In this document: in pieces, positions 1 through 27,343 of the stretch | Layout of the letters: each line of letters opens with the position of its first letter | How positions within the stretch are numbered: position 1 is the stretch's first letter | IMG/VR virus record: IMGVR_UViG_2695420565_000003 | DNA from: a virus | Lineage: Duplodnaviria > Heunggongvirae > Uroviricota > Caudoviricetes | DNA length: 27,343 nucleotides | Strand: one strand, 5' to 3' | Made by a program: the position numbers and the translations under genes | Notes under the pieces: generated by a model | Database searches by the model: none | Seen by the model: only the letters and a program-made list of their open reading frames with translations | Told to the model about the DNA's origin: nothing

Positions 1-127
1 CTCCTCCGGCAGAAGCAGAAAAAGCTTATTATGCTTCCATCGGAAACGATGATCTGGCAGCCTGAGTTCACAGATAAAACACTCTCCAGGAAACCCGGGG
101 CGGTTCAAACAGATTAGCTCTCTGGAT

Positions 128-547
128 TTGGCTAAAGAATTTGGAAAGAGACATCAAGATGTTTTGCGTGACGTTAGGTTAGTTTCTAAAAATACAGGAA
201 TTGCTTTTGTTGAATCTGTGTATGTAGATTCCCAAAATCGAAAAAAGTGTCACTATATGCTGTGTGGACAATTAGCAGATGCGATGTATAAACGCTATAA
301 CGGCTTACGTTTTGGTTTATCTACTGCCGAAAAGATTGCTCTTAACACTATAGAACAAGTTTTAGGTATCAACCTGATTCGCCAGTGTCGGGTGTTAAAC
401 TATCGAATTGATGGTTATGATCCGGTTAATAATATAGCTTATGAAATTGATGAACCAGAACACCAGTACAAGAAAGAGCAAGACGAGATCCGTCAACGAA
501 GAATTGAAAATGAGTTAGGATGCAAGTTTGTCCGAATCAAAGTATGA
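128..547 (+). CDS. Rha-like DNA-binding N-terminus fused to a DUF559/Vsr-like PD-(D/E)xK nuclease-like C-terminus; putative homing-endonuclease-like or regulatory protein, with TTG start or a frameshifted 5' end
   Basis: The N-terminus 'LAKEFGKRHQDVLRDV' matches the Rha-family signature (FGKRHxNVLRDI) as I recall it. The C-terminus 'YRIDGYDPVNNIAYEIDEPEH...DEIRQRRIENELGCKFVRI' resembles the DUF559/Vsr-type endonuclease core. There is no ATG at the 5' end (the track start at 128 is TTG) and the frame is open back to 53. Stop is TGA. Confidence 0.5.
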   Translation: MAKEFGKRHQDVLRDVRLVSKNTGIAFVESVYVDSQNRKKCHYMLCGQLADAMYKRYNGLRFGLSTAEKIALNTIEQVLGINLIRQCRVLNYRIDGYDPVNNIAYEIDEPEHQYKKEQDEIRQRRIENELGCKFVRIKV

Positions 548-551
548 TTTT

Positions 552-580
552 AGCCTCGCCTAGTGCGGGGCTTTTTTGTT
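552..580 (+). terminator. Rho-independent terminator after the 128..547 gene
   Basis: Stem AGCCTCGC / GCGGGGCT (one G-U pair), loop CTAGT, followed by TTTTTTGTTTT. Confidence 0.6.
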
Positions 581-592
581 TTCTATAGGCAT

Positions 593-617
593 AAAAAAAG
601 CCACTCCGAAGAGTGGC
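593..617 (-). terminator. Rho-independent terminator for the minus-strand genes, back-to-back with the + strand terminator
   Basis: On the minus strand this reads GCCACTC-TTCG-GAGTGGC followed by TTTTTTT (the complement of the A-run at 593-599). Confidence 0.6.
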
Positions 618-632
618 AAAGAGAATCAAAAC

Positions 633-866
633 TCAAAAACCTGTTGCTTCTACGATCTGACCATCACCGATCTGAACATAGAATTTAATATCTAACTTCT
701 TGATATTTTTATAGAATTGAGCTACCGATATAGCGTGCTCACTAAGAATCTGTTCTTTCGCTTCCTTCCCGCGATCCGCTGTATAGTAAGCGTAGGCAAT
801 ATCAGCCATCTGTTCAGCGTTAAAACGGGCAGGGCGACCGCGAGTAGCTTTAGTAGTCATAGTCAT
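633..866 (-). CDS. Small putative DNA-binding protein (77 aa)
   Basis: Open frame with an AT-hook-like 'TRGRPARF' and a helix-turn-helix-like segment 'LSEHAISVAQFYKNIKK'. TGA stop. Co-directional with the 895..1500 gene. Confidence 0.45.
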   Translation of the reverse strand: MTMTTKATRGRPARFNAEQMADIAYAYYTADRGKEAKEQILSEHAISVAQFYKNIKKLDIKFYVQIGDGQIVEATGF

Positions 867-894
867 TTCTCCAAATTAAAGTGAATGTTCACCT

Positions 895-1500
895 TTATTT
901 AGAGGACTTACATTTTATCGGAAAAAGTTCTCCATCGTCAACCGACATAAAGAACTCTGCCTTAATCCCGTACTTCTTCAACCGTGAATAGTATGTACCC
1001 CGACTTATATCAACCTTGCGCAGCACTTCGAAGAACTCTTTAGGATTCCTGTAATAGTGGCTATATCGCACGTTAGCGAGTTCTACAAACAATTCCCTTG
1101 TATCACCATAGCCTTTCTTAAAAGCCACGTTACGATAGCGTGTAATGGCATGATTCAATCTCTTCTGTTTAAGCACTTCCCTAATCGGTGTCCACTGCAA
1201 CCGATAGATTGGACCGTCATCCACTCGATAGAATCGCTTAATGTCAAAATCAAACCATTCACGAACTCTATTAAACTCTGTCTGTGATGTTCGGTGCTTC
1301 TTAAAGAAGTTGTGAATATCGGTATACCCATGATCGCGATACAACTCGATTAAAATCTGTTTAGCTTCCTCGCGACTAAAGCCGGATGTTGTGTAATCAG
1401 TCTTCTTGTGATGGTGCTTAACTGGCAAACGATATTCATGATCGGTACAACAAGAAAAGGCTAATTCTAATACATCTCTTTGTTGCTGATTAATTAGCAT
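895..1500 (-). CDS. Hypothetical protein (201 aa) with a C-terminal HTH-like segment
   Basis: Long open frame divergent from TerL. '[19 protein letters not shown]' resembles a helix-turn-helix. Function unknown. Confidence 0.5.
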
Positions 1501-1587
1501 ACAACCCCCTTAAATCTTAATACCCGTATTTATCAAAATATCAACAATTTAATAAATACCTTCATATTTCGTAATGAGGGTAATTAC

Positions 1588-3492
1588 ATGAAACTGATTT
1601 CAAATAAGGCAAAATTAAAAAAGATTCTTAAAAATGCCGCAAAATATATCACTCCACCGCCTAAGCTCCTTCCTTCTGAATGGTGCGAAGCTAATATGGT
1701 GCTGGTAGATGGTCCTCAAGCTGGGGATAAAGTTAAATTACTGTCATTCCAGAAAGGCATGATTGATGCTCCTTTCCTTGAGAACAAGAAAAAGTATGTT
1801 CTGATGACCAGTGCGCAGATCGGAAAGACTACCATCCTGAACGGCATCCTGTTTAACCAGATGGCTAACGATCCATGCAATATGATTATCGGACAATCAA
1901 CCGCTAAAGAAATGTCTCAATATCTCGCGGGTAAGATCCGACCGTCTATCGAAGCATGTGATGCATTAAAAGACGTGGTTACAGACAAGAATGATCGCAA
2001 TGCGGTTAACAACAATAACCAGCTACAGCTAAAAACGAATCACTTCCTGTACATGGTATCGCTTACCAGTCCATCAACCCTACGTGGTAAGACCGCAAAG
2101 GTTGGGTTGCTTGACGAAATCGATGCTGCTACAGCCTCAGAAGAAGGTGATCCGGTGGCACTGGCTGCTAACCGTTTAACTACCTTTGGCGATGAAGGCC
2201 GATTAGTCGTATCCAGTACCCCGACCAGTAAGCTGGGAAGCATTAACCAGCAATGGTTATCAAGCGACATGCGTATGTTTTTTGTTCCGTGTCCGCATTG
2301 CGGGGAACACCAGGTGATCGAGTGGGAAAACGTTCAATTTGAATGGCGTAACATTGATGGTAAGAACTTACCCGATCCTGATACCGCTCGTTATATTTGC
2401 CCCCACTGTAAGAACGCATGGACAGAAGGGGAACGAATCAGGGCAGTAGCACAAGGCGAGTGGAGAGCAACCCGTGAAAGTGAAGTAGCCGGATTCTGGA
2501 TCAGTCGTCTGTATTCACCTTTCAGCACGATTCGCGCTTGTGTGGTTGATTTTAGTCATGCGTGGCAATCCTTTGATTTACAATCCTTTTTTAACACCGT
2601 GTTAGGCAAGGTATACGACGATCAGGACACGGCAGTAGAAGCAAATGAACTGGAACAACTCAAAACAGATGTTTCTATCGAGAATATCCCTGATGACGTG
2701 ATTTTCTTGTGTGCGGGTACTGACCAGCAATTAGATCGCGCAGAAACTACAATCATGGGCGTGGCAAAGGATAAGATTTATATTCTGGATCATCGCAGCT
2801 TTTACGATCATAACTGTGAACGATATGAATCCCCTGTATGGGATAGATTAATCAACTTCCATAAAACCAAATTTACTACTGTATCGGGTGATCGTGTTCC
2901 TATGCTCGCCAGCTTCCTTGATACATCGAACGGTCGATTCACTCAAGCTGGATACCGTATTTGCGGCAAGTGGAAGAACTTACACGCTATCAAAGGTAGT
3001 TCTGCTGGTAACGCTCCGATCATTCCGGTTAAACCTACCCGCACAGGTGGTCATGAATTGCTTATGTTGGGTGTTAATGTGGGTAAAACTGCATTTCGTG
3101 AAATGTTGGCTAGGAACCTGAAAGATAATCCTCATATTGGCTTAGAAATATCAGACACCGTTCCTGATGATTATCTCGATCAGCTTTTAAGTGAATCTGT
3201 CAAGCGTACTACTACTGGCGTGAGATGGGTAAAGAACCCAGGCGTTAGGAACGAGGCGCTCGACTGCGCCGTGTATGCTACAGCGGCTTCTCGCTACGTC
3301 CTTTCAAAAATGTCATGGGAAAAACTCGAAGCCATCAAAGATAGTTTGAACCGTGAACCAGAAGAATCCGTAGAAGCTCCTAAATCGCAATCTAACGAGC
3401 AAATCGAAGAAACTAAGCCAATCACACGACCACAACGTAAAAACATCGCCAGACGCCCAAATAGAGGCCGTAGCTGGGTAACATCGTTCTAA
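1588..3492 (+). CDS. terL: Terminase large subunit, lambda gpA family
   Basis: 634 aa. The N-terminus 'EWCEANMVL...[10 protein letters not shown]...[11 protein letters not shown]' parallels lambda gpA as I recall it. Also present are the 'CPHCGEHQ' and '[10 protein letters not shown]' zinc-ribbon-like motifs, '[17 protein letters not shown]' and C-terminal '[16 protein letters not shown]' (lambda: RNEALDCFVYALAALR). RBS GAGGG upstream. Confidence 0.92.
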
Positions 3493-3498
3493 TAACTC

Positions 3499-3516
3499 GC
3501 CGTCCTTCGGGGCGGC
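3499..3516 (+). other. RNA stem-loop with a UUCG tetraloop; weak terminator or transcript-stabilising hairpin
   Basis: GCCGTCC-TTCG-GGGCGGC (7-bp stem, one G-U pair). No clean T-run follows. Confidence 0.3.
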
Positions 3517-3564
3517 TTACTCCTAAATATTGTTAATCCAATAACAATTAAATAAGGGGTAATT

Positions 3565-4062
3565 ATGAGTTTAGAACTAATTCCCTTAGTAATTCGTAAA
3601 GGCGAAAAAATCACGCTGGCGAATGAAGAGGGTGTAACAATTCAGGTAGGAAATAGTAATAAAGGTATCATTTATCAGGTTGATGATACTCCGGCTAATC
3701 ACGAGATTAAAACGTTAGACTTTCCAGAAGGTAAATATACCATCTTAGCAACTTTTGACGATGAACTGGTATCAATGCAGGAATTAACTGTTTTGCCAGT
3801 ATTCGCCAAACAATCCAAAAAAGAATATCTGCGGGAAACTATCGCCTTAATCGAGCAAGTTATTTTCGCCCGTTTATCTGGGGACGAAGCCGCATTATCA
3901 GCAATGACAATAAAAGGGAACTCATTCGCTTATGAGTCATTGGGTGTTCTCCAGCAATTGAAGACTGATTATGAACGTCAGTTATCTAAATTAATTCAAG
4001 CCGAACGACGTAAACAGGGAATTAGCCCGATTAAAAATATCAAATTACGTCTTACGCGATAA
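3565..4062 (+). CDS. Hypothetical head-module protein (165 aa) between terminase and portal
   Basis: ORF preceded by the conserved AAGGGGTAAT-type RBS. No recognisable motif. Its position corresponds to lambda gpW but it is larger. Confidence 0.55.
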   Translation: MSLELIPLVIRKGEKITLANEEGVTIQVGNSNKGIIYQVDDTPANHEIKTLDFPEGKYTILATFDDELVSMQELTVLPVFAKQSKKEYLRETIALIEQVIFARLSGDEAALSAMTIKGNSFAYESLGVLQQLKTDYERQLSKLIQAERRKQGISPIKNIKLRLTR

Positions 4063-4072
4063 GGGGTAAATC

Positions 4073-5584
4073 ATGTTTAATCTTTTTCGACGCAAAAAGG
4101 CGGTAGAAACTCCAGTTAAAACTAATCACCGCCAGCAACAACCAAAAATTTTCATCGATAAGCAAGTAGAAAAATTCCAGAAAGACCTATCTCAACGGAG
4201 TTTAGGACTGGTTGGTGATCGTATTGATGGATCACTTCAACAAGACACCATTACAGGAACCTTCAATAAGGCTCTCAAATCGAACGGTAAGCGCCTTTAT
4301 GATCAGGGTCGTACTCTGGCCTTAAACACTTCCGTAGGCAGTCGCTACACGCAATACATCACCGATATGGTGGTAGGTACTGGCCTAGATCCGAAGCCGT
4401 CAATCGTTAAATCGAATGGCAAACTTGATAGCGCACTGAATAAGCAGATCGAAAATGCTTTCTGGAAGTGGGCGCAGAATGCTAAACGATTCTCTCGTAA
4501 CGGTCGCTTTAACTTCCGTGAATTGCTGGTAATGGCTGAACGTGAGCGCGTTATGGGTGGTGAGTGCTTCATCGTTTTAACCAAAGAAAACAATGAGTTA
4601 AATGTTTCTATCCTGTCTGCTGATAAGTGCGACTGGTCGCTAAACCGTGAAATAAGCAAAGAGCGTGCGATATATCAAGGTGTGGAGTATGACGTAGAGA
4701 CGATGAAGCCCGTAGCATACTGGTTTCGTAAAATCAACCTACTGACTCAGACCTACACTGGTGATAACTATCGCGTCGATGCTTCGCAAGTATGCCATTA
4801 TTATCAACCACTTACAGCCGAATCCCTGCGTGGTGTGACTGACTTCCTGCCAGTGATCAAGGATATCGCACATCAAGACGCATTCCGCGAAACTGCGATC
4901 GTCCAGAAACGTATTGCAGCTAGCTCTATGGGCTTTATCGAACGTCCGAAAGATTCTGGTGACGATTTTGATACTGGTGAAGATGATGAACAATATCAAG
5001 CGCCGGAAGTAGTACAGGATTTTGCACCGGGTACTATTCAGGAATTACCGGAAGGGGCAACGATCAAGAGCATCCAGGCGACGCAAAGCGGTGATGACTT
5101 CAATTCGTTCAATGATGCGATGTTTACTAGCGTATCAATGGGCTTAGGCGTGTTCAAACAGGGCTTAACGGGAGATTGTTCACAGATCAACTACTCAGCC
5201 GCACGTTTTGGTGAACTACTTCAACGTAACCGCGTTAAAGCACTTCAAAACAAATTGATTGAAACAGTGGTGTTGCCAATTTTCGAAGCATATCTACGCC
5301 ATTATTCCGCGCGTGGTATGGTTCCGATTCGTATTACTGCAATTCCGCATATTATCGATAATACAACTATTATTCGTCCGCGTTTTGAGTCCGTCGATGT
5401 TATTAAAGATGTGAACGCTGATATTGCTTTAATTGATAAGGGACTTAAATCACGTACTGCCGTTATATTAGAACGTGGTGATGATCCTGAAAAAGTATTC
5501 TCAGAGATTCAAGCCGAAAAGAGCGCACTAAATATTATCGTTGATGGTGAGGGTGAAGAAAAAAATTCCCCAGCCGATCCCTAA
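4073..5584 (+). CDS. Portal protein
   Basis: 503-aa ORF immediately downstream of TerL and upstream of the protease/capsid gene. Size and position are typical of portals. RBS AAGGGGTAAAT. Assigned mainly on synteny. Confidence 0.75.
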   Translation: MFNLFRRKKAVETPVKTNHRQQQPKIFIDKQVEKFQKDLSQRSLGLVGDRIDGSLQQDTITGTFNKALKSNGKRLYDQGRTLALNTSVGSRYTQYITDMVVGTGLDPKPSIVKSNGKLDSALNKQIENAFWKWAQNAKRFSRNGRFNFRELLVMAERERVMGGECFIVLTKENNELNVSILSADKCDWSLNREISKERAIYQGVEYDVETMKPVAYWFRKINLLTQTYTGDNYRVDASQVCHYYQPLTAESLRGVTDFLPVIKDIAHQDAFRETAIVQKRIAASSMGFIERPKDSGDDFDTGEDDEQYQAPEVVQDFAPGTIQELPEGATIKSIQATQSGDDFNSFNDAMFTSVSMGLGVFKQGLTGDCSQINYSAARFGELLQRNRVKALQNKLIETVVLPIFEAYLRHYSARGMVPIRITAIPHIIDNTTIIRPRFESVDVIKDVNADIALIDKGLKSRTAVILERGDDPEKVFSEIQAEKSALNIIVDGEGEEKNSPADP

Positions 5585-5629
5585 TAACCAACGGGGGCGC
5601 AATGCCCCCAATTAATTAAAGGTGATTAA

Positions 5630-7639
5630 ATGCTTAAATTTCGCCGCGATCTTAACGGTTACGGTGGAGTTATTAACGAAGGGCATAACGATCAATACGA
5701 ATTTGAAATTGCTTTCTCCAGTGAACAGCCGTATCAGCGCCAATTCTGGGATGAGCAAAATCAAGAGATGGTGGTATTAGATGAAATTCTGGTACATACC
5801 CCGGAAGCGGTTGATCTGTCTCGTCTGAATAATAACGCTCCGTTGCTGTTCAATCATAATTTCGATAATCACATTGGTGTCGTTTGTAACGCTCGAATCG
5901 ATGCGGATAACGTAGGTCGTGCTCTGGTTAAATTCTCTAAGCATGGCACTTTGGCTAATGATATTCGCAATAAAGTCATTGAAGGTACGATGGAAAAAAT
6001 TTCTGTCGGTTATGACATTAAAGAATATCACATCGACTACACCAAAGGACAATTGATTGTTACTAAGTGGGCACCCTATGAACTCTCATTTGTCACCGTT
6101 CCCGCAGACGATACGGTCGGTTTAAATCGCTCTCTAAATACTATCACAGTTAATTTGGAGGCTAAACGCGATATGACTAAAGAACAAATCGAAGAAATCA
6201 AAGAAGAACAAGAATCCGCTCAGGTTGAAGAAACTCCGGTAGAAGAAAATAAAGAATCGGAAGTAGAAGAAACTCAAGAGCGCCAAGTTGAAGAGAATAA
6301 AGAAGATGAAAATCTCGAAGACGGAAAAGACGCTGAACATCCTGAAAGTGTTGATGATGATAGTTCAACTGTTCGGGAAACAGAAGAAGTAAAAGAAGAA
6401 CGTGAAGCTGCTCCGGTTGAAGAAGAAAAAATCGAAGAAGTGGCTGAACGTTCCGAAGAAGACGAATTAGAAATTCGCGAGATCGCTCGCGAACTTCTAA
6501 TTGACGACGAAGAATTGAAACGCGCATTGGCAATTAAAGACATGACGCCGGAAGCATTCCGCACTAAGGCACTAAATAATCTCGTCAATGCTCAACGTAA
6601 TAACGAACAACAAATTAAGGACTCTAAAATGGAAAAAACTTTTGACCTGAACAACGTAATTCGCTCTCTGGTAGATGGTGAAGCTCTGGGTGCTAACGAA
6701 GCCGAGTTTTCTGCAATGGCTGCTACTGCAACTATGCAGCGTGGTCGTGCTGCTCGTGGTGGCTCTGTATTCGTTCCGGCTGCTGCTATGCGTGCTGCTG
6801 CTGCTGGTAACACCAAAGCTACTCTGACTGCTGTTACTGATGAAAAACTGCTGACTGAATCCTACATCGAAATGCTGCTTCCTGCTTCGTGTCTGGGTCG
6901 TCTGGGCGTGACCGTCCTGTCTGGTCTGAATAGCCCGATCGCTGTTCCGAAAATGACTGCTTCTAGCGTTGAAGCCTTTGGTTTTGTTGATGAAAATGGT
7001 GCTGCCCCCGAGTCACATGCGGAATTTTCGAACGTGAAAATGGCTCCGAAAACTTTTGCTGGTGGCAACCCGATCAGCCGTCAATCTCTGAAAACTGTTC
7101 CTAATATCGCTACCCTGATCACTGATCACATTAACAAAGCTGTTCGCATCAAACTGGAACAACTGATTCTGTCTGATAAAGAAAATGCTCGTGGTCCGGC
7201 TGGTCTGGTTAAACAACTGGTAGACGCTAGCCGCGTGACTAAGAAAACCGCTTTCAGCTACAAAGACCTGTTGAAAGAGATTGCCGCATTGACCGACGCT
7301 GGCGTTCCTGCTCAGGCGATCAAGTTCGCTATGAGTGGTGCAACTGCTGCTGAACTGGAATCTACCCCGAAATCTGATCGTGGTGACGCTCAAGGCTTCA
7401 TTATGGAAAACGGCAAAATTGCTGGTTATGAAGTAGTTACTTCTGGCGTTATTCCGGCAGATACGATCGTTCTGGGCGATTTCAGCGGCATTATCGTTGG
7501 GGAATGGGGAGGTCTTGAGCTAGATCTGGACGATTCAACGTACCGTGCACAGTCTGCGATCGTGCCTCGTGTATGGCTGGATTTGGACTACGTTGTAGCA
7601 CAGCCGGAAGCTCTGAAAGTTCTCCAGATTGGCGAATGA
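5630..7639 (+). CDS. Fused prohead protease (HK97/S78-type) + acidic scaffold/delta region + major capsid protein
   Basis: The N-terminal ~170 aa carry HK97-protease-like motifs ('LLFNHNFDNHIGVV', 'KISVGYDI', 'YELSFVTVPADDT'). A highly acidic E/K-rich coiled-coil segment follows, then a ~330-aa capsid-like C-terminus. It is one uninterrupted frame. Stop is TGA. Confidence 0.85.
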   Translation: MLKFRRDLNGYGGVINEGHNDQYEFEIAFSSEQPYQRQFWDEQNQEMVVLDEILVHTPEAVDLSRLNNNAPLLFNHNFDNHIGVVCNARIDADNVGRALVKFSKHGTLANDIRNKVIEGTMEKISVGYDIKEYHIDYTKGQLIVTKWAPYELSFVTVPADDTVGLNRSLNTITVNLEAKRDMTKEQIEEIKEEQESAQVEETPVEENKESEVEETQERQVEENKEDENLEDGKDAEHPESVDDDSSTVRETEEVKEEREAAPVEEEKIEEVAERSEEDELEIREIARELLIDDEELKRALAIKDMTPEAFRTKALNNLVNAQRNNEQQIKDSKMEKTFDLNNVIRSLVDGEALGANEAEFSAMAATATMQRGRAARGGSVFVPAAAMRAAAAGNTKATLTAVTDEKLLTESYIEMLLPASCLGRLGVTVLSGLNSPIAVPKMTASSVEAFGFVDENGAAPESHAEFSNVKMAPKTFAGGNPISRQSLKTVPNIATLITDHINKAVRIKLEQLILSDKENARGPAGLVKQLVDASRVTKKTAFSYKDLLKEIAALTDAGVPAQAIKFAMSGATAAELESTPKSDRGDAQGFIMENGKIAGYEVVTSGVIPADTIVLGDFSGIIVGEWGGLELDLDDSTYRAQSAIVPRVWLDLDYVVAQPEALKVLQIGE

Positions 7640-7768
7640 ACTAACGTAGAACCATCTGAACCTTCCCCCGATTTGGGGGAAGAAAATCTGATTCCTGAGC
7701 CGGAAGAAGAATCCCAGACGGTTAAGGCGAAAGCCACAGCTAAAAAACAGCGTAAAACTAAAGAATAA
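7640..7768 (+). other. In-frame 42-codon extension after the capsid TGA (candidate read-through peptide), ending in TAA
   Basis: The peptide 'TNVEPSEPSPDLGEENLIPEPEEESQTVKAKATAKKQRKTKE' continues the capsid frame. It is paralogous to the extension after the 13125..13598 gene. Confidence 0.4.
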
Positions 7769-7774
7769 TAATTA

Positions 7775-7801
7775 GCCCTGCCTAACGGTGGGGCTTTTTT
7801 G
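7775..7801 (+). terminator. Rho-independent terminator after the capsid gene and its extension
   Basis: GCCCTGCC-TAAC-GGTGGGGC followed by TTTTTTG. Nearly identical to the terminator at 13731-13758. Confidence 0.7.
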
Positions 7802-7830
7802 TATGTAAATACTCCATAAAGGGGGTAACT

Positions 7831-8121
7831 ATGTTCAAATTATCAGAATCACAATTATCAAGAATGTTCCGAAGTGCTCCTGTATTTTCGGTGGAAGGTG
7901 GTAAATCAATTCGTGCTTATCATGAAATTACTACTACCGACGAACAAGGGGTAATGACAGAGACAGAATTTTTATTTTGTCGTGAGGGAGACTTAAAGCA
8001 GGGTGATATTGTCATTGTAGAAAATCAGCGTTTCAAAGTTCAATACGTTAAGCGCAATGGTGACAATACAACTGATTGCTTTATCACTCTGGCAGGGGGT
8101 ACACATGCTCGCTACCGTTAA
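7831..8121 (+). CDS. Putative head-tail connector / head completion protein (96 aa)
   Basis: Small ORF directly after the capsid gene with RBS AAGGGGGTAACT. Assigned by position only. Confidence 0.45.
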   Translation: MFKLSESQLSRMFRSAPVFSVEGGKSIRAYHEITTTDEQGVMTETEFLFCREGDLKQGDIVIVENQRFKVQYVKRNGDNTTDCFITLAGGTHARYR

Positions 8122-8527
8122 TAACATGCCGAGACTGAAAATCAAACGCGCCTTGCAAGATATTATCGAACAAGATTTAGGTCTGGCTTTAAACGTAGAA
8201 CAAACTCAGCAAGGCTTTAGTGATGATGTGGTTTGTTGGATTATTGGCATGAATGAAACTTACACTAGGGTCCGTGGCGGTAATGCAATGCAAGCTGAAT
8301 GTGTTATCGAAATGCAATTATATTCTCAGATTCATGAAACCAAAATTCATGAGGGTATTTGCCAGATAATCCAGATTCAGCCGGATAACCCACGTTTTAA
8401 AGATTTGGGCTTCTCAATTTCAGATATCACTCCAGTAGCTTCTAATACCGATTATGACGATGATTCTAGTGATGGGGGTATCGTTGGGACACTTAGCCTT
8501 AAATTTTCTTATCTAGCGCGTTTTTAA
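8105..8527 (+). CDS. Putative neck / tail-completion protein (140 aa)
   Basis: The track ORF begins at 8057, but the ATG at 8105 is preceded by a GGGGG RBS and overlaps the upstream stop (ATGCTCGCTACCGTTAA). Assigned by position. Confidence 0.4.
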   Translation: MLATVNNMPRLKIKRALQDIIEQDLGLALNVEQTQQGFSDDVVCWIIGMNETYTRVRGGNAMQAECVIEMQLYSQIHETKIHEGICQIIQIQPDNPRFKDLGFSISDITPVASNTDYDDDSSDGGIVGTLSLKFSYLARF

Positions 8528-8536
8528 GGGGTAATA

Positions 8537-17454: not shown

Positions 17455-17498
17455 AGCCCCATAGTGATAAATAATCATAAAACTATGGGGGCTTTTTC
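17455..17498 (+). terminator. Terminator after the tape measure gene
   Basis: AGCCCCATAGT ... ACTATGGGGGCT stem with a 16-nt AT-rich loop, followed by TTTTT. Confidence 0.55.
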
Positions 17499-17499
17499 T

Positions 17500-18060
17500 A
17501 TGTTCAAATCCAAGAATATTAAAATCACAGATTTTACTCTTAAATCAAAACAGCCTTTCTTCAAGGCGCAATCTATATCCGGTAAGTTCCAGCGTCGCTT
17601 TACTGGCATCCATTTTTACGAAGCAGAATTTACCGCGAATTTCATGGCTCAGGATATTAACGAAGTAAAAGAATTTGTAGCACGTCACCTTTTTGGTCGT
17701 CCTTTCAATGTACCACTGTCTTACTTTTCAAAATATACAGGTGATGTACGCCAGATGGTAACGGCTGCTGCTGGTACTGCTCGCGGTGGGCGTAAGGTGA
17801 GAATCTCCAACTTCACCGGAACACTGAAAGCGGGAACTATCATCCAGTTTGAGAACCACAAGAAAATCTACACGATCACCGAAGATGTGAAATCAGGTGG
17901 TGAAATGAAACTCTTCCCTAACTTGCGTCAGAACGTCCTGGCGGGTGAGGTGATCAAGTATCAGAACGTAGAAGGTGAATTTGTTCTCAAAACTGAAAAC
18001 ATCGATTGGAAGATCGCCCAGATCGGCAAGATGAAATTTGAATTAGTGGAGAATGTATAA
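17500..18060 (+). CDS. Minor tail protein (lambda gpM position / distal tail protein)
   Basis: The track ORF starts at 17464 inside the terminator hairpin. ATG 17500 (MFKSKNIK...) is the likelier start, though ATG 17485 is possible. Assigned by synteny. Confidence 0.55.
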   Translation: MFKSKNIKITDFTLKSKQPFFKAQSISGKFQRRFTGIHFYEAEFTANFMAQDINEVKEFVARHLFGRPFNVPLSYFSKYTGDVRQMVTAAAGTARGGRKVRISNFTGTLKAGTIIQFENHKKIYTITEDVKSGGEMKLFPNLRQNVLAGEVIKYQNVEGEFVLKTENIDWKIAQIGKMKFELVENV

Positions 18061-18713
18061 TGGCAACTATTCAGGAATCATTCAGCAAACTATGCACTAA
18101 TCTGGACTTCATCGAGGTATACAACGACCAGACAGGTCAGAATGTGTCTAGATTGACTCTACCGCAGCTTTTTTCCACTGGATCGATGTTCCACATTATC
18201 GAAGTAGTAACCGCGTCAGGGGACGTTTTACGGCTTACAGACGGGTACTTCGATTTGGACTATAACGGATTTACGTATCTCGCAACGGGTGATTTTCTTC
18301 AAATCTCATCGAATACCGAAGAGAAGGAGATCAACAACAACGGGATCAACGTAACTGTTTCTAACGTCCGCGAAGAATACATTACCTTGATTCGTAACAA
18401 GCAATTCGATAAATCTGATGTGAAAATCGAGATGGTTTTCCTGAACCCTAACACGGGCAAGGTTGAAACTACTTACCCTGTTTTCCGTGGGGTAGTCGAT
18501 TCCATCGGGATTAACATCGAACATGAAGATGAAGAGTGTAAAAACGAATCAGAATTTCAGCTTAATAGTATCTGGGAAGTTCTAGATAAAAACGCTCGTA
18601 GTCATGCTTCCGATGGTATCCACCGATCCTATGTTGGAAACGAGAACGATCTATTCTTCTCCCGTGCCGGGAAGTGGCAAAGCGAGTCGAAGTGGTTTAG
18701 CTCTAAGAAATAA
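18060..18713 (+). CDS. Minor tail protein (lambda gpL position)
   Basis: 217-aa ORF whose start overlaps the upstream stop (ATAATGG). Assigned by synteny within the M-L-K-I/J block. Confidence 0.55.
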   Translation: MATIQESFSKLCTNLDFIEVYNDQTGQNVSRLTLPQLFSTGSMFHIIEVVTASGDVLRLTDGYFDLDYNGFTYLATGDFLQISSNTEEKEINNNGINVTVSNVREEYITLIRNKQFDKSDVKIEMVFLNPNTGKVETTYPVFRGVVDSIGINIEHEDEECKNESEFQLNSIWEVLDKNARSHASDGIHRSYVGNENDLFFSRAGKWQSESKWFSSKK

Positions 18714-18759
18714 TCCCTTCTCCCTAAGCCTAGTAAATAACAGCATGGAGGTATTCAAC

Positions 18760-19179
18760 ATGCTAAAAACTAGGCTTATCACCGATTACATCAATTCTTT
18801 AATAGGTCAGGAGTTCGTTCAGGGTGAGAATGATTGCAATCTCATTGCATGTAAGATCATCGATATTCTCGCTGGTACTGACCTATATAATTCTCTTTAT
18901 AAAAAATATTCAACTAAAGAAGAAGGCTTGAAAATCTGCAAAGAATTAAGCGGGTATTCAAACATCCTTCAACCAATTAAGAAACATTTCAAATTAGTCA
19001 CTGATGATTTACAGGACGGCGACTTACTGGTCACAGCCCACAAATTAGGAAACCGTAATTATTATTCCGTAGTTCCTCATTATTCCGGTTATGGCCTCGT
19101 TGAAGAAGATGGTATCTGGATGACCATTCCTGTTTCAGACATTGACTATGAACAAGTTTATAGATTCGGGGGTGAATAA
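18760..19179 (+). CDS. Tail assembly protein, lambda gpK-like (possible NlpC/P60-type Cys/His peptidase fold)
   Basis: The track ORF starts at 18604. ATG 18760 has a GGAGG RBS 8 nt upstream. It contains 'ENDCNLIACKI' (candidate catalytic Cys) and 'VVPHYSGYG' (candidate His). Assigned by synteny. Confidence 0.5.
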   Translation: MLKTRLITDYINSLIGQEFVQGENDCNLIACKIIDILAGTDLYNSLYKKYSTKEEGLKICKELSGYSNILQPIKKHFKLVTDDLQDGDLLVTAHKLGNRNYYSVVPHYSGYGLVEEDGIWMTIPVSDIDYEQVYRFGGE

Positions 19180-22100
19180 TGGGATTTGAAATATTGGTAG
19201 GCGCGGTTATTGCTGGTGCGTCTGCTGGGATGGCTGCTGCTGCAACATTTTCTGTTATGACCGCAGTCGCTATCGGTATGGCTGCTGGTGCAATGACCTT
19301 GATCGCTTCCACTGTAGGCGCACCAAAAACACCGAAAGTACAAAGCCCAGATAATGCGGTGACACTAGGAACATCAAACGATCCTAAGACAGTATTACCC
19401 GTTCTTTTCGGTACTACCCGCACAGGTGCAATCTGCGTTTACAAAGCAATTTCTAAGCAAGAAAACAATAAGTTAGTGCAAATCTTCGCAATTGCCGAGG
19501 GTGAAATCGACCATTACAAAGCACTGTTTATCGATAACAAAAATGTTCTTGTTGGTAAGAACATGACGATCCGTGATGGTGTACTGGACAAAGGCAACAT
19601 TAAAGAAGAATACCGGAAAGTTTTAGAGGTTGAGTTCCGCACGGGTAAGAATCCTAACACCGCTTTGTCACTGGCAAAACGTCACTTAGGGTCAGACTGG
19701 AACGACAACTACAAAGGCAATGGTATTGCAACCATGTGTATTGTGTTACGCCGTGATGATAAATCTCTTGCTGCTGGTGTTGATATTCTCCAACCAAATA
19801 GCCAGGTAGCGGTCGATGTTATGGGCTTAAAAATCCGTAACCTTGAAACCAATGCTATTGAGGCTAGCACTAACGGCGTGGACCAGATTTTCCACTACCT
19901 AACAAATGAAAAATATGGCTTATCCGTACCAATTGAAAACATTAACGTTGATTCATTCCTGAAAGTACGTAAGCAAGTACGTCAGATGGACCTACATTCG
20001 AACGGTGCATGTGATCCGAACGCCAGCTTTAAAGAGAACTTGACTAGCCTTATGCAGACTTTCGGCGGGGTGATGTTCGAATCCTTCGGAAGAATTACCC
20101 TGAAACTGGATGCTCCTGATATTGTTAAGCATACATTCAATGAAGACAATATCATGATGGGTAAGGTATCACTGAAAACAGGTGGCACTAACGGTTATTT
20201 CAATACCATTAACGCGATGTATCAAGAACCATCAATTGACTATTCAGAGCAAATGCTACGTTATCCGGCTGATGCTGAAAACGATGCTACTATTCGTCAA
20301 GATGGTCGAATTATCGCTAAGGATATCGAATATCGTTTTGTTAAGTCTAAAGCCCAGATTGATAAACTTGCGAGCATTGAACGAAATAAATCTCGTATCA
20401 CTCAGGTTATCAGCTTTATGACTACTGACGCATTCACTGCCGAGGTGTGGGATGTTATCAGCGTAACCTATGATGAATTAAAACTGAATAATTCACTTTG
20501 GCGTATTACTGCAATTGACCGCTCGATTGATTCTGGTATTGCTGGGATGATGACGATCACCGCCACAGAATATAATTCTCAGGTTTATACTGACCTGAAC
20601 TATGCGGCTAACCCAGATAACCGACCAAGTGGTTTACCGGATTCAATGACAGTACAGAAGCCTACTAATTTCAGAATTAAGGCAACTGGTGAAACAATCT
20701 ATGGTAAGAACGTTACTTTAACATGGGATGCGCCGGAAGATTTTAACCGCTACGGCTTCCAGATTGATTACCGTGTTAGTGGATCGCCTAACTGGATTAA
20801 GCTGGGACAGACTTCACAGCAAATTTTCAGTGTCAGTGCACTGGCAAAAGATCGTTCTTATGATTACCGAGTTTGTGCTTTCGGTATCATCGCGAGATCT
20901 GATTGGGTAGAACTGATTAACCAGAATCCTACTGTTACCTATGAATTACCGACTCCGGTTATTCGAATCAAAAATCAGGGTAGCACGCCAGGAACTTTCG
21001 AAGGTAATGATCTGATTATCGAATGGGAAAATCAGCAACAATTAGATGTGATGATCAACGGTGAAACTAACAAGTTTAGTGACCTGTTTGAAGCATACAT
21101 TATCAAGGTGACTAACAAGGCTGGTAAGTCTATTCAGTACCGTACCCGCGATCCTGAATCATGGACTTATACACTTGATATGAACCAGTTTAACGGCCTT
21201 TCGCGACAACTTACGGTAGAAGTATCGGCTAAGGGCTATAACAACTCAGAGAGCGCCCCAGCGCGTTTAGTGGCTATTAACCCACAGCATAAAGGTATTA
21301 AAGGTTTTAGTGCGCGTGGTGGTTTTAATGCTGCTTTCGTTAGCTGGAACGGTGATGTTCTGGAACAGGACTATGCTGGGACGATTGTACAATTTGCAAC
21401 CGATAGCACTTTCTCCGATGCAAGGGCGGTAAGCACGAATAGTGTTAGCCATACATCTTTCGACTTGACGGACGGGGATTATTATCTTCGCGCGGCACAT
21501 TACGATATTTTCGGTATGGATGATGCTGTTTGGTCTGAACCGTATTTCATGCAAATGAAATCTACCATTAGCTGGGACGATCAGGACAAAGAAGCACTGG
21601 AAGACCTGATCGGTTTACAAGATCGATTAGATGAAACTATCGCGGATGCTATTAAGCAAGCTGGCGCTAATGCCGATGCTAAAATTGATGCAATGCATAA
21701 GCAAATCACTACTGAAACGGGTAAAACAGTTCAAGCCTCAGCCGATACTCTCAAGAGTCTGATTGCTTCTGGTGATAAGGCAAGTTCAACTAAGATTGAT
21801 CAGGTTAAAGCTGAACTGAAAGGCGATATCACCAAAGAAGTTAGTGCATCTGCTACTACCCTGAAACAAGCTATTGCTACCAGTGAGGCAGCAAGCGCAA
21901 CTAAGATTGATCAAGTTCGGGTAGAAATGGATGGCAAGATTGCTGGTGTGAATCAGGAAGCAGATGTAAAAATCGATGCTTTGAAGGGAACCATTAACAG
22001 CAAATATAACCTGGCAGTTAATGCAGATGGTCGCGTGGCTGGTATTCACATGAGCGCAAGCAATGATCCGGCACAACCGACTAAAATCATCTTTACGGCT

Positions 22101-22958
22101 GATAAAATTGCTGTAGCTCCGCAGAATGGGACCGATGTTTGCCCGTTTGGTATCGAAGGTAACAAGGTTTATCTCGATAATGCGATGATTCGTAATGCTG
22201 CAATTGGTACAGCCCAGATTAATGATGCGGCAATTACTACCGCTAAGATCGGCAATGCTGCAATTAACAGCGCGAAGATTCAGGACGGGGCAATCACTAA
22301 CGCCAAGATCGTAAACGGTGCTATTGATAATGCCAAAATTGGTAACTATATCCAGTCTTCCAACTGGAACGGATCTACCGGATGGCATATCAACAAGAGC
22401 GGGTCCGCTACGTTCATGAACGCTACCGTTAAAGGTAATATCACGGCTGATTCTGGTACTCTGAACAACGTCACGATTAACTCTAGCTGTGTTATTAAGG
22501 GTATGCTTGAAGCTACTCAGGTTAAGGGTGATTTCGTTAAGGTGATTGGTCGTAAGTTCCCGCACCGTGATGTTAACGTTGATAATGGTTATGCTGGCTA
22601 TCCACAGGGTACGGTCACTGTTCGCGTTGAAGATGATCACAAGTTCGATCGTCAAATCGTTATTCCGGCAATTAGTTTTGGTGGATTGCGAGCGCGTGAA
22701 GGGTCGAACAATAATACCTATTACGACACATGTCGCCTGATTGTTCGTAAGAATGGGTCAGAGTTGTATAATAGGGCGTATGGCGGTAATACTGGTCTTT
22801 ACTCAGGTGTTATTGATATGCCAGCGGGTAAAGGTGCTGTGACCTTGACCTTTGAAGTGCAATCAAGCGCAATCAACAACTGGACGCCTAGCACATGGAT
22901 CAGTGATTTAACTGTAATGGTAACTAAAAAAGCCACTACGGGTATTACTGTTTCTTAA
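19179..22958 (+). CDS. Central tail fiber / host specificity protein (lambda gpJ-like) with an N-terminal gpI-like segment
   Basis: 1259 aa. The N-terminus is a hydrophobic Gly/Ala-rich segment followed by 'PKTPKVQ...VLPVLFGTTRTG', resembling the lambda gpI C-terminus. The C-terminus 'GTLNNVTINSSC...DDHKFDRQIVIPAISF...VIDMPAGKGAVTLTFEV...TVMVTKKATTGITVS' resembles the lambda J receptor-binding end as I recall it. Confidence 0.85.
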   Translation: MGFEILVGAVIAGASAGMAAAATFSVMTAVAIGMAAGAMTLIASTVGAPKTPKVQSPDNAVTLGTSNDPKTVLPVLFGTTRTGAICVYKAISKQENNKLVQIFAIAEGEIDHYKALFIDNKNVLVGKNMTIRDGVLDKGNIKEEYRKVLEVEFRTGKNPNTALSLAKRHLGSDWNDNYKGNGIATMCIVLRRDDKSLAAGVDILQPNSQVAVDVMGLKIRNLETNAIEASTNGVDQIFHYLTNEKYGLSVPIENINVDSFLKVRKQVRQMDLHSNGACDPNASFKENLTSLMQTFGGVMFESFGRITLKLDAPDIVKHTFNEDNIMMGKVSLKTGGTNGYFNTINAMYQEPSIDYSEQMLRYPADAENDATIRQDGRIIAKDIEYRFVKSKAQIDKLASIERNKSRITQVISFMTTDAFTAEVWDVISVTYDELKLNNSLWRITAIDRSIDSGIAGMMTITATEYNSQVYTDLNYAANPDNRPSGLPDSMTVQKPTNFRIKATGETIYGKNVTLTWDAPEDFNRYGFQIDYRVSGSPNWIKLGQTSQQIFSVSALAKDRSYDYRVCAFGIIARSDWVELINQNPTVTYELPTPVIRIKNQGSTPGTFEGNDLIIEWENQQQLDVMINGETNKFSDLFEAYIIKVTNKAGKSIQYRTRDPESWTYTLDMNQFNGLSRQLTVEVSAKGYNNSESAPARLVAINPQHKGIKGFSARGGFNAAFVSWNGDVLEQDYAGTIVQFATDSTFSDARAVSTNSVSHTSFDLTDGDYYLRAAHYDIFGMDDAVWSEPYFMQMKSTISWDDQDKEALEDLIGLQDRLDETIADAIKQAGANADAKIDAMHKQITTETGKTVQASADTLKSLIASGDKASSTKIDQVKAELKGDITKEVSASATTLKQAIATSEAASATKIDQVRVEMDGKIAGVNQEADVKIDALKGTINSKYNLAVNADGRVAGIHMSASNDPAQPTKIIFTADKIAVAPQNGTDVCPFGIEGNKVYLDNAMIRNAAIGTAQINDAAITTAKIGNAAINSAKIQDGAITNAKIVNGAIDNAKIGNYIQSSNWNGSTGWHINKSGSATFMNATVKGNITADSGTLNNVTINSSCVIKGMLEATQVKGDFVKVIGRKFPHRDVNVDNGYAGYPQGTVTVRVEDDHKFDRQIVIPAISFGGLRAREGSNNNTYYDTCRLIVRKNGSELYNRAYGGNTGLYSGVIDMPAGKGAVTLTFEVQSSAINNWTPSTWISDLTVMVTKKATTGITVS
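21682..21990 (+). repeat. In-frame tandem repeats (~111 bp / 37 aa units beginning 'KID') within the J-like gene
   Basis: 'KIDAMHKQITTETGKTVQASADTLKSLIASGDKASST' is followed by 'KIDQVKAELKGDITKEVSASATTLKQAIATSEAASAT' and then partial units 'KIDQVRVEMDGK...' and 'KIDALKG...'. Confidence 0.5.
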
Positions 22959-22978
22959 AAATTTAATTTTAATAATTA

Positions 22979-23020
22979 ATCCCGCTTAATTCTTTTGAGT
23001 TAGGCGGGATTATTTTTATC
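22979..23020 (+). terminator. Terminator after the J-like gene
   Basis: AATCCCGC ... GCGGGATT 8-bp stem with an 18-nt loop, followed by ATTTTTAT. Confidence 0.55.
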
Positions 23021-23064
23021 TAAATAATTTTGCCATTAAACTATATAAAAATATCGGGGGCGTA

Positions 23065-23343
23065 ATGACTGAAATTATATATGGCGGTATCGGTGTTATC
23101 GCCTTAATTTGTGGTGGTCTTTGGAGACTTCACCGAAATCAATTAGCAACTGAAAATAGATTGTCGAAATTGGAATCCAGCGACGCATTGTTAAACCAGA
23201 AGTTTGAGACGATGCAGAATAACCATACTCAGATTGCTGAACGTGTTTACCAAATGGAACAAACACTACACGGTATAGAGAAGAAAGTGGTTGCGATGGA
23301 CGCCAAATTTGACCAAGTTCTCGACATACTCAAACAAAAATAA
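23065..23343 (+). CDS. Membrane protein with an N-terminal TM helix and coiled coil (holin-associated or i-spanin-like lysis protein)
   Basis: 'IIYGGIGVIALICGGLW' is a hydrophobic helix followed by a heptad-like charged region. RBS GGGGG. Confidence 0.45.
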   Translation: MTEIIYGGIGVIALICGGLWRLHRNQLATENRLSKLESSDALLNQKFETMQNNHTQIAERVYQMEQTLHGIEKKVVAMDAKFDQVLDILKQK

Positions 23344-23361
23344 TAATAAAGGGGTGAATAT

Positions 23362-23532
23362 ATGAAGAATAAACTTAAGAAATATTTTGGTTATCTCTTG
23401 ATTGTCGCCCTCACTTATAACGTAGCTATTAGACCTCTGCTAACGTCCTTTGGGCTTGAACTCCCGGCTATGACCGTGGATGAACAATTGCTAAGGACAC
23501 TGGCGGGGGTCTTTTCGTTATTAGGGGGCTAA
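23362..23532 (+). CDS. Small single-TM protein (56 aa), candidate holin/pinholin; not in the supplied ORF track
   Basis: ATG preceded by AAAGGGGTGAATAT. Translation is 'MKNKLKKYFGYLLIVALTYNVAIRPLLTSFGLELPAMTVDEQLLRTLAGVFSLLGG'. The stop overlaps the next start. Confidence 0.4.
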   Translation: MKNKLKKYFGYLLIVALTYNVAIRPLLTSFGLELPAMTVDEQLLRTLAGVFSLLGG

Positions 23533-23533
23533 C

Positions 23534-24217
23534 ATGGCAACCAGTACCAATAAACGAAACGCTCTAAGGACTAAGAAAGCGTTACGGCAATGGTCTGAAA
23601 AGGCAACCGATACATTCGAAAGGGCACTAGGGGAAGGGGCGATCTTTGCTTCCAGAGCACTCCAGAAGAAGATTAACAAGAATGTTGATAGACCTACTCG
23701 CTGGACTCAGCAAGCTGTAGGTAATACCAACTACAAGAACCGATCAGGGACGAGACACCAAATCTTCATCAAGGGCGCAAGGGATAAGGACAAGAAGATC
23801 GGCAGTCAGGATGACTATCTGAAACACTATTTCGATGGGGGCAAAATCAATAAGCTAGTTCCAATCGCCAACGGTAAGGTCTTAGACTCCCACGGGAACA
23901 TTAAGGCCATTAAAGGCGGTAAGATGATGCGTAACATCGAAAATGGCAACTTCATCAAGGTAGAGAACCAGGAAGGGACTTTTATCATGAAGAAGTACAA
24001 GCCTAAGAAATCCCGAACCAAACGCGCTAGGAATGGATCTGCGGTGGCAAAACGTCGCTTAGAGAAACGCATACAGAAACAGAGTAAGCGAATTGTTGCC
24101 GTTAAGTCGGATAAAATTTCTACTCGTTATTCGACGCTAGGATCGTGGGAAAGCAACGAAGCAATGATGCTTGAAAACATCAATAAGCACATTAAATCGC
24201 GCATGAAATACGTTTAA
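23534..24217 (+). CDS. Highly basic (Lys/Arg-rich) hypothetical protein (227 aa)
   Basis: ORF with a GGGGG RBS. Strongly polybasic, suggesting nucleic-acid binding. Function unknown. Confidence 0.55.
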   Translation: MATSTNKRNALRTKKALRQWSEKATDTFERALGEGAIFASRALQKKINKNVDRPTRWTQQAVGNTNYKNRSGTRHQIFIKGARDKDKKIGSQDDYLKHYFDGGKINKLVPIANGKVLDSHGNIKAIKGGKMMRNIENGNFIKVENQEGTFIMKKYKPKKSRTKRARNGSAVAKRRLEKRIQKQSKRIVAVKSDKISTRYSTLGSWESNEAMMLENINKHIKSRMKYV

Positions 24218-24226
24218 TCAATAAAT

Positions 24227-24250
24227 ACCCTCATAGAATCTTATGGGGGT
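24227..24250 (+). other. Stem-loop after the 227-aa gene
   Basis: ACCCTCATA-GAATCT-TATGGGGGT (9-bp stem with one G-U pair). No T-run. The downstream arm doubles as the GGGGG RBS of the next gene. Confidence 0.3.
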
Positions 24251-24255
24251 ATAAC

Positions 24256-24603
24256 ATGGCTAAAAATATTTTCACTGAATTTCCTACTTATCCGGTTGAT
24301 CAGCTTTCCGGTATTTTTATTAATGGCATTAGCCCAGAATCAATGACCTATGATTTTGAGGCGAAGAGAGTTAAACATAAACAATATAAAGAATGTATCC
24401 GTGACCATGAAAAGGGGACCGTGTTTTGTGTCGCTACATTGGCTAAACGTCCTAAATATCGTTTTCGTGTAGGGCAAGAAGTCGATGTAGTTAATCCTTA
24501 TAGCTTTAACTGTCTGGGTGATGCACGCGCGGTGTGTGTAGGCACTGCTCCTTATTATATCAAGGGTATGCGCTTTATTGGTTATATCTTCGAAATGATC
24601 TAA
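24256..24603 (+). CDS. Hypothetical protein (115 aa)
   Basis: ORF with a GGGGG RBS. No recognised motif. Confidence 0.5.
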   Translation: MAKNIFTEFPTYPVDQLSGIFINGISPESMTYDFEAKRVKHKQYKECIRDHEKGTVFCVATLAKRPKYRFRVGQEVDVVNPYSFNCLGDARAVCVGTAPYYIKGMRFIGYIFEMI

Positions 24604-24612
24604 GGGGGTAAT

Positions 24613-24966
24613 ATGTTAAGTAAGCATTTTTCTCGCAAGGAATTTAAATGTAAATGCGGAAAATGTGATTATGATACAATCGACGCTGAATTACTGGTGA
24701 TTCTTGAGGATGTACGAGAGCACTTCGGGAAGCCAGTAATTATTAACAGTGGGAACCGTTGCCCGACTCATAATAAGAATGTTGGCGGCGCAACCAATAG
24801 CTATCATGTTCGAGGCCGTGCGGCTGACATTGTTATCAAGGGTGTCTCGCCTGATATTGTTCATGCTTATCTTGATGGGAAATATCCTACTCAATACGGC
24901 TTAGGAAAATATAAAACCTTTACGCATATTGATTCCAGATCAAAAAAATCACGGTGGAATGGATAA
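24613..24966 (+). CDS. Endolysin, peptidase M15-type (L-alanyl-D-glutamate / D-Ala-D-Ala peptidase fold)
   Basis: 'SGNRCPTHNKNVGGATNSYHVRGRAADI' and 'THID' match the zinc-peptidase M15 signature. RBS AAGGGGGTAATATG. No signal or SAR sequence. Confidence 0.8.
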   Translation: MLSKHFSRKEFKCKCGKCDYDTIDAELLVILEDVREHFGKPVIINSGNRCPTHNKNVGGATNSYHVRGRAADIVIKGVSPDIVHAYLDGKYPTQYGLGKYKTFTHIDSRSKKSRWNG

Positions 24967-24972
24967 AACAAA

Positions 24973-24997
24973 AGCGCCTCTGGTGGGCGCTTTTTTG
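24973..24997 (+). terminator. Rho-independent terminator after the endolysin gene
   Basis: AGCGCC-TCTGGTG-GGCGCT followed by TTTTTTG. Confidence 0.75.
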
Positions 24998-25111
24998 TTA
25001 GAATATGCTGGCGACGTTAGCTATATTTCTGACCATTTTTTCATTATAGACAAATATACCGCAGAAGATAAAGTGGTATTTGATGAAGCAGATCCGTCAC
25101 TGGTTGAAGCA

Positions 25112-25315
25112 ATGAAAGAACCGGAACCAGTAGAAGAAACTCCGGTAGTGGAACCAGTCATTGAAGAAGTTCAGCCAGCAGTTGAAGAAGTACCAGAAGT
25201 TAACGCAGAATCTCCGGTAGCCAACATTTTCTCTGACGAGGCAGAACATCGTTCTCCGGTACACGACACAGAAACATTTTGCGATCTTACTGGTTTCCAA
25301 AACTACAATAATTAA
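25112..25315 (+). CDS. Small acidic Pro/Glu/Val-rich protein (67 aa from this ATG; start uncertain)
   Basis: The track ORF (24929..25315) starts inside the endolysin gene and crosses the terminator, so the real start must be internal: GTG 25073 or ATG 25112. 'MKEPEPVEETPVVEPVIEEVQPAVEEVPEV...'. No strong RBS. Confidence 0.3.
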   Translation: MKEPEPVEETPVVEPVIEEVQPAVEEVPEVNAESPVANIFSDEAEHRSPVHDTETFCDLTGFQNYNN

Positions 25316-25325
25316 TTCTTATAAA

Positions 25326-25362
25326 TAGTAGTGAATATTATTTTATTGAGGATTCACTACTA
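25326..25362 (+). promoter_or_regulatory. Perfect 11-bp inverted repeat spanning the RBS and start codon of the 25362 gene
   Basis: TAGTAGTGAAT-(15 nt, containing TGAGG)-ATTCACTACTA. The right arm ends at the A of the ATG. Confidence 0.5.
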
Positions 25363-26360
25363 TGAATAATACTTTAGCAAAGGATATCGAATTTACCGCA
25401 AAAAGCAAACGTGCGACCCCTCCGGTCGAATATGAAACCAGAATCATTAAAGTTTGTCAAGCGCATGGATGGTTATACAGTGGTTTTGTGCTTCCTGTAA
25501 AGAAACCATTCCAGAACACCAAAGTTTGCATAGAAGTTAACGGAAAGGTTAAAACGCCATGTATTAGTCATGTTCTAACTGGTCAGTTTACTGGCAAAGA
25601 TAGAGTATCACCGCCTAAGAAGAAGTTTAGATTTACCGAAGAAGAACACTTAGAAAACGCTCGCAAGTTCTACAAGCCGATAGGGTGGGATGTGTTAGGT
25701 CTGGCTGAACCTTATCAGGGTGTTGACACTAAACTAATTCTTCGTTGTAAGTGCCACGGAAAGATTCACAAGAAAGGTGATTTACACAATAACCGCAGAC
25801 AAGGCGGGTTAACATGCCCTTTGGTTAGGGGGGTACTTAAATCAATTCAGAATGGTAGAAAACAGGTTATCAGAAACAAGTTTGCACAGCGCCCTATGCA
25901 CTTTTATCTAATTCGTGTTGGCGAGAAGTTTTTCAAATATGGAATTACCACTCGCAAAGATCCGATGCAACGGGTAAGAGAACACCAGAAGCACACCAGC
26001 GAGAAAATCACCTTTGAATGCTCACATTTGTTTAACATTGGATGGAAAGCTGGTGATTTAGAAATGGGGATTAAAAAGAATATTCAGGGCAAGAAAATCC
26101 CACGTAAGGTAATGAATAGCGGATTCACAGAAACGCTACCGATTAGCAAGCTGAAAGATGTTAAATCATTCATCAATGAATACATCCACACCAACCCATC
26201 TAAGCCAATGTATTTTGATGATACCAACGCAATCAATCTGAACAACTACATTAGTGATGAAGACATAGAACGAGATTTATCGCAGTGGATGAATGCACCG
26301 TTAGCTGATTTAATACCGGAAGACTTAGAACTCGATTTAAGCCCATTAGAGACACTCTAA
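25362..26360 (+). CDS. T5orf172 / GIY-YIG-like domain protein with an N-terminal Cys/His-rich region
   Basis: 'FYLIRVGEKFFKYGITTRKDPMQRVREHQ' has GIY-(x10)-YIG spacing followed by Arg residues, and the later 'SGFTETLP' resembles the T5orf172 GxTEWF box. The N-terminal half has 'RCKCHGKIHKKGDLH...CP'. Confidence 0.55.
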   Translation: MNNTLAKDIEFTAKSKRATPPVEYETRIIKVCQAHGWLYSGFVLPVKKPFQNTKVCIEVNGKVKTPCISHVLTGQFTGKDRVSPPKKKFRFTEEEHLENARKFYKPIGWDVLGLAEPYQGVDTKLILRCKCHGKIHKKGDLHNNRRQGGLTCPLVRGVLKSIQNGRKQVIRNKFAQRPMHFYLIRVGEKFFKYGITTRKDPMQRVREHQKHTSEKITFECSHLFNIGWKAGDLEMGIKKNIQGKKIPRKVMNSGFTETLPISKLKDVKSFINEYIHTNPSKPMYFDDTNAINLNNYISDEDIERDLSQWMNAPLADLIPEDLELDLSPLETL

Positions 26361-26375
26361 CGCAATTAAATTAAA

Positions 26376-26397
26376 AAGGGGTACGAATGTACCCCTT
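26376..26397. terminator. Bidirectional terminator between convergent genes
   Basis: Perfect AAGGGGTAC-GAAT-GTACCCCTT hairpin with A/T-rich flanks on both sides. Confidence 0.6.
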
Positions 26398-26433
26398 AAC
26401 TGTTTTAGCTCGTTATACGTCGATTTAGGCCGC

Positions 26434-27343
26434 TTAAATTCCAAATTCCTGTAATGGACCTGGTATTTCCTCTTCTGGCTTCCAGTCTTTATCTGTCAGC
26501 ATGTCTAAACATGGATGCAGAACAAGCCCGTTACTCTCCAGAATCTGCCTATCATTGATAGTTTTCAAATCGACAAAGATTTGTCCTTTCCTCGGTCCTC
26601 TTGAATTTTCTATTACAACTCTCTGGGTCTTGCCATCAATGTATTCCAATACAAACAAGTTTTTGTATTTGTCAATCCTGCTACACCCGATCCGTTTTAG
26701 AGCTTGCTTAATCTTAAACCGGACCTTAATGCGATCCTCGTTATAAACATCTTCTAAATCAAATTCTGCGAGCTTCTCCCAGCCTTGAGAGTCCACAGAA
26801 TACATTTCCTCTTCTGCCATCTTAATCTGATTGTAGAGTGTTTCACGCTCGCTATTGAGGGTAGTAATCTGATCGGCTAGCTCCTTCGTTGCTCCTGTCA
26901 TAGCAGAAAGGGCAATCAGGTTATCAATCTTGCGTGATATTTCATCAACCTGTACTTTCAACGCCGGAACCGGATTAGCCTTGTCCTCAGCAACCCAGAT
27001 TTTATCAGCCAGCAATTGCAATACAGCTTTCTCTAATTGATCACCTCGAAAACTCCAGTTTGTATGCACACATGCAATACGACTAGAGCGCATTGCATCG
27101 CATGAATAACGATATTGGTTAGGCCGTTTGTTAGTTCCTTTCACCTTAACCATAGCGGAACCGCAATGTTCACATTTCAGCAGATTAACACCACTAAGCA
27201 GGGGGATCGGTTTAGCTTCTTCTTTGTCTCCATAGTTACATGCTCTAACACCAATTGAACCGCCCCGGGAATCCTGGAGACTAAACTTCCTGAGAAAGAG
27301 GTAAACAGGATGACTAAAAATACTCGTTTTTCCCCTGAAGTCC
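26434..27343 (-). CDS. Large serine recombinase (integrase-type), C-terminal ~302 aa; the 5' part lies beyond the window edge
   Basis: The frame is open to the window edge upstream of the track start. It contains the zinc-ribbon signature 'LLSGVNLLKCEHCGSAMVKVKG...YRYSCDAMRSSRIAC', followed by a coiled-coil segment. TAA stop at 26434. Confidence 0.8.
   Translation of the reverse strand, partial: DFRGKTSIFSHPVYLFLRKFSLQDSRGGSIGVRACNYGDKEEAKPIPLLSGVNLLKCEHCGSAMVKVKGTNKRPNQYRYSCDAMRSSRIACVHTNWSFRGDQLEKAVLQLLADKIWVAEDKANPVPALKVQVDEISRKIDNLIALSAMTGATKELADQITTLNSERETLYNQIKMAEEEMYSVDSQGWEKLAEFDLEDVYNEDRIKVRFKIKQALKRIGCSRIDKYKNLFVLEYIDGKTQRVVIENSRGPRKGQIFVDLKTINDRQILESNGLVLHPCLDMLTDKDWKPEEEIPGPLQEFGI

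Follow-up and report, generated by a model that had tools for sequence, protein, structure and literature searches.

An apparent frameshift at the edge of an Escherichia coli prophage contig is almost certainly an IS629 junction within a gene for a putative Rha/Vsr-like nuclease

The window analysed here, a continuous stretch of 27,343 nucleotides, is late-region DNA of an E. coli prophage, with genes for a lambda-type terminase gpA, a portal protein, a protease-capsid fusion and a tail tube protein. Further genes specify a J-like tip protein, an endolysin and tail fibre proteins, namely a protein of 1204 aa and a Gp38-like adhesin. Related prophages are integrated beside genes that we take to be ydcP-yncJ-hicAB, the names being drawn from Pfam families and from knowledge of K-12. 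Our analysis centers on the left edge of the window, where the original prediction had described an open reading frame without an ATG, preceded by a second frame that seemed to belong to it. Both frames are present as described: a frame-2 ORF of 139 aa runs from TTG at 128 to TGA at 545-547, and a frame-1 ORF begins with an ATG at 31 or 49 and stops at TAG 115-117. The features of this region are the following.

1..107, + strand: right (3') end of IS629 (IS3 family), 107/107 identical to the IS629 of VT1-Sakai; the remainder of the element lies upstream of the window
1..65, + strand: tail of the IS629 transposase OrfB, 21 codons and a stop, in frame 3 (...PPAEAEKAYYASIGNDDLAA, TGA at 63-65)
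31..117, + strand: frame-1 ORF, apparently spurious (MLPSETMIWQPEFTDKTLSRKPGAVQTD and stop; ATG at 31 or 49, TAG at 115-117)
83..107, + strand: right terminal inverted repeat of IS629, 25 bp (reverse complement TGAACCGCCCCGGGTTTCCTGGAGA; annotated at 2083-2107 of the VT1-Sakai record, L001)
108..547, + strand: 3' fragment of a Rha-winged-helix/Vsr-like nuclease gene (last 2 nt of codon 11, codons 12-156, TGA at 545-547)
113..298, + strand: Rha-type winged-helix DNA-binding domain, residues 13-74 of the intact protein (Pfam, AlphaFold, Foldseek and PHROG)
323..541, + strand: Vsr/DUF559-like nuclease domain (PD-(D/E)xK superfamily), residues 83-155
329-331, 410-412, 449-451, 461-463 and 482-484, + strand: putative active-site residues E85, D112, D125, H129 and D136, respectively
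552..582, + strand: predicted intrinsic terminator 3' of the nuclease gene (AGCCTCGCCTAGTGCGGGGCT followed by a T-run; terminator scan)
600..617, - strand: predicted terminator hairpin of the convergent minus-strand genes at 633-866 and 895-1500 (terminator scan)

The first 107 bases of the window are the end of an insertion sequence. The IS629 copy of VT1-Sakai is annotated at positions 798-2107 of L001 (1310 bp), and window positions 1-107 match its positions 2001-2107 with zero mismatches. In a three-way alignment (A1), the window tracks IS629 as far as ...GGTTCA at position 107, and the identity breaks off exactly at the terminal ...TTCA of the element, whose last two bases are CA. The 25-bp terminal inverted repeat of the 5'-TG...CA-3' type is found as an exact minus-strand match at 83-107. 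Frame 3 reads ...AYYASIGNDDLAA and closes at 63-65, which coincides with the end of the annotated transposase CDS (position 2065 of L001 is position 65 of the window); the OrfB frame thus ends shortly 5' of the right inverted repeat, as membership in IS629 requires. Of the 177 phage records that a megablast search with window positions 1-1600 retrieved, nearly all match just bases 1 to ~108 at 99-100% identity, and the features underlying these matches are annotated as IS629, transposase or mobile element. At ≥99% identity, this 107-nt end recurs in 167 phage records whose contexts are unrelated. Approximately 75% of complete E. coli genomes match it, in keeping with a common insertion sequence. 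Of the IS629 copies of O157 genomes, 62% are located in prophages (PMC3271280).

The sequence to the right of position 107 has a different origin. Positions 108-1600 are identical (1493/1493) to three prophage loci, L010, L012 and L013, that were retrieved by looking up the terminase of the window (100% identical) and that carry an intact gene of 156 codons. In these E. coli prophages the gene possesses its own ribosome-binding site (Shine-Dalgarno AAGGGG) and an ATG, and starts MGNAALQLEKEQISSLD. Its encoded N-terminus, MGNAALQLEKEQ, is unrelated to the frame-1 peptide MLPSETMIWQPEFTDKTLSRKPGAVQTD of the window. The DNA of the three loci reads ...TTTTAAGGGGTACTTT ATG GGA AAT GCT GCA TTA CAA TTA GAA AAA G/AA CAG ATT AGC..., or ...AAGGGGtactttATGGGAAATGCTGCATTACAATTAGAAAAAG/AACAGATT... 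around the junction, where the slash marks the point at which the window switches to IS629. The switch falls after coding nucleotide 31, within codon 11, and the three-way alignment places it at the same base. When the frame-2 product, taken from SSLD onward, was used as a protein query, 125 homologues were found; the closest, among them P0001 (99% identical to the window protein), are 156 aa long and start with MGNAALQLEKEQISSLDLAKEFGKRH. All of these homologues are single ORFs and the two-frame arrangement was observed in 0 of the 125. The fragment at 108-547 is 100% identical to the alleles of L010, L012 and L013 and 99% identical to P0001.

Since bases 1-107 are IS629 and the sequence from 108 onward is a prophage in which the gene is intact, IS629 lies within codon 11. 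These alignments indicate that IS629 almost certainly interrupts codon 11 of a prophage gene of 156 codons and that what appeared to be a frameshift would be the IS629 junction itself. The frame-1 ORF, 87% of which (31-107) is located inside IS629, is best read from the sequence as the end of the element continued through the junction to the first stop codon, and thus as lying outside the nuclease gene. The likeness of its peptide to a Rha N-terminus is a matter of chance. The original prediction held that frame 1 would join naturally to frame 2 if one nucleotide were removed; instead, the homology breaks at 107/108 and no base is missing or supernumerary. Its suggestion of a sequencing error or a recoding site falls as well, given that the upstream frame is the IS629 end and that the intact alleles form a single ORF with another N-terminus.

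We propose that IS629 would have transposed into codon 11, such that the window begins inside the element, and that the first 31-34 nt of the CDS, the Shine-Dalgarno sequence and the promoter would be located on the far side of the 1.3-kb IS629, outside the window. IS629 generates target duplications of 3-4 bp (PMC3271280). The duplication predicted here would be AAC(A), and the sequence on the far side is expected to read ...ATGGGAAATGCTGCATTACAATTAGAAAAAGAAC(A) followed by TGAACCGCCCC. A search for the displaced 5' end of the gene across the whole window (34-nt probe, up to 3 mismatches) returned no match, as did a search for the predicted left junction in GTDB (one genome per species) and a search for the right junction in GTDB (one genome per species) and the JGI metagenomes. 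The insertion may reflect simple transposition or, alternatively, an IS629-mediated event (deletion or rearrangement) by which the upstream part of the gene was lost; the two are indistinguishable because the left junction, the duplication and the 5' fragment lie outside the window and are absent from the scanned collections. The insertion of IS629 into a prophage gene is in itself an ordinary, routine event. Indeed, this insertion shares with the IS629 insertions of other E. coli prophages the terminal 107 nt, the 25-bp repeat, the OrfB C-terminus and the junction at the exact end of the element, and IS629 is known to reside mostly in prophages and to inactivate genes. In contrast, the target, codon 11 of a Rha-Vsr nuclease gene, was matched in none of the searched collections.

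The opposite end of the window also carries IS629-like sequence. A second copy in the same orientation occupies positions 27256-27343 and comprises the left inverted repeat together with the beginning of orfA (85 of 88 positions identical). It truncates a minus-strand gene for a large serine recombinase, whose ORF is open up to the junction, and this right-hand junction is likewise positioned at the exact terminus of the element. The window is most likely a prophage segment bounded by two IS629 copies, the contig having broken at the repeat. We rejected the possibility that the window is circular through a single IS629: the sequence to the left of the right-hand copy is the recombinase gene and not the 5' fragment of the nuclease gene, and the flanks (AAC vs AAT) also exclude this arrangement.

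The gene interrupted by IS629 encodes a protein with two recognizable domains. The Phage_pRha profile (PF09669) is matched over positions 1-60 of 91, with scores of 30.2 bits for P0001, 36.1 for P0002 and 34.6 for P0009, all above the gathering cut-off of 29.9. The 139-aa ORF starting at TTG scored 25.3 bits (E 2e-5), under this cut-off. The N-termini of Ant/Rha families were matched among PHROGs, and the NCBIfam model of the Rha N-domain (TIGR02681) gave a sub-threshold score of 31 bits for a cut-off of 45.95. A model built with AlphaFold from 58 homologues (mean pLDDT of 84) presents a winged-helix-like N-domain and an alpha/beta C-domain, with pLDDT ≥90 across most of residues 11-70 and a disordered stretch at residues 1-9. 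Foldseek comparisons revealed a resemblance of the N-domain to winged-helix regulators of the MarR type, and comparison of the predicted C-domain identified a Vsr-like alpha/beta nuclease fold. The DUF559 profile (PF04480) scored 17.4-18.0 bits (E ~3-4e-3) for the window protein and 17.8 for P0001, below the gathering cut-off of 20.6, and exceeded this cut-off in the close homologues P0002 (23.8), P0009 (23.5) and P0090 (32.1). The MTES_1575 profile matched the window protein with an E-value of ~3-5e-3, below its curated cut-off. Searches of the PDB by sequence, with the family profile or with the nuclease domain alone, yielded nothing useful.

The original prediction had attributed Rha and DUF559/Vsr signatures to the ORF. 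Both are detectable, the DUF559 match being sub-cut-off in this exact sequence and above the cut-off in P0002 and P0009, and the combination of a Rha-type N-domain with a Vsr/DUF559-like core in ~150 aa is supported. An HMM search of the joined translation, proposed as a check, returned the Rha domain (E 6e-7); the match starts at residue 29 (SSLD...), past the junction, so that the upstream peptide adds nothing, and DUF559 stays below its cut-off.

Residues E85, E93, D112, E123, D125, E126, H129, D136 and R139 are invariant in the 58 homologues. The EDxHD homing family, with I-Bth0305I as its prototype, is defined by residues equivalent to the E, D, H and D of Vsr, which in I-Bth0305I are E170, D196, H213 and D222 (Taylor et al., PMC3239194). 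The spacing of 17 residues between D112 and H129 is the same as the spacing between D196 and H213 of I-Bth0305I (PMC3239194). Based on this spacing, on the invariance and on the predicted fold, E85, D112, D125, H129 and D136 may correspond to the active site of Vsr and I-Bth0305I. The N-terminal Rha-type winged helix of the intact protein would be expected to bind DNA, and its C-terminal Vsr-like domain to cut DNA by means of a metal-dependent E...D...H...D active site as in those two enzymes. Relatives display the same nuclease core fused to a module of the Rha, Bro-N, AntA or KilA-N kind. Mean identity across eight orthologues of 156 aa is 60% in the N-domain and 93% in the nuclease domain. 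This difference fits a target specificity that may shift on a fixed catalytic module. Clustered at 50% identity, the family comprises 77 clusters with E≤1e-30 and 1,637 with E≤1e-10. Our search of the literature found neither a characterised Rha+DUF559 protein nor a cleavage activity, target site or instance of homing for any family member.

The intact gene is an optional intergenic cassette among prophages with identical terminases. Among the prophages whose terminase is 100% identical to that of the window, the gene is found in four (L010-L013) and is missing in two (L014 and L015). L007 and L008, which are more distant relatives from complete E. coli genomes, likewise lack the nuclease gene. 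As delineated from the alignments, the cassette is ~540 bp long and consists of a small hairpin, the ribosome-binding site and the CDS. It occupies a slot between the stop codon of a gene for a 277-aa Rha regulator and the terminators that precede the convergent genes. Its borders are precise and intergenic, either version of the upstream flank can accompany it, and the alignments distinguish three or more kinds of 'empty' allele. The terminator at 552-582 is kept in the gene-bearing alleles and in the empty allele L008, and the hairpin at 600-617, unchanged in all alleles with or without the gene, forms the right border of the variable slot. A blastn search (distant mode) of positions 108-600 against 5,426 complete E. 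coli genomes returned no match, although the flanking prophage is common in them. We rejected a recent duplication of the N-domain of the neighbouring Rha regulator as the source of the gene (24% identity, E 0.04).

A homologue is also present in a virulent background. The T4-like Krischvirus pEJ01 encodes a protein (P0009) that is 63% identical, with 75% DNA identity over the nuclease half, and its gene is located between gene 32 and frd, adjoining an HNH gene. The gene is absent from all 63 of the other phage records that match this region of pEJ01, several of which present a different annotated 'endonuclease' there. Free-standing homing endonuclease genes are defined operationally as genes that are intergenic between conserved genes and missing from close relatives (PMC2988022), and this definition applies both to the prophage slot and to the gene 32/frd slot of pEJ01. 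We suggest that the gene would spread among related phages as an intergenic cassette of ~540 bp. On balance, we somewhat favour the reading that the intact protein is a homing-endonuclease-like, free-standing, site-specific DNase. The homing-endonuclease-like role put forward by the original prediction accordingly stands as the best-supported reading of these sequences.

In the window, frame 2 is open back to the stop at 50-52 and contains no ATG or GTG from there to 128. The only in-frame candidate starts are ATT 113, CTG 122 and TTG 128, and none of them is preceded by a well-placed Shine-Dalgarno sequence. No sigma-70-like promoter was predicted on the + strand of positions 1-128, including promoters directed outward from the IS629 end. 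All three frames of the + strand are closed within or just past the end of IS629 (stops at 50, 63 and 115 in frames 2, 3 and 1, respectively), and therefore no fusion of OrfB to the nuclease is possible. Because the promoter, the ribosome-binding site and the ATG are all missing, pseudogene status is likely. The remnant at 108-547 presents zero mutations relative to the intact alleles, which indicates that the insertion is recent. Based on these sequence features, the remnant is likely to be a recent pseudogene; the view of the original prediction that the gene might be a frameshifted pseudogene is thus retained for the pseudogene, which would result from the insertion of IS629, and not for the frameshift. 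The remnant encodes the whole conserved core, and its product would probably work if it were expressed. The 139-aa product starting at TTG was absent from public gene calls.

Three other explanations of this region deserve consideration. According to one, a +1 frameshift near position 115, whether a mutation, a sequencing error or programmed recoding, joins 31-117 to frame 2. Frame 1 does stop at TAG 115-117 where frame 2 goes on with SSLDLAKEFGKRH, and its last residues, ...KPGAVQTD, superficially resemble the strand that precedes the Rha helix. However, bases 1-107 are IS629 over 107 of 107 positions and occur in thousands of unrelated contexts, the intact alleles constitute one ORF with its own ribosome-binding site and a different N-terminus, none of the 125 homologues displays the two-frame layout, and the Rha HMM match starts beyond the junction. 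The conserved two-frame arrangement expected of programmed +1 frameshifting of the prfB type is not observed, and GAT-TAG-C offers no re-pairing for a +1 slip, judging from the sequence and from general knowledge of prfB-type sites. The probability that we attach to a frameshift is negligible. An assembly artefact, in which a chimeric IS629-prophage contig end conceals a gene that is intact in the real genome, is only slightly more credible and is very improbable. Both ends of the window do fall inside IS629-type repeats (107 nt on the left and 88 nt on the right), as happens when short-read contigs break at repeats, and the junction sequence was found in no other scanned public assembly. Yet the join coincides with the final base of the IS629 repeat (...TTCA), which transposition predicts and a random chimera would not produce, the right end has the same exact-terminus junction, and a contig that ends shortly into a repeat is the normal signature of a real junction between repeated and unique sequence. 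It is also conceivable that the remnant is functional and that read-through from IS629 with a start at ATT 113 or TTG 128 produces a nuclease of 139-144 aa. Family members of 143-149 aa do start at the codon that matches ATT 113, such as P0009 of pEJ01 (MISSLD...), and many representatives of this length start at profile position 12-13; moreover, residues 1-9 are disordered in the model, the remnant is free of mutations and no + strand terminator was predicted between the OrfB stop and 108. Against this, neither ATG nor GTG is available, ATT very rarely serves as a start codon and the closest G-rich run stops 12 nt before it, and TTG 128 lacks a Shine-Dalgarno sequence and would remove the nearly invariant S15 together with the start of helix 1. 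In addition, no promoter-like site was predicted, and the transcription of IS3-family transposases is normally weak. Overall, a functional remnant appears quite improbable.

The role of the intact protein is open to another interpretation, namely that it is a phage nuclease for defence or exclusion, or else an anti-repressor or Rha-like regulator with an inactive nuclease fold. The source records name it a 'Rha family transcriptional regulator', the gene directly follows that of the 277-aa Rha regulator, and the PHROG matches are to Ant/Rha families. Exclusion genes are often found in moron-type cassettes that have their own terminator, which counts in favour of a defence role, and PADLOC reported a local match of the nuclease core to the model of a methyl-directed restriction enzyme (E 7e-7). 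This match, however, covers 50 of 294 profile positions; as PADLOC gave just this partial match to the nuclease core, we rejected the assignment of the gene to a known defence system. The invariance of the putative catalytic residues across the 58 diverse homologues argues against an inactive fold. Moreover, the N-domain shares only 24% identity with its counterpart in the neighbouring Rha gene, and the presence of a homologue in an intergenic endonuclease hotspot of a virulent T4-like phage better fits a mobile endonuclease. We regard the defence or regulatory interpretation as unlikely. Taken together, it is very likely that IS629 cut the gene and left a recent pseudogene, the intact product of which would be a homing-endonuclease-like DNase that is silenced here.

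The predicted nuclease combines properties of several known systems. It is similar to I-Bth0305I and phage Hef (EDxHD) in its composite E...D...x...H...D motif, to the extent that the residues correspond as proposed above. These enzymes possess NUMOD/HTH repeats, whereas a Rha-type winged helix is found here and Pfam reported no NUMOD. In addition, I-Bth0305I is intron-encoded and its catalytic domain alone spans residues 167-266, whereas the nuclease studied here is a much smaller protein of 156 aa, free-standing in an intergenic slot. The zinc site and the intercalating tryptophans of Vsr are not evident in its sequence. Relative to DUF559/Vsr proteins, the core is fused to a phage DNA-binding domain and its score is sub-cut-off for the exact sequence. 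Relative to Rha (PF09669) and Ant, the match spans the N-terminal 60 residues and takes in the hallmark (S/T)S-x-x-(I/L)A-x-x-F-G-K-x-H, but the usual C-terminal regions are swapped for the nuclease, such that profile positions 1-60 of 91 are present. ICP1 Odn is reportedly a chimeric phage nuclease with a swapped DNA-binding domain, and the protein described here resembles such chimeric nucleases in that one nuclease core is joined to different DNA-binding domains. With the seg and mob genes of T4-like phages, it shares the organization of an intergenic cassette between conserved genes that is present or absent in close relatives (PMC2988022). In contrast, Seg, Mob and Odn are GIY-YIG, HNH or T5orf172 enzymes, and the core of this protein is Vsr-like.

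Our results carry a lesson for annotation: an ORF that lacks an ATG and is preceded by a matching upstream frame at the edge of a contig can be the junction of an insertion sequence, and comparing the contig end with known IS termini settles whether one is dealing with such a junction or with a frameshift. In this prophage, the insertion of IS629 would have silenced a selfish nuclease. The family to which the disrupted gene belongs consists of compact, fairly widespread two-domain nucleases that databases label 'Rha family transcriptional regulator' or 'DUF559'. The best-supported view of the sequences is that this annotated but uncharacterised family behaves like a mobile endonuclease cassette in temperate and T4-like coliphages. 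More tentatively, and with somewhat less confidence than in a homing-endonuclease-like activity as such, we speculate that the Rha-winged-helix/Vsr-like proteins (~145-165 aa) might constitute a family of free-standing homing endonucleases, as yet uncharacterised and akin to the EDxHD enzymes, in which Rha, Bro-N, AntA and KilA-N would serve as interchangeable, fast-evolving specificity domains. Its members might be exchanged between temperate prophages and virulent T4-like coliphages, and the copy described here would only just have been silenced by IS629. If the predicted activity is real, the Vsr-like homing endonuclease lineage would gain a new DNA-binding architecture, and these proteins would represent a source of small, modular, site-specific nucleases.

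Both ends of the window (1-107 and 27256-27343) break off approximately 90-110 nt into copies of IS629, a pattern suggestive of a short-read contig that was interrupted at a repeat. These end copies are flanked by AAC... on the left and by ...AAT on the right; because these flanks do not form a matching duplication, the two copies reflect either insertion at separate sites or a rearrangement. The right-end IS629-like copy lies in the same orientation as the left-end copy and is identical to the annotated IS629 of phage VT1-Sakai at 85 of 88 positions. It cuts off a large serine recombinase gene, which has an ORF of 332 aa on its left:

25362-26360, plus strand: 332-aa ORF, PHROG 681 'endonuclease', with the lysis genes on one side and the recombinase on the other
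26434-27255, minus strand: truncated large serine recombinase gene, open up to the IS629-like junction
27256-27343, plus strand: left end of the second IS629-like element, comprising its left inverted repeat (TGAACCGCCCCGGGAATCCTGGAGA) and the beginning of orfA

The prophage integrase (the large serine recombinase) has probably been inactivated, since its remnant comprises only the zinc ribbon and the C-terminal part and is missing the catalytic N-terminal domain. On sequence similarity, the neighboring 332-aa ORF is a second nuclease-like accessory gene of the same prophage: residues 86-292 match PHROG 681 (E 3e-20), and no Pfam family was detected at E<=0.001.

The Krischvirus (T4-like) phage pEJ01, which carries a homologue of the Rha-Vsr nuclease gene, presents accessory nuclease genes on both sides of gene 32 (L009 coordinates):

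2247-2843: HNH gene, in the gene 59-gene 32 interval
3995-4432: Rha-Vsr gene, in the gene 32-frd interval

In T4, the gene 59/gene 32 position is occupied by segG instead of the HNH gene. The gene 32-frd site contains other 'endonuclease' genes, or nothing, in phages related to pEJ01.

In the prophage, the Rha regulator gene is followed by a variable intergenic slot, which separates it from a convergent gene of 75 aa, and by two conserved genes located between this slot and the terminase gene:

548-632: variable intergenic slot
633-866, minus strand: conserved gene, 77 aa
895-1500, minus strand: conserved gene, 201 aa

Comparison with four related prophage loci devoid of the Rha-Vsr cassette (L007, L008, L014 and L015) revealed at least three different 'empty' alleles of the slot, none of which shares its terminator hairpin with another. 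Adjoining the shared bidirectional terminator in the slot are a 7-bp indel (TCAAAAC) and a change in poly-A length. The 77-aa and 201-aa genes were found in all related prophages, directly upstream of terminase gpA and divergent from it. Their products have no match in Pfam or PHROG, and the region upstream of gpA shows no evident Nu1-like gene for a small terminase.

The prophage has a fibre module, whose 1204-aa gene is located with the head genes on one side and the tail-tube gene on the other:

9453-13067, plus strand: 1204-aa fibre protein with a trimerisation domain of the T4 Gp34 type and, at its C-terminus, an S74 chaperone domain
13773-14279, plus strand: Gp38-N adhesin-like ORF, after the 1204-aa fibre gene

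As judged from locus comparison, this fibre module is exchangeable, because the related prophage locus L010 possesses a different module (818 + 92 + 394 aa) at the equivalent position.

What the first reader, a model, noticed from the sequence alone, without database searches (positions are those of the whole stretch)
548..1587. No small terminase gene next to the gpA-like TerL; an opposite-strand module sits in its place
In lambda-type packaging modules the small subunit gene lies immediately upstream of the large one on the same strand. Here the 1.5 kb upstream of TerL holds two minus-strand genes for putative DNA-binding proteins (201 aa and 77 aa) that end at back-to-back terminators against the Rha/nuclease gene. 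Either the small subunit is encoded elsewhere, or this is an inserted accessory (moron-like) module, or one of these DNA-binding proteins has an unconventional packaging or regulatory role. The 1501-1587 intergenic region should then hold divergent promoters and possibly the packaging site.
Basis: inference. Interest (0 to 1): 0.5.

Follow-up and report, generated by a model that had tools for sequence, protein, structure and literature searches.

The report
Small terminase displaced, not missing
The phage's small packaging subunit is not absent: in relatives it lies about 7 kb upstream of the large one, outside this window. The two opposite-strand genes in its usual place most likely encode regulators of the late genes, so the finding is mostly ordinary.

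Summary
A gpA-type TerL (1588-3492) is preceded by two minus-strand genes (201 aa, 895-1500; 77 or 75 aa, 633-866). These end at back-to-back terminators, and no ORF in the window matches any small-terminase family.

The small subunit is encoded elsewhere. All relatives of this ~37-kb Enterobacterales prophage, including ten contigs with 100% identical TerL, carry a 183-186-aa Nu1-like terS. It lies 6.5-7.3 kb upstream of terL on the same strand, next to attL. The evidence is PHROG 57 at E=1.5e-10 and hhalign at 95% against the Nu1-like TerS of FoX1, ECO1230-10 and phiRSP. The window cannot show this gene because an IS629 end (1-107) and the window edge cut it off.

The 201/77 pair is not a moron. 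It is present in every relative and has normal GC content. It is also not TerS-like.

The pair holds three copies of a lineage-specific domain predicted as a three-helix HTH plus hairpin. A fourth copy sits in a 60-aa early protein. The pair diverges from terL across an 87-bp region conserved above its flanks, which holds a 34-bp palindrome centred on overlapping -35 boxes.

The most likely role is regulation of the late operon, with autoregulation. This is inferred, not shown.

The parts
1..107 (.). Right end of insertion sequence IS629. It marks the left limit of the prophage DNA visible in the window.
   Evidence: 100% matches to IS629 ends annotated in Stx phages. Relatives align to the window only from base 108 onward.
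108..547 (+). 5'-truncated remnant of a 156-aa gene: a Rha-like N-terminus fused to a Vsr/DUF559-like nuclease domain. The remaining ORF is 128-547 (139 aa, TTG start). This is variable cargo, absent from many relatives.
   Evidence: Phage_pRha E=2.3e-5 (below the cut-off), DUF559 E=0.0027, PADLOC mREase_II E=5.6e-7. The intact 156-aa gene is present in L014, L015, L017 and L053-L056.
552..617 (.). Back-to-back intrinsic terminators, 552-572 on + and 617-600 on -. They separate the rightward Rha unit from the leftward 201/77 operon.
   Evidence: Homology with relatives that carry a different upstream gene starts at about 590.
633..866 (-). Gene for a 77-aa protein (more likely 75 aa, starting at 860). 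It has an N-terminal RGRP arm, then three helices and a beta-hairpin. It is a paralogue of the C-terminal domain of the 201-aa protein and of a 60-aa early protein. Proposed binder of the intergenic palindrome.
   Evidence: No Pfam, PHROG, NCBIfam or PADLOC hit. AF2 pLDDT 70.7: H17-29, H34-43, H48-58, hairpin 63-73. hhalign to the 201-aa C-domain 86%, E=4.9e-6; to the 60-aa protein 97.5%, E=7.6e-12. The third-helix residues IS.AQFYK are invariant from E. coli to Proteus.
895..1500 (-). Gene for a 201-aa protein with two tandem copies of the same three-helix plus hairpin domain (about 40-101 and 134-194). It is the first gene of a bicistronic operon with the 77-aa gene.
1501..1587 (.). Divergent control region. 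It holds a 34-bp palindrome at 1526-1559 (GTATTTATCAAA-N10-TTTAATAAATAC). The candidate leftward promoter is -35 TTGATA (1544-1539) with -10 TATTAA (1522-1517). The candidate rightward promoter is -35 TCAACA (1541-1546) with -10 CATATT (1563-1568). Shine-Dalgarno sequences are present for both genes.
   Evidence: Palindrome; it occurs in about 1% of shuffles and is unique in the element. Hexamers, below the threshold of the generic scan. The region is 86-87% identical (core 88-94%) where both flanking genes are about 63% identical. The outer 8-bp arms are invariant even in Proteus.
1588..3492 (+). Large terminase subunit, lambda gpA type. First gene of the late operon: head, tail, lysis.
   Evidence: GpA_ATPase and GpA_nuclease, phrog_15. 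All later structural genes are on the + strand.
3565..4062 (+). 165-aa protein in the gpW position between terL and the portal gene. It is head-tail joining-like and not a small terminase.
   Evidence: phrog_5774 'head-tail joining', E=1.2e-8. Syntenic genes in FoX1 and ECO1230-10 are annotated 'head-tail joining'. Homologous to the DCP80 gene after terL.

Best explanation
The window is the late-gene part of a ~37-kb temperate siphovirus-like prophage of Enterobacterales, which integrates by a large serine recombinase. The window's left end is cut by an IS629.

Its packaging enzyme is an ordinary lambda-type pair, a Nu1-like TerS and a gpA-like TerL, but the two genes are split. In this phage family terS sits next to attL behind a conserved ~300-bp leader. 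The phage's whole control region lies between terS and terL: about 9 genes in several transcription units over 6.5-7.3 kb.

The 201-aa and 75/77-aa genes are the last unit of that control region. They form a conserved two-gene operon encoding paralogous predicted DNA-binding proteins. The operon is transcribed away from terL from one of two back-to-back promoters. The -35 boxes of the two promoters overlap at the centre of a conserved 34-bp palindrome.

Most likely one or both proteins bind this palindrome, and so control the late operon (terL through lysis) and their own synthesis. The small protein is the better candidate, because its presumed recognition helix is invariant like the palindrome arms. 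The sign of control, repression in the lysogen or activation late in infection, cannot be told from sequence.

Shown: gene order, homologies, conservation, the predicted folds, the palindrome.
Inferred: DNA binding, the promoters, the regulatory role, that the source genome still carries terS, and that cos lies near terS.
For: terS elsewhere:
- The 184-aa protein of relative L001 hits phrog_57 'terminase small subunit', E=1.5e-10, over nearly its full length.
- Its family profile aligns to the Nu1-like TerS (PF07471) of FoX1, ECO1230-10 and phiRSP at hhalign 95.4%, E=1.9e-8, over 139 columns.
- There are weak Phage_Nu1 hits in 4 of 7 members and weak hits to lambda Nu1 structures.
- Some sources name members 'terminase small subunit'.
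- It has the Nu1 layout: an N-terminal HTH-like segment, a helical middle and an acidic tail.
- The gene is at the same place in all loci, including 10 of 10 contigs with TerL identical to the window's.
- The phages with homologous head modules have this type of TerS directly before terL.
- DCP80, the nearest phage record (TerL 44.7%), shows the same split.

201/77 as a core regulatory pair:
- The pair is always present and always divergent from terL.
- There are four copies of one domain in three proteins of the element.
- The predicted fold is three helices plus a hairpin, and the best fold matches are HTH DNA-binding domains.
- The intergenic region is an island of conservation with a palindrome and overlapping divergent promoter-like hexamers.
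- Terminators on one side and opposite-strand genes mean the late operon needs a promoter here (inference).
Against: - terS is not visible in this window, and the source genome could not be found. An IS629-associated deletion of the left arm cannot be excluded.
- The TerS assignment rests on remote homology. Pfam Nu1 hits are below the cut-off.
- The promoter hexamers are sub-threshold, and the rightward -10 is altered in Salmonella.
- In Proteus the palindrome arms are 8 bp further apart, which is awkward for a rigid dimer.
- The conserved core could partly reflect its role as a recombination junction between mosaic alleles.
Confidence: 0.7

Rival explanations
1. One or both of the 201/77 proteins take part in packaging. 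They could be a cos/pac recognition factor or an adaptor working with or instead of the distant Nu1-like protein, with the conserved palindrome next to terL as (part of) the packaging site.
For: Position directly beside terL. A conserved palindrome lies 30-60 bp from the terL start. The proteins are predicted to bind DNA. Precedents exist for extra HTH proteins that redirect TerS specificity, such as PICI Rpp (PMC6739421, listed; not read in detail).
Against: No similarity to TerS. No predicted oligomerisation core or TerL-binding tail. A bona fide Nu1-like TerS is conserved in the element. The same 201-aa allele pairs with TerL alleles 58% versus 94% identical to the window's. The arm spacing of the palindrome varies by 8 bp, which is unlike a nicking site. 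DCP80 has the homologous terL without this pair.
Confidence: 0.08
2. The pair is an accessory (moron-like) or immunity/exclusion cassette unrelated to late-gene control, carried with its own promoter and terminator.
For: It is a self-contained unit with its own terminator and promoter-like hexamers. The proteins have no known family.
Against: It is present in every relative, whereas the neighbouring genes (Rha variants, the 156-aa nuclease, DUF2158) vary. GC content of 0.41-0.42 lies within the element's range. No PADLOC hit. The domain is shared with an early-region protein of the same phage.
Confidence: 0.07
3. The small protein, or the pair, is an excision or recombination-directionality factor for the large serine recombinase, or otherwise acts on att or ori DNA rather than on the late promoter.
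For: It is a small basic HTH-plus-hairpin protein of Xis-like size. No RDF is otherwise identified in the element.
Against: It is encoded about 25 kb from the integrase gene. The only conserved symmetric site found for it lies at its own promoter. RDFs of serine integrases usually bind the integrase, not DNA (general knowledge, not tested here).
Confidence: 0.07
4. In this particular genome the prophage is defective. The IS629 insertion is associated with loss or rearrangement of the left arm, so terS really is absent here even though the family has one.
For: IS629 interrupts a gene at the window edge. The junction was not found in GTDB representative genomes or complete E. coli genomes, so the far side is unknown.
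Against: A simple IS insertion is the commoner event. The late region in the window is intact and 97-100% identical to relatives that have terS.
Confidence: 0.2

Closest known systems
Lambda terminase genes Nu1-A with cos
   Same: TerL has the gpA ATPase and nuclease domains. The family's TerS has the Nu1 layout and weak Nu1 matches. The portal is of the lambda family, and a gpW-position gene follows terL.
   Different: terS and terL are not adjacent or co-transcribed. They are 6.5-7.3 kb apart, with about 9 genes between them on both strands. The cos site is unmapped.
Nu1-like terS/terL modules of Xanthomonas phage FoX1, Escherichia phage ECO1230-10 (Jilinvirus) and Ralstonia phage phiRSP
   Same: These are the nearest annotated phages by head module: TerL 29-31% identity, a 'head-tail joining' gene, the portal, and a fused protease-capsid gene. 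Their TerS is homologous by profile comparison.
   Different: In those phages terS lies 0-0.8 kb upstream of terL on the same strand, with at most one gene between. None has the 201/77 pair.
Escherichia phage DCP80 record (PQ671644), sipho-like part
   Same: Closest TerL (44.7%). Homologous 165-aa, portal, capsid and 277-aa genes. Its terS-like gene is also separated from terL by opposite-strand small genes, and one small ORF carries the same HTH-like domain.
   Different: It has no 201/77 pair. Two unrelated small + strand genes (60 and 92 aa) precede terL. The record mixes T4-like genes and may be chimeric.
P2/186-type head gene cluster (terS gene M and terL gene P in divergent operons)
   Same: It is a precedent for small and large terminase genes lying in different transcription units (general knowledge, not tested here).
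   Different: The terminase families differ, and capsid genes rather than a control region lie between the two genes.
Hin/resolvase- and Tc3/CENP-B/Myb-type three-helix HTH domains; phage late activators such as Mu C
   Different: The scores are not significant (Z no higher than 4.5). There is no sequence-family membership. An extra C-terminal beta-hairpin is present. Function is untested.

Membership tests
Lambda-type (Nu1/gpA) terminase module | Large subunit with gpA ATPase and gpA endonuclease domains | tested here: met
   PF05876 E=1.9e-56, PF20454 E=1.7e-45
Lambda-type (Nu1/gpA) terminase module | Nu1-like small subunit encoded by the same element | tested here: inconclusive
   Absent from the window itself. 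Present in all relatives: phrog_57 E=1.5e-10 and hhalign 95.4% to Nu1-like TerS, with Pfam Nu1 only sub-threshold. The source genome beyond IS629 could not be read.
Lambda-type (Nu1/gpA) terminase module | Small-subunit gene immediately upstream of, and co-oriented with, the large-subunit gene | tested here: not met
   terS is co-oriented but lies 6.5-7.3 kb upstream, with opposite-strand genes and terminators between.
Lambda-type (Nu1/gpA) terminase module | cos site (cosN and cosB) adjacent to the small-subunit gene, giving cohesive ends | not testable with these tools
   Only a conserved ~300-bp leader upstream of terS was seen. No virion-end data are available.
Small terminase subunit (any family), as a candidate identity for the 201-aa and 77-aa proteins | Match to a TerS profile, or to the TerS of related phages | tested here: not met
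   No Pfam, PHROG or NCBIfam TerS hit. hhalign to the family's TerS gives 0.1-0.2%.
Small terminase subunit (any family), as a candidate identity for the 201-aa and 77-aa proteins | Central oligomerisation domain and a C-terminal TerL-binding segment | tested here: not met
   The AF2 models show only HTH-like domains plus hairpins and a disordered N-terminus or linker. Binding to TerL itself was not testable.
HTH transcription regulator with an operator at its own divergent promoter | Helix-turn-helix DNA-binding fold | tested here: inconclusive
HTH transcription regulator with an operator at its own divergent promoter | Conserved symmetric site overlapping promoter elements between the regulator gene and the target operon | tested here: met
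   The 34-bp palindrome at 1526-1559 is centred on overlapping -35-like hexamers. It is conserved above its flanks and unique in the element.
HTH transcription regulator with an operator at its own divergent promoter | Protein binds the site and changes transcription | not testable with these tools
   Needs EMSA or footprinting and reporter assays.
Moron (accessory gene cassette) | Variable presence among otherwise related phages, often with deviant base composition | tested here: not met
   Present in all relatives. GC content is ordinary.

The most novel reading that the evidence does not exclude
The 201-aa and 75/77-aa proteins represent a new family of phage DNA-binding proteins: an RP-arm plus three-helix plus hairpin domain, four copies per genome, with no relatives outside this prophage clade. 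In this reading they couple late transcription to packaging. Binding at the palindrome next to terL would both switch on the late operon and help recruit or position a terminase whose small subunit is made from a distant, separately controlled gene. That would make this a lambda-type system in which packaging specificity or timing is set by a third, non-TerS factor.
Probability: 0.1. Interest if true: 0.55.

Novelty: new variant of a known kind. Interest (0 to 1): 0.3.

Why it matters
For annotation, a missing terS next to a gpA-type terL should not be read as absence. In this widespread, uncharacterised prophage family of E. coli, Shigella, Salmonella and Proteus, and in the DCP80-like relative, the Nu1-like gene is split from terL by the whole control region and is mostly labelled 'hypothetical'.

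Biologically, the split means the two terminase subunits are under separate transcriptional control, which is unusual for lambda-type modules. It also points to a small family of lineage-specific DNA-binding proteins and a well-defined 87-bp control region that could be tested directly. Beyond that, the locus is an ordinary phage late-gene junction.

Tried and rejected
Searches on the 201-aa and 77-aa proteins that found nothing informative:
- Pfam, PHROGs, NCBIfam and PADLOC gave no meaningful hits.
- tblastn of the 201-aa protein against 50,697 phage records found no match.
- A HMMER profile search of 1.84 billion representatives found only the family itself and fragments.
- A profile of the shared domain against PDB sequences found nothing significant.

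Other rejected readings:
- The 165-aa protein as TerS: rejected. It matches a head-tail joining family and is syntenic with such genes.
- The palindrome half-site as a regulon motif elsewhere, for example upstream of terS: no second site found.
- Rfam on the relatives' control region, including the terS leader and the 1.27-kb gap: nothing.

Attempts to find the source genome across the IS629 junction all failed:
- exact junction search in GTDB genomes;
- megablast in complete E. coli genomes;
- exact look-up of the truncated 139-aa product.

IMG/VR contigs gave no information on genome termini, because they are trimmed proviruses. Two literature searches for split terS/terL arrangements returned nothing specific to this family.

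Full report
**1. What is in the sequence**

- A 139-aa ORF on the + strand lies at 128-547.
- Two convergent terminator-like hairpins lie at 552-572(+) and 617-600(-).
- Two minus-strand genes lie at 633-866 (77 aa) and 895-1500 (201 aa).
- An 87-bp AT-rich spacer (28% GC) lies at 1501-1587.
- A 634-aa gene at 1588-3492 is an unambiguous gpA-type large terminase: GpA_ATPase E=1.9e-56, GpA_nuclease E=1.7e-45, phrog_15 E=4.8e-141.

Downstream come a 165-aa gene (phrog_5774 'head-tail joining', E=1.2e-8), a lambda-family portal and a fused protease-major capsid gene. After these come siphovirus tail genes, an endolysin, an endonuclease-like gene and the C-terminal part of a serine integrase.

None of the window's ORFs matches any small-terminase family in Pfam, PHROGs or NCBIfam.

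**2. What the window is**

Bases 1-107 are the right end of IS629. From base 108 the window aligns at about 97-98% with E. coli contigs that carry the same prophage without the IS. In those contigs the IS target is a 156-aa Rha-like/nuclease gene, and the IS sits 31 bp inside it.

In a complete genome (NZ_CM136169) the element is about 37 kb. It is inserted in hicB and bounded on the right by a 560-aa serine recombinase. Relatives occur in E. coli, Shigella, Salmonella and Proteus and at other integration sites.

No isolated phage of this family is in the phage collection. The nearest TerL, at 44.7% identity, is in the DCP80 record.

**3. Where the small subunit is**

The non-structural genes of the relative L001 were scanned. 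The 184-aa product of L001:13901-14452(+) hit phrog_57 'terminase small subunit' (E=1.5e-10, residues 4-169).

Its sequence has the Nu1 layout: an N-terminal HTH-like segment, a helical middle and a long acidic tail.

The phages whose head modules are homologous to this one are FoX1, ECO1230-10 and phiRSP. Each has a 168-174-aa Nu1-family TerS (PF07471, E=5e-8 to 3e-12) directly upstream of terL.

A profile of the 184-aa family aligns with a profile of those three TerS at hhalign probability 95.4%, E=1.9e-8, over 139 columns. Supporting hints are weak:
- sub-threshold Phage_Nu1 hits in 4 of 7 members;
- E about 0.2-1 to lambda Nu1 and other TerS structures;
- the name 'terminase small subunit' given by some sources.

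The gene is at the same place in every locus examined: co-oriented with terL, next to attL, and 6.5-7.3 kb upstream of terL. This includes all ten contigs whose TerL is 100% identical to the window's.

A profile of this family finds nothing in any six-frame ORF of the window. This is expected, because the window ends at the IS629, only 1.5 kb upstream of terL.

DCP80 shows the same split. Its terS-like gene (E=8.9e-22 to the profile) follows the endolysin. It is separated from terL by a block of minus-strand small genes. So the split is an old feature of the clade.

I could not find the source genome to check the far side of the IS.

**4. What the two minus-strand genes are**

They are not small terminase. 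hhalign probabilities to the family's TerS are 0.1-0.2%.

They are not a moron.
- The pair lies next to terL in every relative, while the genes beyond the terminators vary: different Rha alleles, the 156-aa nuclease, a DUF2158 gene.
- Their GC content (0.41-0.42) is within the element's range.
- There is no defence-family hit.

AlphaFold models from family alignments give the following.
- For the 201-aa protein (pLDDT 71.9): a poorly predicted N-terminus followed by two similar units of three helices plus a beta-hairpin, at residues 43-101 and 135-187.
- For the 77-aa protein (pLDDT 70.7): a disordered N-terminal arm containing R-G-R-P, then one such unit.

The units are homologous.
- The 77-aa protein against the C-terminal unit of the 201-aa protein gives 86%, E=4.9e-6.
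- A 60-aa protein of the relatives' early region matches the 77-aa protein (97.5%, E=7.6e-12) and the N-terminal unit of the 201-aa protein (92.6%).
- A profile of the unit finds exactly these four copies per element.

The best structural matches are three-helix HTH DNA-binding domains: CENP-B, Myb, Tc3, Hin, Tn3 resolvase, sigma region 4 and Mu C. All have Z no higher than 4.5, which is not significant on its own. Foldseek against viral models and a sequence profile against the PDB gave nothing.

The 201-aa family has no relatives outside this prophage group among 1.84 billion representative proteins. DNA binding is therefore a reasonable prediction, not a result.

**5. The 87-bp spacer**

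It holds a 34-bp palindrome at 1526-1559: GTATTTATCAAA-N10-TTTAATAAATAC, with 11 of 12 arm positions complementary.
- An inverted repeat this good arises in about 1% of shuffles of the spacer.
- The paired half-sites occur nowhere else in the element.

The best sigma-70-like hexamer pairs are TTGATA-16-TATTAA on the minus strand (9 of 12) and TCAACA-16-CATATT on the plus strand (8 of 12). Their -35 boxes overlap at the centre of the palindrome. Both pairs fall below the threshold of the generic scan, which reported none here.

The spacer is an island of conservation. Against L004 and Salmonella L007 it is 86-87% identical (core 88-94%), while the 201-aa gene and the first 600 nt of terL are each about 63% identical. 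In Proteus the outer 8-bp arms are intact, but they lie 8 bp further apart.

The presumed recognition helix of the small protein (IS.AQFYK) is invariant from E. coli to Proteus. This parallels the invariant arms. The helices of the 201-aa protein differ between alleles. For that reason the small protein is my preferred binder.

The late operon has terminators and opposite-strand genes upstream, so it must have a promoter in this spacer (inference).

**6. Mechanism proposed**

terS and terL belong to separate transcription units. The 201/77 operon and the late operon start back to back. A protein bound to the palindrome would cover the spacers of both promoters, and so control both the late genes and its own synthesis.

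Sequence alone cannot say whether it represses in the lysogen or activates late in infection.

Packaging itself is expected to follow the lambda scheme, with the Nu1-like protein recognising a site near its own gene. The conserved ~300-bp leader upstream of terS contains the GC-rich palindrome GTCGC-TAC-GCGAC and is a candidate for that site. This is untested.

The conserved basic N-terminus of TerL (MKLISNK.KLK) and the acidic tail of TerS are compatible with a lambda-like subunit contact. This is also inference only.

**7. Rivals**

- A packaging role for 201/77 is disfavoured. There is no TerS-like feature, a proper TerS is present, and one 201-aa allele pairs with TerL alleles only 58% identical to each other. 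The arm spacing is variable, and DCP80 has the homologous terL without the pair.
- An accessory or moron role is disfavoured by the pair's universal presence.
- An excision-factor role cannot be excluded, but it has no positive evidence.
- Whether this particular copy has lost its left arm through IS629 activity is open.

**8. Verdict**

The absence of terS next to terL is real but explained: the gene is displaced, not missing. The split Nu1/gpA arrangement and the private family of HTH-like proteins are modest novelties in an uncharacterised but common enterobacterial prophage family. Interest is low to moderate.

Noticed in passing
window 1-107: Right end of IS629, inserted 31 bp into a 156-aa Rha-like/Vsr-DUF559-like nuclease gene that is intact in close relatives. 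The prophage copy in the window may therefore be disrupted or rearranged on its left side.
   Followed up: partly
L001 13650-13900 (relative NZ_CM136169); same region in L004-L017: About 300 bp of conserved non-coding leader upstream of the Nu1-like terS. It starts with AAGACTTGACA and contains the GC-rich palindrome GTCGC-TAC-GCGAC. It lies within a few hundred bp of attL in some relatives. It is a candidate cos/cosB region, and it has no Rfam hit.
   Followed up: partly
L001 16730-17998: A 1.27-kb stretch without convincing ORFs lies between the divergent 60-aa/coiled-coil operon and the 155-aa/110-aa/Rha operon of relatives. It could be an origin, a switch region or a non-coding RNA. No replication gene or cI-type repressor was recognised anywhere in the ~37-kb element.
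   Followed up: partly
window 1588-3250 versus L004, L005 and L012: TerL is mosaic. The N-terminal ~550 residues exist as two allele types 58% identical to each other. The breakpoints lie at the conserved intergenic core and near window 3250. The 201-aa gene also has two allele types (about 50% identical) that assort independently of the TerL types.
   Followed up: partly
L002 and L052 (PQ671644, Escherichia phage DCP80): The record is labelled Gaprivervirus (141 kb). It combines a siphovirus-like head/tail/lysis block homologous to this prophage with T4-like genes (motA, rIIA, ndd). It looks like a chimeric assembly or a mislabelled record.
   Followed up: no
window 5630-7639: Fused prohead protease (Peptidase_S78) and major capsid protein in one 669-aa ORF, with an acidic low-complexity linker. 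The same fusion occurs in the related FoX1, Jilinvirus and phiRSP head modules.
   Followed up: no
window 9453-13067: A 1204-aa T4 gp34/gp37-like long tail fibre gene (Gp34_trimer, Peptidase_S74) sits between the head-completion genes and the major tail protein gene. This is an unusual position for a fibre gene in a siphovirus-type tail cluster. It is replaced by other alleles in relatives.
   Followed up: no
window 25362-26360; L001 12479-13543: A 332-aa endonuclease-like protein (phrog_681) lies after the lysis genes. In some relatives a paralogous 354-aa T5orf172/GIY-YIG-like gene sits at the opposite prophage end beside terS. In the circular phage genome both would flank attP and the terS leader.
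   Followed up: no
window 860-866: The 77-aa ORF has two in-frame ATGs (866 and 860). GGAG spacing favours the second, and gene callers in relatives give 75 aa.
   Followed up: yes

Follow-up and report, generated by a model that had tools for sequence, protein, structure and literature searches.

Organization of the capsid and tail tube genes

The window, that is, the whole 27,343-nucleotide stretch of DNA analysed here, is an E. coli prophage and comes from an uncharacterised E. coli prophage family. All features described below lie on the + strand, and positions are those of the whole window. A gene encoding a prohead protease-major capsid fusion was found at 5630-7636 (669 codons; ORF including the stop 5630-7639), and its product gave Pfam matches to Peptidase_S78 (in the 1e-10 range) and Phage_capsid (1.5e-24). 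The capsid part matched the major capsid protein of roseophage R4C (8GTA, E=2e-23); the position of the capsid C-terminus is not stated in the R4C capsid paper.

The capsid gene ends in TGA (7637-7639), a candidate leaky stop whose next base is A (context UGA-ACU), and frame 0 remains open for a further 42 codons (7640-7765). This extension reads TNVEPSEPSPDLGEENLIPEPEEESQTVKAKATAKKQRKTKE; its linker is acidic and rich in proline and leads into a basic tip (KAKATAKKQRKTKE). It is closed by the tandem stop TAATAA (7766-7771), which was present in 35 of 35 type-A capsid loci, and is followed by an intrinsic terminator at 7774-7801 with a 9-bp G+C-rich stem, a loop of 4 and a T run. An earlier note on this DNA had described the TGA, the 42 codons, the TAA and the terminator, and both its coordinates and its peptide proved exact.

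The same arrangement was observed at the tail tube gene (13125-13595; 157 codons, ORF including the stop 13125-13598), which encodes a lambda-like TTP with weak Pfam matches, both just under the curated cut-offs (Phage_TTP_11, 28.2 bits with a cut-off of 28.4; Phage_TTP_12, 24.1 bits with a cut-off of 26.1). The gene ends in TGA (13596-13598) followed by ACU, and an in-frame extension of 41 codons (13599-13721; TNEELPLPEPEPLPEHEAVVIPEVEEVTAKATAKRGRKAKN) is closed by the stops TAA-TTT-TAA (13722-13730, the first TAA at 13722-13724). An intrinsic terminator with a 10-bp stem, a loop of 5 and a T run lies at 13729-13759. This is the second copy that had been reported at 13596-13724, and its TGA, 41 codons and TAA were recovered as described; variants of 36, 39 and 41 codons occur in the family, all in frame.

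When the capsid and tube copies were aligned, the column identity was 78%, with 13 identical, 8 synonymous, 17 non-synonymous and 7 gapped codons, and the motifs common to both copies occurred exactly twice each in the window, with a chance expectation of about 0. The elements at 7774-7801 and 13729-13759 both have the G+C-rich hairpin and T run of an intrinsic (Rho-independent) terminator, and the tandem stops of the extension lie 2-6 nt upstream of the terminator, resembling an ordinary gene end. Nothing was called by PGAP in the capsid and tube extension segments.

Conservation of the stop codon and its context

Among the 28 ORFs of the window, 24 end in TAA, 4 in TGA and none in TAG, as had been claimed. 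TAA closes 22 of the 24 ORFs of the structural block, in which TGA is found at the capsid and tube genes only. The comparative set was assembled from 35 relatives identified by capsid homology and from extra loci identified by motif, giving 107 related-locus module instances (44 distinct sequences), many of which are related by descent, so that counts are not counts of independent events. In all 107 of these instances the TGA is followed by A, and positions +4 to +6 after the UGA are ACU or AAU. The codon before the TGA varies across instances (GAA, GAG, GAC, GAT, GGA, GGT, GCT and TCT).

One tube allele carries no extension, and in 13 of 13 of its loci the gene ends in TAA with a terminator directly 3'. 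The TGA stop is associated with the presence of the extension, and because this allele does without it, the extension is dispensable for the tube protein.

Of the three stops, TGA is the one that leaks most in E. coli, with Trp inserted and published rates of 0.7-6% at hot spots. The earlier note had described UGA followed by A as a leaky context in enterobacteria, which fits the Qbeta-labelled record NC_001890, where UGA-ACU is the coat-gene stop (UAC-UGA-ACU) and the A1 read-through protein is closed by UAG-UAA. The natural E. coli RF2 (B-type allele) terminates far better at UGA, UGAA included, than the K-12 allele.

Reading frame and codon usage of the extension

Nine extension lengths were observed, namely 84, 99, 126, 129, 132 and 135 nt after capsid genes and 108, 117 and 123 nt after tube genes; all of them (28-45 codons) are multiples of three, which implies at least eight indel events. 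The adjoining terminator loop has 1- and 2-nt indels. Frame 0 is open in 36 of 36 distinct extension sequences, and frames +1 and +2 contain 1-7 stops and meet stops within a few codons of the TGA. Relatives with indels or frame changes in this segment had been named beforehand as evidence against read-through; in the 35 relatives and the motif loci, no frame change, in-frame stop or loss of the TGA was found despite the at least eight indels.

An open frame of such length is common by chance, and since 7-25% of dinucleotide shuffles were stop-free, significance is drawn from the comparative and codon-usage data and not from the open frame alone. Measured against the phage's own codon usage, the log-likelihood ratio per codon of the extension was 0.18-0.42 in frame 0, between -0.6 and -0.9 in frame +1, and between -0.7 and -1.6 in frame +2. 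The real genes of the phage gave 0.36±0.17 in frame and -0.73 and -1.28 out of frame. Only 0-1 of 3,000 dinucleotide shuffles reached the observed frame-0 ratio, likewise among the stop-free shuffles, and the 95th percentile of an antisense control was 0.13.

A separate small gene with its own internal start codon, needing no read-through, was considered, and in a Caudoviricetes metagenome-assembled genome a gene caller did call MGEENLIPPQEEESQTVKAKATAKKVGRPPKAK, starting at the TTG of 'DLG'. This TTG has no Shine-Dalgarno sequence upstream (CCUUCCCCCGAU) and is TCG in two loci (L088 and L103); neither the 28-codon capsid variant nor any tube copy has it. None of the other potential start codons is conserved and the frame is kept right back to the TGA, and we consider a separate gene very improbable. 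The AUG overlapping the stop at A-UGA opens merely a mini-ORF of 2-7 codons in most variants.

Constraint at the amino acid level is weak, because pooled pN/pS was 0.74 in the extension, compared with 0.28-0.29 for the flanking genes (capsid gene, 0.28), and the variable sites numbered 12, 17 and 17 at the three codon positions. Among the tube copies, synonymous changes were clearly enriched in frame 0, at 12 of 35, the other two frames giving 4 of 32 and 3 of 32; among the capsid copies the enrichment was weak (17 of 63, with 15 of 62 and 10 of 59 elsewhere). With this pN/pS, the earlier argument that synonymous differences indicate selection on this frame is a weak one.

The extensions (28-45 residues) are of low complexity, rich in Pro, Glu, Lys and Ala, with no aromatic residue in most variants and a single Phe in one tube-type extension; this is not the composition or size of an Ig-like, FN3 or Big_2 domain (about 80-100 residues). 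No sense-codon fusion of the extension was found among database proteins, a profile search with the extension was also negative, and the 120 best capsid homologues were all 655-673 aa long.

With these data a relic was considered, in which a nonsense mutation cut off an ancestral longer C-terminus, the codons have not yet decayed, and any read-through is functionless noise. The weak amino acid constraint would suit such a history, as would the tube allele that dispenses with the extension and the observation that no relative has a sense codon at the stop position. Against this, the sequences have diverged (pS 0.19 in the extension) and gained or lost codons in at least eight indels, yet not one frame break or stop has appeared in three gene contexts. 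TGA has never become TAA, though this is one transition away and is the usual stop of the genome, and a truncating mutation would be needed in two capsid alleles and the tube gene, whether it arose or spread there. A relic is, in our view, quite improbable.

Distribution of the module and exchange between loci

Of the 5,426 complete E. coli genomes searched, 54 carry the module, lysogens such as E. coli 266917_2 (CP026723) and PD23 being examples; it was found in 0 of 50,697 phage records, and in no isolated phage. Among the phage records, megablast with the capsid region gave no match, blastn with the module gave as its sole match a 39-nt terminator-like hit in Serratia phage 4S, and tblastn with both extension peptides gave no match, for which low-complexity masking is a possible reason. 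The nearest phage record, DCP80, has a capsid that is 43% identical and no in-frame extension. A scan of genome contigs with the capsid protein recovered no relative, and a terminator-pattern scan of viral contigs was uninformative, returning mostly unrelated phages that share a similar generic terminator. When metagenomes were scanned for the core motif, chance matches accounted for 117 of the 120 hits listed, and the other three were true modules, with the stop and the frame kept in all three.

A second capsid allele, whose protein is only 38% identical, also carries the module 3' of the gene and in frame. At this locus DNA homology with the window restarts at 7632, 5 nt before the TGA, and the extension is closed by TGATAA. 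In its C-terminal part, the type-B capsid module is similar to the tube module. Hosts of the module comprise two capsid alleles without DNA-level relation and several tube alleles, and the unit formed by the UGA, the tail, the tandem stop and the terminator behaves as a single module whose copies swap segments.

Conserved core and predicted RNA structure

The most conserved part of the module is the core GCGAAAGCCACAGCTAAA (AKATAK; 7727-7744), which is common to the tube copy, where it is present as GCGAAAGCCACAGCAAAA (AKATAK; 13683-13700). Synonymous sites are conserved as well in the core GCGAAAGCCACAG, and this conservation points to nucleic-acid constraint or to gene conversion between copies, besides or instead of constraint on the peptide. 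Within the capsid core a mini-hairpin, GGC-GAAA-GCC, is predicted.

In the capsid extension, an 8-bp hairpin (CUUCCCCC-GAUUU-GGGGGAAG; 7662-7682) is predicted within a larger stem that begins 10 nt past the UGA (z = -3.7). The hairpin is invariant in the long capsid variants and absent from the short capsid variant and the tube copies. A stem 10 nt past the UGA was predicted in three module types (z = -2.9 to -4.5) and is lacking in the 36-codon tube variant (z = +0.7). No structure that might stimulate read-through is thus universal among the module types, and the hairpin was set aside as a general stimulator.

Since hairpins follow the UGA in three module types, decoding of the codon by a dedicated system was considered, which could be insertion of selenocysteine, a suppressor tRNA of the phage or a variant genetic code. 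The hairpins are, however, non-homologous, differing in sequence and position, one variant has none, and no Rfam match was obtained for the module. The window, 34 related loci and one complete prophage yielded no tRNA with anticodon UCA, and no in-frame TGA is read as sense in, or needed by, the other genes (ORFs of the window). On these grounds SECIS elements, a suppressor tRNA and an alternative code were ruled out, and dedicated decoding is scarcely credible.

Much of the structural evidence could be read in another way, as an untranslated 3' UTR and terminator cassette in which about 165 nt after the stop are kept for an RNA or DNA function and the open frame is incidental. Such a segment might stabilise the mRNA or guide its processing, give rise to a small RNA from the 3' UTR, bind a protein, or act as a homology 'linker' for modular exchange between phages. 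The core GUUACGGCGAAAGCCACAGC with its predicted mini-hairpin is invariant at synonymous positions, and constraint on synonymous and non-synonymous sites is similar in the extension, as the pN/pS of 0.74 indicates. Predicted folds of the module are stabler than those of shuffles (z = -2.9 to -4.9), the mosaic joint falls exactly at the module start, and copies swap segments, as in the type-B capsid module.

An RNA or DNA element would nevertheless need neither lengths in multiples of three, nor a single stop-free frame, nor matching codon usage in that frame, and an invariant TGA in a TAA-using genome and terminal tandem stops would likewise be superfluous. The lack of an Rfam match also counts against it. 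The N-terminal half is very different in sequence between module types, yet its Pro/Glu-rich character and the IPE/IPV motif are kept. A purely untranslated cassette is thereby rendered unlikely, and an RNA element inside a translated extension could be compatible with both readings.

Proposed UGA read-through of the capsid and tube genes

Read-through of the UGA is the reading we prefer, and it probably yields capsid and tube proteins with a C-terminal tail in sub-stoichiometric amounts. Each of the two genes would close with a weak stop, UGA followed by ACU or AAU, at which most ribosomes would terminate and a small fraction would put in an amino acid. As at other E. coli UGA codons, this residue would most likely be Trp, inserted via near-cognate tRNA-Trp, giving the junctions VLQIGE-W-TNVEPSEPSPDLGEENLIPEPEEESQTVK in the capsid and ...QQIFTAG-W-TNEELPLPEPEPLPEHEAVVIPEVEEVTAK in the tube protein. 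Ribosomes that read through would translate a further 28-45 codons and be halted by the tandem stops just 5' of the intrinsic terminator. A minority of the capsid and tube subunits would then bear a flexible tail, in which an acidic Pro/Glu-rich linker precedes the basic tip K[KR]x[GSQE]R[KP]xK. We infer the occurrence of read-through, its rate and the inserted amino acid from these features.

As a whole, the earlier interpretation is partly supported. The upkeep of frame 0 in the relatives, the gene-like codon usage in that frame and the stop context speak for it. It had called the read-through programmed; no sign of enhancement over the basal level was observed, and wild-type RF2 terminates efficiently at UGA. 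Attenuation, in which a ribosome reading through would mask the terminator stem, was also considered and was rejected by reasoning, as its effect would be quantitatively negligible at percent-level read-through.

By analogy with T7 10B and the C-terminal domain of lambda gpV, the tail may be placed on the outside of the head and tail of the virion. One guess at its function, a speculative one, is weak electrostatic adhesion to anionic surface polymers.

Comparison with known recoding systems

The A1 protein of Qbeta, to which the extended capsid protein had been likened, is the product of a similar arrangement, since there the coat gene is closed by UGA (UGA-ACU in NC_001890), an in-frame extension and tandem stops follow, and the host is E. 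coli. The expected product here would likewise be a minority C-terminally extended coat protein, which makes up about 5% in Qbeta. Qbeta, however, is a levivirus with an ssRNA genome, and its coat protein is folded differently; the A1 extension is 196 residues long (record coordinates) and is required for the formation of infectious particles. The module described here belongs to a tailed dsDNA prophage, encodes a low-complexity tail of 28-45 residues instead of a domain, is also found on the tube gene, where it is dispensable, and has a terminator 3'. The analogy therefore holds for the mechanism only.

The capsid protein of T7 and T3 has the HK97 fold. In these coliphages it is made in two forms (10A and 10B), as is proposed here for the capsid protein, and the second form gains a short C-terminal extension because the 3' end of the gene is recoded. 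The 10B extension of T7 is not an Ig-like domain. It arises by -1 ribosomal frameshifting into another frame and, T7 being a podovirus, has no tube counterpart.

Capsid and/or major tail genes with a C-terminally extended second product are also known from the Listeria phages PSA, A118 and A500 (Cps, Tsh), Lactobacillus phage A2 and SPP1 (gp17.1*), and in the Listeria phages and A2 both of these genes are recoded near their 3' termini. Here, too, the capsid and tube genes both have a genetic arrangement from which two products with different C-termini could be made. In those phages, which infect Gram-positive hosts, the extended product results from +1 or -1 frameshifting at slippery sites, whereas the extension described here lies in frame 0, not in a -1 or +1 frame reached from a slippery site. 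Many frameshift extensions in phages are Ig-like domains, that of A2 included. In the portions of the published accounts covered here, the two extensions of one such phage are not described as copies of one cassette.

Closer in mechanism are nudL and pheL, where in-frame UGA read-through by a near-cognate tRNA gives short C-terminal extensions. The weak RF2 allele of K-12 (Thr246) is held responsible for these as a side effect, the products being below detection with wild-type (B-type) RF2, and no conserved extension has been reported for them, in contrast to the extension and TGA conserved here across divergent alleles.

In tailed phages, frameshifting is the only form of recoding known from the 3' ends of capsid and tail genes, and reviews list nothing else there, in agreement with the earlier remark that a read-through capsid protein would be unusual for a tailed dsDNA phage. 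Among phages, Qbeta is the known case of in-frame read-through of a stop codon, a process considered rare in bacteria. Tentatively, and with some doubt, we suggest that the module may be a portable UGA-gated tail cassette, composed of a leaky stop, a disordered tail, tandem stops and a terminator, which was moved by recombination between the 3' ends of virion genes and places a few copies of one peptide on the head and tail; no earlier case of conserved, functional read-through of a stop codon would then be known from tailed phages.

If true, conserved UGA read-through of capsid and tube genes would be a new recoding mode for tailed phages. It would also offer a natural, tractable E. coli read-through signal that could be tried against wild-type RF2, and would reveal virion proteins that current annotation misses. 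The sharing of one cassette also shows how a C-terminal tail can pass between structural genes, and the cassette might serve as a natural low-copy display site.

Organization of the TGA-Extension Module

The window spans the structural module of a tailed phage. Its genes specify a large terminase of gpA type, a portal of lambda type, a fusion of prohead protease and major capsid protein, head-tail proteins, a long tail fibre partly resembling T4 gp34/gp38, a tail tube protein like that of lambda, the tape measure and the tip. The protease-capsid ORF (5630-7639) stops at TGA (7637-7639), and the same frame continues for 42 codons, reading TNVEPSEPSPDLGEENLIPEPEEESQTVKAKATAKKQRKTKE, up to a tandem stop TAATAA (7766-7771) and a strong intrinsic terminator (7774-7800). 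The tail tube ORF (13125-13598) also stops at TGA (13596-13598); 41 codons in frame come next, then TAA-TTT-TAA and a terminator near-identical to the capsid one. The two segments can be aligned end to end with 78% column identity (13 identical codons, 8 synonymous and 17 non-synonymous differences, 7 gapped), and the motifs common to them occur nowhere else in the window. The earlier note, which proposed programmed UGA read-through at the capsid gene end, had described both segments accurately in coordinates, reading frame and alignment. The conserved feature is real, and it is rather probable, judging from sequence, that it is a leaky-UGA cassette adding a C-terminal tail to capsid and tube proteins.

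A 38-nt near-perfect palindrome (17 pairs) encoding ELEIREIARELLI was observed inside the capsid gene (6465-6502); it has no counterpart in 32 of 34 relatives and is therefore probably a coding accident.

Maintenance of the Reading Frame in Related Prophages

A first set of loci, collected by capsid homology without use of the motif, comprised the window, 33 IMG/VR prophage loci (capsid identity 88-100%) and one locus from an E. coli genome. In all 35, the stop is TGA with A as the next base, the frame then stays open for 28, 42, 43, 44 or 45 codons, and TAATAA ends it. A second set, obtained by scanning for the core motif, added one more tube allele and a second capsid allele. The latter is again a fusion of protease and capsid, 685-691 aa long and only 38% identical to that of the window, and carries the same TGA, extension and terminator; its extension has 33, 42 or 44 codons and ends in TAATAA or TGATAA. 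Pooled, the sets came to 107 instances, many of them related by descent, which represent 44 different modules and 36 different extensions at the sequence level.

The stop was TGA and the next base A in 107/107 instances. After capsid genes the extension measured 84, 99, 126, 129, 132 or 135 nt, and after tube genes 108, 117 or 123 nt; every length is divisible by three, and frame 0 was uninterrupted throughout, with 1-7 stops in frames +1 and +2. An open frame of such length is unremarkable alone, 7-25% of the dinucleotide shuffles of the segment being stop-free. The extension alignment implies at least 8 indel events, and the terminator loop a few bases downstream, which serves as an internal control, varies by one and two nucleotides. 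Frame changes in relatives, set beforehand as evidence against read-through, were absent from the 107 instances despite these indels; with indels in multiples of three and frame 0 unbroken, read-through therefore withstood this comparison. The main rival explanation, an untranslated but conserved cassette of 3' UTR and terminator, leaves both the indel pattern and the single open frame unexplained.

Coding Potential and Substitution Pattern

Codon usage was scored with 20 window genes against a mononucleotide background (log2 LR per codon). Real gene windows gave 0.36 ± 0.17 (mean ± sd) in frame 0, -0.73 ± 0.29 in frame +1 and -1.28 ± 0.47 in frame +2, and the nine extension length classes gave 0.18 to 0.42, -0.62 to -0.92, and -0.71 to -1.61, respectively. 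The observed frame-0 score was matched by no dinucleotide shuffle out of 3,000, or by a single one in the case of the short capsid variant; stop-free shuffles alone gave the same outcome, and the 95th percentile of antisense gene windows, best of three frames, was 0.13. In the frame of the upstream gene, codon usage in the segment thus shows the phase specificity of translated sequence, a result that an untranslated cassette also leaves unexplained.

Codon alignments of the 35 loci gave pS and pN of 0.277 and 0.077 for the last 300 capsid codons (pN/pS ratio 0.28), 0.190 and 0.141 for the extension (ratio 0.74), and 0.158 and 0.045 for the next gene downstream (ratio 0.29). When changes were counted along minimum spanning trees, synonymous changes made up 12/35 in frame 0 of the tube copies versus 4/32 and 3/32 in the other frames, and 17/63 in frame 0 of the capsid copies versus 15/62 and 10/59. 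The earlier note had taken synonymous differences as selection on the frame; the synonymous fraction is indeed highest in frame 0, clearly so in the tube copies only, but with an extension ratio of 0.74 the signal is weaker than was assumed. In the core GCGAAAGCCACAG, synonymous sites are invariant and variation is mostly non-synonymous, a pattern that suggests added nucleotide-level constraint or gene conversion between copies. Module exchange between capsid and tube genes is visible, as the C-terminal part of the second capsid allele's module matches the tube module. The weak amino-acid constraint and the conservation of the core at the nucleotide level count against read-through, and the latter is accounted for by a 3' UTR cassette. 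The two readings would be reconciled if the translated extension contained an RNA element.

Stop Codon and Its Context

The 28 ORFs of the window end in TAA (24), TGA (4) or TAG (0), bearing out the rarity of TGA and absence of TAG noted earlier, and within the structural block TGA is found at the capsid and tube genes only. About one third of related prophages carry an extension-less tube allele (58-61% identical), which ends in TAA in 13/13 loci with a terminator 9-10 nt downstream, indicating that TGA accompanies the extension and TAA its absence. TGA to TAA is a single transition, and zero cases were found despite a pS of ~0.2. Neither this association nor the tandem stops are explained by a 3' UTR cassette. 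No relative with a sense codon in place of the stop was found among the 120 best database capsid homologues or in a profile search with the extension, which counts against read-through.

The stop context was UGA-ACU in 25 and UGA-AAU in 9 of 34 distinct contexts. Engelberg-Kulka reportedly showed in 1981 that normal tRNA-Trp suppresses UGA more readily when an A comes next. In E. coli reporter assays, TGA was the leakiest stop, with Trp inserted and hot spots of 0.7-6% read-through. A point against read-through here is that wild-type RF2 ends translation at UGA(A) efficiently and that other E. coli read-through products vanish in its presence. The RefSeq record NC_001890, labelled Qbeta, has UAC-UGA-ACU at the coat stop and an A1 read-through protein that is annotated at 5% and ends in UAG-UAA; its UGA-ACU hexamer and tandem-stop arrangement are identical to those of the module.

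In most variants, the base before TGA creates an overlapping AUG, GUG or UUG (A-UGA; window 7637-7652 and 13596-13611), which opens a mini-ORF only, such as AUG-AAC-UAA.

Other Routes to Expression of the Extension

No conserved start codon was found inside the extension across module variants. A gene-caller protein from a Caudoviricetes metagenome-assembled genome (P0123) starts at a TTG inside the extension; this start was rejected, as no Shine-Dalgarno sequence precedes it, some loci have TCG instead, and neither the short capsid variant nor the tube variants contain it. With the other two frames closed, frameshifting is not required and not possible. A tRNA with anticodon UCA was found neither in the window nor in 34 related loci and one full prophage, and no other gene in the window requires TGA as sense. 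In many related loci (L003-L039, and 28146-28236 of the E. coli 266917_2 locus L230), ARAGORN called a minus-strand tRNA of 91 nt within an ORF homologous to window 8057-8527, with no call in the window. With its strand, coding location and variable anticodon (ttg, ttc, ttt), this call is probably spurious, arising from coding sequence, and was rejected as a UGA suppressor.

The module had no Rfam match. A stem starting 10 nt after UGA is predicted in three module types with unlike sequences (z = -3.7, -4.5 and -2.9), and none in the 36-codon tube variant (z = +0.7), indicating that a stimulatory hairpin or SECIS is not a defining part. A 3' UTR cassette would account for such folds.

Proposed Mechanism and Comparison with Known Systems

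Under the read-through reading, most ribosomes would terminate at UGA by RF2, and a minority would decode it, probably with tRNA-Trp, adding 28-45 residues up to the tandem stops. In the encoded tail, an acidic linker rich in proline (net charge ~-9 for the capsid copy of the window) is combined with a basic tip (~+6) of the pattern K[KR]x[GSQE]R[KP]xK; some variants have the tip KKVGRPPKAK, similar to an AT-hook core. Aromatic residues are absent from the tail, except for a single Phe in one tube type, and it is therefore probably disordered. The extensions of T7 10B are surface-exposed, and the C-terminus of lambda gpV carries an external Ig-like domain; the window's tube protein is presumably the counterpart of the gpV tube domain. 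By this analogy, the tail would lie on the outer face of both head and phage tail. As for function, our best guess is that the tail would adhere weakly, by electrostatic attraction, to anionic polymers on surfaces, as proposed for Ig-like decorations; the extension is itself too short to be one. It is not essential for the tube, since one tube allele lacks it.

The mechanism proposed here from sequence would be like that of Qbeta A1, namely UGA read-through. The biological logic is like that of T7/T3, Listeria phages PSA, A118 and A500, Lactobacillus phage A2 and SPP1, in which frameshifting yields an additional version of major capsid and major tail proteins with a longer C-terminus; the module stands outside this class because its extension is in frame 0. 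Reviews give Qbeta A1 alone for phages and B. subtilis SacB alone for bacteria as read-through examples, and describe bacterial read-through as rare relative to frameshifting. No case in tailed phages was found in the open-access literature. If true, the module would be a C-terminal read-through tail on tailed-phage capsid and tube genes, an in-frame counterpart to the known frameshift extensions.

In an unrelated metagenomic phage, a 68-aa protein (P0125; L351 5551-5757) directly after a gpE-like major capsid gene ends in EAKATAKRGRKAQREGN and has 11 residues (AKATAKRGRKA) in common with the tube extension, nearly every codon being different. The rough chance expectation is ~0.1 matches of this kind in the database; the match could be chance, or a common capsid-associated basic tail.

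Occurrence and Mosaic Structure

No near match to the window was found among 50,697 phage records, the closest capsid there being that of Escherichia phage DCP80 (43% identical). Between the capsid stop (TAA) and terminator of DCP80 (7790-7900), there is an unannotated 28-codon ATG-initiated ORF in another frame, MERAISPMSLGAEALDAAPVKKSKSASG, also with a basic stretch at its end. The window matches E. coli prophages, with the capsid region in 55 of 5,426 complete genomes and the module in 54, at 75 places, chromosomal every time; the RefSeq annotation is blank between the capsid stop and the next gene. In strain 266917_2 (CP026723, 237.2-271.9 kb), the element is ~34.7 kb, interrupts hicB and encodes a large serine recombinase at one end. 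Its non-structural genes span only ~8 kb, with no obvious replication or lysogeny module in the annotation, and it may be a minimal or defective prophage.

Between the window and a prophage with the second capsid allele (L041), DNA homology is lost over the portal and capsid genes, save a few 46-81-nt matches, and restarts at window 7632, 5 nt upstream of the capsid TGA, continuing to 14952 (7.3 kb) at 86%, a sharp mosaic joint at the stop codon. The cassette thus lies in the conserved block that comes after the capsid gene, and another capsid gene has been joined to it, ending at the cassette's TGA. On the reverse strand of L041 (~13435), the terminator sequence recurs in a third copy, behind a further gene that has no extension, indicating that the cassette's terminator is also used alone.

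Follow-up and report, generated by a model that had tools for sequence, protein, structure and literature searches.

The 669-codon open reading frame that lies downstream of the portal gene in the window (the whole 27,343-nt stretch of phage DNA analysed here) is, with a probability of roughly 0.8, the head-shell gene of a temperate siphophage-like E. coli prophage and encodes a capsid polyprotein. It encodes four parts: residues ~21-168 form an S78 protease, ~169-270 an acidic disordered stretch, 271-398 a helical domain and ~399-669 an HK97-fold capsid protein. The fusion itself is of little import, as it adds a moderately common E. coli prophage to a well-populated class. The useful points are two leads on its expression, a candidate internal translation start behind the protease domain and a candidate UGA read-through extension. 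The features are listed in Table 1.

Table 1. Features of the fusion gene and its flanks (window coordinates)
Feature	Position	Strand	Details
Shine-Dalgarno sequence of the full-length ORF, AAGGTGAT	5619..5626	+	3-nt spacer to ATG 5630
Fusion ORF	5630..7639	+	669 aa, 73.7 kDa; prohead protease, presumed scaffold region, major capsid protein
Protease domain, aa 21-168	5690..6133	+	HK97-type S78, assemblin fold
His76 codon	5855..5857	+	putative catalytic histidine; invariant column
Ser125 codon	6002..6004	+	putative nucleophile, motif ISVGY; invariant column
Glu151 codon	6080..6082	+	putative third catalytic residue, motif PYELS; invariant column
Candidate internal start (Met182)	6157..6175	+	GGAGG 6157-6161, 11-nt spacer, ATG 6173-6175
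Acidic region, aa 181-300	6170..6529	+	43% D+E, net charge -37, mostly predicted disordered
Helical domain, aa 271-398	6440..6823	+	six helices, pLDDT 83-97 (AF2 models)
Second, weaker candidate start (Met334)	6616..6631	+	TAAGGA 6616-6621, 7-nt spacer, ATG 6629-6631
Predicted hinge and maturation-cleavage region, aa ~392-407	6803..6850	+	from AF2 confidence and R4C chain start
Major capsid protein, aa ~399-669	6824..7636	+	HK97 fold, ~28.7 kDa mature
In-frame open extension, candidate read-through tail	7640..7771	+	42 codons (7640-7765), then TAA TAA (7766-7771)
Perfect 8-bp hairpin CTTCCCCC-gattt-GGGGGAAG	7662..7682	+	22 nt after TGA
Intrinsic terminator-like hairpin and T-run	7774..7801	+	9-bp stem, 6 GC pairs, TTTTTT; ends capsid transcription unit

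Integrity, family and domains of the fusion gene

The ORF starts with ATG, contains no internal stop and ends with TGA at 7637-7639. The uninterrupted frame described in the sequence-only reading was found again in the E. coli copies, as all eight full E. coli genes that were translated are unbroken. The closest 120 protein clusters have lengths of 655-673 aa, and comparison with these sequences revealed neither a stop nor a frameshift splitting the ORF. More than 120 protein clusters carry the intact ORF in identical or near-identical form, and the exact 669-aa protein is already present in RefSeq, NCBI and UniRef, from E. coli. The gene occurs in 49 of 5,426 complete E. coli genomes, where PGAP annotates a single CDS in every listed row. 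The E. coli copies have diverged to 86-95% nucleotide identity yet remain intact, with more synonymous than non-synonymous changes in both the protease part and the capsid part. As the frame is intact across E. coli copies and clusters, a sequencing error or frameshift is excluded as the source of the fusion. The probability that a stop or frameshift missed in assembly joined two or three genes is negligible: an ORF of ~669 aa recurs in the more than 120 clusters and in 49 complete genomes, and among the 150 best family clusters nearly all are 565-700 aa long with both halves covered. The Shine-Dalgarno sequence AAGGTGAT is identical in seven of the eight E. coli alleles examined, while the mosaic allele L099 differs upstream. 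A 38-nt near-perfect palindrome inside the ORF (6465-6502) was dismissed, being specific to one allele and not conserved.

The prophage is inserted in hicB, and its genes follow the order TerL, head-tail joining protein, lambda-type portal and fusion gene, as in the Dinoroseobacter phage R4C. In PHROGs, a resource without curated cut-offs, PHROG 617 ('major head protein') matches the full length of the protein (E 1.1e-92; residues 21-665 on profile positions 24-621 of 626). The claim that the three functions proposed for the gene share one reading frame is supported. When 50,697 phage records were searched with the ORF by megablast, no match appeared; the nearest relatives among these records were found at the protein level only, with 26-43% identity (best 43%). 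The tripartite layout of protease, non-capsid middle and capsid in one frame is conserved in the relatives.

The view that such an arrangement is unusual, the parts normally being separate genes, does not hold. The family comprises at least 518 clusters at 50% identity (E<=1e-30), this kind of fusion is named in both NCBIfam and PHROGs, and published precedents exist. Protease-scaffold-capsid fusions have been described in actinophages, a 'tripartite capsid gene' is at least named for the Salmonella phage Gifsy-2 (Effantin et al. 2010, Virology 402:355), and for the capsid polyprotein of the Pseudomonas phage PAJU2 (UniProt P85500) autocatalytic cleavage has been proposed. A CBASS preprint and the Avs-1 paper were set aside as precedents, since they concern protease-scaffold fusions or separate genes. 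The fusion type is already documented and very common, and does not constitute a new kind. Both the protease and the scaffold are concealed by database names such as 'phage major capsid protein'.

For the N-terminus, which had been described as carrying HK97-protease-like motifs, a profile search returned Pfam Peptidase_S78 (PF04586) at residues 40-162 with an E value of 2.1e-10 and 41.4 bits, above the gathering cut-off of 21. The narrower equivalog TIGR01543 scored 37 bits, under its cut-off of 59. Because the full-length Foldseek search was swamped by capsid matches, residues 1-398 were modelled separately; the N-terminal domain adopts the assemblin/prohead-protease fold, in agreement with the profile match, and structure comparison supports a fold separately at each end of the protein. 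Among 104 sequences of 26-90% identity, no columns other than H76, S125 and E151 are invariant, and His76 is also invariant in A1. The positions of the three residues within the motifs NH.., SVGY and PYE.S suggest that they are catalytic. It is very improbable that the domain is a degenerate, inactive relic acting as scaffold only, with cleavage carried out by another enzyme or absent, even though the TIGR01543 score and a search of PDB sequences using just the protease domain, which found only chance matches to SATB1, point in that direction.

Structure prediction, proposed as a check in the sequence-only reading, gave a disordered acidic stretch, a separate confident helical domain and a capsid fold. 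The middle of the protein had been described as ~150 extremely acidic, coiled-coil-like residues. Its acidity was confirmed, over a length of ~120 aa, while the coiled coil was not, as AlphaFold2 predicts mostly disorder (pLDDT <50 for residues 169-182, 198-252 and 255-270). The helical domain that follows had no specific match in the structure search. It lies upstream of the residue that aligns with the start of the chain in the R4C virion, and presumably represents a scaffolding or delta-like domain lost during maturation. By its position and by analogy with the HK97 delta domain, the middle region as a whole may act as an assembly scaffold.

The capsid-like character of the C-terminus was clearly borne out. 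This half matched Pfam Phage_capsid (PF05065) at residues 413-666 with an E value of 1.5e-24 and 87.3 bits, well above the cut-off of 24.2, and it matched the sequence of PDB 8gta, the R4C capsid protein, with an E value of 5.1e-23. Foldseek assigned the HK97 fold, with 8gta as the best match (2.6e-18, TM 0.70 on the target), followed by the GTA, HK97, D3 and SaPI1 capsids; all of the best 50 matches were capsids. The pLDDT of this part is mostly above 90; between the helical domain and this fold, confidence is low only at residues 401-407.

In the R4C virion structure, only residues 362-629 of the 629-aa gp006 are present, i.e. the C-terminal 268 aa, and gp006 residue 362 aligns to residue ~398/399 of the E. 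coli prophage protein. The invariant H76, S125 and E151 and, by analogy, the content of the R4C virion make the proposed self-processing of the polyprotein to a C-terminal capsid protein a well supported reading. It counts against this reading that the R4C chain in the PDB entry may begin where it does because the model was built on HK97, and not because an N-terminus was measured there.

Candidate internal starts and subunit stoichiometry

A fixed 1:1 stoichiometry of protease and capsid, as claimed for the covalent fusion, appears doubtful in view of a conserved ribosome binding site and ATG behind the protease domain. A Shine-Dalgarno-like motif precedes the first in-frame ATG after this domain in 36 of 43 dereplicated loci of the family, against 8.3 expected, and a motif of at least 5 nt is found at the same place in 23 of the 43, against 3.5 expected. 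At 532 other in-frame ATGs such motifs occur in 15% of cases. No simulation approached the observed 36 of 43, the enrichment is four-fold over the local background, and the spacers between motif and ATG peak at 6-8 nt across the family, which is typical of real start sites. We base the case for an internal start on this enrichment only. The presence of a methionine after the protease domain was rejected as evidence by itself: a Met within 45 aa is expected in 75% of sequences (null 0.75) and was seen in 76% of 113 protein-only representatives.

In the E. coli prophage, Met182 is present in 120 of 120 E. coli clusters. The Glu codon within the GGAGG motif is the rare GAG (GAA:GAG = 69:10 in the ORF), and about a third of the E. 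coli clusters carry an alternative allele with GGGGG instead. In the mosaic allele L099 the site reads GGAG-N8-GTG, so that it survives replacement of the whole protease module. Initiation at Met182 would yield a product of 488 aa and 53.0 kDa that contains scaffold and capsid and lacks the protease. From the sequence comparison, this nested scaffold-capsid protein is probably also made, and the copy numbers of protease and capsid would then be uncoupled. The literature searched, with partial coverage, held nothing relevant on a nested start in this fusion family.

A strict single product, in which only the 669-aa protein is made, protease, scaffold and capsid stand at 1:1:1, and the internal motifs are relics of once-separate genes or pause sites, is rather unlikely. 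It would agree with the single uninterrupted frame and the good Shine-Dalgarno sequence in front of it, with the suboptimal, long 11-nt spacer of the GGAGG-N11-ATG site and with the seven of 43 family clusters that have no such motif before the first ATG; in addition, a tripartite gene is said to work in Gifsy-2, which reportedly assembles from it, so that a pathway with full-length subunits only is physically conceivable. These points are set against the four-fold enrichment with start-site-like spacing that no simulation came near, the retention of the site in L099 (GTG for ATG) despite its swapped protease module, and the regular use of nested starts by comparable protease-scaffold genes, those of lambda, HSV-1 and HFTV1. 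Packing argues in the same direction: 415 full-length subunits would place ~18 MDa inside the prohead and would fill an estimated 57-77% of a cavity whose radius we assume to be 190-210 A, compared with 31-42% for the nested product. If functional, the internal start would explain how fused genes avoid one protease per subunit in the prohead, and the strategy of nested protease/scaffold genes, as in lambda, in herpesviruses and in an archaeal virus, would extend to hundreds of phage lineages.

A further start may lie at Met334, from which a product of 336 aa and 35.3 kDa is predicted. This residue is present in 120 of 120 clusters, and TAAGGA stands 7 nt upstream of it in both of two E. coli alleles whose preceding peptides differ (..IKDSK|M and ..INKEQI|M). 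Tested across the wider family, the combination of Shine-Dalgarno sequence and ATG was at background level and not conserved, and the site is therefore a lineage-specific candidate only.

The open extension after the UGA codon

The frame that continues beyond the TGA codon would encode an acidic, Pro-rich linker and a Lys/Arg-rich end. Ten distinct DNA alleles of this extension were found in 14 E. coli genomes, with lengths of 81, 84, 99, 126 and 132 nt, all multiples of three. They comprise 27-44 codons, none contains an in-frame stop and the double stop is always found at the end, while the other two frames contain 1-7 stops. The TGA is followed by A in 14 of 14 genomes although the preceding codons vary, and the TGA ACT context is that of an annotated Qbeta-type coat read-through site (database record). 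Sequence comparison among the 14 genomes reveals a leaky UGA context combined with a conserved in-frame open extension. Read-through would create the predicted junction peptide ...LQIGE-X-TNVEPSEPSPDLGEE...

The extension contains hairpins in both of its allele types. The 73-nt segment with the CTTCCCCC/GGGGGAAG hairpin has a z of -1.7, and the short alleles form a different hairpin with an extended stem (CCGGAA-gaaa-TTCCGG, z -4.0) at about the same distance from the TGA. The terminator-like hairpin further downstream is conserved in the alleles. Searched against Rfam, the sequence following the TGA gave no match to a SECIS or any further known RNA element at the gathering threshold, and chance-level matches only at E<=1. 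In relatives outside the E. coli lineage no extension was found, and a metagenome scan with the 17-mer TAATAATTAGCCCTGCC gave 118 matches of which only four were true homologues. Nothing relevant on capsid read-through in this fusion family was found in the literature searched, which was covered in part.

Two explanations compete for this stretch. With odds slightly better than even, we consider it a 3' UTR that is not translated, and whose frame is open either by chance or through conservation for an RNA-level reason such as the spacing of hairpin and terminator. In agreement with this, an ATG is absent from the extension, non-synonymous changes are about as frequent in it as synonymous ones, a 42-codon open frame arises by chance in ~10% of cases in AT-rich DNA, both allele types have hairpins, and relatives outside the lineage lack the extension. 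An untranslated stretch would not readily account for five length classes that are all multiples of three, for the absence of in-frame stops from all ten alleles with the double stop always retained, for the invariant A behind TGA codons whose preceding codons vary, or for a context identical to that of the Qbeta-type site. Occasional UGA read-through that adds a 42-residue tail to a few subunits is accordingly a realistic possibility to which we give somewhat less than an even chance. If the extension is translated, this E. coli prophage would offer a simple and testable example of a dsDNA phage capsid that is decorated through programmed read-through.

Proposed maturation and comparison with known systems

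In the proposed mechanism, a T=7-type prohead would be built from the capsid domains on the lambda-type portal, whose gene lies just upstream, with the N-terminal segments facing the interior. There the helical and acidic region would serve as an in-built scaffold, much as the delta domain does in HK97. Crowding within the shell would activate the protease, which would cut near residue ~392-407 and degrade itself and the scaffold; the fragments would exit and the ~29-kDa C-terminal protein would form the mature shell. With the Met182 nested product, only a fraction of the subunits would carry the protease, following the logic of lambda C/Nu3 and herpesvirus UL26/UL26.5. As a tentative and, in sum, unlikely extension of this mechanism, a single frame may yield three or four head proteins at fixed proportions, namely the full-length protein, the Met182 chain, perhaps the Met334 chain and, in the E. 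coli lineage, a form produced by UGA read-through that would give a few subunits a tail of 27-44 residues.

The closest counterparts belong to the same family over their full length. The 'major capsid proteins' of Dinoroseobacter phage vB_DshS-R4C (gp006, PDB 8gta) and of Cronusvirus, Hapunavirus (VP882, phiHAP-1), Jilinvirus (ep3) and Foxunavirus share 23-31% identity with the E. coli prophage protein. These R4C-type relatives have the same three-part layout, the invariant His, Ser and Glu, and a gene position after the portal gene, whereas the linker of the E. coli protein is longer and much more acidic.

Among other fusions, PAJU2, NF045541 'prohead protease/major capsid protein fusion protein' and PHROG 4523 'major head and protease protein' likewise have an HK97-type protease fused to a capsid protein. 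The N-terminal 345 aa of the E. coli protein match NF045541 (E 1.1e-37) and phrog_4523 (E 1.7e-40), while its capsid half has no match to those models. The NF045541 score (scaf_prot_MCP2; 130 bits, residues 22-345 only) is far below the cut-off of 525, which, together with the unmatched capsid half, points to a different fusion lineage (PHROG 617) of the same architecture. In Gifsy-2, a lambdoid T=7 phage, one gene reportedly combines a protease, a central putative scaffold and an HK97-fold capsid protein, which makes it the published precedent for just such a layout. The Gifsy-2 protease is said to be ClpP-like, whereas that of the E. coli prophage is HK97/S78 assemblin-like, and Gifsy-2 reportedly has a gpD-like decoration protein, of which none was detected in the E. 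coli prophage.

HK97 gp4 and gp5 represent the same protease family and the same capsid fold. In gp5 the scaffold function is built into the N-terminus as the delta domain, which is removed by the protease gp4; this protease is encoded by a separate gene, and ~60-100 copies of it are targeted into the prohead. In the fusion described here the protease is in frame with the capsid gene, and the putative Met182 product would be the equivalent of gp5. In lambda C/Nu3, herpesvirus UL26/UL26.5 and HFTV1 gp17/gp17.5, an in-frame start after the protease yields an abundant protease-less scaffold next to a rare protease-bearing form. The conserved Shine-Dalgarno sequence and ATG of the fusion family lie at a position equivalent to these nested starts. 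In those systems the capsid protein is encoded by a separate gene, while the putative nested product here would include it.

Recoding where the coat gene ends gives rise to a minor, C-terminally extended capsid subunit in Qbeta (A1, by UGA read-through) and in T7 (10A/10B). Qbeta is an ssRNA phage with a functional extension of 196 aa, whereas the extension here is a low-complexity candidate of 27-44 aa, and T7 uses a frameshift where UGA read-through is the candidate here. If the multi-product reading were true, the gene would combine the nested protease-scaffold logic of lambda and herpesviruses with the scaffold-capsid fusion of HK97, and would add a Qbeta-like recoding to a capsid gene of a dsDNA phage.

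Domains and integrity of the fusion gene

The open reading frame at 5630..7639 (+) starts with ATG and runs for 669 codons with zero internal stops. Pfam places a protease and a capsid domain in this single frame (table below), in agreement with the sequence-only reading of a real, rightly located fusion of protease, scaffold and capsid. A possibility set beforehand against that reading, an N-terminus that is merely a delta domain, was checked; the N-terminal domain is a protease, with the Peptidase_S78 match and His76, Ser125 and Glu151, which are the only invariant columns in a 104-sequence alignment (26-90% identity). From their position in the catalytic motifs of HK97-type proteases, these are the putative catalytic residues.

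A structure model of the full-length protein, built from 104 aligned family members, has a mean pLDDT of 82.9. Its C-terminal part has the HK97 fold, with the capsid of Dinoroseobacter phage vB_DshS-R4C (R4C; PDB 8gta) as top Foldseek match (E 2.6e-18), followed by the RcGTA, HK97, D3 and SaPI1 capsids. The middle part had been described as a coiled-coil-like acidic region of ~150 aa. It is shorter (~120 aa) and, as pLDDT is below 50 over most of it (169-182, 198-252, 255-270), is predicted to be intrinsically disordered, not coiled-coil. Structure comparison found no specific relative of the helical domain.

Features of the fusion gene and its surroundings (nucleotide positions unless marked aa)
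Feature	Position	Strand	Details
Large terminase	1588-3492		gpA-type
Head-tail joining protein	3565-4062		
Portal	4073-5584		lambda-family
Peptidase_S78 (Caudovirus prohead serine protease)	aa 40-162	+	Pfam E 2.1e-10; 41.4 bits vs gathering score 21
Acidic region	aa 181-300	+	43% Asp+Glu; net charge -37
Helical domain	aa 271-398	+	separate, confident structure prediction
Phage_capsid (HK97-type)	aa 413-666	+	Pfam E 1.5e-24; 87.3 bits vs 24.2
Candidate internal start	GGAGG 6157-6161, ATG 6173	+	Met182; 11-nt spacer
Second candidate start	TAAGGA 6616-6621, ATG 6629	+	Met334; 7 nt before ATG; site 6616-6631
Stop TGA	7637-7639	+	
Open extension	7640-7765	+	same frame, 42 codons
Perfect hairpin	7662-7682		8 bp; 22 nt after TGA
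Double stop TAA TAA	7766-7771	+	
Terminator hairpin	7774-7795		plus T-run
Next gene start	7831		

A missed stop or a frameshift splitting the frame is excluded, because the frame is intact in 8 E. coli alleles differing by 5-14% in DNA, the closest 120 clusters (90%-identity clusters, 93-100% identical) are all 655-673 aa long, and PGAP annotates a single CDS in each complete genome listed. In both the protease and the capsid part, these 8 alleles differ more often by synonymous than by non-synonymous changes. The exact protein is already in NCBI/UniRef from Escherichia coli, as 'phage prohead protease, HK97 family' or 'phage major capsid protein'; the sequence itself is public, under a generic name. 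The gene occurs in 49 of 5,426 complete E. coli genomes, chromosomal in all, and in one of them (comparison locus L003, with flanks) the element is a ~37-kb prophage splitting hicB, with a serine recombinase at its far end. In another genome (NZ_OW848980.1) the capsid gene is broken by an IS903B insertion, and L003 has ISKpn26 two genes downstream (19929-20909); some copies of the prophage are therefore decaying.

The neighbours form a standard head module of terminase, joining protein, portal and fusion gene, with head-tail and tail genes after it. The interval 547-1588 yielded no recognisable small terminase subunit; a Rha-family regulator lies upstream of the terminase (128-547 and the L003 flanks). 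As called automatically, ORF 8057-8527 shares 65 nt with the gene before it (7831-8121), and its true start is probably an internal ATG, since RefSeq relatives begin later, equivalent to ~8105. A tail-fibre gene (9453-13067; 1,204 aa) separates the head-tail genes from the lambda-like tail-tube gene (13125-13598); its product has a trimerisation domain of the T4 gp34 type and, at the C-terminus, an S74 intramolecular chaperone. After the tail-tube gene comes a protein with a gp38-type adhesin N-domain (13773-14279). Both the position and the mix are odd for a tail module of siphovirus type. Inside the fusion ORF, a near-perfect 38-nt palindrome (6465-6502; hairpin -20 kcal/mol) encodes ELEIREIARELLI; it is probably incidental, as other alleles retain just its short TTCGCG/CGCGAA core.

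Candidate internal starts and subunit stoichiometry

The fusion gene appears to be a nested gene, in which a candidate start at Met182 would give a product without the protease; judging from the sequence, we put the probability of this at roughly 0.6. In a first alignment all homologues carried a Met shortly past the protease domain, and most had a motif resembling a Shine-Dalgarno (SD) sequence before it. The mere Met is uninformative, because its null expectation is 0.75. For the SD-like motif, 72 loci were evaluated, of which 60 are IMG/VR contigs, 11 are phages and one is the window; dereplication at 60% identity left 43 clusters. The site examined in each was the in-frame ATG that comes first after W.P.E...[PAS]ADxx[VI]G (median position +25 aa). 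A motif of at least 4 nt with a spacer of 3-13 precedes this ATG in 36 of the 43 clusters vs 8.3 expected from the local background, taken over all codons of the same 80-aa region to control for Glu-rich sequence; the maximum in 200,000 simulations was 22. Motifs of at least 5 nt were found in 23/43 vs 3.5 expected, the spacer length peaks at 6-8 nt, and 15% of 532 other downstream in-frame ATGs have an SD-like motif.

The window's own spacer is long (11 nt). The Glu codon inside its GGAGG is the rare GAG (GAA:GAG 69:10 in the ORF), and the alternative E. coli allele, GGGGG, alters the amino acid but could still base-pair with the anti-SD by way of one G-U pair. Met182 is found in all E. coli clusters (120/120). 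A mosaic E. coli allele (L099 634-2646, CFSAN061761) has a different protease module (aa 1-180 differ by 46 synonymous and 90 non-synonymous changes, against near-identity downstream), with the recombination joint placed precisely where protease and scaffold meet; here GGAG-N8-GTG replaces the SD-ATG.

Initiation at Met182 would yield a 488-aa, 53.0-kDa scaffold-capsid protein, while the full-length chain would deliver the protease. With an assumed cavity radius of 190-210 Å, 415 full-length subunits would bring ~18 MDa into the prohead and fill 57-77% of the cavity, and the nested product would fill 31-42%; this rough estimate agrees with the nested product. If the nested start is true, the fixed 1:1 stoichiometry claimed from the fusion fails; that claim is probably not supported.

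Met334 is a weak, lineage-specific candidate for a third start, which would give a 35-kDa product. Two E. coli alleles that encode unlike peptides ahead of the Met (IKDSK, INKEQI) both retain its TAAGGA, and Met334 is present in 120/120 clusters. The family-wide test gave no SD enrichment at this position.

The stop codon and its extension

The stop of the fusion ORF is followed by an 'intergenic' region of 191 nt. Its open extension was compared in 14 E. coli genomes, representing 10 distinct DNA alleles. The lengths fall into five classes, all multiples of 3 (81, 84, 99, 126 and 132 nt; 27-44 codons). All 10 alleles have zero in-frame stops, with 1-7 in the other two frames, and in all of them TGA-A stands before the extension and a double stop ends it. 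Alleles vary in the final residues of the capsid protein, and in the extension they show roughly as many synonymous as non-synonymous changes. The same pattern is seen in four metagenome contigs; the extension is recorded for the window and comparison loci L003, L094-L099, L218-L223, L131, L157, L207 and L213. Outside this lineage the family lacks a comparable extension, and TAA is its usual stop (48 of 72 loci).

The stop context, TGA ACT, recurs at the leaky stop annotated in the Qbeta-type coat gene. Taken together, these comparative observations (in-frame lengths, lack of stops, TGA-A, double stop and Qbeta-type context) make programmed UGA read-through of the capsid gene a tentative proposal, to which we give slightly less than even odds; it would add an acidic/Pro-rich linker and a Lys/Arg-rich tail to a few subunits. 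Short alleles carry an unrelated hairpin, CCGGAA-gaaa-TTCCGG (z -4.0; L094 ~2321-2346), and in both allele types a hairpin built from different sequence lies ~15-22 nt past the stop. It might stimulate read-through or serve as an RNA processing signal; Rfam gave no match at its gathering threshold in the post-stop region. What makes the gene worth following is its mode of expression, a candidate nested start across the family and a candidate read-through in one lineage.

Probable processing and comparison with known systems

The R4C homologue (vBDshSR4C_006, 629 aa) is 30% identical over its full length and has the same gene order. Its shell was reported to consist of 415 copies of an HK97-like protein, and the virion chain in 8gta has 268 residues that exactly match residues 362-629, although the model was begun from HK97 by homology, so that the chain's first residue may not represent an experimentally determined N-terminus. 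The self-processing proposed earlier from the sequence is thus well supported by analogy, as only the C-terminal 268 residues make up the R4C virion chain. R4C residue 362 aligns with window residue ~398/399, and the sole low-confidence stretch between helical domain and capsid fold is 401-407, which suggests a maturation cleavage at roughly residues 392-407 and a mature capsid protein with a computed mass of ~28.7 kDa.

The fusion arrangement is not very unusual; the gene is another member of a very common, already known class. PHROGs lists phrog_4523 as 'major head and protease protein', and phrog_617 matches the protein end to end (E 1.1e-92). NCBIfam NF045541, 'prohead protease/major capsid protein fusion protein', matches the N-terminal half only, far below cut-off (130 vs 525), and the protein therefore represents a different fusion lineage. 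By tblastn the same layout occurs in 92 phage records, including VP882, phiHAP-1, ep3, RcCronus, FoX phages, Mica, Persinger, Alexa and Murka, the last annotated 'major capsid protein and protease'. Searching 1.84 billion representatives exhaustively with HMMER gave 518 clusters at E<=1e-30; of the top 150, almost all have lengths of 565-700 aa and match in both halves.

The closest phage record (PQ671644.1, 'Escherichia phage DCP80', 1-13777; 43% identity) belongs to a 141-kb entry classified as Straboviridae/Tevenvirinae, whose first ~14 kb hold a gpA-type terminase, portal and fusion capsid gene, mostly annotated hypothetical; it may be a chimeric assembly or misclassified. In phiHAP-1, the annotated N-terminus of the 'major head protein' HAPgp05 (L009 1504-3312, 602 aa) is probably too short, because it starts inside the protease domain without an SD and the open frame runs further upstream (656 codons).

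The tripartite gene of Gifsy-2 reportedly has a ClpP-type protease. The concept of such a fusion is already in print as the Gifsy-2 'tripartite capsid gene'; autocatalytic cleavage was proposed for the 'capsid polyprotein' of PAJU2, and a 'protease-scaffold-capsid fusion' is a common feature of small actinophages. The proposed 488-aa product would correspond to HK97 gp5 including its delta domain. The nested arrangement proposed here would be the same as that known from lambda C/Nu3 and HSV-1 UL26/UL26.5, and from gp17/gp17.5 of the archaeal virus HFTV1, where the nested start was recently shown by ribosome profiling.

Follow-up and report, generated by a model that had tools for sequence, protein, structure and literature searches.

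The tail tips of long-tailed phages and related particles are laid out in different ways. In lambda the L, K, I and J proteins are separate, while the GTA and R4C tips are composed of a small hub and a megatron, and in T5 there is a single pb3 chain. Lambda gpI (tail tip assembly protein I, or TAPI) is a stand-alone protein of about 200 residues that is encoded between K and J and is represented in PDB entries 8IYK, 8XCG and 9E7M. Its C-terminal half, referred to as TAPI-C, consists of two hydrophobic helices, a plug loop and LPVxYGxxRxG strands. In the stretch of DNA considered here (the window, i.e., all 27,343 nucleotides of a Caudoviricetes record), a sequence-only reading pointed to a gpI-like segment at the N-terminus of a J-like protein, next to a short K-like gene, and took this arrangement to be a rearranged tip-assembly module. 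The question is therefore whether the likeness is genuine and, if so, whether the arrangement is a recent fusion or an older design. The relevant features, all on the + strand, are:

15020..17449, +, tape measure protein of 809 residues (position, size, coiled-coil composition)
17464..18060, +, distal tail protein (Dit) of 198 residues (phrog_1302 "distal tail protein", E=1.6e-16; weak match to the T5 pb9 B domain; conserved position)
18060..18713, +, small hub protein (hub domain I / attachment domain) of 217 residues (Phage_phiJL001_Gp84_N; phrog_2048)
18760..19179, +, DUF6950 protein of 139 residues with a predicted NlpC/P60 fold (Pfam DUF6950; predicted structure)
19179..19322, +, hydrophobic Gly/Ala-rich stretch, residues 1-48 of the 1259-residue protein (hydropathy; profile-aligned to gpI 105-155)
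19320..19370, +, plug-loop counterpart, residues 48-64, APKTPKVQSPDNAVTLG (BLASTP and profile alignments)
19386..19457, +, strand motif (L/I)P(V/I)(V/I)(Y/F)GxxRxG, residues 70-93, KTVLPVLFGTTRTGAICVYKAIS (equivalent to gpI 190-212)
19464..20588, +, baseplate-hub core of the hub domains II-IV type, residues 96-470 (AF2 pLDDT about 80-90; Foldseek; profile)
20589..21620, +, middle region between hub and fibre with fibronectin-III-like repeats, residues 471-814 (weak fn3 match at 508-570; phrog_25032, phrog_5616)
21621..22958, +, lambda-type central tail fibre and C-terminal receptor-binding domain, residues 815-1259 and stop codon (Pfam, BLASTP, PDB)

The open reading frame at 19179-22958 (+) encodes 1259 residues and begins with the sequence quoted in the sequence-only reading. 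Its residues 48-107 align to lambda gpI 156-223 with 35% identity (E=4e-7, BLASTP with composition adjustment). A single-sequence phmmer search of residues 1-120 against the PDB gave only a marginal match (E=0.03), and profiles were therefore used. With a 5-sequence profile the gpI chains were found at E=4.7e-5, and with an 18-sequence profile, built from fused proteins alone with gpI left out, at E=2.4e-7 to 1e-6, followed by the next match at E=0.47. Because the alignment to 9e7m is limited to profile positions 41-96, these E-values do not depend on residues 1-47. The gpI family PHROG 32 was also matched, over profile positions 100-200 of 203 (E=1e-3). At the level of sequence, these comparisons confirm that residues 1-95 (19179-19463) are homologous to TAPI-C (gpI ~100-213). 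The gpI sequence given in the sequence-only reading agrees with the real one, and the alignment to gpI that had been named as a check on the idea yields significant similarity.

A likeness by chance or composition, i.e., to any N-terminus that is hydrophobic and rich in Gly and Ala (a membrane anchor or a signal-like peptide, for instance), would fit with the low complexity of the first 48 residues, the absence of Pfam and NCBIfam matches to residues 1-100 and the phmmer value of 0.03. This explanation is nevertheless scarcely credible, considering that the significant, composition-adjusted alignment lies in the non-hydrophobic residues 48-93 and that the gpI-free profile retrieves gpI chains alone (E~1e-7). 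The Pfam silence has a simple origin. The Lambda_tail_I model (PF06805), which a Pfam search did not detect in the 1259-residue protein or in its residues 1-100, scores lambda gpI at E=1.1e-28, but covers gpI 14-97 only, i.e., the ubiquitin-like domain. It is this N-terminal domain that is missing here; the C-terminal half of gpI alone has a counterpart in the 1259-residue protein.

The two segments are alike in their succession of two hydrophobic helices, a P-x-x-P...D plug loop and LPVLYGxxRVG strands, and both are encoded directly before a J-type hub core. They differ in that gpI is a separate protein of 223 residues, while the prophage segment forms the N-terminus of the hub chain, where the loop between plug and strands is shorter by about 6-8 residues. 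Residues 1-48 include the hydropathy maximum of the whole chain (Kyte-Doolittle 19-residue means of 1.4-1.9), are long enough for two membrane helices and, from the profile alignment, are the counterpart of gpI helices H1/H2 (about gpI 101-155). An AF2 monomer model gave no confident structure for residues 1-63 (pLDDT <50), as expected of a segment that is ordered only in a trimer or a membrane. Residues 48-64, APKTPKVQSPDNAVTLG, correspond to the gpI plug loop (gpI ~156-175, APKARTPRIQTTDNG), of which residues 159-175 have been defined as the plug in lambda (PMC11101478); P52 and D58 do not vary among close relatives. The strand motif is found in most relatives, with P74 and G78 invariant among 18 diverse fused proteins, and aligns to residues 262-280 of T5 pb3, KFIPVVYGVQKIPGIPIF.

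Several observations show that this segment belongs to one continuous chain. When the window was searched in six frames, lambda gpI matched this open reading frame alone, which bears out the claim that there is no separate I gene, and lambda K, L and M gave no match. From the last gpI-like strand to the first J-like strand there are only about five residues, and the chain is covalently continuous. In the AF2 model, strands 79-83 and 85-91 (pLDDT 84-87) are joined to strands 98-107 and 110-118, together at pLDDT 84-90. The start codon is coupled to the stop codon of the 139-residue gene by a TAATG overlap, and a check for internal starts found none preceded by a Shine-Dalgarno sequence at residues 2-140. 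The sole candidate start for a separate J protein, a GTG at codon 100, lacks a Shine-Dalgarno sequence and was rejected. Nothing was found in favour of an assembly or sequencing artefact, i.e., a frameshift or a lost stop codon joining two genes. The same continuous reading frame is present in independent complete genomes, a cultured phage and dozens of IMG/VR contigs, which leaves this explanation with almost no probability.

The part of the protein that follows the segment is of mixed affinity. The start of the hub core, LVQIFAIAEGEI, can be matched by eye to LLSVIDAISEGPIEG of lambda gpJ, and Foldseek retrieved T5 pb3 (E=1.2e-25, TM 0.68-0.71), DT57C (4e-24), lambda gpJ (~1e-16) and the RcGTA megatron (5.7e-16); Chi was also matched. 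A profile retrieved T5 pb3 from the PDB at E=6.3e-18, in an alignment that begins exactly at the IPVVYG motif; the GDP-fucose synthetase matches of the same profile are false positives from a chimeric sequence (P0017) and were set aside. Pfam Phage-tail_3 scored 20 bits, below its cut-off of 23. The hub part is thus nearer to T5 pb3 than to lambda gpJ. The C-terminal part, in contrast, is of lambda type, with Pfam matches to Phage_Tail_Tip (PF09327, E=3.6e-20) and Ig_GpJ_C (PF12421, E=3.8e-34), 31% identity to lambda J over residues 950-1258 (BLASTP) and matches to gpJ fragments in the PDB at E=5.6e-54 (9wca, "A8 gpJ 713") to 1.3e-34. NF049904 (lambda_TipJ) scored 204.9 bits over residues 1069-1259 only, against a cut-off of 1950 bits for a full-length TipJ. 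A full-length TipJ includes the domains FNIII-A_GpJ, Ig_J and Ig_J_second. A Pfam search for PF24801, PF24421 and PF24489 found none of these in the 1259-residue protein, while lambda J matches all of them strongly. The description "J-like" therefore holds by sequence for the last ~310-440 residues, but not for the hub part.

Collectively, these data lead to the main reading, to which a probability of roughly 0.8 is assigned: the 1259-residue protein is the large baseplate-hub and central-fibre protein of a siphovirus-type E. coli prophage, and its first ~95 residues are a cis-encoded equivalent of lambda TAPI-C.

The genes upstream complete the module. The 217-residue protein matches Phage_phiJL001_Gp84_N (PF09931) at E=7.6e-6, with 26.6 bits against a cut-off of 26, and phrog_2048 "tail protein" at E=1.4e-27; RefSeq names for this protein are "baseplate hub domain-containing" or "DUF2163", and it is regarded as the counterpart of lambda gpL and RcGTA g13. 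For the 809-residue protein, a homologue in one genome carries the RefSeq name "phage tail tape measure protein". The gene of 139 residues at 18760..19179 is indeed short for a K gene. Its fold was predicted because sequence searches of the PDB (phmmer and profile) gave marginal matches to RipA/YiiX only; the prediction was made from a shallower alignment obtained by protein search. The predicted fold is papain-like, with the invariant Cys26 of DUF6950 probably at the catalytic position, while DUF6950 as a family does not conserve the canonical NlpC/P60 histidine, which is apparently replaced in the window protein. A literature search on DUF6950 found nothing.

From its predicted structure, the 139-residue protein shares with lambda gpK the NlpC/P60 fold and a cysteine that is probably at the catalytic position, and both are encoded between a small hub gene and an I/J-type gene. 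In contrast to gpK, which is composed of JAB/MPN and NlpC/P60 domains and matches Prok-JAB, the prophage protein has a single domain without JAB, and the family histidine is unconserved. Prok-JAB matches were also absent from all 17 relatives. The fold and the position suggest that it is the positional counterpart of the NlpC/P60 half of gpK and of RcGTA g14. As to the label "K-like", what stands is a shortened counterpart of K with an NlpC/P60 fold; what does not is kinship by sequence, as BLASTP found no similarity to gpK and the family is DUF6950.

An alternative is that the segment is made within the hub and then cut off in tail maturation to yield a separate gpI-like peptide, with the DUF6950 protein as the candidate enzyme. 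Processing has precedents in the lambda tail, where gpH is converted to gpH* (PMC12617516), and gpK has been predicted to process gpI (Iyer et al., PMC1779556). The putative catalytic Cys26 and the translational coupling of the DUF6950 gene to the hub gene are also in line with cleavage. However, the ~5-residue linker is modelled by AF2 as a tight hairpin, the N-terminal domains of RcGTA and R4C are modelled in the same megatron chain as the next domain, the T5 pb3 motif is internal to one chain, and the NlpC/P60 histidine is apparently replaced, as described above. Such a cleavage is consequently considered unlikely.

The age of the arrangement can be judged from its distribution. The whole region is found in 54 of the 57 matching E. 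coli genomes, and the fusion is intact in these 54 complete genomes as well as in distant relatives, which disposes of the sequencing error that the sequence-only reading had named as a possible source of the fusion. A megablast search of phage genomes with the module found nothing, and tblastn identified phage DCP80 as the sole near relative (40.6% identity); the N-terminus of the 1259-residue protein recurs in DCP80 and in metagenomic homologues. An HMM search of all libraries gave 19 matches, mostly to proteins of 1150-2300 residues with the segment at residues 1-~97; two proteins (P0016 and P0023) were discounted as repeat proteins whose weak matches add up. Of 39 distinct relatives in IMG/VR, with identities as low as 21%, 38 match the TAPI-C profile at their N-terminus, and the gene order Dit, DUF2163 hub, DUF6950, large hub is kept in relatives. 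The fusion is not recent, and practically every relative that can be detected has kept the arrangement.

These findings bear directly on the proposal that a lambda-type K-I-J module was recently rearranged, i.e., that deletion of the ubiquitin-like half of I, of the I-J intergenic region and of the JAB half of K produced a lineage-specific I-J fusion. In its favour are the clearly lambdoid character of the C-terminal fibre and receptor-binding domain, the lambda-family genes for head, portal and terminase, and earlier descriptions of TAPI-TAPJ fusions in prophages (Iyer et al., PMC1779556). However, relatives down to 21% identity share the N-terminal architecture, the hub core resembles T5 pb3 more closely than gpJ, and the genes in the places of L and K come from other families (DUF2163 and DUF6950), without detectable similarity to lambda L or K. 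The lambda-like part is limited to the fibre, in agreement with modular fibre exchange rather than a deletion within the module, and these data suggest a clade apart from lambda-type J proteins and from those with a stand-alone I gene. A recent rearrangement is accordingly very improbable, and the earlier notion of a rearranged module gives way to an architecture of four genes (Dit, DUF2163 hub, DUF6950, large hub) that is distinct, old and conserved, and is of the RcGTA/R4C kind.

The likeness to these particles extends to several levels. Around the megatrons of RcGTA (g15) and roseophage R4C (PDB 6TBA/6TEH, 8GTC) the order is the same, i.e., Dit, PF09931/DUF2163 small hub, NlpC/P60-type protein and large hub, and the prophage has the GTA-type split hub, with a separate small PF09931/DUF2163 hub upstream and a small NlpC/P60-type protein between. 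The megatrons and the 1259-residue protein each have a hydrophobic Gly/Ala-rich N-terminus followed by an xGRxRVxGxVIW-like strand, and the hub core fold of the RcGTA megatron matches that of the prophage. By sequence, any relation between the N-terminal segments is at most putative: a comparison by hhalign of the 18-sequence profile with the RcGTA and R4C N-termini gave a probability of 9.3% and E=0.0035, in register (57-98 against 53-89), and the megatrons are absent from the PDB matches of this profile at E<=10. The megatrons have a fibre-binding domain where the prophage protein has the lambda-type central fibre and receptor-binding domain, and the RcGTA/R4C small hub has a 4Fe-4S site that is lacking in the prophage small hub, which has only two Cys residues.

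T5 and DT57C pb3 (PDB 7ZHJ, 7ZQP, 8HQZ) offer the best match to the prophage hub core in both sequence and fold and, like the prophage protein, carry the strand motif (IPVVYGxxxxxG) in the same chain as the hub. The T5 plug first seals the tube and later touches the outer membrane, as that of the prophage would by analogy. The systems differ in that the pb3 chain includes hub domain I (the gpL equivalent), which the prophage encodes as a separate small hub, and in that the pb3 plug is an internal insertion that refolds to a beta-hairpin, while the prophage plug element is an N-terminal hydrophobic helix pair. No K-type NlpC/P60 protein is listed in the T5 tip complex as published, while the prophage encodes its DUF6950 protein.

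Fusions of TAPI to TAPJ in prophages, and NlpC/P60-only versions of K that accompany such variants, were noted by Iyer, Burroughs & Aravind in 2006 (PMC1779556). Those fusions involve the whole TAPI, including the ubiquitin-like domain, and differ in this respect from the prophage protein, which has TAPI-C only and is partnered by DUF2163 and DUF6950 proteins rather than by lambda L and K.

In lambda, gpI 135-223 forms a trimeric plug under the C-terminus of gpH and is bound to gpJ by beta-sheet augmentation (PMC10721106). Upon binding of LamB, the plug opens and H1/H2 become invisible; their insertion into the membrane is still a proposal in these studies (PMC11101478; PMC12617516). The same role has been proposed in the literature for the N-terminal iris/penetration domains of the RcGTA and R4C megatrons. 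By transfer from lambda, T5, RcGTA and R4C, three copies of the prophage segment would reside inside the tip cone of the virion, with the conserved strands zipped into the hub beta-sheets, as in the lambda gpI-gpJ augmentation in trans. The PKxPxxxSxD loop would plug the lumen and prop the C-terminal helices of the tape measure protein, which, judging from lambda gpH 818-849 and T5 pb2C, would be the partner resting on the plug. When the lambda-type receptor-binding domain meets its outer-membrane receptor, the hub domains would swing out and free the plug, and the two N-terminal hydrophobic helices may then enter the outer membrane, anchoring the tube or lining a pore. This membrane step would allow first the tape measure protein and then the DNA to exit. 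A segment that is made within the hub would do without the ubiquitin-like carrier domain of gpI and without the JAB half of gpK, both of which are absent here. A strict rule, by which a lack of the ubiquitin-like domain entails a lack of JAB, is weakened by a locus (L080) where a TAPI-C protein with an additional N-terminal domain is found beside a JAB-less NlpC/P60 protein.

In lambda and T5 alike, the plug element is followed by the LPVxYGxxRxG strand. This supports the view that gpI is not simply a chaperone of assembly but a part of the hub that has become detached. It is possible, although put forward here tentatively, that the single chain of TAPI-C and hub core is ancestral, that the lambda I/J boundary is a later fission through a beta-sheet that is now completed in trans, and that the gpI ubiquitin-like and gpK JAB domains originated, or were co-opted, solely for carrying and subsequently releasing a very hydrophobic plug peptide once it had become separate.

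The plug-in-hub arrangement is an old and widespread tail-tip design, and its occurrence here is real but ordinary; current understanding is not overturned, since TAPI-TAPJ fusions (PMC1779556) and megatron N-terminal hydrophobic domains were already known. What the finding provides is a sequence-level bridge among the lambda, GTA/R4C and T5 tail tips, which were hitherto compared only structurally. For annotation, the N-terminus of such "phage tail tip protein" genes can be labelled a TAPI-C-like plug or membrane-insertion segment, and DUF6950 an NlpC/P60-fold tail protein. A prophage family without the gpI ubiquitin-like and gpK JAB domains is also a convenient system in which to ask what these domains are for. 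Should the single chain prove to be ancestral, this family would be a natural "minimal" control, in which the pair of ubiquitin-like and JAB domains is dispensable for the function of the plug itself.

The sequence-only reading had proposed a gpI-like segment at the N-terminus of a J-like protein (its first ~90 residues), i.e., the 1259-aa large hub / central fibre protein, which is encoded in the following stretch of tail genes.

15020-17449 (+): tape measure protein, 809 aa, assigned by position, size and composition
17464-18060 (+): distal tail protein (Dit), 198 aa, phrog_1302
18060-18713 (+): small hub protein, 217 aa, PF09931 / DUF2163 attachment domain
18760-19179 (+): DUF6950 protein, 139 aa, assigned by Pfam
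19179-22958 (+): large hub / central fibre protein, 1259 aa

The residues quoted in that reading are present in the window, and the proposed resemblance is borne out. Residues 48-107 align with residues 156-223 of the actual lambda gpI sequence at 35% identity (E=4e-7). In the PDB, a five-sequence profile of the segment found the gpI chains of lambda tail-tip structures (E=4.7e-5), as did an 18-sequence profile built solely from fused proteins (E=2.4e-7 to 1e-6; next match, E=0.47). PHROG 32, the gpI family, is matched over its C-terminal half, and the profiles of PHROG 31 ("central tail fiber J") and PHROG 5616 likewise include the gpI-like segment. Pfam gives no match on the segment because its Lambda_tail_I model spans only gpI 14-97, the ubiquitin-like domain. 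Residues 1-48 form the hydropathy peak of the protein, with room for two membrane helices. Judged from these alignments, the segment is real and equals the C-terminal half of gpI alone, named TAPI-C by Iyer et al. (PMC1779556); the likeness does not extend to the ubiquitin-like half. A separate I gene is indeed absent: across all six frames of the window, lambda gpI matches the 1259-aa ORF only, and lambda K, L and M find no match.

Neither a sequencing error nor a recent accident can account for the fusion, because the ORF is unbroken in independent complete genomes (annotated as a single "phage tail tip protein"), in the cultured Escherichia phage DCP80 and in Salmonella and metagenomic homologues of 46-85% identity, and because codons 2-140 contain no in-frame start preceded by a Shine-Dalgarno sequence. 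The hub-gene start overlaps the stop of the DUF6950 gene (TAATG), behind a GGGGGTGA motif, and this overlap suggests translational coupling. In 38 of 39 distinct IMG/VR relatives, whose hub cores reach as low as 21% identity, the TAPI-C profile matches the N-terminus; the remaining one is truncated by the end of its contig. An exhaustive search of 1.84 billion representative proteins with an HMM of the segment gave 19 matches, two of which (P0016 and P0023) were discounted as repeat proteins whose weak repeats sum to false matches. Most of the others are 1150-2300 aa long with the segment at residues 1-~97, and a few are shorter or partial. Another protein from this search, P0017, is a chimeric sequence in which a hub N-terminus is joined to GDP-fucose synthase, and it yields spurious PDB matches for that reason.

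The designation "J-like" applies to only part of the protein, i.e., likeness to J by sequence is confined to the last 310-440 residues (Phage_Tail_Tip, Ig_GpJ_C), where residues 950-1258 are 31% identical to lambda J. The NCBIfam TipJ model matches residues 1069-1259 only, with a score far under its cut-off. A profile of residues 1-470 matches T5 pb3 (E=6.3e-18), in an alignment that begins exactly at a shared strand motif (pb3 262, "KFIPVVYGVQKIPG"). An AF2 model of the same residues (mean pLDDT 75; 80-90 from residue ~70 on) also has T5 pb3 as its best Foldseek match (E=1e-25, TM 0.7), followed in order by Chi, lambda gpJ, JBD30, the RcGTA megatron and T1. The hub core is nearer to T5 pb3 than to lambda J, and the protein has a mosaic build, with a hub like those of T5 and GTA and a fibre of lambdoid type. 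Modelled strands 79-83 and 85-91, the gpI-like ones, are followed, after a turn of about five residues, by the first J-like strands (98-107, 110-118). Because these strands are consecutive and lambda gpI contacts gpJ through beta-sheet augmentation (PMC10721106), the boundary between the lambda I and J genes seems to cut apart adjacent strands that here sit in one chain. Compared with lambda J, both PDB 9wca, "A8 gpJ 713" (E=5.6e-54), and the J proteins of ompW-integrated and Stx prophages (37% identity) are much nearer to the receptor-binding end (22380-22958 (+), residues 1068-1259).

The neighbour described as a short K-like protein is short (139 aa) and next to the hub protein as claimed, but it has no sequence similarity to gpK and no useful match in the PDB by sequence. 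It and 16 diverse positional homologues are all DUF6950 proteins; none has a JAB domain, and two give a weak NLPC_P60 match. The mechanical ORF begins at 18604 (18604-19179, +) and overlaps the hub gene; RefSeq and the homologues favour 18760.

The order Dit, DUF2163 hub, DUF6950, large hub is kept in most relatives and matches that of RcGTA and R4C (Dit, hub g13, peptidase g14, megatron g15). In these megatrons an N-terminal hydrophobic "iris/penetration" domain closes the channel and has been proposed to enter the outer membrane (PMC7296036, PMC10276861). Their N-termini, taken from PDB sequences, have the same layout, in which a Gly/Ala-rich helix precedes "...GRMRVAGQVIWA"; the match between profiles is weak (probability 9%, E=0.0035) and in register. 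A four-Cys iron-sulfur cluster is described for gpL of lambda and for the hub proteins of RcGTA and R4C (PMC10721106, PMC10276861); with only two cysteines, the small hub here (18060-18713, +) is unable to form one.

Other layouts were also found. In the IMG/VR relatives L034-L048 (hub 47-53% identical) DUF6950 still immediately precedes the hub gene. In the stretch from the tape measure gene to DUF6950 no Dit or DUF2163 hub homologue was detected, only one ORF of 156-162 aa; either these proteins are very divergent or the tip has another composition. In L080 (4660-13059), a farmland metagenome phage, the hub is split elsewhere: a gpM-like and a gpL-like protein are followed by a JAB-less, NlpC/P60-only K (125 aa), a 352-aa protein composed of an unknown N-domain, TAPI-C and FNIII-A_GpJ (the first gpJ domain), a 78-aa ORF and a 2091-aa Phage-tail_3 protein. 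Phage DCP80 (L002, GenBank PQ671644) is classed as Straboviridae/Gaprivervirus, yet has this tip module of siphovirus type; at the places expected for Dit and DUF6950 (4116-4699 and 5363-5916) there are unannotated gaps.

The window is an E. coli prophage. Its region 17400-23000 is matched at 80-97% identity in 57 of 5426 complete E. coli genomes and is present whole in 54 of these; in one genome the prophage adjoins a serine recombinase gene that borders hicB/ydcR. IMG/VR contigs with the region are ~35-38 kb long. The head genes are of the lambda family (gpA terminase, lambda-type portal, fused S78 protease-capsid protein), the fused protein being a single 669-aa chain (5630-7639, +) with prohead serine protease S78 (40-162) and HK97-type major capsid (413-666) domains. 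A side-fibre-like gene (9453-13067, +; 1204 aa) lies after the head genes and ahead of the lambda-like tail tube gene (13125-13598); its product has a trimerisation domain of the T4 Gp34 type (E=3.7e-24) and, at the C-terminus, a Peptidase_S74 intramolecular chaperone domain (E=8.5e-14). Directly 3' of the tube gene, an unusual site for an adhesin-type gene, is one for a 168-aa protein (13773-14279, +) with a Gp38 adhesin N-terminal domain (E=3.9e-15).

The observed homology to TAPI-C, covalent continuity with the hub, conservation and module context can be set beside published structures, by analogy with which the three N-terminal segments would lie inside the tip cone, with the conserved strands built into the hub sheets. 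The lumen would be plugged by the PKxPxxxSxD loop, which would also bear the tape measure protein's C-terminal helices, as lambda gpI 159-175 carries gpH 818-849 (PMC10721106, PMC11101478) and the T5 pb3 plug carries pb2C. Receptor binding by the lambda-type C-terminal domain may then open the hub and free the plug, after which the two hydrophobic helices could reach the outer membrane (PMC11101478, PMC12617516). Iyer et al. predicted that JAB strips the ubiquitin-like domain from gpI (PMC1779556). The joint absence of both domains fits this prediction, and a plug made in cis would need neither; the correlation is not strict, since in L080 TAPI-C carries an extra N-terminal domain beside a JAB-less NlpC/P60 protein.

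That TAPI is fused to TAPJ "in some prophages", and that K proteins with NlpC/P60 alone exist, was pointed out in 2006 (PMC1779556). The hydrophobic gate domains at the N-termini of megatrons were reported in 2020 (PMC7296036) and 2023 (PMC10276861), and structural comparison led in 2023 to the proposal that gpL + gpI + gpJ-N are equivalent to T5 pb3 (PMC10721106). The additions made here are modest, i.e., sequence-level proof that the hub N-terminus of this prophage family is TAPI-C without the ubiquitin-like domain, a strand motif common to this N-terminus and T5 pb3, and a predicted NlpC/P60 fold of DUF6950. A description that fits the arrangement better than a rearranged tip-assembly module is that of a distinct and old architecture onto which a lambda-type fibre has been grafted.

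Follow-up and report, generated by a model that had tools for sequence, protein, structure and literature searches.

A polybasic protein encoded behind the tail-tip gene of an Escherichia coli siphovirus prophage is a candidate displaced tail completion protein

The siphovirus prophage analysed here encodes a strongly basic protein of 227 residues, g227, which is probably, on indirect homology and a predicted fold, a divergent tail completion protein (TCP) of the lambda gpZ type (Neck1, the class of HK97 gp10, SPP1 gp16.1 and 80α gp51), displaced from its usual genomic position. Long-tailed phages are believed to depend on TCPs, but structural work placed these proteins in the particle only in 2024, and it is mostly the site of the gene that serves to identify them. 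What is unusual about g227 is genomic: its gene lies outside the neck cluster, is coupled to a gene for a small hydrophobic protein (g56) and is always followed by the gene of a conserved 115-residue protein (g115).

The window, that is the whole stretch of 27,343 nucleotides that was analysed (IMG/VR record IMGVR_UViG_2695420565_000003), is the late half of a prophage of ~37 kb from E. coli, integrated within hicB by a large serine recombinase. Of 5426 complete E. coli genomes, 55 contain the segment around g227 and g115, at 94-99% DNA identity and always in the chromosome, and protein homologues of both are also known from Salmonella and Providencia. A preliminary description of this DNA had pointed to g227 and g115 as two genes of unknown function standing between membrane proteins and an endolysin. 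Both genes are real and their boundaries proved exact (Table 1), and the neighbours were confirmed as well: the small membrane proteins g92 and g56 upstream, and downstream a Peptidase_M15_3 endolysin (Pfam PF08291, 1e-27; PHROG 894 'endolysin', 2e-45).

All five genes from g92 to the endolysin carry a GGGG(G) Shine-Dalgarno motif 6-8 nt 5' of the ATG. In front of them, a hairpin with a 16-bp stem (6 GC pairs) followed by TTTTTAT delimits g92 through g332 as a unit of transcription or of read-through. The first protein, g92, has its hydrophobicity peak at residues 4-22 and exhibits weak database matches only, to coiled-coil and Rz-like spanin proteins; positional homologues of 91-101 aa are encoded directly after the tail-tip gene in all relatives.

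Table 1. Features of the window discussed in the text
Feature	Coordinates	Strand	Description
Canonical neck slot	7831-8527	+	ORFs 7831-8121 (96 aa) and 8057-8527 (156 aa); no recognisable TCP
J-like tail-tip protein	19179-22958	+	1259 aa; RefSeq 'phage tail tip domain-containing protein'; the conserved unit is always attached to its gene
Hairpin	22977-23012	+	Intrinsic-terminator-like; between the tail-tip gene and g92
g92	23065-23343	+	92 aa; N-terminal transmembrane helix and coiled coil; opens the unit; putative holin-like or Rz-like protein
g56	23362-23532	+	56 aa; small hydrophobic protein, PHROG 2024; translationally coupled to g227
g227	23534-24217	+	227 aa; ATG start; polybasic; proposed divergent TCP (lambda gpZ/Neck1 type)
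g115	24256-24603	+	115 aa; ATG start; conserved partner of g227
M15_3 peptidase (endolysin)	24613-24966	+	117 aa; Pfam PF08291, PHROG 894; exchangeable neighbour outside the conserved unit

Composition, family and predicted fold of g227

With 35 Lys and 20 Arg (24.2% K+R) against 19 Asp+Glu, g227 has a net charge of +36 and a pI of 10.7, and it is a clear outlier in the window, where the other 23 proteins contain 5-17% K+R. It had been described as Lys/Arg-rich over its whole length. The richness itself stands, but the charge is spread unevenly along the chain, with a peak at residues 141-200 (+17) and slightly negative stretches at 21-40 and 201-220. The protein does not exhibit any hydrophobic segment (highest 19-residue Kyte-Doolittle mean 0.44), and every member of its family is net positive, from +14 to +44. 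Lambda gpZ (PF06763 Minor_tail_Z, PHROG 27) is nearly identical in charge, with 24.0% K+R and a net charge of +37 for 192 aa, so that the polybasic composition of g227 would be a property of the gpZ-type family and not an oddity, and lends the TCP assignment support independent of homology and fold. Strong basicity is not universal to TCPs, HK97 gp10 having a net charge of only +4 as compared to the +37 of gpZ.

Close homologues of g227 are few and unannotated. Neither g227 nor g115 matches any family in Pfam or NCBIfam, and neither has a tblastn match among 50,697 phage genomes, from which a divergent variant (of arrangement B, described below) retrieved the single record DCP80. A direct search of the PHROGs with g227 returned PHROG 1924 as its only match, and a weak one. 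Profile methods reach further. An exhaustive search of 1.84 billion representative proteins, with an HMM derived from close homologues alone, identified only 12 relatives. Some of these belong firmly to PHROG 1924 'minor tail protein' (1e-33 to 1e-46), and one core member, P0033, was reached at E 1.3e-4. The profile of the enterobacterial g227 subfamily aligns over 110 columns with that of core PHROG 1924, which includes gp44 of the Rhodobacter phage RcCronus (hhalign, 98.7%, E 4e-16). On these profile comparisons, the membership of g227 in PHROG 1924 is secure. RcCronus gp44 is thus a true family member; it is likewise polybasic (net +21) and encoded away from the neck cluster. Compared with the PHROG 1924 core, the enterobacterial proteins harbor an extra Lys/Arg-rich insertion (columns 215-250 of alignment A2). 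The label 'minor tail protein' of gp44 is an annotation, for which no experimental basis was found in the Rhodobacter phage papers. Against PDB sequences, the profiles A1, A3 and A7 gave chance-level matches only, to an OXA beta-lactamase, a pyruvate carboxylase and a SLAM6 Ig domain (E 0.06-0.25).

PHROG 1924 connects in turn to gpZ. Lambda gpZ, a member of PHROG 27 'tail completion or Neck1' (3e-69), matches PHROG 1924 as well (E 1.9e-4); conversely, the core member P0033 matches PHROG 27 (5.5e-3) and Pfam Minor_tail_Z (0.11). When profiles are compared, that of the PHROG 1924 core aligns with one of the gpZ family, built from eight sequences, along the N-terminal 66 columns (70.8%, E 3.8e-5). 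The similarity between g227 and gpZ/Neck1 proteins is therefore indirect, since it runs through PHROG 1924, and is restricted to the N-terminal ~70 residues, a helical region. No direct match links g227 to the curated TCP families (Pfam PF06763 and PF04883; PHROGs 27, 5 and 3725), and hhalign found nothing between a combined g227 and PHROG 1924 profile and the gpZ-family profile, or between the g227 family and the single sequences of lambda gpZ, HK97 gp10 and T5 p143.

A first AlphaFold model of g227, based on 7 close homologues, was unusable (pLDDT 44); a second, based on a 19-sequence alignment, is usable (pLDDT 74, pTM 0.60). From the N-terminus, it predicts two long helices (residues 2-50), a β hairpin (62-79) and a short helix (92-101), followed by a small β domain (~103-153), a basic helix (170-184), two strands and a long C-terminal helix (205-226). 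The predicted order of elements is that described for 80α gp51, the first experimentally located TCP, and the extra β domain between the terminal helices of the model matches the apical β domain described for a gpZ model (PMC11661146). The 80α protein (HK97 gp10 family, PDB 9mu2 chain P) is about half the size of g227, lacks the inserted β domain and the helix 170-184, and is encoded in the canonical position; the two share 10% sequence identity, and their structural similarity score is modest, marginally above background. Foldseek comparison of the model with BFVD returned one match with an E value of 2.7e-5 and, with weak scores, several proteins annotated as 'HK97-gp10 putative tail component' or 'type I neck protein', while comparison with the PDB returned nothing.

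Two further points of likeness with lambda are that the window phage infects the same host genus and is a siphovirus with a lambda-like tail tip. The length of g227 falls inside the 112-255 aa span of the studied TCPs. The preliminary description recognised no known family by eye and proposed sensitive HMM and structure searches; Pfam and NCBIfam indeed hold none, but remote homology and the predicted fold, as set out above, place g227 with the gpZ-type TCPs.

Gene order and coupling to g56

In relatives, g92, g56, g227 and g115 form a fixed unit 3' of the tail-tip gene, whose orthologues lie directly upstream at all loci examined. Three arrangements can be distinguished. Arrangement A is that of the window: a Providencia prophage carries the same five genes behind its tail-tip gene, and lineage L065 presents J, g92-like, g56-like, g227-like and g115-like genes followed by a VanY-type endolysin (PHROG 465, 2e-52). 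Phage DCP80 has yet another endolysin in the slot behind the unit. Arrangement B is observed in distant IMG/VR relatives, whose g227-like proteins are ~30% identical and g115-like proteins 33-43% identical. Its order is tube, DUF6950, J, g92-like, (EndoVII), g56-like, g227-like, g115-like, tail assembly chaperone (TAC), its frameshift partner (TAC'), tape measure (TMP): the unit is located within the tail operon, in at least five lineages, with no endolysin adjacent and the TAC and tape-measure genes following directly. In arrangement C (lineage L066), the unit is again behind J, and the downstream distal-tail (Dit) and hub genes are inverted.

The endolysin is not part of the unit, as it is non-orthologous between lineages and missing in arrangement B. 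It is a variable, exchangeable neighbour, present when the unit happens to end the late operon. The two genes had been viewed as inserted into a lysis cassette, a view that these gene orders contradict: the unit is constant with the tail tip, while the endolysin is exchangeable, or absent in at least five lineages.

A second constant is the coupling of g56 to g227. In the window, the TAA stop of g56 is found 1 nt before the ATG of g227. In every lineage examined the two codons overlap or adjoin, with a TAATG junction in six and 1-4 nt between the genes in three, and whatever the arrangement, a g56 homologue stands before the g227-like gene, even in the distant metagenomic phage L003. An o-spanin function of g56 is ruled out, as the protein has no Cys and no lipobox. 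TCP biology as known does not predict a membrane-protein partner for g227, and this conserved coupling is a point that the TCP assignment does not explain.

Gene position also speaks against a TCP. In siphoviruses, the TCP gene is located immediately 5' of the terminator and tube genes, a rule that the myoviruses P2 and Mu break; lambda Z, accordingly, is flanked by FII and U in the neck cluster. The g227 gene is instead found beside lysis genes and behind the tail-tip gene, ~10-15 kb from the tube-like genes at 8537-9370 and 13125-13598. A partial parallel is provided by T5 p143 (PHROG 3725, 255 aa), which is annotated as a TCP, is of comparable size and was recently mapped to the side of the tail tip, an association reminiscent of the tail-tip linkage of g227. 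The two proteins have no detectable similarity, p143 is less basic (15.7% K+R), and the authors who described p143 question its membership in the TCP family. By virtue of the same linkage, a location of g227 at the tail tip is possible.

The core PHROG 1924 genes are displaced in another way. In RcCronus, L003, L085 and probably L002, they are found 1-2 genes upstream of TerS and a gpA-type TerL and not behind the tail tip; that of RcCronus is the last gene of the genome, before cos, and that of L002 is next to an HNH-like gene. This neighbourhood raises the possibility that g227 and PHROG 1924 are packaging or DNA-end factors acting at cos together with the gpA-type terminase, in recognition, protection or hand-over of the DNA end, without being a stable part of the virion. 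The endonuclease VII gene that often accompanies the unit (endonuclease VII is packaging-related in T4), a weak small-terminase/HTH match of one family member and a strong positive charge suited to DNA binding are in line with such a role, and the terminase-proximal position in the four core lineages fits it as well as it fits a TCP. Linkage to cos and terminase is, however, also expected for a TCP that binds a DNA end, as has been proposed for gpZ, and synteny is therefore non-discriminating. In the window lineage, moreover, g227 is ~10 kb away from TerL on the circular map and attached to the tail tip, and in arrangement B it is embedded in the tail operon; separate TerS-like proteins co-occur with family members; and the homology and fold signals favour TCPs over terminase subunits. 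A packaging function, the foremost of the rival readings, is thus considered unlikely. The narrower proposal that g227 is the missing small terminase was rejected, given the co-occurring distinct TerS-like proteins and a weak TerS-like candidate elsewhere in the prophage.

The neck cluster and the companion protein g115

If g227 is a TCP, the canonical slot for such a protein should be vacant. Neither of the window's neck ORFs (96 and 156 aa) matches a PHROG, and hhalign of the g227 family against the 156-aa ORF found nothing. A similar situation prevails in RcCronus: it has no annotated TCP, nothing separates its head-closure gene from its tail gene, and its PHROG 1924 gene is displaced too. 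As the slot contains no detectable TCP, g227 is the sole candidate, absence of a match being weak evidence.

The protein encoded next to g227 is itself well conserved. Sixteen homologues of g115 were collected from E. coli, Salmonella and Providencia, and an alignment of 15 sequences shows 46 columns without any variation. It is recognisable down to 33% identity, and relatives at 33-43% still adjoin a g227-like gene; in all tail-tip-linked lineages g115 is immediately 3' of g227, whatever endolysin follows or none. Searches of Pfam, PHROGs, NCBIfam and PDB sequences gave no match for g115, nor did searches of the PHROGs with its distant relatives. Beside PHROG 1924 genes outside the enterobacterial lineages, g115 is not detectable, and the 132-aa gene behind the L003 homologue bears no detectable likeness to it.

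All five siphoviruses studied in this respect have the terminator gene, for a protein of 115-161 aa, immediately 3' of the TCP gene. The size of g115, its invariable position after g227 and the order of arrangement B, which resembles lambda Z, U, (V), G, T, H, would suit a tail terminator, g227 and g115 then being a classical TCP-terminator pair that has moved together. Charge argues otherwise: known terminators are acidic (pI 4.05 for gpU, 4.35 for HK97 gp11 and 4.85 for T5 p142), whereas g115, with a pI of 8.9, is of opposite charge to this 4.0-4.9 range. The 156-aa neck ORF is acidic (pI 4.66), holds the canonical position just 5' of the tube-like 277-aa gene, and fits the terminator role better than g115. 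Hhalign of the g115 family against gpU, FII, gpV, HK97 gp6, gp9 and gp11, T5 p142, the neck ORFs and RcCronus gp09, gp10 and gp43 found nothing, the terminator comparisons being of a profile with single sequences and hence of low sensitivity. The absence of g115 beside the more distant PHROG 1924 genes also runs counter to a classical pair. Since g115 is basic, resembles no terminator in these comparisons and has a more suitable competitor in the neck cluster, it is probably not the tail terminator, and a displaced TCP-terminator pair is rather improbable. With low confidence, a lineage-specific assembly or lumen partner of the TCP-like g227 is ranked above it.

Possible mode of action and significance

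On a second and less likely rival reading, g227 and/or g115 could be lysis accessories (an antiholin-like regulator, an endolysin partner or a spanin substitute) whose position between the membrane proteins and the endolysin would be functional. An endolysin gene is indeed found 10-400 nt behind g115 in the window, the Providencia prophage, L065 and DCP80; a search of the window for lipobox ORFs yielded no spanin candidate, which leaves lysis functions unaccounted for; and the terminator-like hairpin parts the unit from the tail operon. Both g227 and g115, however, lack transmembrane segments, signal peptides and lipoboxes, and neither is similar to any lysis PHROG. The non-orthologous endolysins in the slot, and their absence where TAC and tape-measure genes follow, speak against such a role, and the homology, predicted fold and charge of g227 point to a virion protein and not to a lysis factor. 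A lysis function is accordingly very improbable. The preliminary description had named as refuting a clear homology assignment to a routine function, such as a known lysis regulator; the assignment reached here is largely of that routine kind, in virion assembly and not in lysis regulation.

An anti-defence or host-takeover factor, nucleic-acid-binding, either ejected or expressed early and without a part in virion assembly, is hardly credible: only composition and closeness to the prophage's variable cargo end speak for it, whereas g227 is co-oriented with and tightly linked to the late structural genes in every lineage and is constant, as part of the conserved core, while the cargo between endolysin and recombinase varies, and nothing observed speaks positively for a part in defence or anti-defence. 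Among the three roles put forward in the preliminary description, a nucleic-acid-binding protein, an internal virion or ejected protein, and an anti-defence factor, it is the internal virion protein in contact with nucleic acid that agrees with the TCP assignment; nothing backs the last.

Characterised TCPs suggest how g227 may act. That of 80α is a monomer in the negatively lined lumen of the neck, faces the DNA end with a positively charged side and binds the N-termini of the tape measure. For lambda gpZ, binding to one DNA end has been proposed, and particles without it are 500-fold less infectious. SPP1 gp16.1 assists the joining of tail to head and is required to route DNA into the cytoplasm. 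By analogy, we infer that g227 is present in the virion: one or a few copies would enter the top of the finished tail, where the positive surface of the protein would touch the DNA end inside the head-tail junction. It would thereby aid head-tail joining and may be required for productive DNA delivery.

A bolder and improbable extension takes the genomic companions into account. According to it, g56, g227 and g115 would constitute a self-contained, mobile DNA-end and DNA-routing module, in which a small membrane-inserting protein travels together with a gpZ-like TCP in the tail lumen. The TAATG coupling would fix the g56:g227 ratio; after ejection, g56 and g227, with g115, would form or guide a DNA conduit through the inner membrane; and the module would move among sites (behind the tail tip, within the tail operon, 5' of the terminase), in many cases accompanied by EndoVII. 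If true, this would provide a molecular basis for the second function of TCPs, the correct routing of DNA into the cytoplasm, which genetic work has shown for SPP1 gp16.1.

In itself, the finding is largely ordinary, a structural gene beside an endolysin. The consistent displacement of a TCP family, the coupling to g56 and the 115-aa companion are what is worth recording. A gene that is carried by ~1% of complete E. coli genomes, as well as by prophages of Salmonella and Providencia, and is annotated as 'hypothetical protein' receives a provisional role, and the apparent gap in the lysis cassette becomes the end of the tail module beside an exchangeable endolysin. Should the TCP assignment be wrong, the family would still be a widespread polybasic late protein. 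Should it be right, the identification of TCPs by position would fail for a whole group of siphoviruses, those with gpA-type terminases (PHROG 1924), and the companions g56 and g115 may offer a handle on how TCPs act during DNA delivery.

Tail module, neck and terminase genes

Between 13125 and 24603, the window genes succeed one another in the order tube, adhesin, tail assembly chaperone (TAC) and its frameshift partner (TAC'), tape measure (TMP), distal tail protein (Dit), hub, DUF6950, tail-tip gene J, and the unit formed by the small membrane proteins g92 and g56, the polybasic proposed tail completion protein g227 and its partner g115. In relatives of arrangement B, which carry the unit inside the tail operon, the order is tube, DUF6950, J, unit, TAC, TAC', TMP. 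Two blocks of the tail module are exchanged in the relatives as compared to the window (L033/L069, L036/L073, L068, L071, L074/L075 and L066 compared); in L066, Dit and hub are inverted besides. The window also harbors two paralogues of phage protein family PHROG 158, with a 1204-aa fibre gene between them.

In the best-matching E. coli genome (L001, strain PRO_A-1412-6M-A_ESBL), an IS5-like ISKpn26 element at 4383-5363 lies in the neck region of the prophage and interrupts the ORF that corresponds to the 156-aa one of the window. This prophage copy is probably defective.

In window 1-3492, no small-terminase gene is found upstream of the gpA-type large terminase gene: the ORFs located there, 633-866 and 895-1500, are both on the opposite strand. 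A 184-aa ORF (L006 20044-20598) is the sole TerS-like candidate; it lies in the prophage left arm, outside the window, and displays weak similarity to the protein in the TerS position of a distant metagenomic phage, L003 (phmmer E 2e-3, small database).

Genes beside and downstream of the unit

A recombination endonuclease VII gene, exhibiting Pfam matches of 1e-10 to 1e-12, accompanies the unit in relatives; the window has no such gene. A single slot 3' of g115 houses non-orthologous endolysins, that of the window and Providencia being distinct from that of relative L065 and from that of phage DCP80 (L077). The cargo that separates the endolysin from the serine recombinase varies among relatives. 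Concerning the other lysis functions, a check of the whole window revealed no lipobox ORF fit for an o-spanin or u-spanin in a plausible place, and g92 exhibits only a marginal match to Rz-like proteins (E 0.036).

Positions of the features discussed, in the window and in related loci
Feature	Locus	Position	Remarks
gpA-type large terminase gene	window	1588-3492	
Major-tail-protein-like gene, 277 aa	window	8537-9370	PHROG 158; fibre/Ig-like C-terminal part (5e-8)
Major-tail-protein-like gene, 157 aa	window	13125-13598	PHROG 158, 6e-21
Endonuclease VII gene	L069	5796-6272	between g92-like and g56-like; arrangement B
Endonuclease VII gene	L036	5335-5826	between g92-like and g56-like; arrangement B
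Endonuclease VII gene	L077 (DCP80)	13349-13816	between g92-like and g56-like
Endonuclease VII gene	L003	872-1315	directly upstream of g56-like gene
M15_3 endolysin	window	24613-24966	slot after g115; M15_3 in Providencia too
VanY-type endolysin	L065	7358-7741	slot after g115; PHROG 465, 2e-52
Annotated endolysin, different again	L077 (DCP80)	15259-15723	slot after g115
Acidic 118-aa ORF	window	24959-25315	overlaps end of endolysin gene
g332, 332-aa nuclease-like protein	window	25362-26360	PHROG 681, 3e-20; variants annotated GIY-YIG
Bidirectional terminator-like hairpin	window	26376-26397	between g332 and recombinase gene
829-aa DEAD/ResIII helicase	L008 (Providencia)	10772-13261	cargo; opposite strand

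Segments apparently shared with T4-type phages

GenBank record PQ671644, 'Escherichia phage DCP80', is a 141 kb T4-type record (Straboviridae). One segment of it consists of siphovirus tail and lysis genes of the window's lineage, namely tape-measure-like, J-like, EndoVII, g227-like, g115-like and endolysin genes; this segment is adjoined by T4-type motA and nucleoid-disruption genes. The DCP80 assembly may be chimeric.

Within the acidic 118-aa ORF, window 25058-25298 is matched by the prohead protease inhibitor gene 'inh' of the T4-like phages RB49, Cognac, SSG23 and MIZ2/3/6, over ~240 nt at 78-82% DNA identity. Judged from this similarity, a temperate siphovirus and T-even phages appear to have exchanged a gene fragment here.

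Follow-up and report, generated by a model that had tools for sequence, protein, structure and literature searches.

Which role does a perfect inverted repeat play when it lies over the start codon of a putative nuclease gene in an integrated phage element? The window (the whole stretch of DNA analysed here, 27,343 nucleotides of a Caudoviricetes virus, IMG/VR record IMGVR_UViG_2695420565_000003) covers most of a ~37-kb integrated E. coli element and carries such a repeat at the start of a 332-aa gene. For this repeat, the initial annotation had offered either an operator for a dimeric DNA-binding protein or an mRNA hairpin that sequesters the ribosome-binding site. The reading that we favour, and hold to be probable rather than firm, is an RNA-level translational gate on a homing-endonuclease-like nuclease gene, which would follow the plan of T4 late genes.

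The repeat at the nuclease gene start folds as RNA

The repeat had been described as two perfect 11-bp arms around a 15-nt loop that contains the Shine-Dalgarno (SD) sequence, with the right arm running into the ATG, and direct reading of the sequence confirmed this: positions 25326-25336 (TAGTAGTGAAT) and 25352-25362 (ATTCACTACTA) are perfectly complementary, and the final base of the 11-nt 3' arm is the A of the ATG (25362-25364). An extra pair, A25325-T25363, extends the stem to 12 bp (Table 1). A repeat search of the 27-kb window placed it first among 18 local inverted repeats and stretched its arms to 23 nt at 83% complementarity.

Table 1. Positions of the hairpins, boxes, genes and repeats discussed in the text (window coordinates).
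Feature	Position	Strand	Remarks
terL: TAAATA and hairpin	1553..1582	+	ATG 1588; 9-bp hairpin TACCTTCAT/ATGAGGGTA over SD
96-aa gene: TAAATA and hairpin	7806..7827	+	ATG 7831; 6-bp hairpin TACTCC/GGGGGT over SD
Holin-like gene: TAAATA and hairpin	24222..24252	+	115 aa, ATG 24256; 12-bp hairpin ATACCCTCATAG/TTATGGGGGTAT over SD
Upstream 118-aa ORF	24959..25315	+	contains inh fragment 25056-25298
Terminator-like hairpin and T-run	24970..24998	+	just past endolysin stop, inside 118-aa ORF, 5' of cassette
ACCGGAA, left copy	25120..25126	+	microhomology
TATAAATA box at nuclease gene	25320..25327	+	overlaps 5' arm; last three bases are the stem base
5' arm ATAGTAGTGAAT	25325..25336	+	sequence, repeat search, RNA folding
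Loop ATTATTTTATTGAGG, 15 nt	25337..25351	+	SD GAGG at 25348-25351; sequence, folding
3' arm ATTCACTACTAT	25352..25363	+	over SD-AUG spacer and A and U of start codon
Putative nuclease gene, 332 aa	25362..26360	+	T5orf172 family (GIY-YIG clan)
ACCGGAA, right copy	26315..26321	+	inside last nuclease codons
Bidirectional intrinsic-terminator hairpin AAGGGGTAC-GAAT-GTACCCCTT	26376..26397	.	between nuclease and convergent recombinase genes

Folding of the 39-nt RNA yielded -13.3 kcal/mol, in comparison to -3.7 ± 2.0 kcal/mol for dinucleotide shuffles (z = -4.8; 0 of 200 shuffles equal). The energy ranged from -13.3 to -14.9 kcal/mol across folds (z about -5), and the hairpin still formed in 101-nt and 141-nt contexts, so that folding of the 5' untranslated region, suggested at the outset as a check, bore the hairpin out at all three lengths. 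RNA beginning at 25333 was predicted to be unstructured (z +0.2). The mean unpaired probability from the SD to the AUG was 0.18-0.19 in the long RNA vs 0.41-0.63 in the RNA from 25333. An Rfam search returned sub-threshold chance matches only, none of them at the hairpin. The repeat most likely conceals the gene start within an mRNA hairpin. The earlier idea of a sequestered ribosome-binding site is largely upheld, but in the window version the SD itself is unpaired in the loop and it is the SD-AUG spacer, together with the A and U of the AUG, that is paired; occlusion may therefore be partial.

The leader is conserved among divergent homologues

All 15 distinct homologous leaders fold, with energies of -6 to -15 kcal/mol, and they follow two designs. 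In the window the stem runs uninterrupted over 12 bp and leaves the SD in the loop; the majority have an 8-9-bp outer stem plus an inner anti-SD stem (CUU/CCUU:GAGG), the CUU or CCUU partner of the SD in most relatives being the 5' part of the loop. Over 13 distinct leaders, TAAATA-R-TAGTGA and CTA-N-TATGA are invariant and the DNA 5' of the box cannot be aligned; for 10 of the 18 E. coli genomes, the homology of the cassette begins at 25321. The leader shows genuine covariation, though of limited extent. Pair 17-33 is C-G in ten leaders, U-A in three and broken in none, pair 16-34 occurs as A-U, C-G and U-G, and the covariation of the inner stem includes the SD. In the outer stem, six of the nine pairs never vary. 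At pair 9-41 there is a single double change (G-C to A-U) and a single wobble, and the pair is broken in three leaders; pair 14-36 is broken in six. The invariant outer pairs, taken with the broken 9-41 and 14-36 pairs, point to a sequence-specific constraint beyond pairing.

The gene has reached saturation at its synonymous sites in the more divergent comparisons (pS 0.67-0.85), yet the leader is kept, indicating that the repeat is more than a chance occurrence. The leader is also more conserved than the flanking backbone genes in lineages L008, L010 and L011. Invariance of the leader could not be taken as pure selection in L012 and L024, where it is partly confounded by a closely related backbone, so the conservation argument rests on the divergent L008-L011 lineages. 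These data bear on the simplest alternative, a fortuitous palindrome without function in AT-rich intergenic DNA. Such a palindrome would be in keeping with the AT-rich intergenic regions and with the frequency of TATAAATA, the box that overlaps the 5' arm, which occurs once in the window (1.8 expected) and is not over-represented; but the z of about -5 against shuffles, the retention of the repeat in lineages with saturated synonymous sites, the covariation and the parallel instances at other genes described below make it very improbable.

A motif search for the leader together with the gene in IMG/VR, metagenomes and GTDB representatives placed the combination only in this prophage family, with 17 contigs in IMG/VR and no match in the GTDB representatives. 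There were six metagenome matches to the leader motif; of the three examined in context, two had a prophage context and one was a chance match.

TAAATA boxes and start-codon hairpins recur across the element

The TATAAATA box at the nuclease gene has its core hexamer, TAAATA, at 25322-25327. Neither this box, the source of the likely release mechanism, nor the same device before terL, the 96-aa gene and the holin-like gene had been noticed in the initial annotation. Quantification of TAAATA in the window revealed 20 copies. Eleven genes, located on both strands, have sense-oriented copies 15-80 nt before their starts, 13 copies in all; for control hexamers with matching composition the highest figure at such positions was 8 of 44, and antisense TAAATA accounts for 2. 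All four WATAAATA octamers are 36-42 nt upstream of start codons, and terminators often directly precede the boxes. A second TATAAATA, counted as an extra box, is located 42 nt upstream of a gene for an 81-aa secreted protein beside the recombinase, for which a search for phage homologues found none.

Four genes (terL, the 96-aa gene, the holin-like gene and the nuclease gene) have a stem whose first bases are the final 2-3 nt of the box and which takes in the SD or the AUG. The holin-like-gene hairpin folds with -15.3 kcal/mol (z -5.0), that of terL with -10.4 kcal/mol (z -4.0) and that of the 96-aa gene, which is just 3' of a terminator, with -6.7 kcal/mol. If transcription began 6 nt beyond the box, the 5' arm would be shortened by 6-8 nt at each of the four genes; at the nuclease gene, a start at 25333 would cost 8 of the 12 nt. 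A strong hairpin is present at just 4-5 of about 15 TAAATA-led genes. The nuclease had been thought to be tightly controlled. A hairpin does cover its start, but the occurrence of the same device at the other three genes indicates that the control is not specific to the nuclease.

The strongest evidence came from orthologues of the holin-like gene. Those in L008, L009 and L011 keep the box and the hairpin with three unrelated stems (CCCTCATA:TATGGGGG, GTATGAA:TTCATAC and CTTCTAT:ATAGAAG), indicating that conservation acts on the RNA fold and on where it lies with respect to the box. In the left arm of the element, a paralogous leader (TATAAATACTAGTGTAAT...ATTCCACTATG) precedes a 155-aa gene.

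These comparisons also bear on the operator. Here a dimeric regulator, or the nuclease itself, would bind the half-sites TAGTAGTG/CACTACTA, which span the putative promoter and the start codon, and repress transcription, and the nearly invariant outer arms, which do not covary freely, would suit such a protein, as would the precedents of I-TevI, which represses its own late promoter via a homing-site-like operator (PMC2988022), and of CapR-domain proteins, which bind promoter DNA (PMC8096241); the leader before the 155-aa gene could then mark a shared operator. However, by our own reading of the leader sequences the spacing of the arms varies by about 16-21 nt among homologues, about half a helical turn, and the sister hairpins at other genes, orthologous ones included, are unrelated sequences with the same geometry, which disfavours a dimer operator. 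The covariation of the inner stem, SD included, is likewise at odds with it. Moreover, the motif is unchanged even where the proteins encoded behind it share only 27-36% identity in their DNA-binding halves or have an additional repeat there, which argues against co-evolving autoregulation. We consider the operator unlikely.

From position alone, we infer that TAAATA is a putative promoter, together with the transcription start site and the polymerase factor that would read the box in the proposed gate. A search for sigma-70-like promoters found none on the + strand at the nuclease-gene repeat, which removed a sigma-70 promoter as a candidate there. PHROGs and Pfam scans of the ~37-kb element, which covered the larger ORFs (annotated left-arm genes and main window ORFs), found no gp55/gp33-like factor and no sigma of any kind. 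It may be, therefore, that every nuclease mRNA carries the hairpin, as a constitutive damper of translation or a 5' stabiliser, and that TAAATA is a signal other than a promoter, for example for RNA processing or as a stop-rich spacer element. The start site is placed by position only, a cognate sigma was not found in the element, TAAATA would by consensus be a poor sigma-70 -10 element, in line with the negative sigma-70-like search, and TAGTAGTGA does supply stop codons on direct reading, all of which agree with a constitutive hairpin. But TAAATA lies directly past terminators, where a new promoter is needed, and has a strict sense-strand bias on both strands of the element; furthermore, the stem always opens inside the box, so that a start ~6 nt downstream truncates the arm, a regularity that would be purposeless if the hairpin were constitutive. 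On balance we judge a constitutive hairpin to be rather unlikely.

The element has exchanged DNA with T4-like phages

A complete copy in NZ_CM136169.1, with hicB as its insertion site, gave the size of the element. Genes identified in the element are, among others, terL, portal, a protease-capsid fusion, a gp37-like fibre, tape measure, tail tip and an M15 endolysin, and then a large serine recombinase in convergent orientation. The left arm carries terS, a Rha/Ant-like regulator, small unknown genes, an iteron array and another T5orf172-type nuclease, and ORF scans of this arm recognised no replication enzymes, repressor or sigma factor. Both window ends are termini of an IS3-family element, presumably IS629, one copy of which interrupts the recombinase gene. 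Krischvirus-derived DNA is present in the element (gp37/gp38 and inh) and in relatives (uvsW/uvsW.1). Directly upstream of the cassette, the fragment within the 118-aa ORF is the middle part of a T4-type inh, the inhibitor of prohead protease, with 80-85% DNA identity to Krischvirus inh; the L007 and L009 orthologues of this ORF match phrog_1051 (Inh) over profile positions 43-175 of 229.

The nuclease gene is rare, being present in 18 of 5,426 complete E. coli genomes, and is often deleted. Its homologues, 36-98% identical, are always found between endolysin and recombinase in E. coli, Salmonella and Proteus prophages, and other variants of this slot hold uvsW and uvsW.1 (about 74% nucleotide identity to Krischvirus) or short T5orf172 nucleases on the opposite strand. 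The common gene-less allele is a 1195-bp deletion between the two ACCGGAA copies, which leaves a 65-aa fusion ORF made of the inh fragment with the last nuclease codons as its C-terminus; another gene-less allele leaves seven codons (MKLAYAA*). The common allele was considered as a pre-insertion homing site and rejected, since it is a deletion between ACCGGAA copies that lie inside T4-derived DNA and the 3' end of the gene. A precise gene-less allele carrying the target, as expected of a homing gene, was thus not found among the gene-less alleles, which are deletions.

In Krischvirus JK32, the homologue JK32_00173 (E 7e-23) is inserted between uvsW and uvsW.1. The two genes are adjacent in RB49, SSG23 and Cognac, and comparison with RB49 and SSG23 identified the JK32 copy as a true insertion. 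We also considered whether promoter, hairpin and gene were recently imported as one cassette from a T4-like phage along with the inh fragment. This was rejected because, in the databases searched, the leader together with the gene was found only in the prophage family, the TAAATA-hairpin arrangement is element-wide and a paralogous leader stands at the 155-aa gene.

A proposed translational gate resembling that of T4 late genes

In the gate that we favour, transcripts that read through from upstream would carry both arms and fold, the 12-bp stem pairing the A and U of the AUG and the spacer between SD and AUG (in most relatives the inner stem would pair the SD as well), and the nuclease would not be made. 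If transcription instead started ~6 nt past the TAAATA box, as it does at T4-type late promoters, the RNA would begin at about 25333, would lack 8 of the 12 nt of the 5' arm, would not fold and would be translated. Across the element, such a device would restrict some genes (terminase, holin-like, nuclease) to promoter-proximal transcripts. Of this, the data show the hairpin and its conservation, covariation to a limited degree, and a link throughout the element of TAAATA both to gene starts and to SD-occluding hairpins.

The T4 late promoter is TATAAATA at -13 to -6 (PMC1524935). The T at -13 is not constant in RB49 and others, and in Aeh1 the promoter reads CTAAATA (PMC1524935), leaving TAAATA as the shared core. 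In T4-type phages, a late promoter inside a hairpin that sequesters the ribosome-binding site is known for I-TevI/II/III, segB, e and soc of T4 and for mobE of Aeh1 (PMC2988022, PMC3014915). We found WATAAATA 28-53 nt upstream of inh, uvsW, uvsW.1 and gene 51 at the Krischvirus loci. As in the T4 gate, the hairpin overlaps with a TATAAATA-type box on its 5' strand and conceals, with its 3' strand, the site at which translation of a nuclease or lysis gene begins; initiation of transcription ~6 nt beyond the box, placed here by analogy, would likewise delete the 5' strand; and, as in T4 and Aeh1, the arrangement serves a homing-endonuclease-like gene, here joined by a holin-like gene. Unlike T4, the host is a ~37-kb integrated siphovirus-type element with a serine recombinase and without genes for gp55, gp33 or gp45. 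The boxes of the element share the TAAATA core alone and precede genes on both strands, the non-structural arm included, and the window version, unlike the T4 gate, has its SD in the loop. In view of the missing gp55, gp33 and gp45 genes and of a start site placed by inference, we describe the device as working like the T4 family and do not class it as a member. What is new is the setting: a textbook T4 hairpin gate, with the promoter in the stem, would now operate in a non-T4 integrated element, uncharacterised and without T4 late transcription genes, whose T4-late-type boxes lie beside T4-exchanged DNA.

If the boxes are promoters, either a factor of gp55-like specificity has gone unrecognised in this non-T4 temperate family, or the element is coupled to T4-type late transcription, having exchanged DNA (gp37/38, inh, uvsW) with phages that use it. 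In one form of the latter, an RB49-like (Krischvirus) phage superinfects the lysogen and its gp55-modified polymerase uses the boxes as T4-type late promoters. Without such a phage the nuclease would stay silent, since the lysogen would have no sigma-70 promoter for it and only read-through RNA folded shut; expression would begin only in the late phase of the T4-like phage, making the protein an infection-triggered anti-phage or homing nuclease. The boxes before packaging, tail and lysis genes, the lack of recognisable replication or transcription genes and the Krischvirus DNA are such that the element could be a satellite-like hitch-hiker of T4 phages. We regard activation by a superinfecting phage as doubtful.

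The gene encodes a putative T5orf172-family nuclease

By its sequence, the 332-aa protein is a putative nuclease of the T5orf172/GIY-YIG clan with CapR-type repeats and is homing-endonuclease-like; the initial description of a Cys/His-rich N-terminal half and a GIY-YIG-like C-terminal domain was largely right. It carries two putative, degenerate Zn-finger repeats of the CapR type (about aa 20-75 and 93-155). The nuclease domain spans about aa 175-280 and is followed by an acidic tail at aa 318-332, which is conserved and has the motif EPEDLELDLSPLE[AT]L. The Zn-finger signature is CxCH (129-132)...C152 and not the full CxxC...CxC; C129 and C152 are nearly invariant. The equivalent of the GIY-YIG hairpin consists of FYL (181-183), 8 residues and KYG (192-194). 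Y182, G194, R204 and E234 are invariant in 66 of 66 family members, conservation in the same set is 90% or higher for K192, E257 and T258, and the protein agrees with the alpha/beta fold of GIY-YIG enzymes. A sequence search of the PDB with the family profile found no match.

An HMM search, which had been suggested as a check, gave a match of the protein to phrog_681 'endonuclease' (3e-20), and its relatives match MUG113, T5orf172 and CapR, but the window protein itself falls below the Pfam cut-offs: MUG113 (PF13455) at E 0.13 and 13.3 bits (cut-off 22.3), CapR (PF21817) weakly at E 0.014 and 16 bits (cut-off 24.2; aa 102-134), and no match to T5orf172 (PF10544). The T5orf172/MUG113 link of the window protein is transitive only, via relatives. 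The family comprises 89 representatives at E<=1e-3 among 1.8 billion proteins. Domain matches among 66 relatives were CapR in 47 (the best at 2.4e-46), MUG113 in 20, DUF4379 in 16, DUF723 in 13 and T5orf172 in 6, the MUG113 and T5orf172 counts being at E<=1e-3. The gene is under purifying selection (dN/dS 0.09 vs L007).

T5orf172 homing endonucleases of the T5/ICP1 type carry CapR-type zinc-finger repeats (PMC10448857, PMC8096241). Like the T5 enzymes and ICP1 Gp165/Gp174, which combine T5orf172 with CapR/DUF723/DUF4379 (Barth et al. 2023, PMC10448857), the window protein has putative CapR-type repeats at its N-terminus and a C-terminal T5orf172/MUG113 domain with conserved Y, G, R and E. Its gene lies within a variable 'nuclease island' where exchanged DNA has its boundary, and the homologue JK32_00173 is an insertion between Krischvirus uvsW and uvsW.1. 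Unlike these enzymes, it scores below the Pfam thresholds, and it is kept by purifying selection in one fixed prophage slot over E. coli, Salmonella and Proteus; the acidic tail also sets it apart from the phage homologue, and cleavage is a prediction here. PLE CapR is described as a DNA-binding repressor derived from a homing endonuclease (PMC8096241). As with PLE CapR and ICP1 Odn, a putative CapR-type module and/or a T5orf172 nuclease is found here in an integrated element beside DNA exchanged with lytic phages. In contrast to PLE CapR, the window protein keeps Tyr, Arg and Glu residues of catalytic type, and a role in conflict with a partner phage would be by analogy. The locus offers a clean natural example of T5orf172/CapR nucleases at the boundary of lytic-temperate DNA exchange.

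The C-terminal tail of the nuclease and a second deletion allele

The nuclease ends in an acidic, leucine-containing stretch (see table) that was kept in all prophage versions of the protein, including the 394-aa forms that are only 36% identical, and that still forms the C-terminus encoded by the fusion ORF of the 1195-bp deletion allele. The homologue carried by the Krischvirus JK32 is without it. This tail is a candidate partner-binding peptide and may be clamp-binding-like. We also observed a second deletion allele in two IMG/VR contigs (L030 and L039), where the leader is complete and is followed by seven remaining codons (MKLAYAA*), this remnant being fused directly to the post-gene terminator sequence.

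Locations of additional features in the window and in related prophage loci
Feature	Locus	Position	Remarks
Acidic/leucine tail, EPEDLELDLSPLE[AT]L	window	26304-26357	nuclease aa 315-332
gp37-like long-tail-fibre gene	window	9453-13067
gp38-like adhesin gene	window	13773-14279
IS3-family insertion sequence termini	window	1-107; 27256-27343	both window ends
Second TATAAATA within palindrome CGATATAAATATATCG	L001	6825-6867	minus strand; just past the window's right end
Additional phrog_681/T5orf172-type nuclease genes	L053	10622-11686
	L003	3399-3980
	L007	2878-3474
	L010	1836-2873
	L012	3276-3845
Iterons CCTACAC(T/A), about nine	L053	15430-15570	left arm of element, NZ_CM136169.1
Leader of 155-aa gene, TATAAATACTAGTGTAAT...GAGGATTCCACTATG	L053	16093-16143

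Related leaders and nuclease genes in the element family

The leader of a 155-aa gene in the complete copy L053 resembles that of the nuclease in its box, its TAGTG...CACTA arms and GAGGATTC, a likeness that could reflect paralogy of the two leaders or, alternatively, an operator common to both genes. A second TATAAATA lies 42 nt upstream of a gene for an 81-aa signal-peptide protein, itself upstream of the recombinase; this locus is kept in L007 and L012, and no homologue of the 81-aa protein was found in the phage collection. Up to three additional phrog_681/T5orf172-type nuclease genes occur in the element family: a 354-aa gene adjoining attL, a 345-aa gene upstream of the endolysin, and short minus-strand genes (189–198 aa) that have the upstream motif GCCTATAAG(A/C/T)TAAA in common. 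The iterons of L053 sit within a 1.3-kb stretch without genes and probably mark an origin of replication; no initiator protein was identified.

T4-type DNA and insertion sequences

The long-tail-fibre gene shares about 80% nucleotide identity with Krischvirus gp37 across 2.6 kb, and the gp37-like and gp38-like genes are flanked by two ORFs (8537-9370 and 13125-13598), both matching the major-tail-protein family; this region makes up the element's second block of T4-type DNA. Separately, the annotated 118-aa ORF (window 24959-25315) starts within the endolysin gene, 8 nt short of that gene's end; over 24959-25055 this predicted chimeric ORF runs across the endolysin terminator hairpin, and then into the inh-derived part. 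The thousands of matches to E. coli and Stx phages that the window returned are explained by its two ends, which are termini of an IS3-family element that we take to be IS629. At the right-hand end, the copy breaks up the serine-recombinase gene, whose match to intact copies ends at 27255.

Follow-up and report, generated by a model that had tools for sequence, protein, structure and literature searches.

The recombinase gene at the right-hand end of the window (the whole stretch of viral DNA that was analysed, 27,343 nucleotides long) is very probably the 3′ half of the serine integrase of an Escherichia coli prophage that resides in hicB, split at codon 287 by the insertion sequence IS629 with duplication of the triplet AAT. 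A sequence-only reading of the window had recognised a large serine recombinase (LSR) here and had taken the gene to continue past the last base. The family assignment is borne out by intact homologues, 99.7% identical to the remnant, that carry the Resolvase, Recombinase and Zn_ribbon_recom domains. The continuation is not: homology to the recombinase stops at 27255, and positions 27256-27343 are the first 88 nt of IS629. The integrase gene is not one uninterrupted open reading frame (ORF), and what the window holds is an LSR pseudogene, not a functional member of the family; truncation or pseudogenisation had been named by that reading as the outcome that would count against its own proposal. 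The features to which the text refers are as follows.

26434..27255, minus strand: what is left of the large serine recombinase (integrase) gene at its 3′ end, namely codons 287-559 and the TAA stop
26434-26436, minus strand: TAA stop of the remnant, its frame free of other stops up to the window edge
27010..27186, minus strand: zinc beta-ribbon of the recombinase type (Pfam PF13408), residues 53-111 of the 302-aa translation
26800..26970, minus strand: predicted antiparallel two-helix hairpin (coiled-coil motif), 3′ of the zinc ribbon, from an AlphaFold2 single-sequence model
26376..26397, both strands: terminator-like hairpin with a 9-bp stem and 5 GC pairs, from a consensus scan
27253..27255, no strand: left copy of the AAT target-site duplication, from comparison of the intact gene, the window and the partner contig
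27256..27343, plus strand: left terminus of IS629 (IS3 family), a 100% match to nt 1-88 of the 1310-bp element
From 27256, plus strand: left terminal inverted repeat of IS629, which starts TGAACCGCCCCGGG
27310, plus strand: start codon of IS629 orfA (MTKNTRFSPEV...)
1..107, plus strand: second IS629 junction, right end (last 107 nt, ...GGGGCGGTTCA), identical to the 1310-bp element
108..547, plus strand: 5′-truncated Rha-like regulator gene, Pfam PF09669 (Phage_pRha), E=1.8e-7
CYCZ01000064.1 (locus L009) 10001-10864: catalytic 5′ half of the integrase (residues 1-287), from an exact-protein look-up

The recombinase remnant and its junction with IS629

Four cysteines of the zinc ribbon are visible in the translation (CEHC, then C-x9-C), and Zn_ribbon_recom (PF13408) is recovered in the minus-strand frame at E=1.5e-9, with 38.5 bits against a Pfam cut-off of 25.3. 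In PHROG, the product of 26437-27255 (273 residues) aligns with integrase family phrog_95 (E=5.4e-16), and the alignment spans the zinc ribbon and coiled coil of that profile. The AlphaFold single-sequence model of the remnant is poor overall (pLDDT 46) and has one confident element, remnant residues 96-152, in which helices 96-120 and 124-152 reach pLDDT 79-94; as modelled, this two-helix hairpin is consistent with the LSR coiled coil. Because the Pfam zinc ribbon, the phrog_95 match and the AlphaFold hairpin agree with what had been read from the letters, the zinc-ribbon motif of the window is real and far above chance, and the coiled coil is probable. The HMM search that had been proposed as a check gives a divided answer: Pfam finds the zinc ribbon alone in the window frame, but the Resolvase and Recombinase domains are absent from the window and appear, both of them, in the intact allele.

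The intact genes with which the remnant shares 99.7% of its DNA are 559-codon genes of E. coli chromosomes, and comparison with them locates the break to the base. Around the insertion target the intact gene reads ...ACACCAATGCTTTTC (over a longer stretch, ...ACACCAATGCTTTTCTTAAGG). In the window, the junction reads ...ACACCAAT and is followed by the IS terminus TGAACC (TGAACCGCCCCGGG), whereas after ...ACCAAT the intact gene continues GCTTTTCTTAAGG; on the partner contig, the junction reads ...AAGAAAAGCATT, again followed by TGAACC, and the duplicated triplet is AAT on the plus strand of the window. Codon 287 begins at position 27255. A megablast search of 5,426 complete E. coli genomes finds the recombinase region in 53 of them, and among the matches listed every recombinase match ends at query position 956, which is window position 27255. 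For the last 88 nt of the window, 27256-27343, there are more than 22,000 matching places, which carry the annotation "IS3 family transposase". The reference copy of IS629 (locus L003) is 1310 bp long, runs from TGAACC to GGTTCA and is flanked by a 3-bp CAT duplication; GenBank LC567824.1 annotates a 100%-identical 1310-bp copy as "insertion sequence: IS3 family IS629". The full structure of the element, with orfA/orfB and a programmed frameshift, is seen in that reference copy, and at the integrase locus just its two ends are assembled, with terminal repeats (TG...CA) identical to those of the reference.

It is by chance alone that the minus-strand frame stays open across 27255, where it reads the insertion sequence in antisense: its first 29 residues (DFRGKTSIFSHPVYLFLRKFSLQDSRGGS) are the antisense translation of the IS629 end. 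The 302-aa product on record, WP_261289218.1, which RefSeq calls a "zinc ribbon domain-containing protein, partial", is the same misreading as that of the sequence-only reading, with antisense IS629 taken as protein. The shorter ORF of the window that begins with ATG (239 aa) has been deposited as CTW32452.1 and CTW87896.1, and an exact look-up of it in the contig index returned no record; the remnant products are deposited on contigs of 27,343 and 18,835 nt. The insertion at LSR codon 287 is seen just in two draft assemblies and one IMG/VR contig, and none of the 5,426 complete E. coli genomes searched has it. That IMG/VR contig, IMGVR_UViG_2695420456_000002, matches the window exactly when reverse-complemented and has the same end base; therefore, the window ends at a contig end within a repeat. 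A scan of GTDB species-representative contigs for the junction pattern found no match, and neither did a scan of viral contigs for the predicted right-hand junction (the right end of the IS, a gap, then GCTTTTCTTAAGG...).

The left end of the window is also an IS629 terminus, and the 27.3-kb window is a short-read contig bounded by IS629 at both ends. The Rha-like gene beside that terminus had been offered as support for a temperate phage; its Phage_pRha domain is indeed present, but the gene is truncated by the IS629 end at 1-107. The domain begins at residue 2 of the remaining frame, at the IS junction, and at residue 28 of the intact Rha of locus L004. The triplet at the Rha junction is AAC and that at the integrase junction AAT, and these are therefore separate IS629 junctions. 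An arrangement in which one IS joins both window ends into a circle was rejected on the same triplets, the partner of the AAT copy being CYCZ01000064.1. The window's variant of Rha upstream of about position 550 was found in no complete E. coli genome (megablast with window 108-900), and an N-terminal Rha stub of just about 36 aa is to be expected; for these reasons, the third contig, which would bear attL, was not traced. It is possible that the second junction, at Rha, reflects a rearrangement of the left part of the prophage.

The missing 5′ half of the integrase

The intact gene is represented by that of NZ_CM136169.1 (locus L004; WP_096843694.1, 559 aa), in which Resolvase (PF00239) occupies residues 6-153, Recombinase (PF07508) residues 198-286 and Zn_ribbon_recom residues 310-368; the catalytic domain carries the motif YIRFSS. 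The end of the Recombinase domain, at residue 286, coincides with the IS629 insertion point. A simple insertion predicts a 5′ product that reads ...AAG AAA AGC ATT, is closed by a TGA contributed by the IS terminus and is 287 aa long. An exact-protein look-up then found precisely this sequence on record, as CTW36118.1, CTW84712.1 and WP_261289211.1. It is encoded on CYCZ01000064.1, where everything between the 5′ half of the integrase and the contig end is the final 107 nt of IS629, in reverse complement. The catalytic half and the attachment site, which the sequence-only reading had proposed to seek by extending the sequence, both lie on this contig.

AAT stands on both sides of IS629, at 27253-27255 in the window and, as ATT, at 10859-10861 of locus L009. 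When the IS and one AAT copy are deleted in silico, the two halves join into a 1680-nt ORF with a single terminal stop; 3 nt and 1 aa (I374V) separate it from the intact allele. Since the healed ORF is intact, the insertion was simple and recent and is the sole lesion in the gene. The paired accession ranges (CTW32452 with CTW36118, CTW84712 with CTW87896), together with the contigs of 27,343 and 18,835 nt, suggest that both halves belong to the same two draft assemblies, GCA_001283765.1 and GCA_001285425.1. On the strength of the matching duplication and the exact termini, a single copy of IS629 probably bridges the two contigs.

The proposed sequence of events is short. IS629 (1310 bp) would have transposed into codon 287, between the recombinase and zinc-ribbon domains, and duplicated AAT in doing so. 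The 5′ half (residues 1-287) would then be closed by the TGA of the IS terminus, beside two small phage genes and attR. In LSRs, the zinc-ribbon domain and coiled coil are needed for recognition of the att sites and for control of synapsis, and the serine is needed for catalysis. After the split, the catalytic half would have no domain for reading att sites and controlling synapsis, and the other half, with the zinc ribbon, would be without the catalytic serine. Because these domain roles are established, the split integrase has probably lost its function, with neither half active alone; the prophage would be unable to excise or re-integrate by means of its own integrase, and would be locked in hicB.

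Prophage context and attachment sites

The suggestion that the structural region belongs to a prophage is supported by comparison with complete genomes. Positions 590-27255 of the window are collinear, at 83-96% identity, with the prophage of NZ_CM136169.1 (locus L004), a related element of about 37.3 kb that lies between two hicB fragments, with both junctions seen, and that carries genes for Rha, terminase, portal, capsid, tail, lysis and the recombinase. The search of host genomes for integrated copies thus had a positive outcome: related prophages lie in hicB of complete E. coli genomes, and the hicB location is seen also in the elements of O55:H7 DEC5A and of strain HCP5S3_I4. No second integrase is found among the annotated genes of the complete-genome relatives. 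In literature searches, nothing relevant to a hicB-integrating serine-recombinase prophage was found.

Along CYCZ01000064.1, ydcR comes first, then the 3′ part of hicB, two small genes (of 128 aa and then 81 aa) and the 5′ half of the integrase. The boundary between host and phage (attR) reads ...ATTATATTA/GGCAAACCTAAACAGG... (the slash marking the boundary), with hicB from nt 301; it lies inside hicB, beside ydcR, 1,049 nt upstream of the integrase ATG. The attachment site had been expected on the 5′ side of the gene, just beyond the window. The side is right, but the distance is not: attR lies about 3.1 kb past the window end, a stretch made up of the rest of the IS (1,222 nt), the remaining part of the gene (861 nt) and the sequence upstream of it (1,049 nt). 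The two ends of the L004 prophage share a 12-bp imperfect repeat, GGCAACCCTAAA on the left and GGCAAACCTAAA on the right, with the consensus GGCAA(A/C)CCTAAA, and the mismatch therefore places the crossover within GGCAA. These sequences suggest that the enzyme of the intact relatives recombines attP with an attB inside hicB, near GGCAA. The two sites would contain the following sequences.

Putative attP: ...ATATTAGGCAACCCTAAATG...
Putative hicB attB: ...GAATTGGCAAACCTAAACAGG...

In the reconstructed attP, a weak dyad symmetry (13/26) is centred on the AA of GGCAA, with arms GTTATTG(T)GGGG and CCCCAATAAC; this dyad around GGCAA is suggestive only. The phage-side arm beside attR has a G-run of 4 at locus L009 (8952-8990) and of 5 at L004 (47820-47851), and this 1-bp indel lies inside the putative attP arm.

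Several further observations concern the neighbourhood of the integrase. At locus L004 (10040-10551 and 47849-47968) the prophage cuts hicB at about nt 301-312 of 417, and the C-terminal part of the antitoxin is removed; next to it, in that strain, the hicA toxin gene carries a frameshift annotation. Between the remnant and a convergent 332-aa gene (25362-26360) lies the hairpin at 26376-26397, terminator-like when read in either direction. The 332-aa gene matches the PHROG endonuclease family phrog_681 (E=3e-20) and has no Pfam match; it is kept beside the integrase in relatives that match the query over 1-956 (H1, H11) and is absent from the DEC5A and HCP5S3_I4 elements. A megablast search of the phage collection with window 24000-27255 recovered no related cultured phage. 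The one DNA match to a cultured phage within that interval covers about 240 nt (25058-25298, in the ORF 24929-25315) at 78-82% identity, and corresponds to inh (inhibitor of prohead protease) of RB49-like T4-type phages.

Competing readings and relatives of the integrase

That an intact LSR gene simply runs past the window end into its catalytic domain has next to no chance of being correct. No stop interrupts the minus-strand frame before the window ends, and RefSeq calls the product partial and running off its contig, but the last 88 nt are an IS629 terminus where the intact gene has GCTTTTCTTAAGG, and the 5′ half is encoded elsewhere, on a different contig, as an ORF of 287 aa that ends at the other terminus of the IS. 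An assembly artefact, in which a chimeric contig end would disguise a gene that is intact in the chromosome, is very improbable. As is usual in short-read assemblies, both window ends and the end of the partner contig do lie in a multicopy repeat; the break, however, falls exactly at the canonical TG terminus on one contig and at CA on the other, with the same 3-bp duplication, and the same junction recurs in a second assembly and in the IMG/VR contig. Assemblers collapse repeats, and do not make precise junctions of a terminus plus a duplication. That the recombinase is accessory invertase or resolvase cargo and not the integrase of the prophage is likewise very improbable. Some depositors have named the protein "site-specific invertase; DLP12 prophage", and its identity to the YbcK-like proteins of lambdoid phages, whose integrase is a different one, is about 30%. 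Against this, it is the sole annotated recombinase in the complete-genome relatives viewed, and its gene lies 1-1.5 kb from the host junction (in hicB at loci L004 and L008, in ycdX at L006), or about 3.5 kb from it at L007, where IS1A and IS5 intervene. It has, moreover, the full LSR architecture, at 559 aa as opposed to about 190 aa for an invertase, and the imperfect repeat common to the prophage ends is just 12 bp long, as serine and not tyrosine integration would predict.

The other alternatives accept the insertion by IS629 at codon 287 and differ from plain decay of the integrase in what they make of it. That the lock is reversible through excision of IS629 by an IS-excision enhancer, or that the remnant is expressed as an att-binding protein, is very improbable. 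The gene has no lesion other than IS629, and the frame stays open for 135 nt into the antisense strand of the IS. The candidate expressed products would be the 239-aa ATG ORF or a GTG-started chimera that begins 135 nt into the element. A promoter scan, however, found no sigma-70-like site in the remnant or upstream of it within the window, and the many other decayed alleles of the integrase (an IS1A cut, a 292-aa fusion, other truncations) point to plain decay. Genes can become active again when IEE excises members of the IS3 family (PMC9397093), which leaves a small chance for a more specific form of the reversible lock: that the enhancer of the host precisely removes IS629 in some cells and so restores the hicB-targeting integrase and, with it, excision. 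Precise excision would be conceivable here because the gene has no other lesion and the element belongs to the IS3 family and retains an intact duplication.

The intact protein is already in RefSeq, as a "recombinase family protein". Among LSR phage integrases are those of phiC31, Bxb1, Listeria A118/LI and the SprA type of SPbeta, and the intact allele resembles them in the order Resolvase, Recombinase, zinc beta-ribbon with a predicted inserted helical hairpin. The resemblance extends to the position of the gene at the prophage end, to insertion inside a host gene and to the short imperfect repeat at the junctions. The window gene differs from these integrases in being split, with the C-terminal 273 residues alone present. 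A phmmer search of PDB sequences found no solved structure that matches the intact protein at E<=1e-3. The best tblastn matches in the phage collection are gp53 of Burkholderia phage Bcep176 and the YbcK-like recombinases of lambdoid Escherichia phages (4A7, and Perceval, "Large serine recombinase"), which cover 80-85% of the intact protein at 28-31% identity; their genomic contexts differ from that of the hicB integrase, and no hicB attB is known for them. Among genome contigs, the intact protein matched just a 512-bp contig and, weakly, a MAG. The 512-bp contig (locus L012; JANCAF010000145.1, from an Actinacidiphila cocklensis assembly) encodes integrase residues 168-337 at 84% identity, and is most likely contamination of an actinomycete assembly.

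IS629 insertions in prophage genes of E. coli are commonplace. The whole 1310-bp copy is found in 168 Stx phage records; the IS ends seen here are 100% identical to the known element, and the 3-bp AAT duplication parallels the CAT of the reference copy. Decayed alleles of this integrase are also frequent, and include the IS1A cut, the 292-aa fusion to ynfF and several other truncations. The 292-aa allele occurs on at least 85 contigs; after codon 285 it runs straight into mid-ynfF sequence, and no IS lies between the two (locus L010 4001-5810; GCA_047986505.1, DBFQKK010000001.1). Gene orientations at the fusion fit an inversion of about 150 kb between the hicB prophage and ynfF, and its breakpoint lies 3-6 nt from the IS629 target of the window. 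In HCP5S3_I4 (L007 4882-7284, NZ_CM149869.1), the 5′ end of the integrase has been lost to IS1A, and the element also contains IS2 and IS5; in PRO_A-1412-6M-A_ESBL (L004 26072-27052), ISKpn26 lies in the head/tail module. A relative integrated in ycdX (L006 4635-8357, NZ_CP195866.1) has 93% DNA identity over the recombinase region, window 26300-27255.

A reading frame that runs off a contig is no evidence that the gene continues, and the present case corrects both the sequence-only reading and the RefSeq record. The prophage is probably one more that has been grounded by an insertion sequence in its integrase, a routine step in prophage domestication. If the lock were reversible, the integrase restored would come from a clade that is at most 31% identical to any phage LSR in the collection. 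The intact relatives define an E. coli serine-integrase clade with a predicted target in the hicB antitoxin gene and a close variant in ycdX, which may be of interest to collectors of serine integrases and att sites; the hicB and ycdX relatives would form a natural pair for the change of att-site specificity in close serine integrases.
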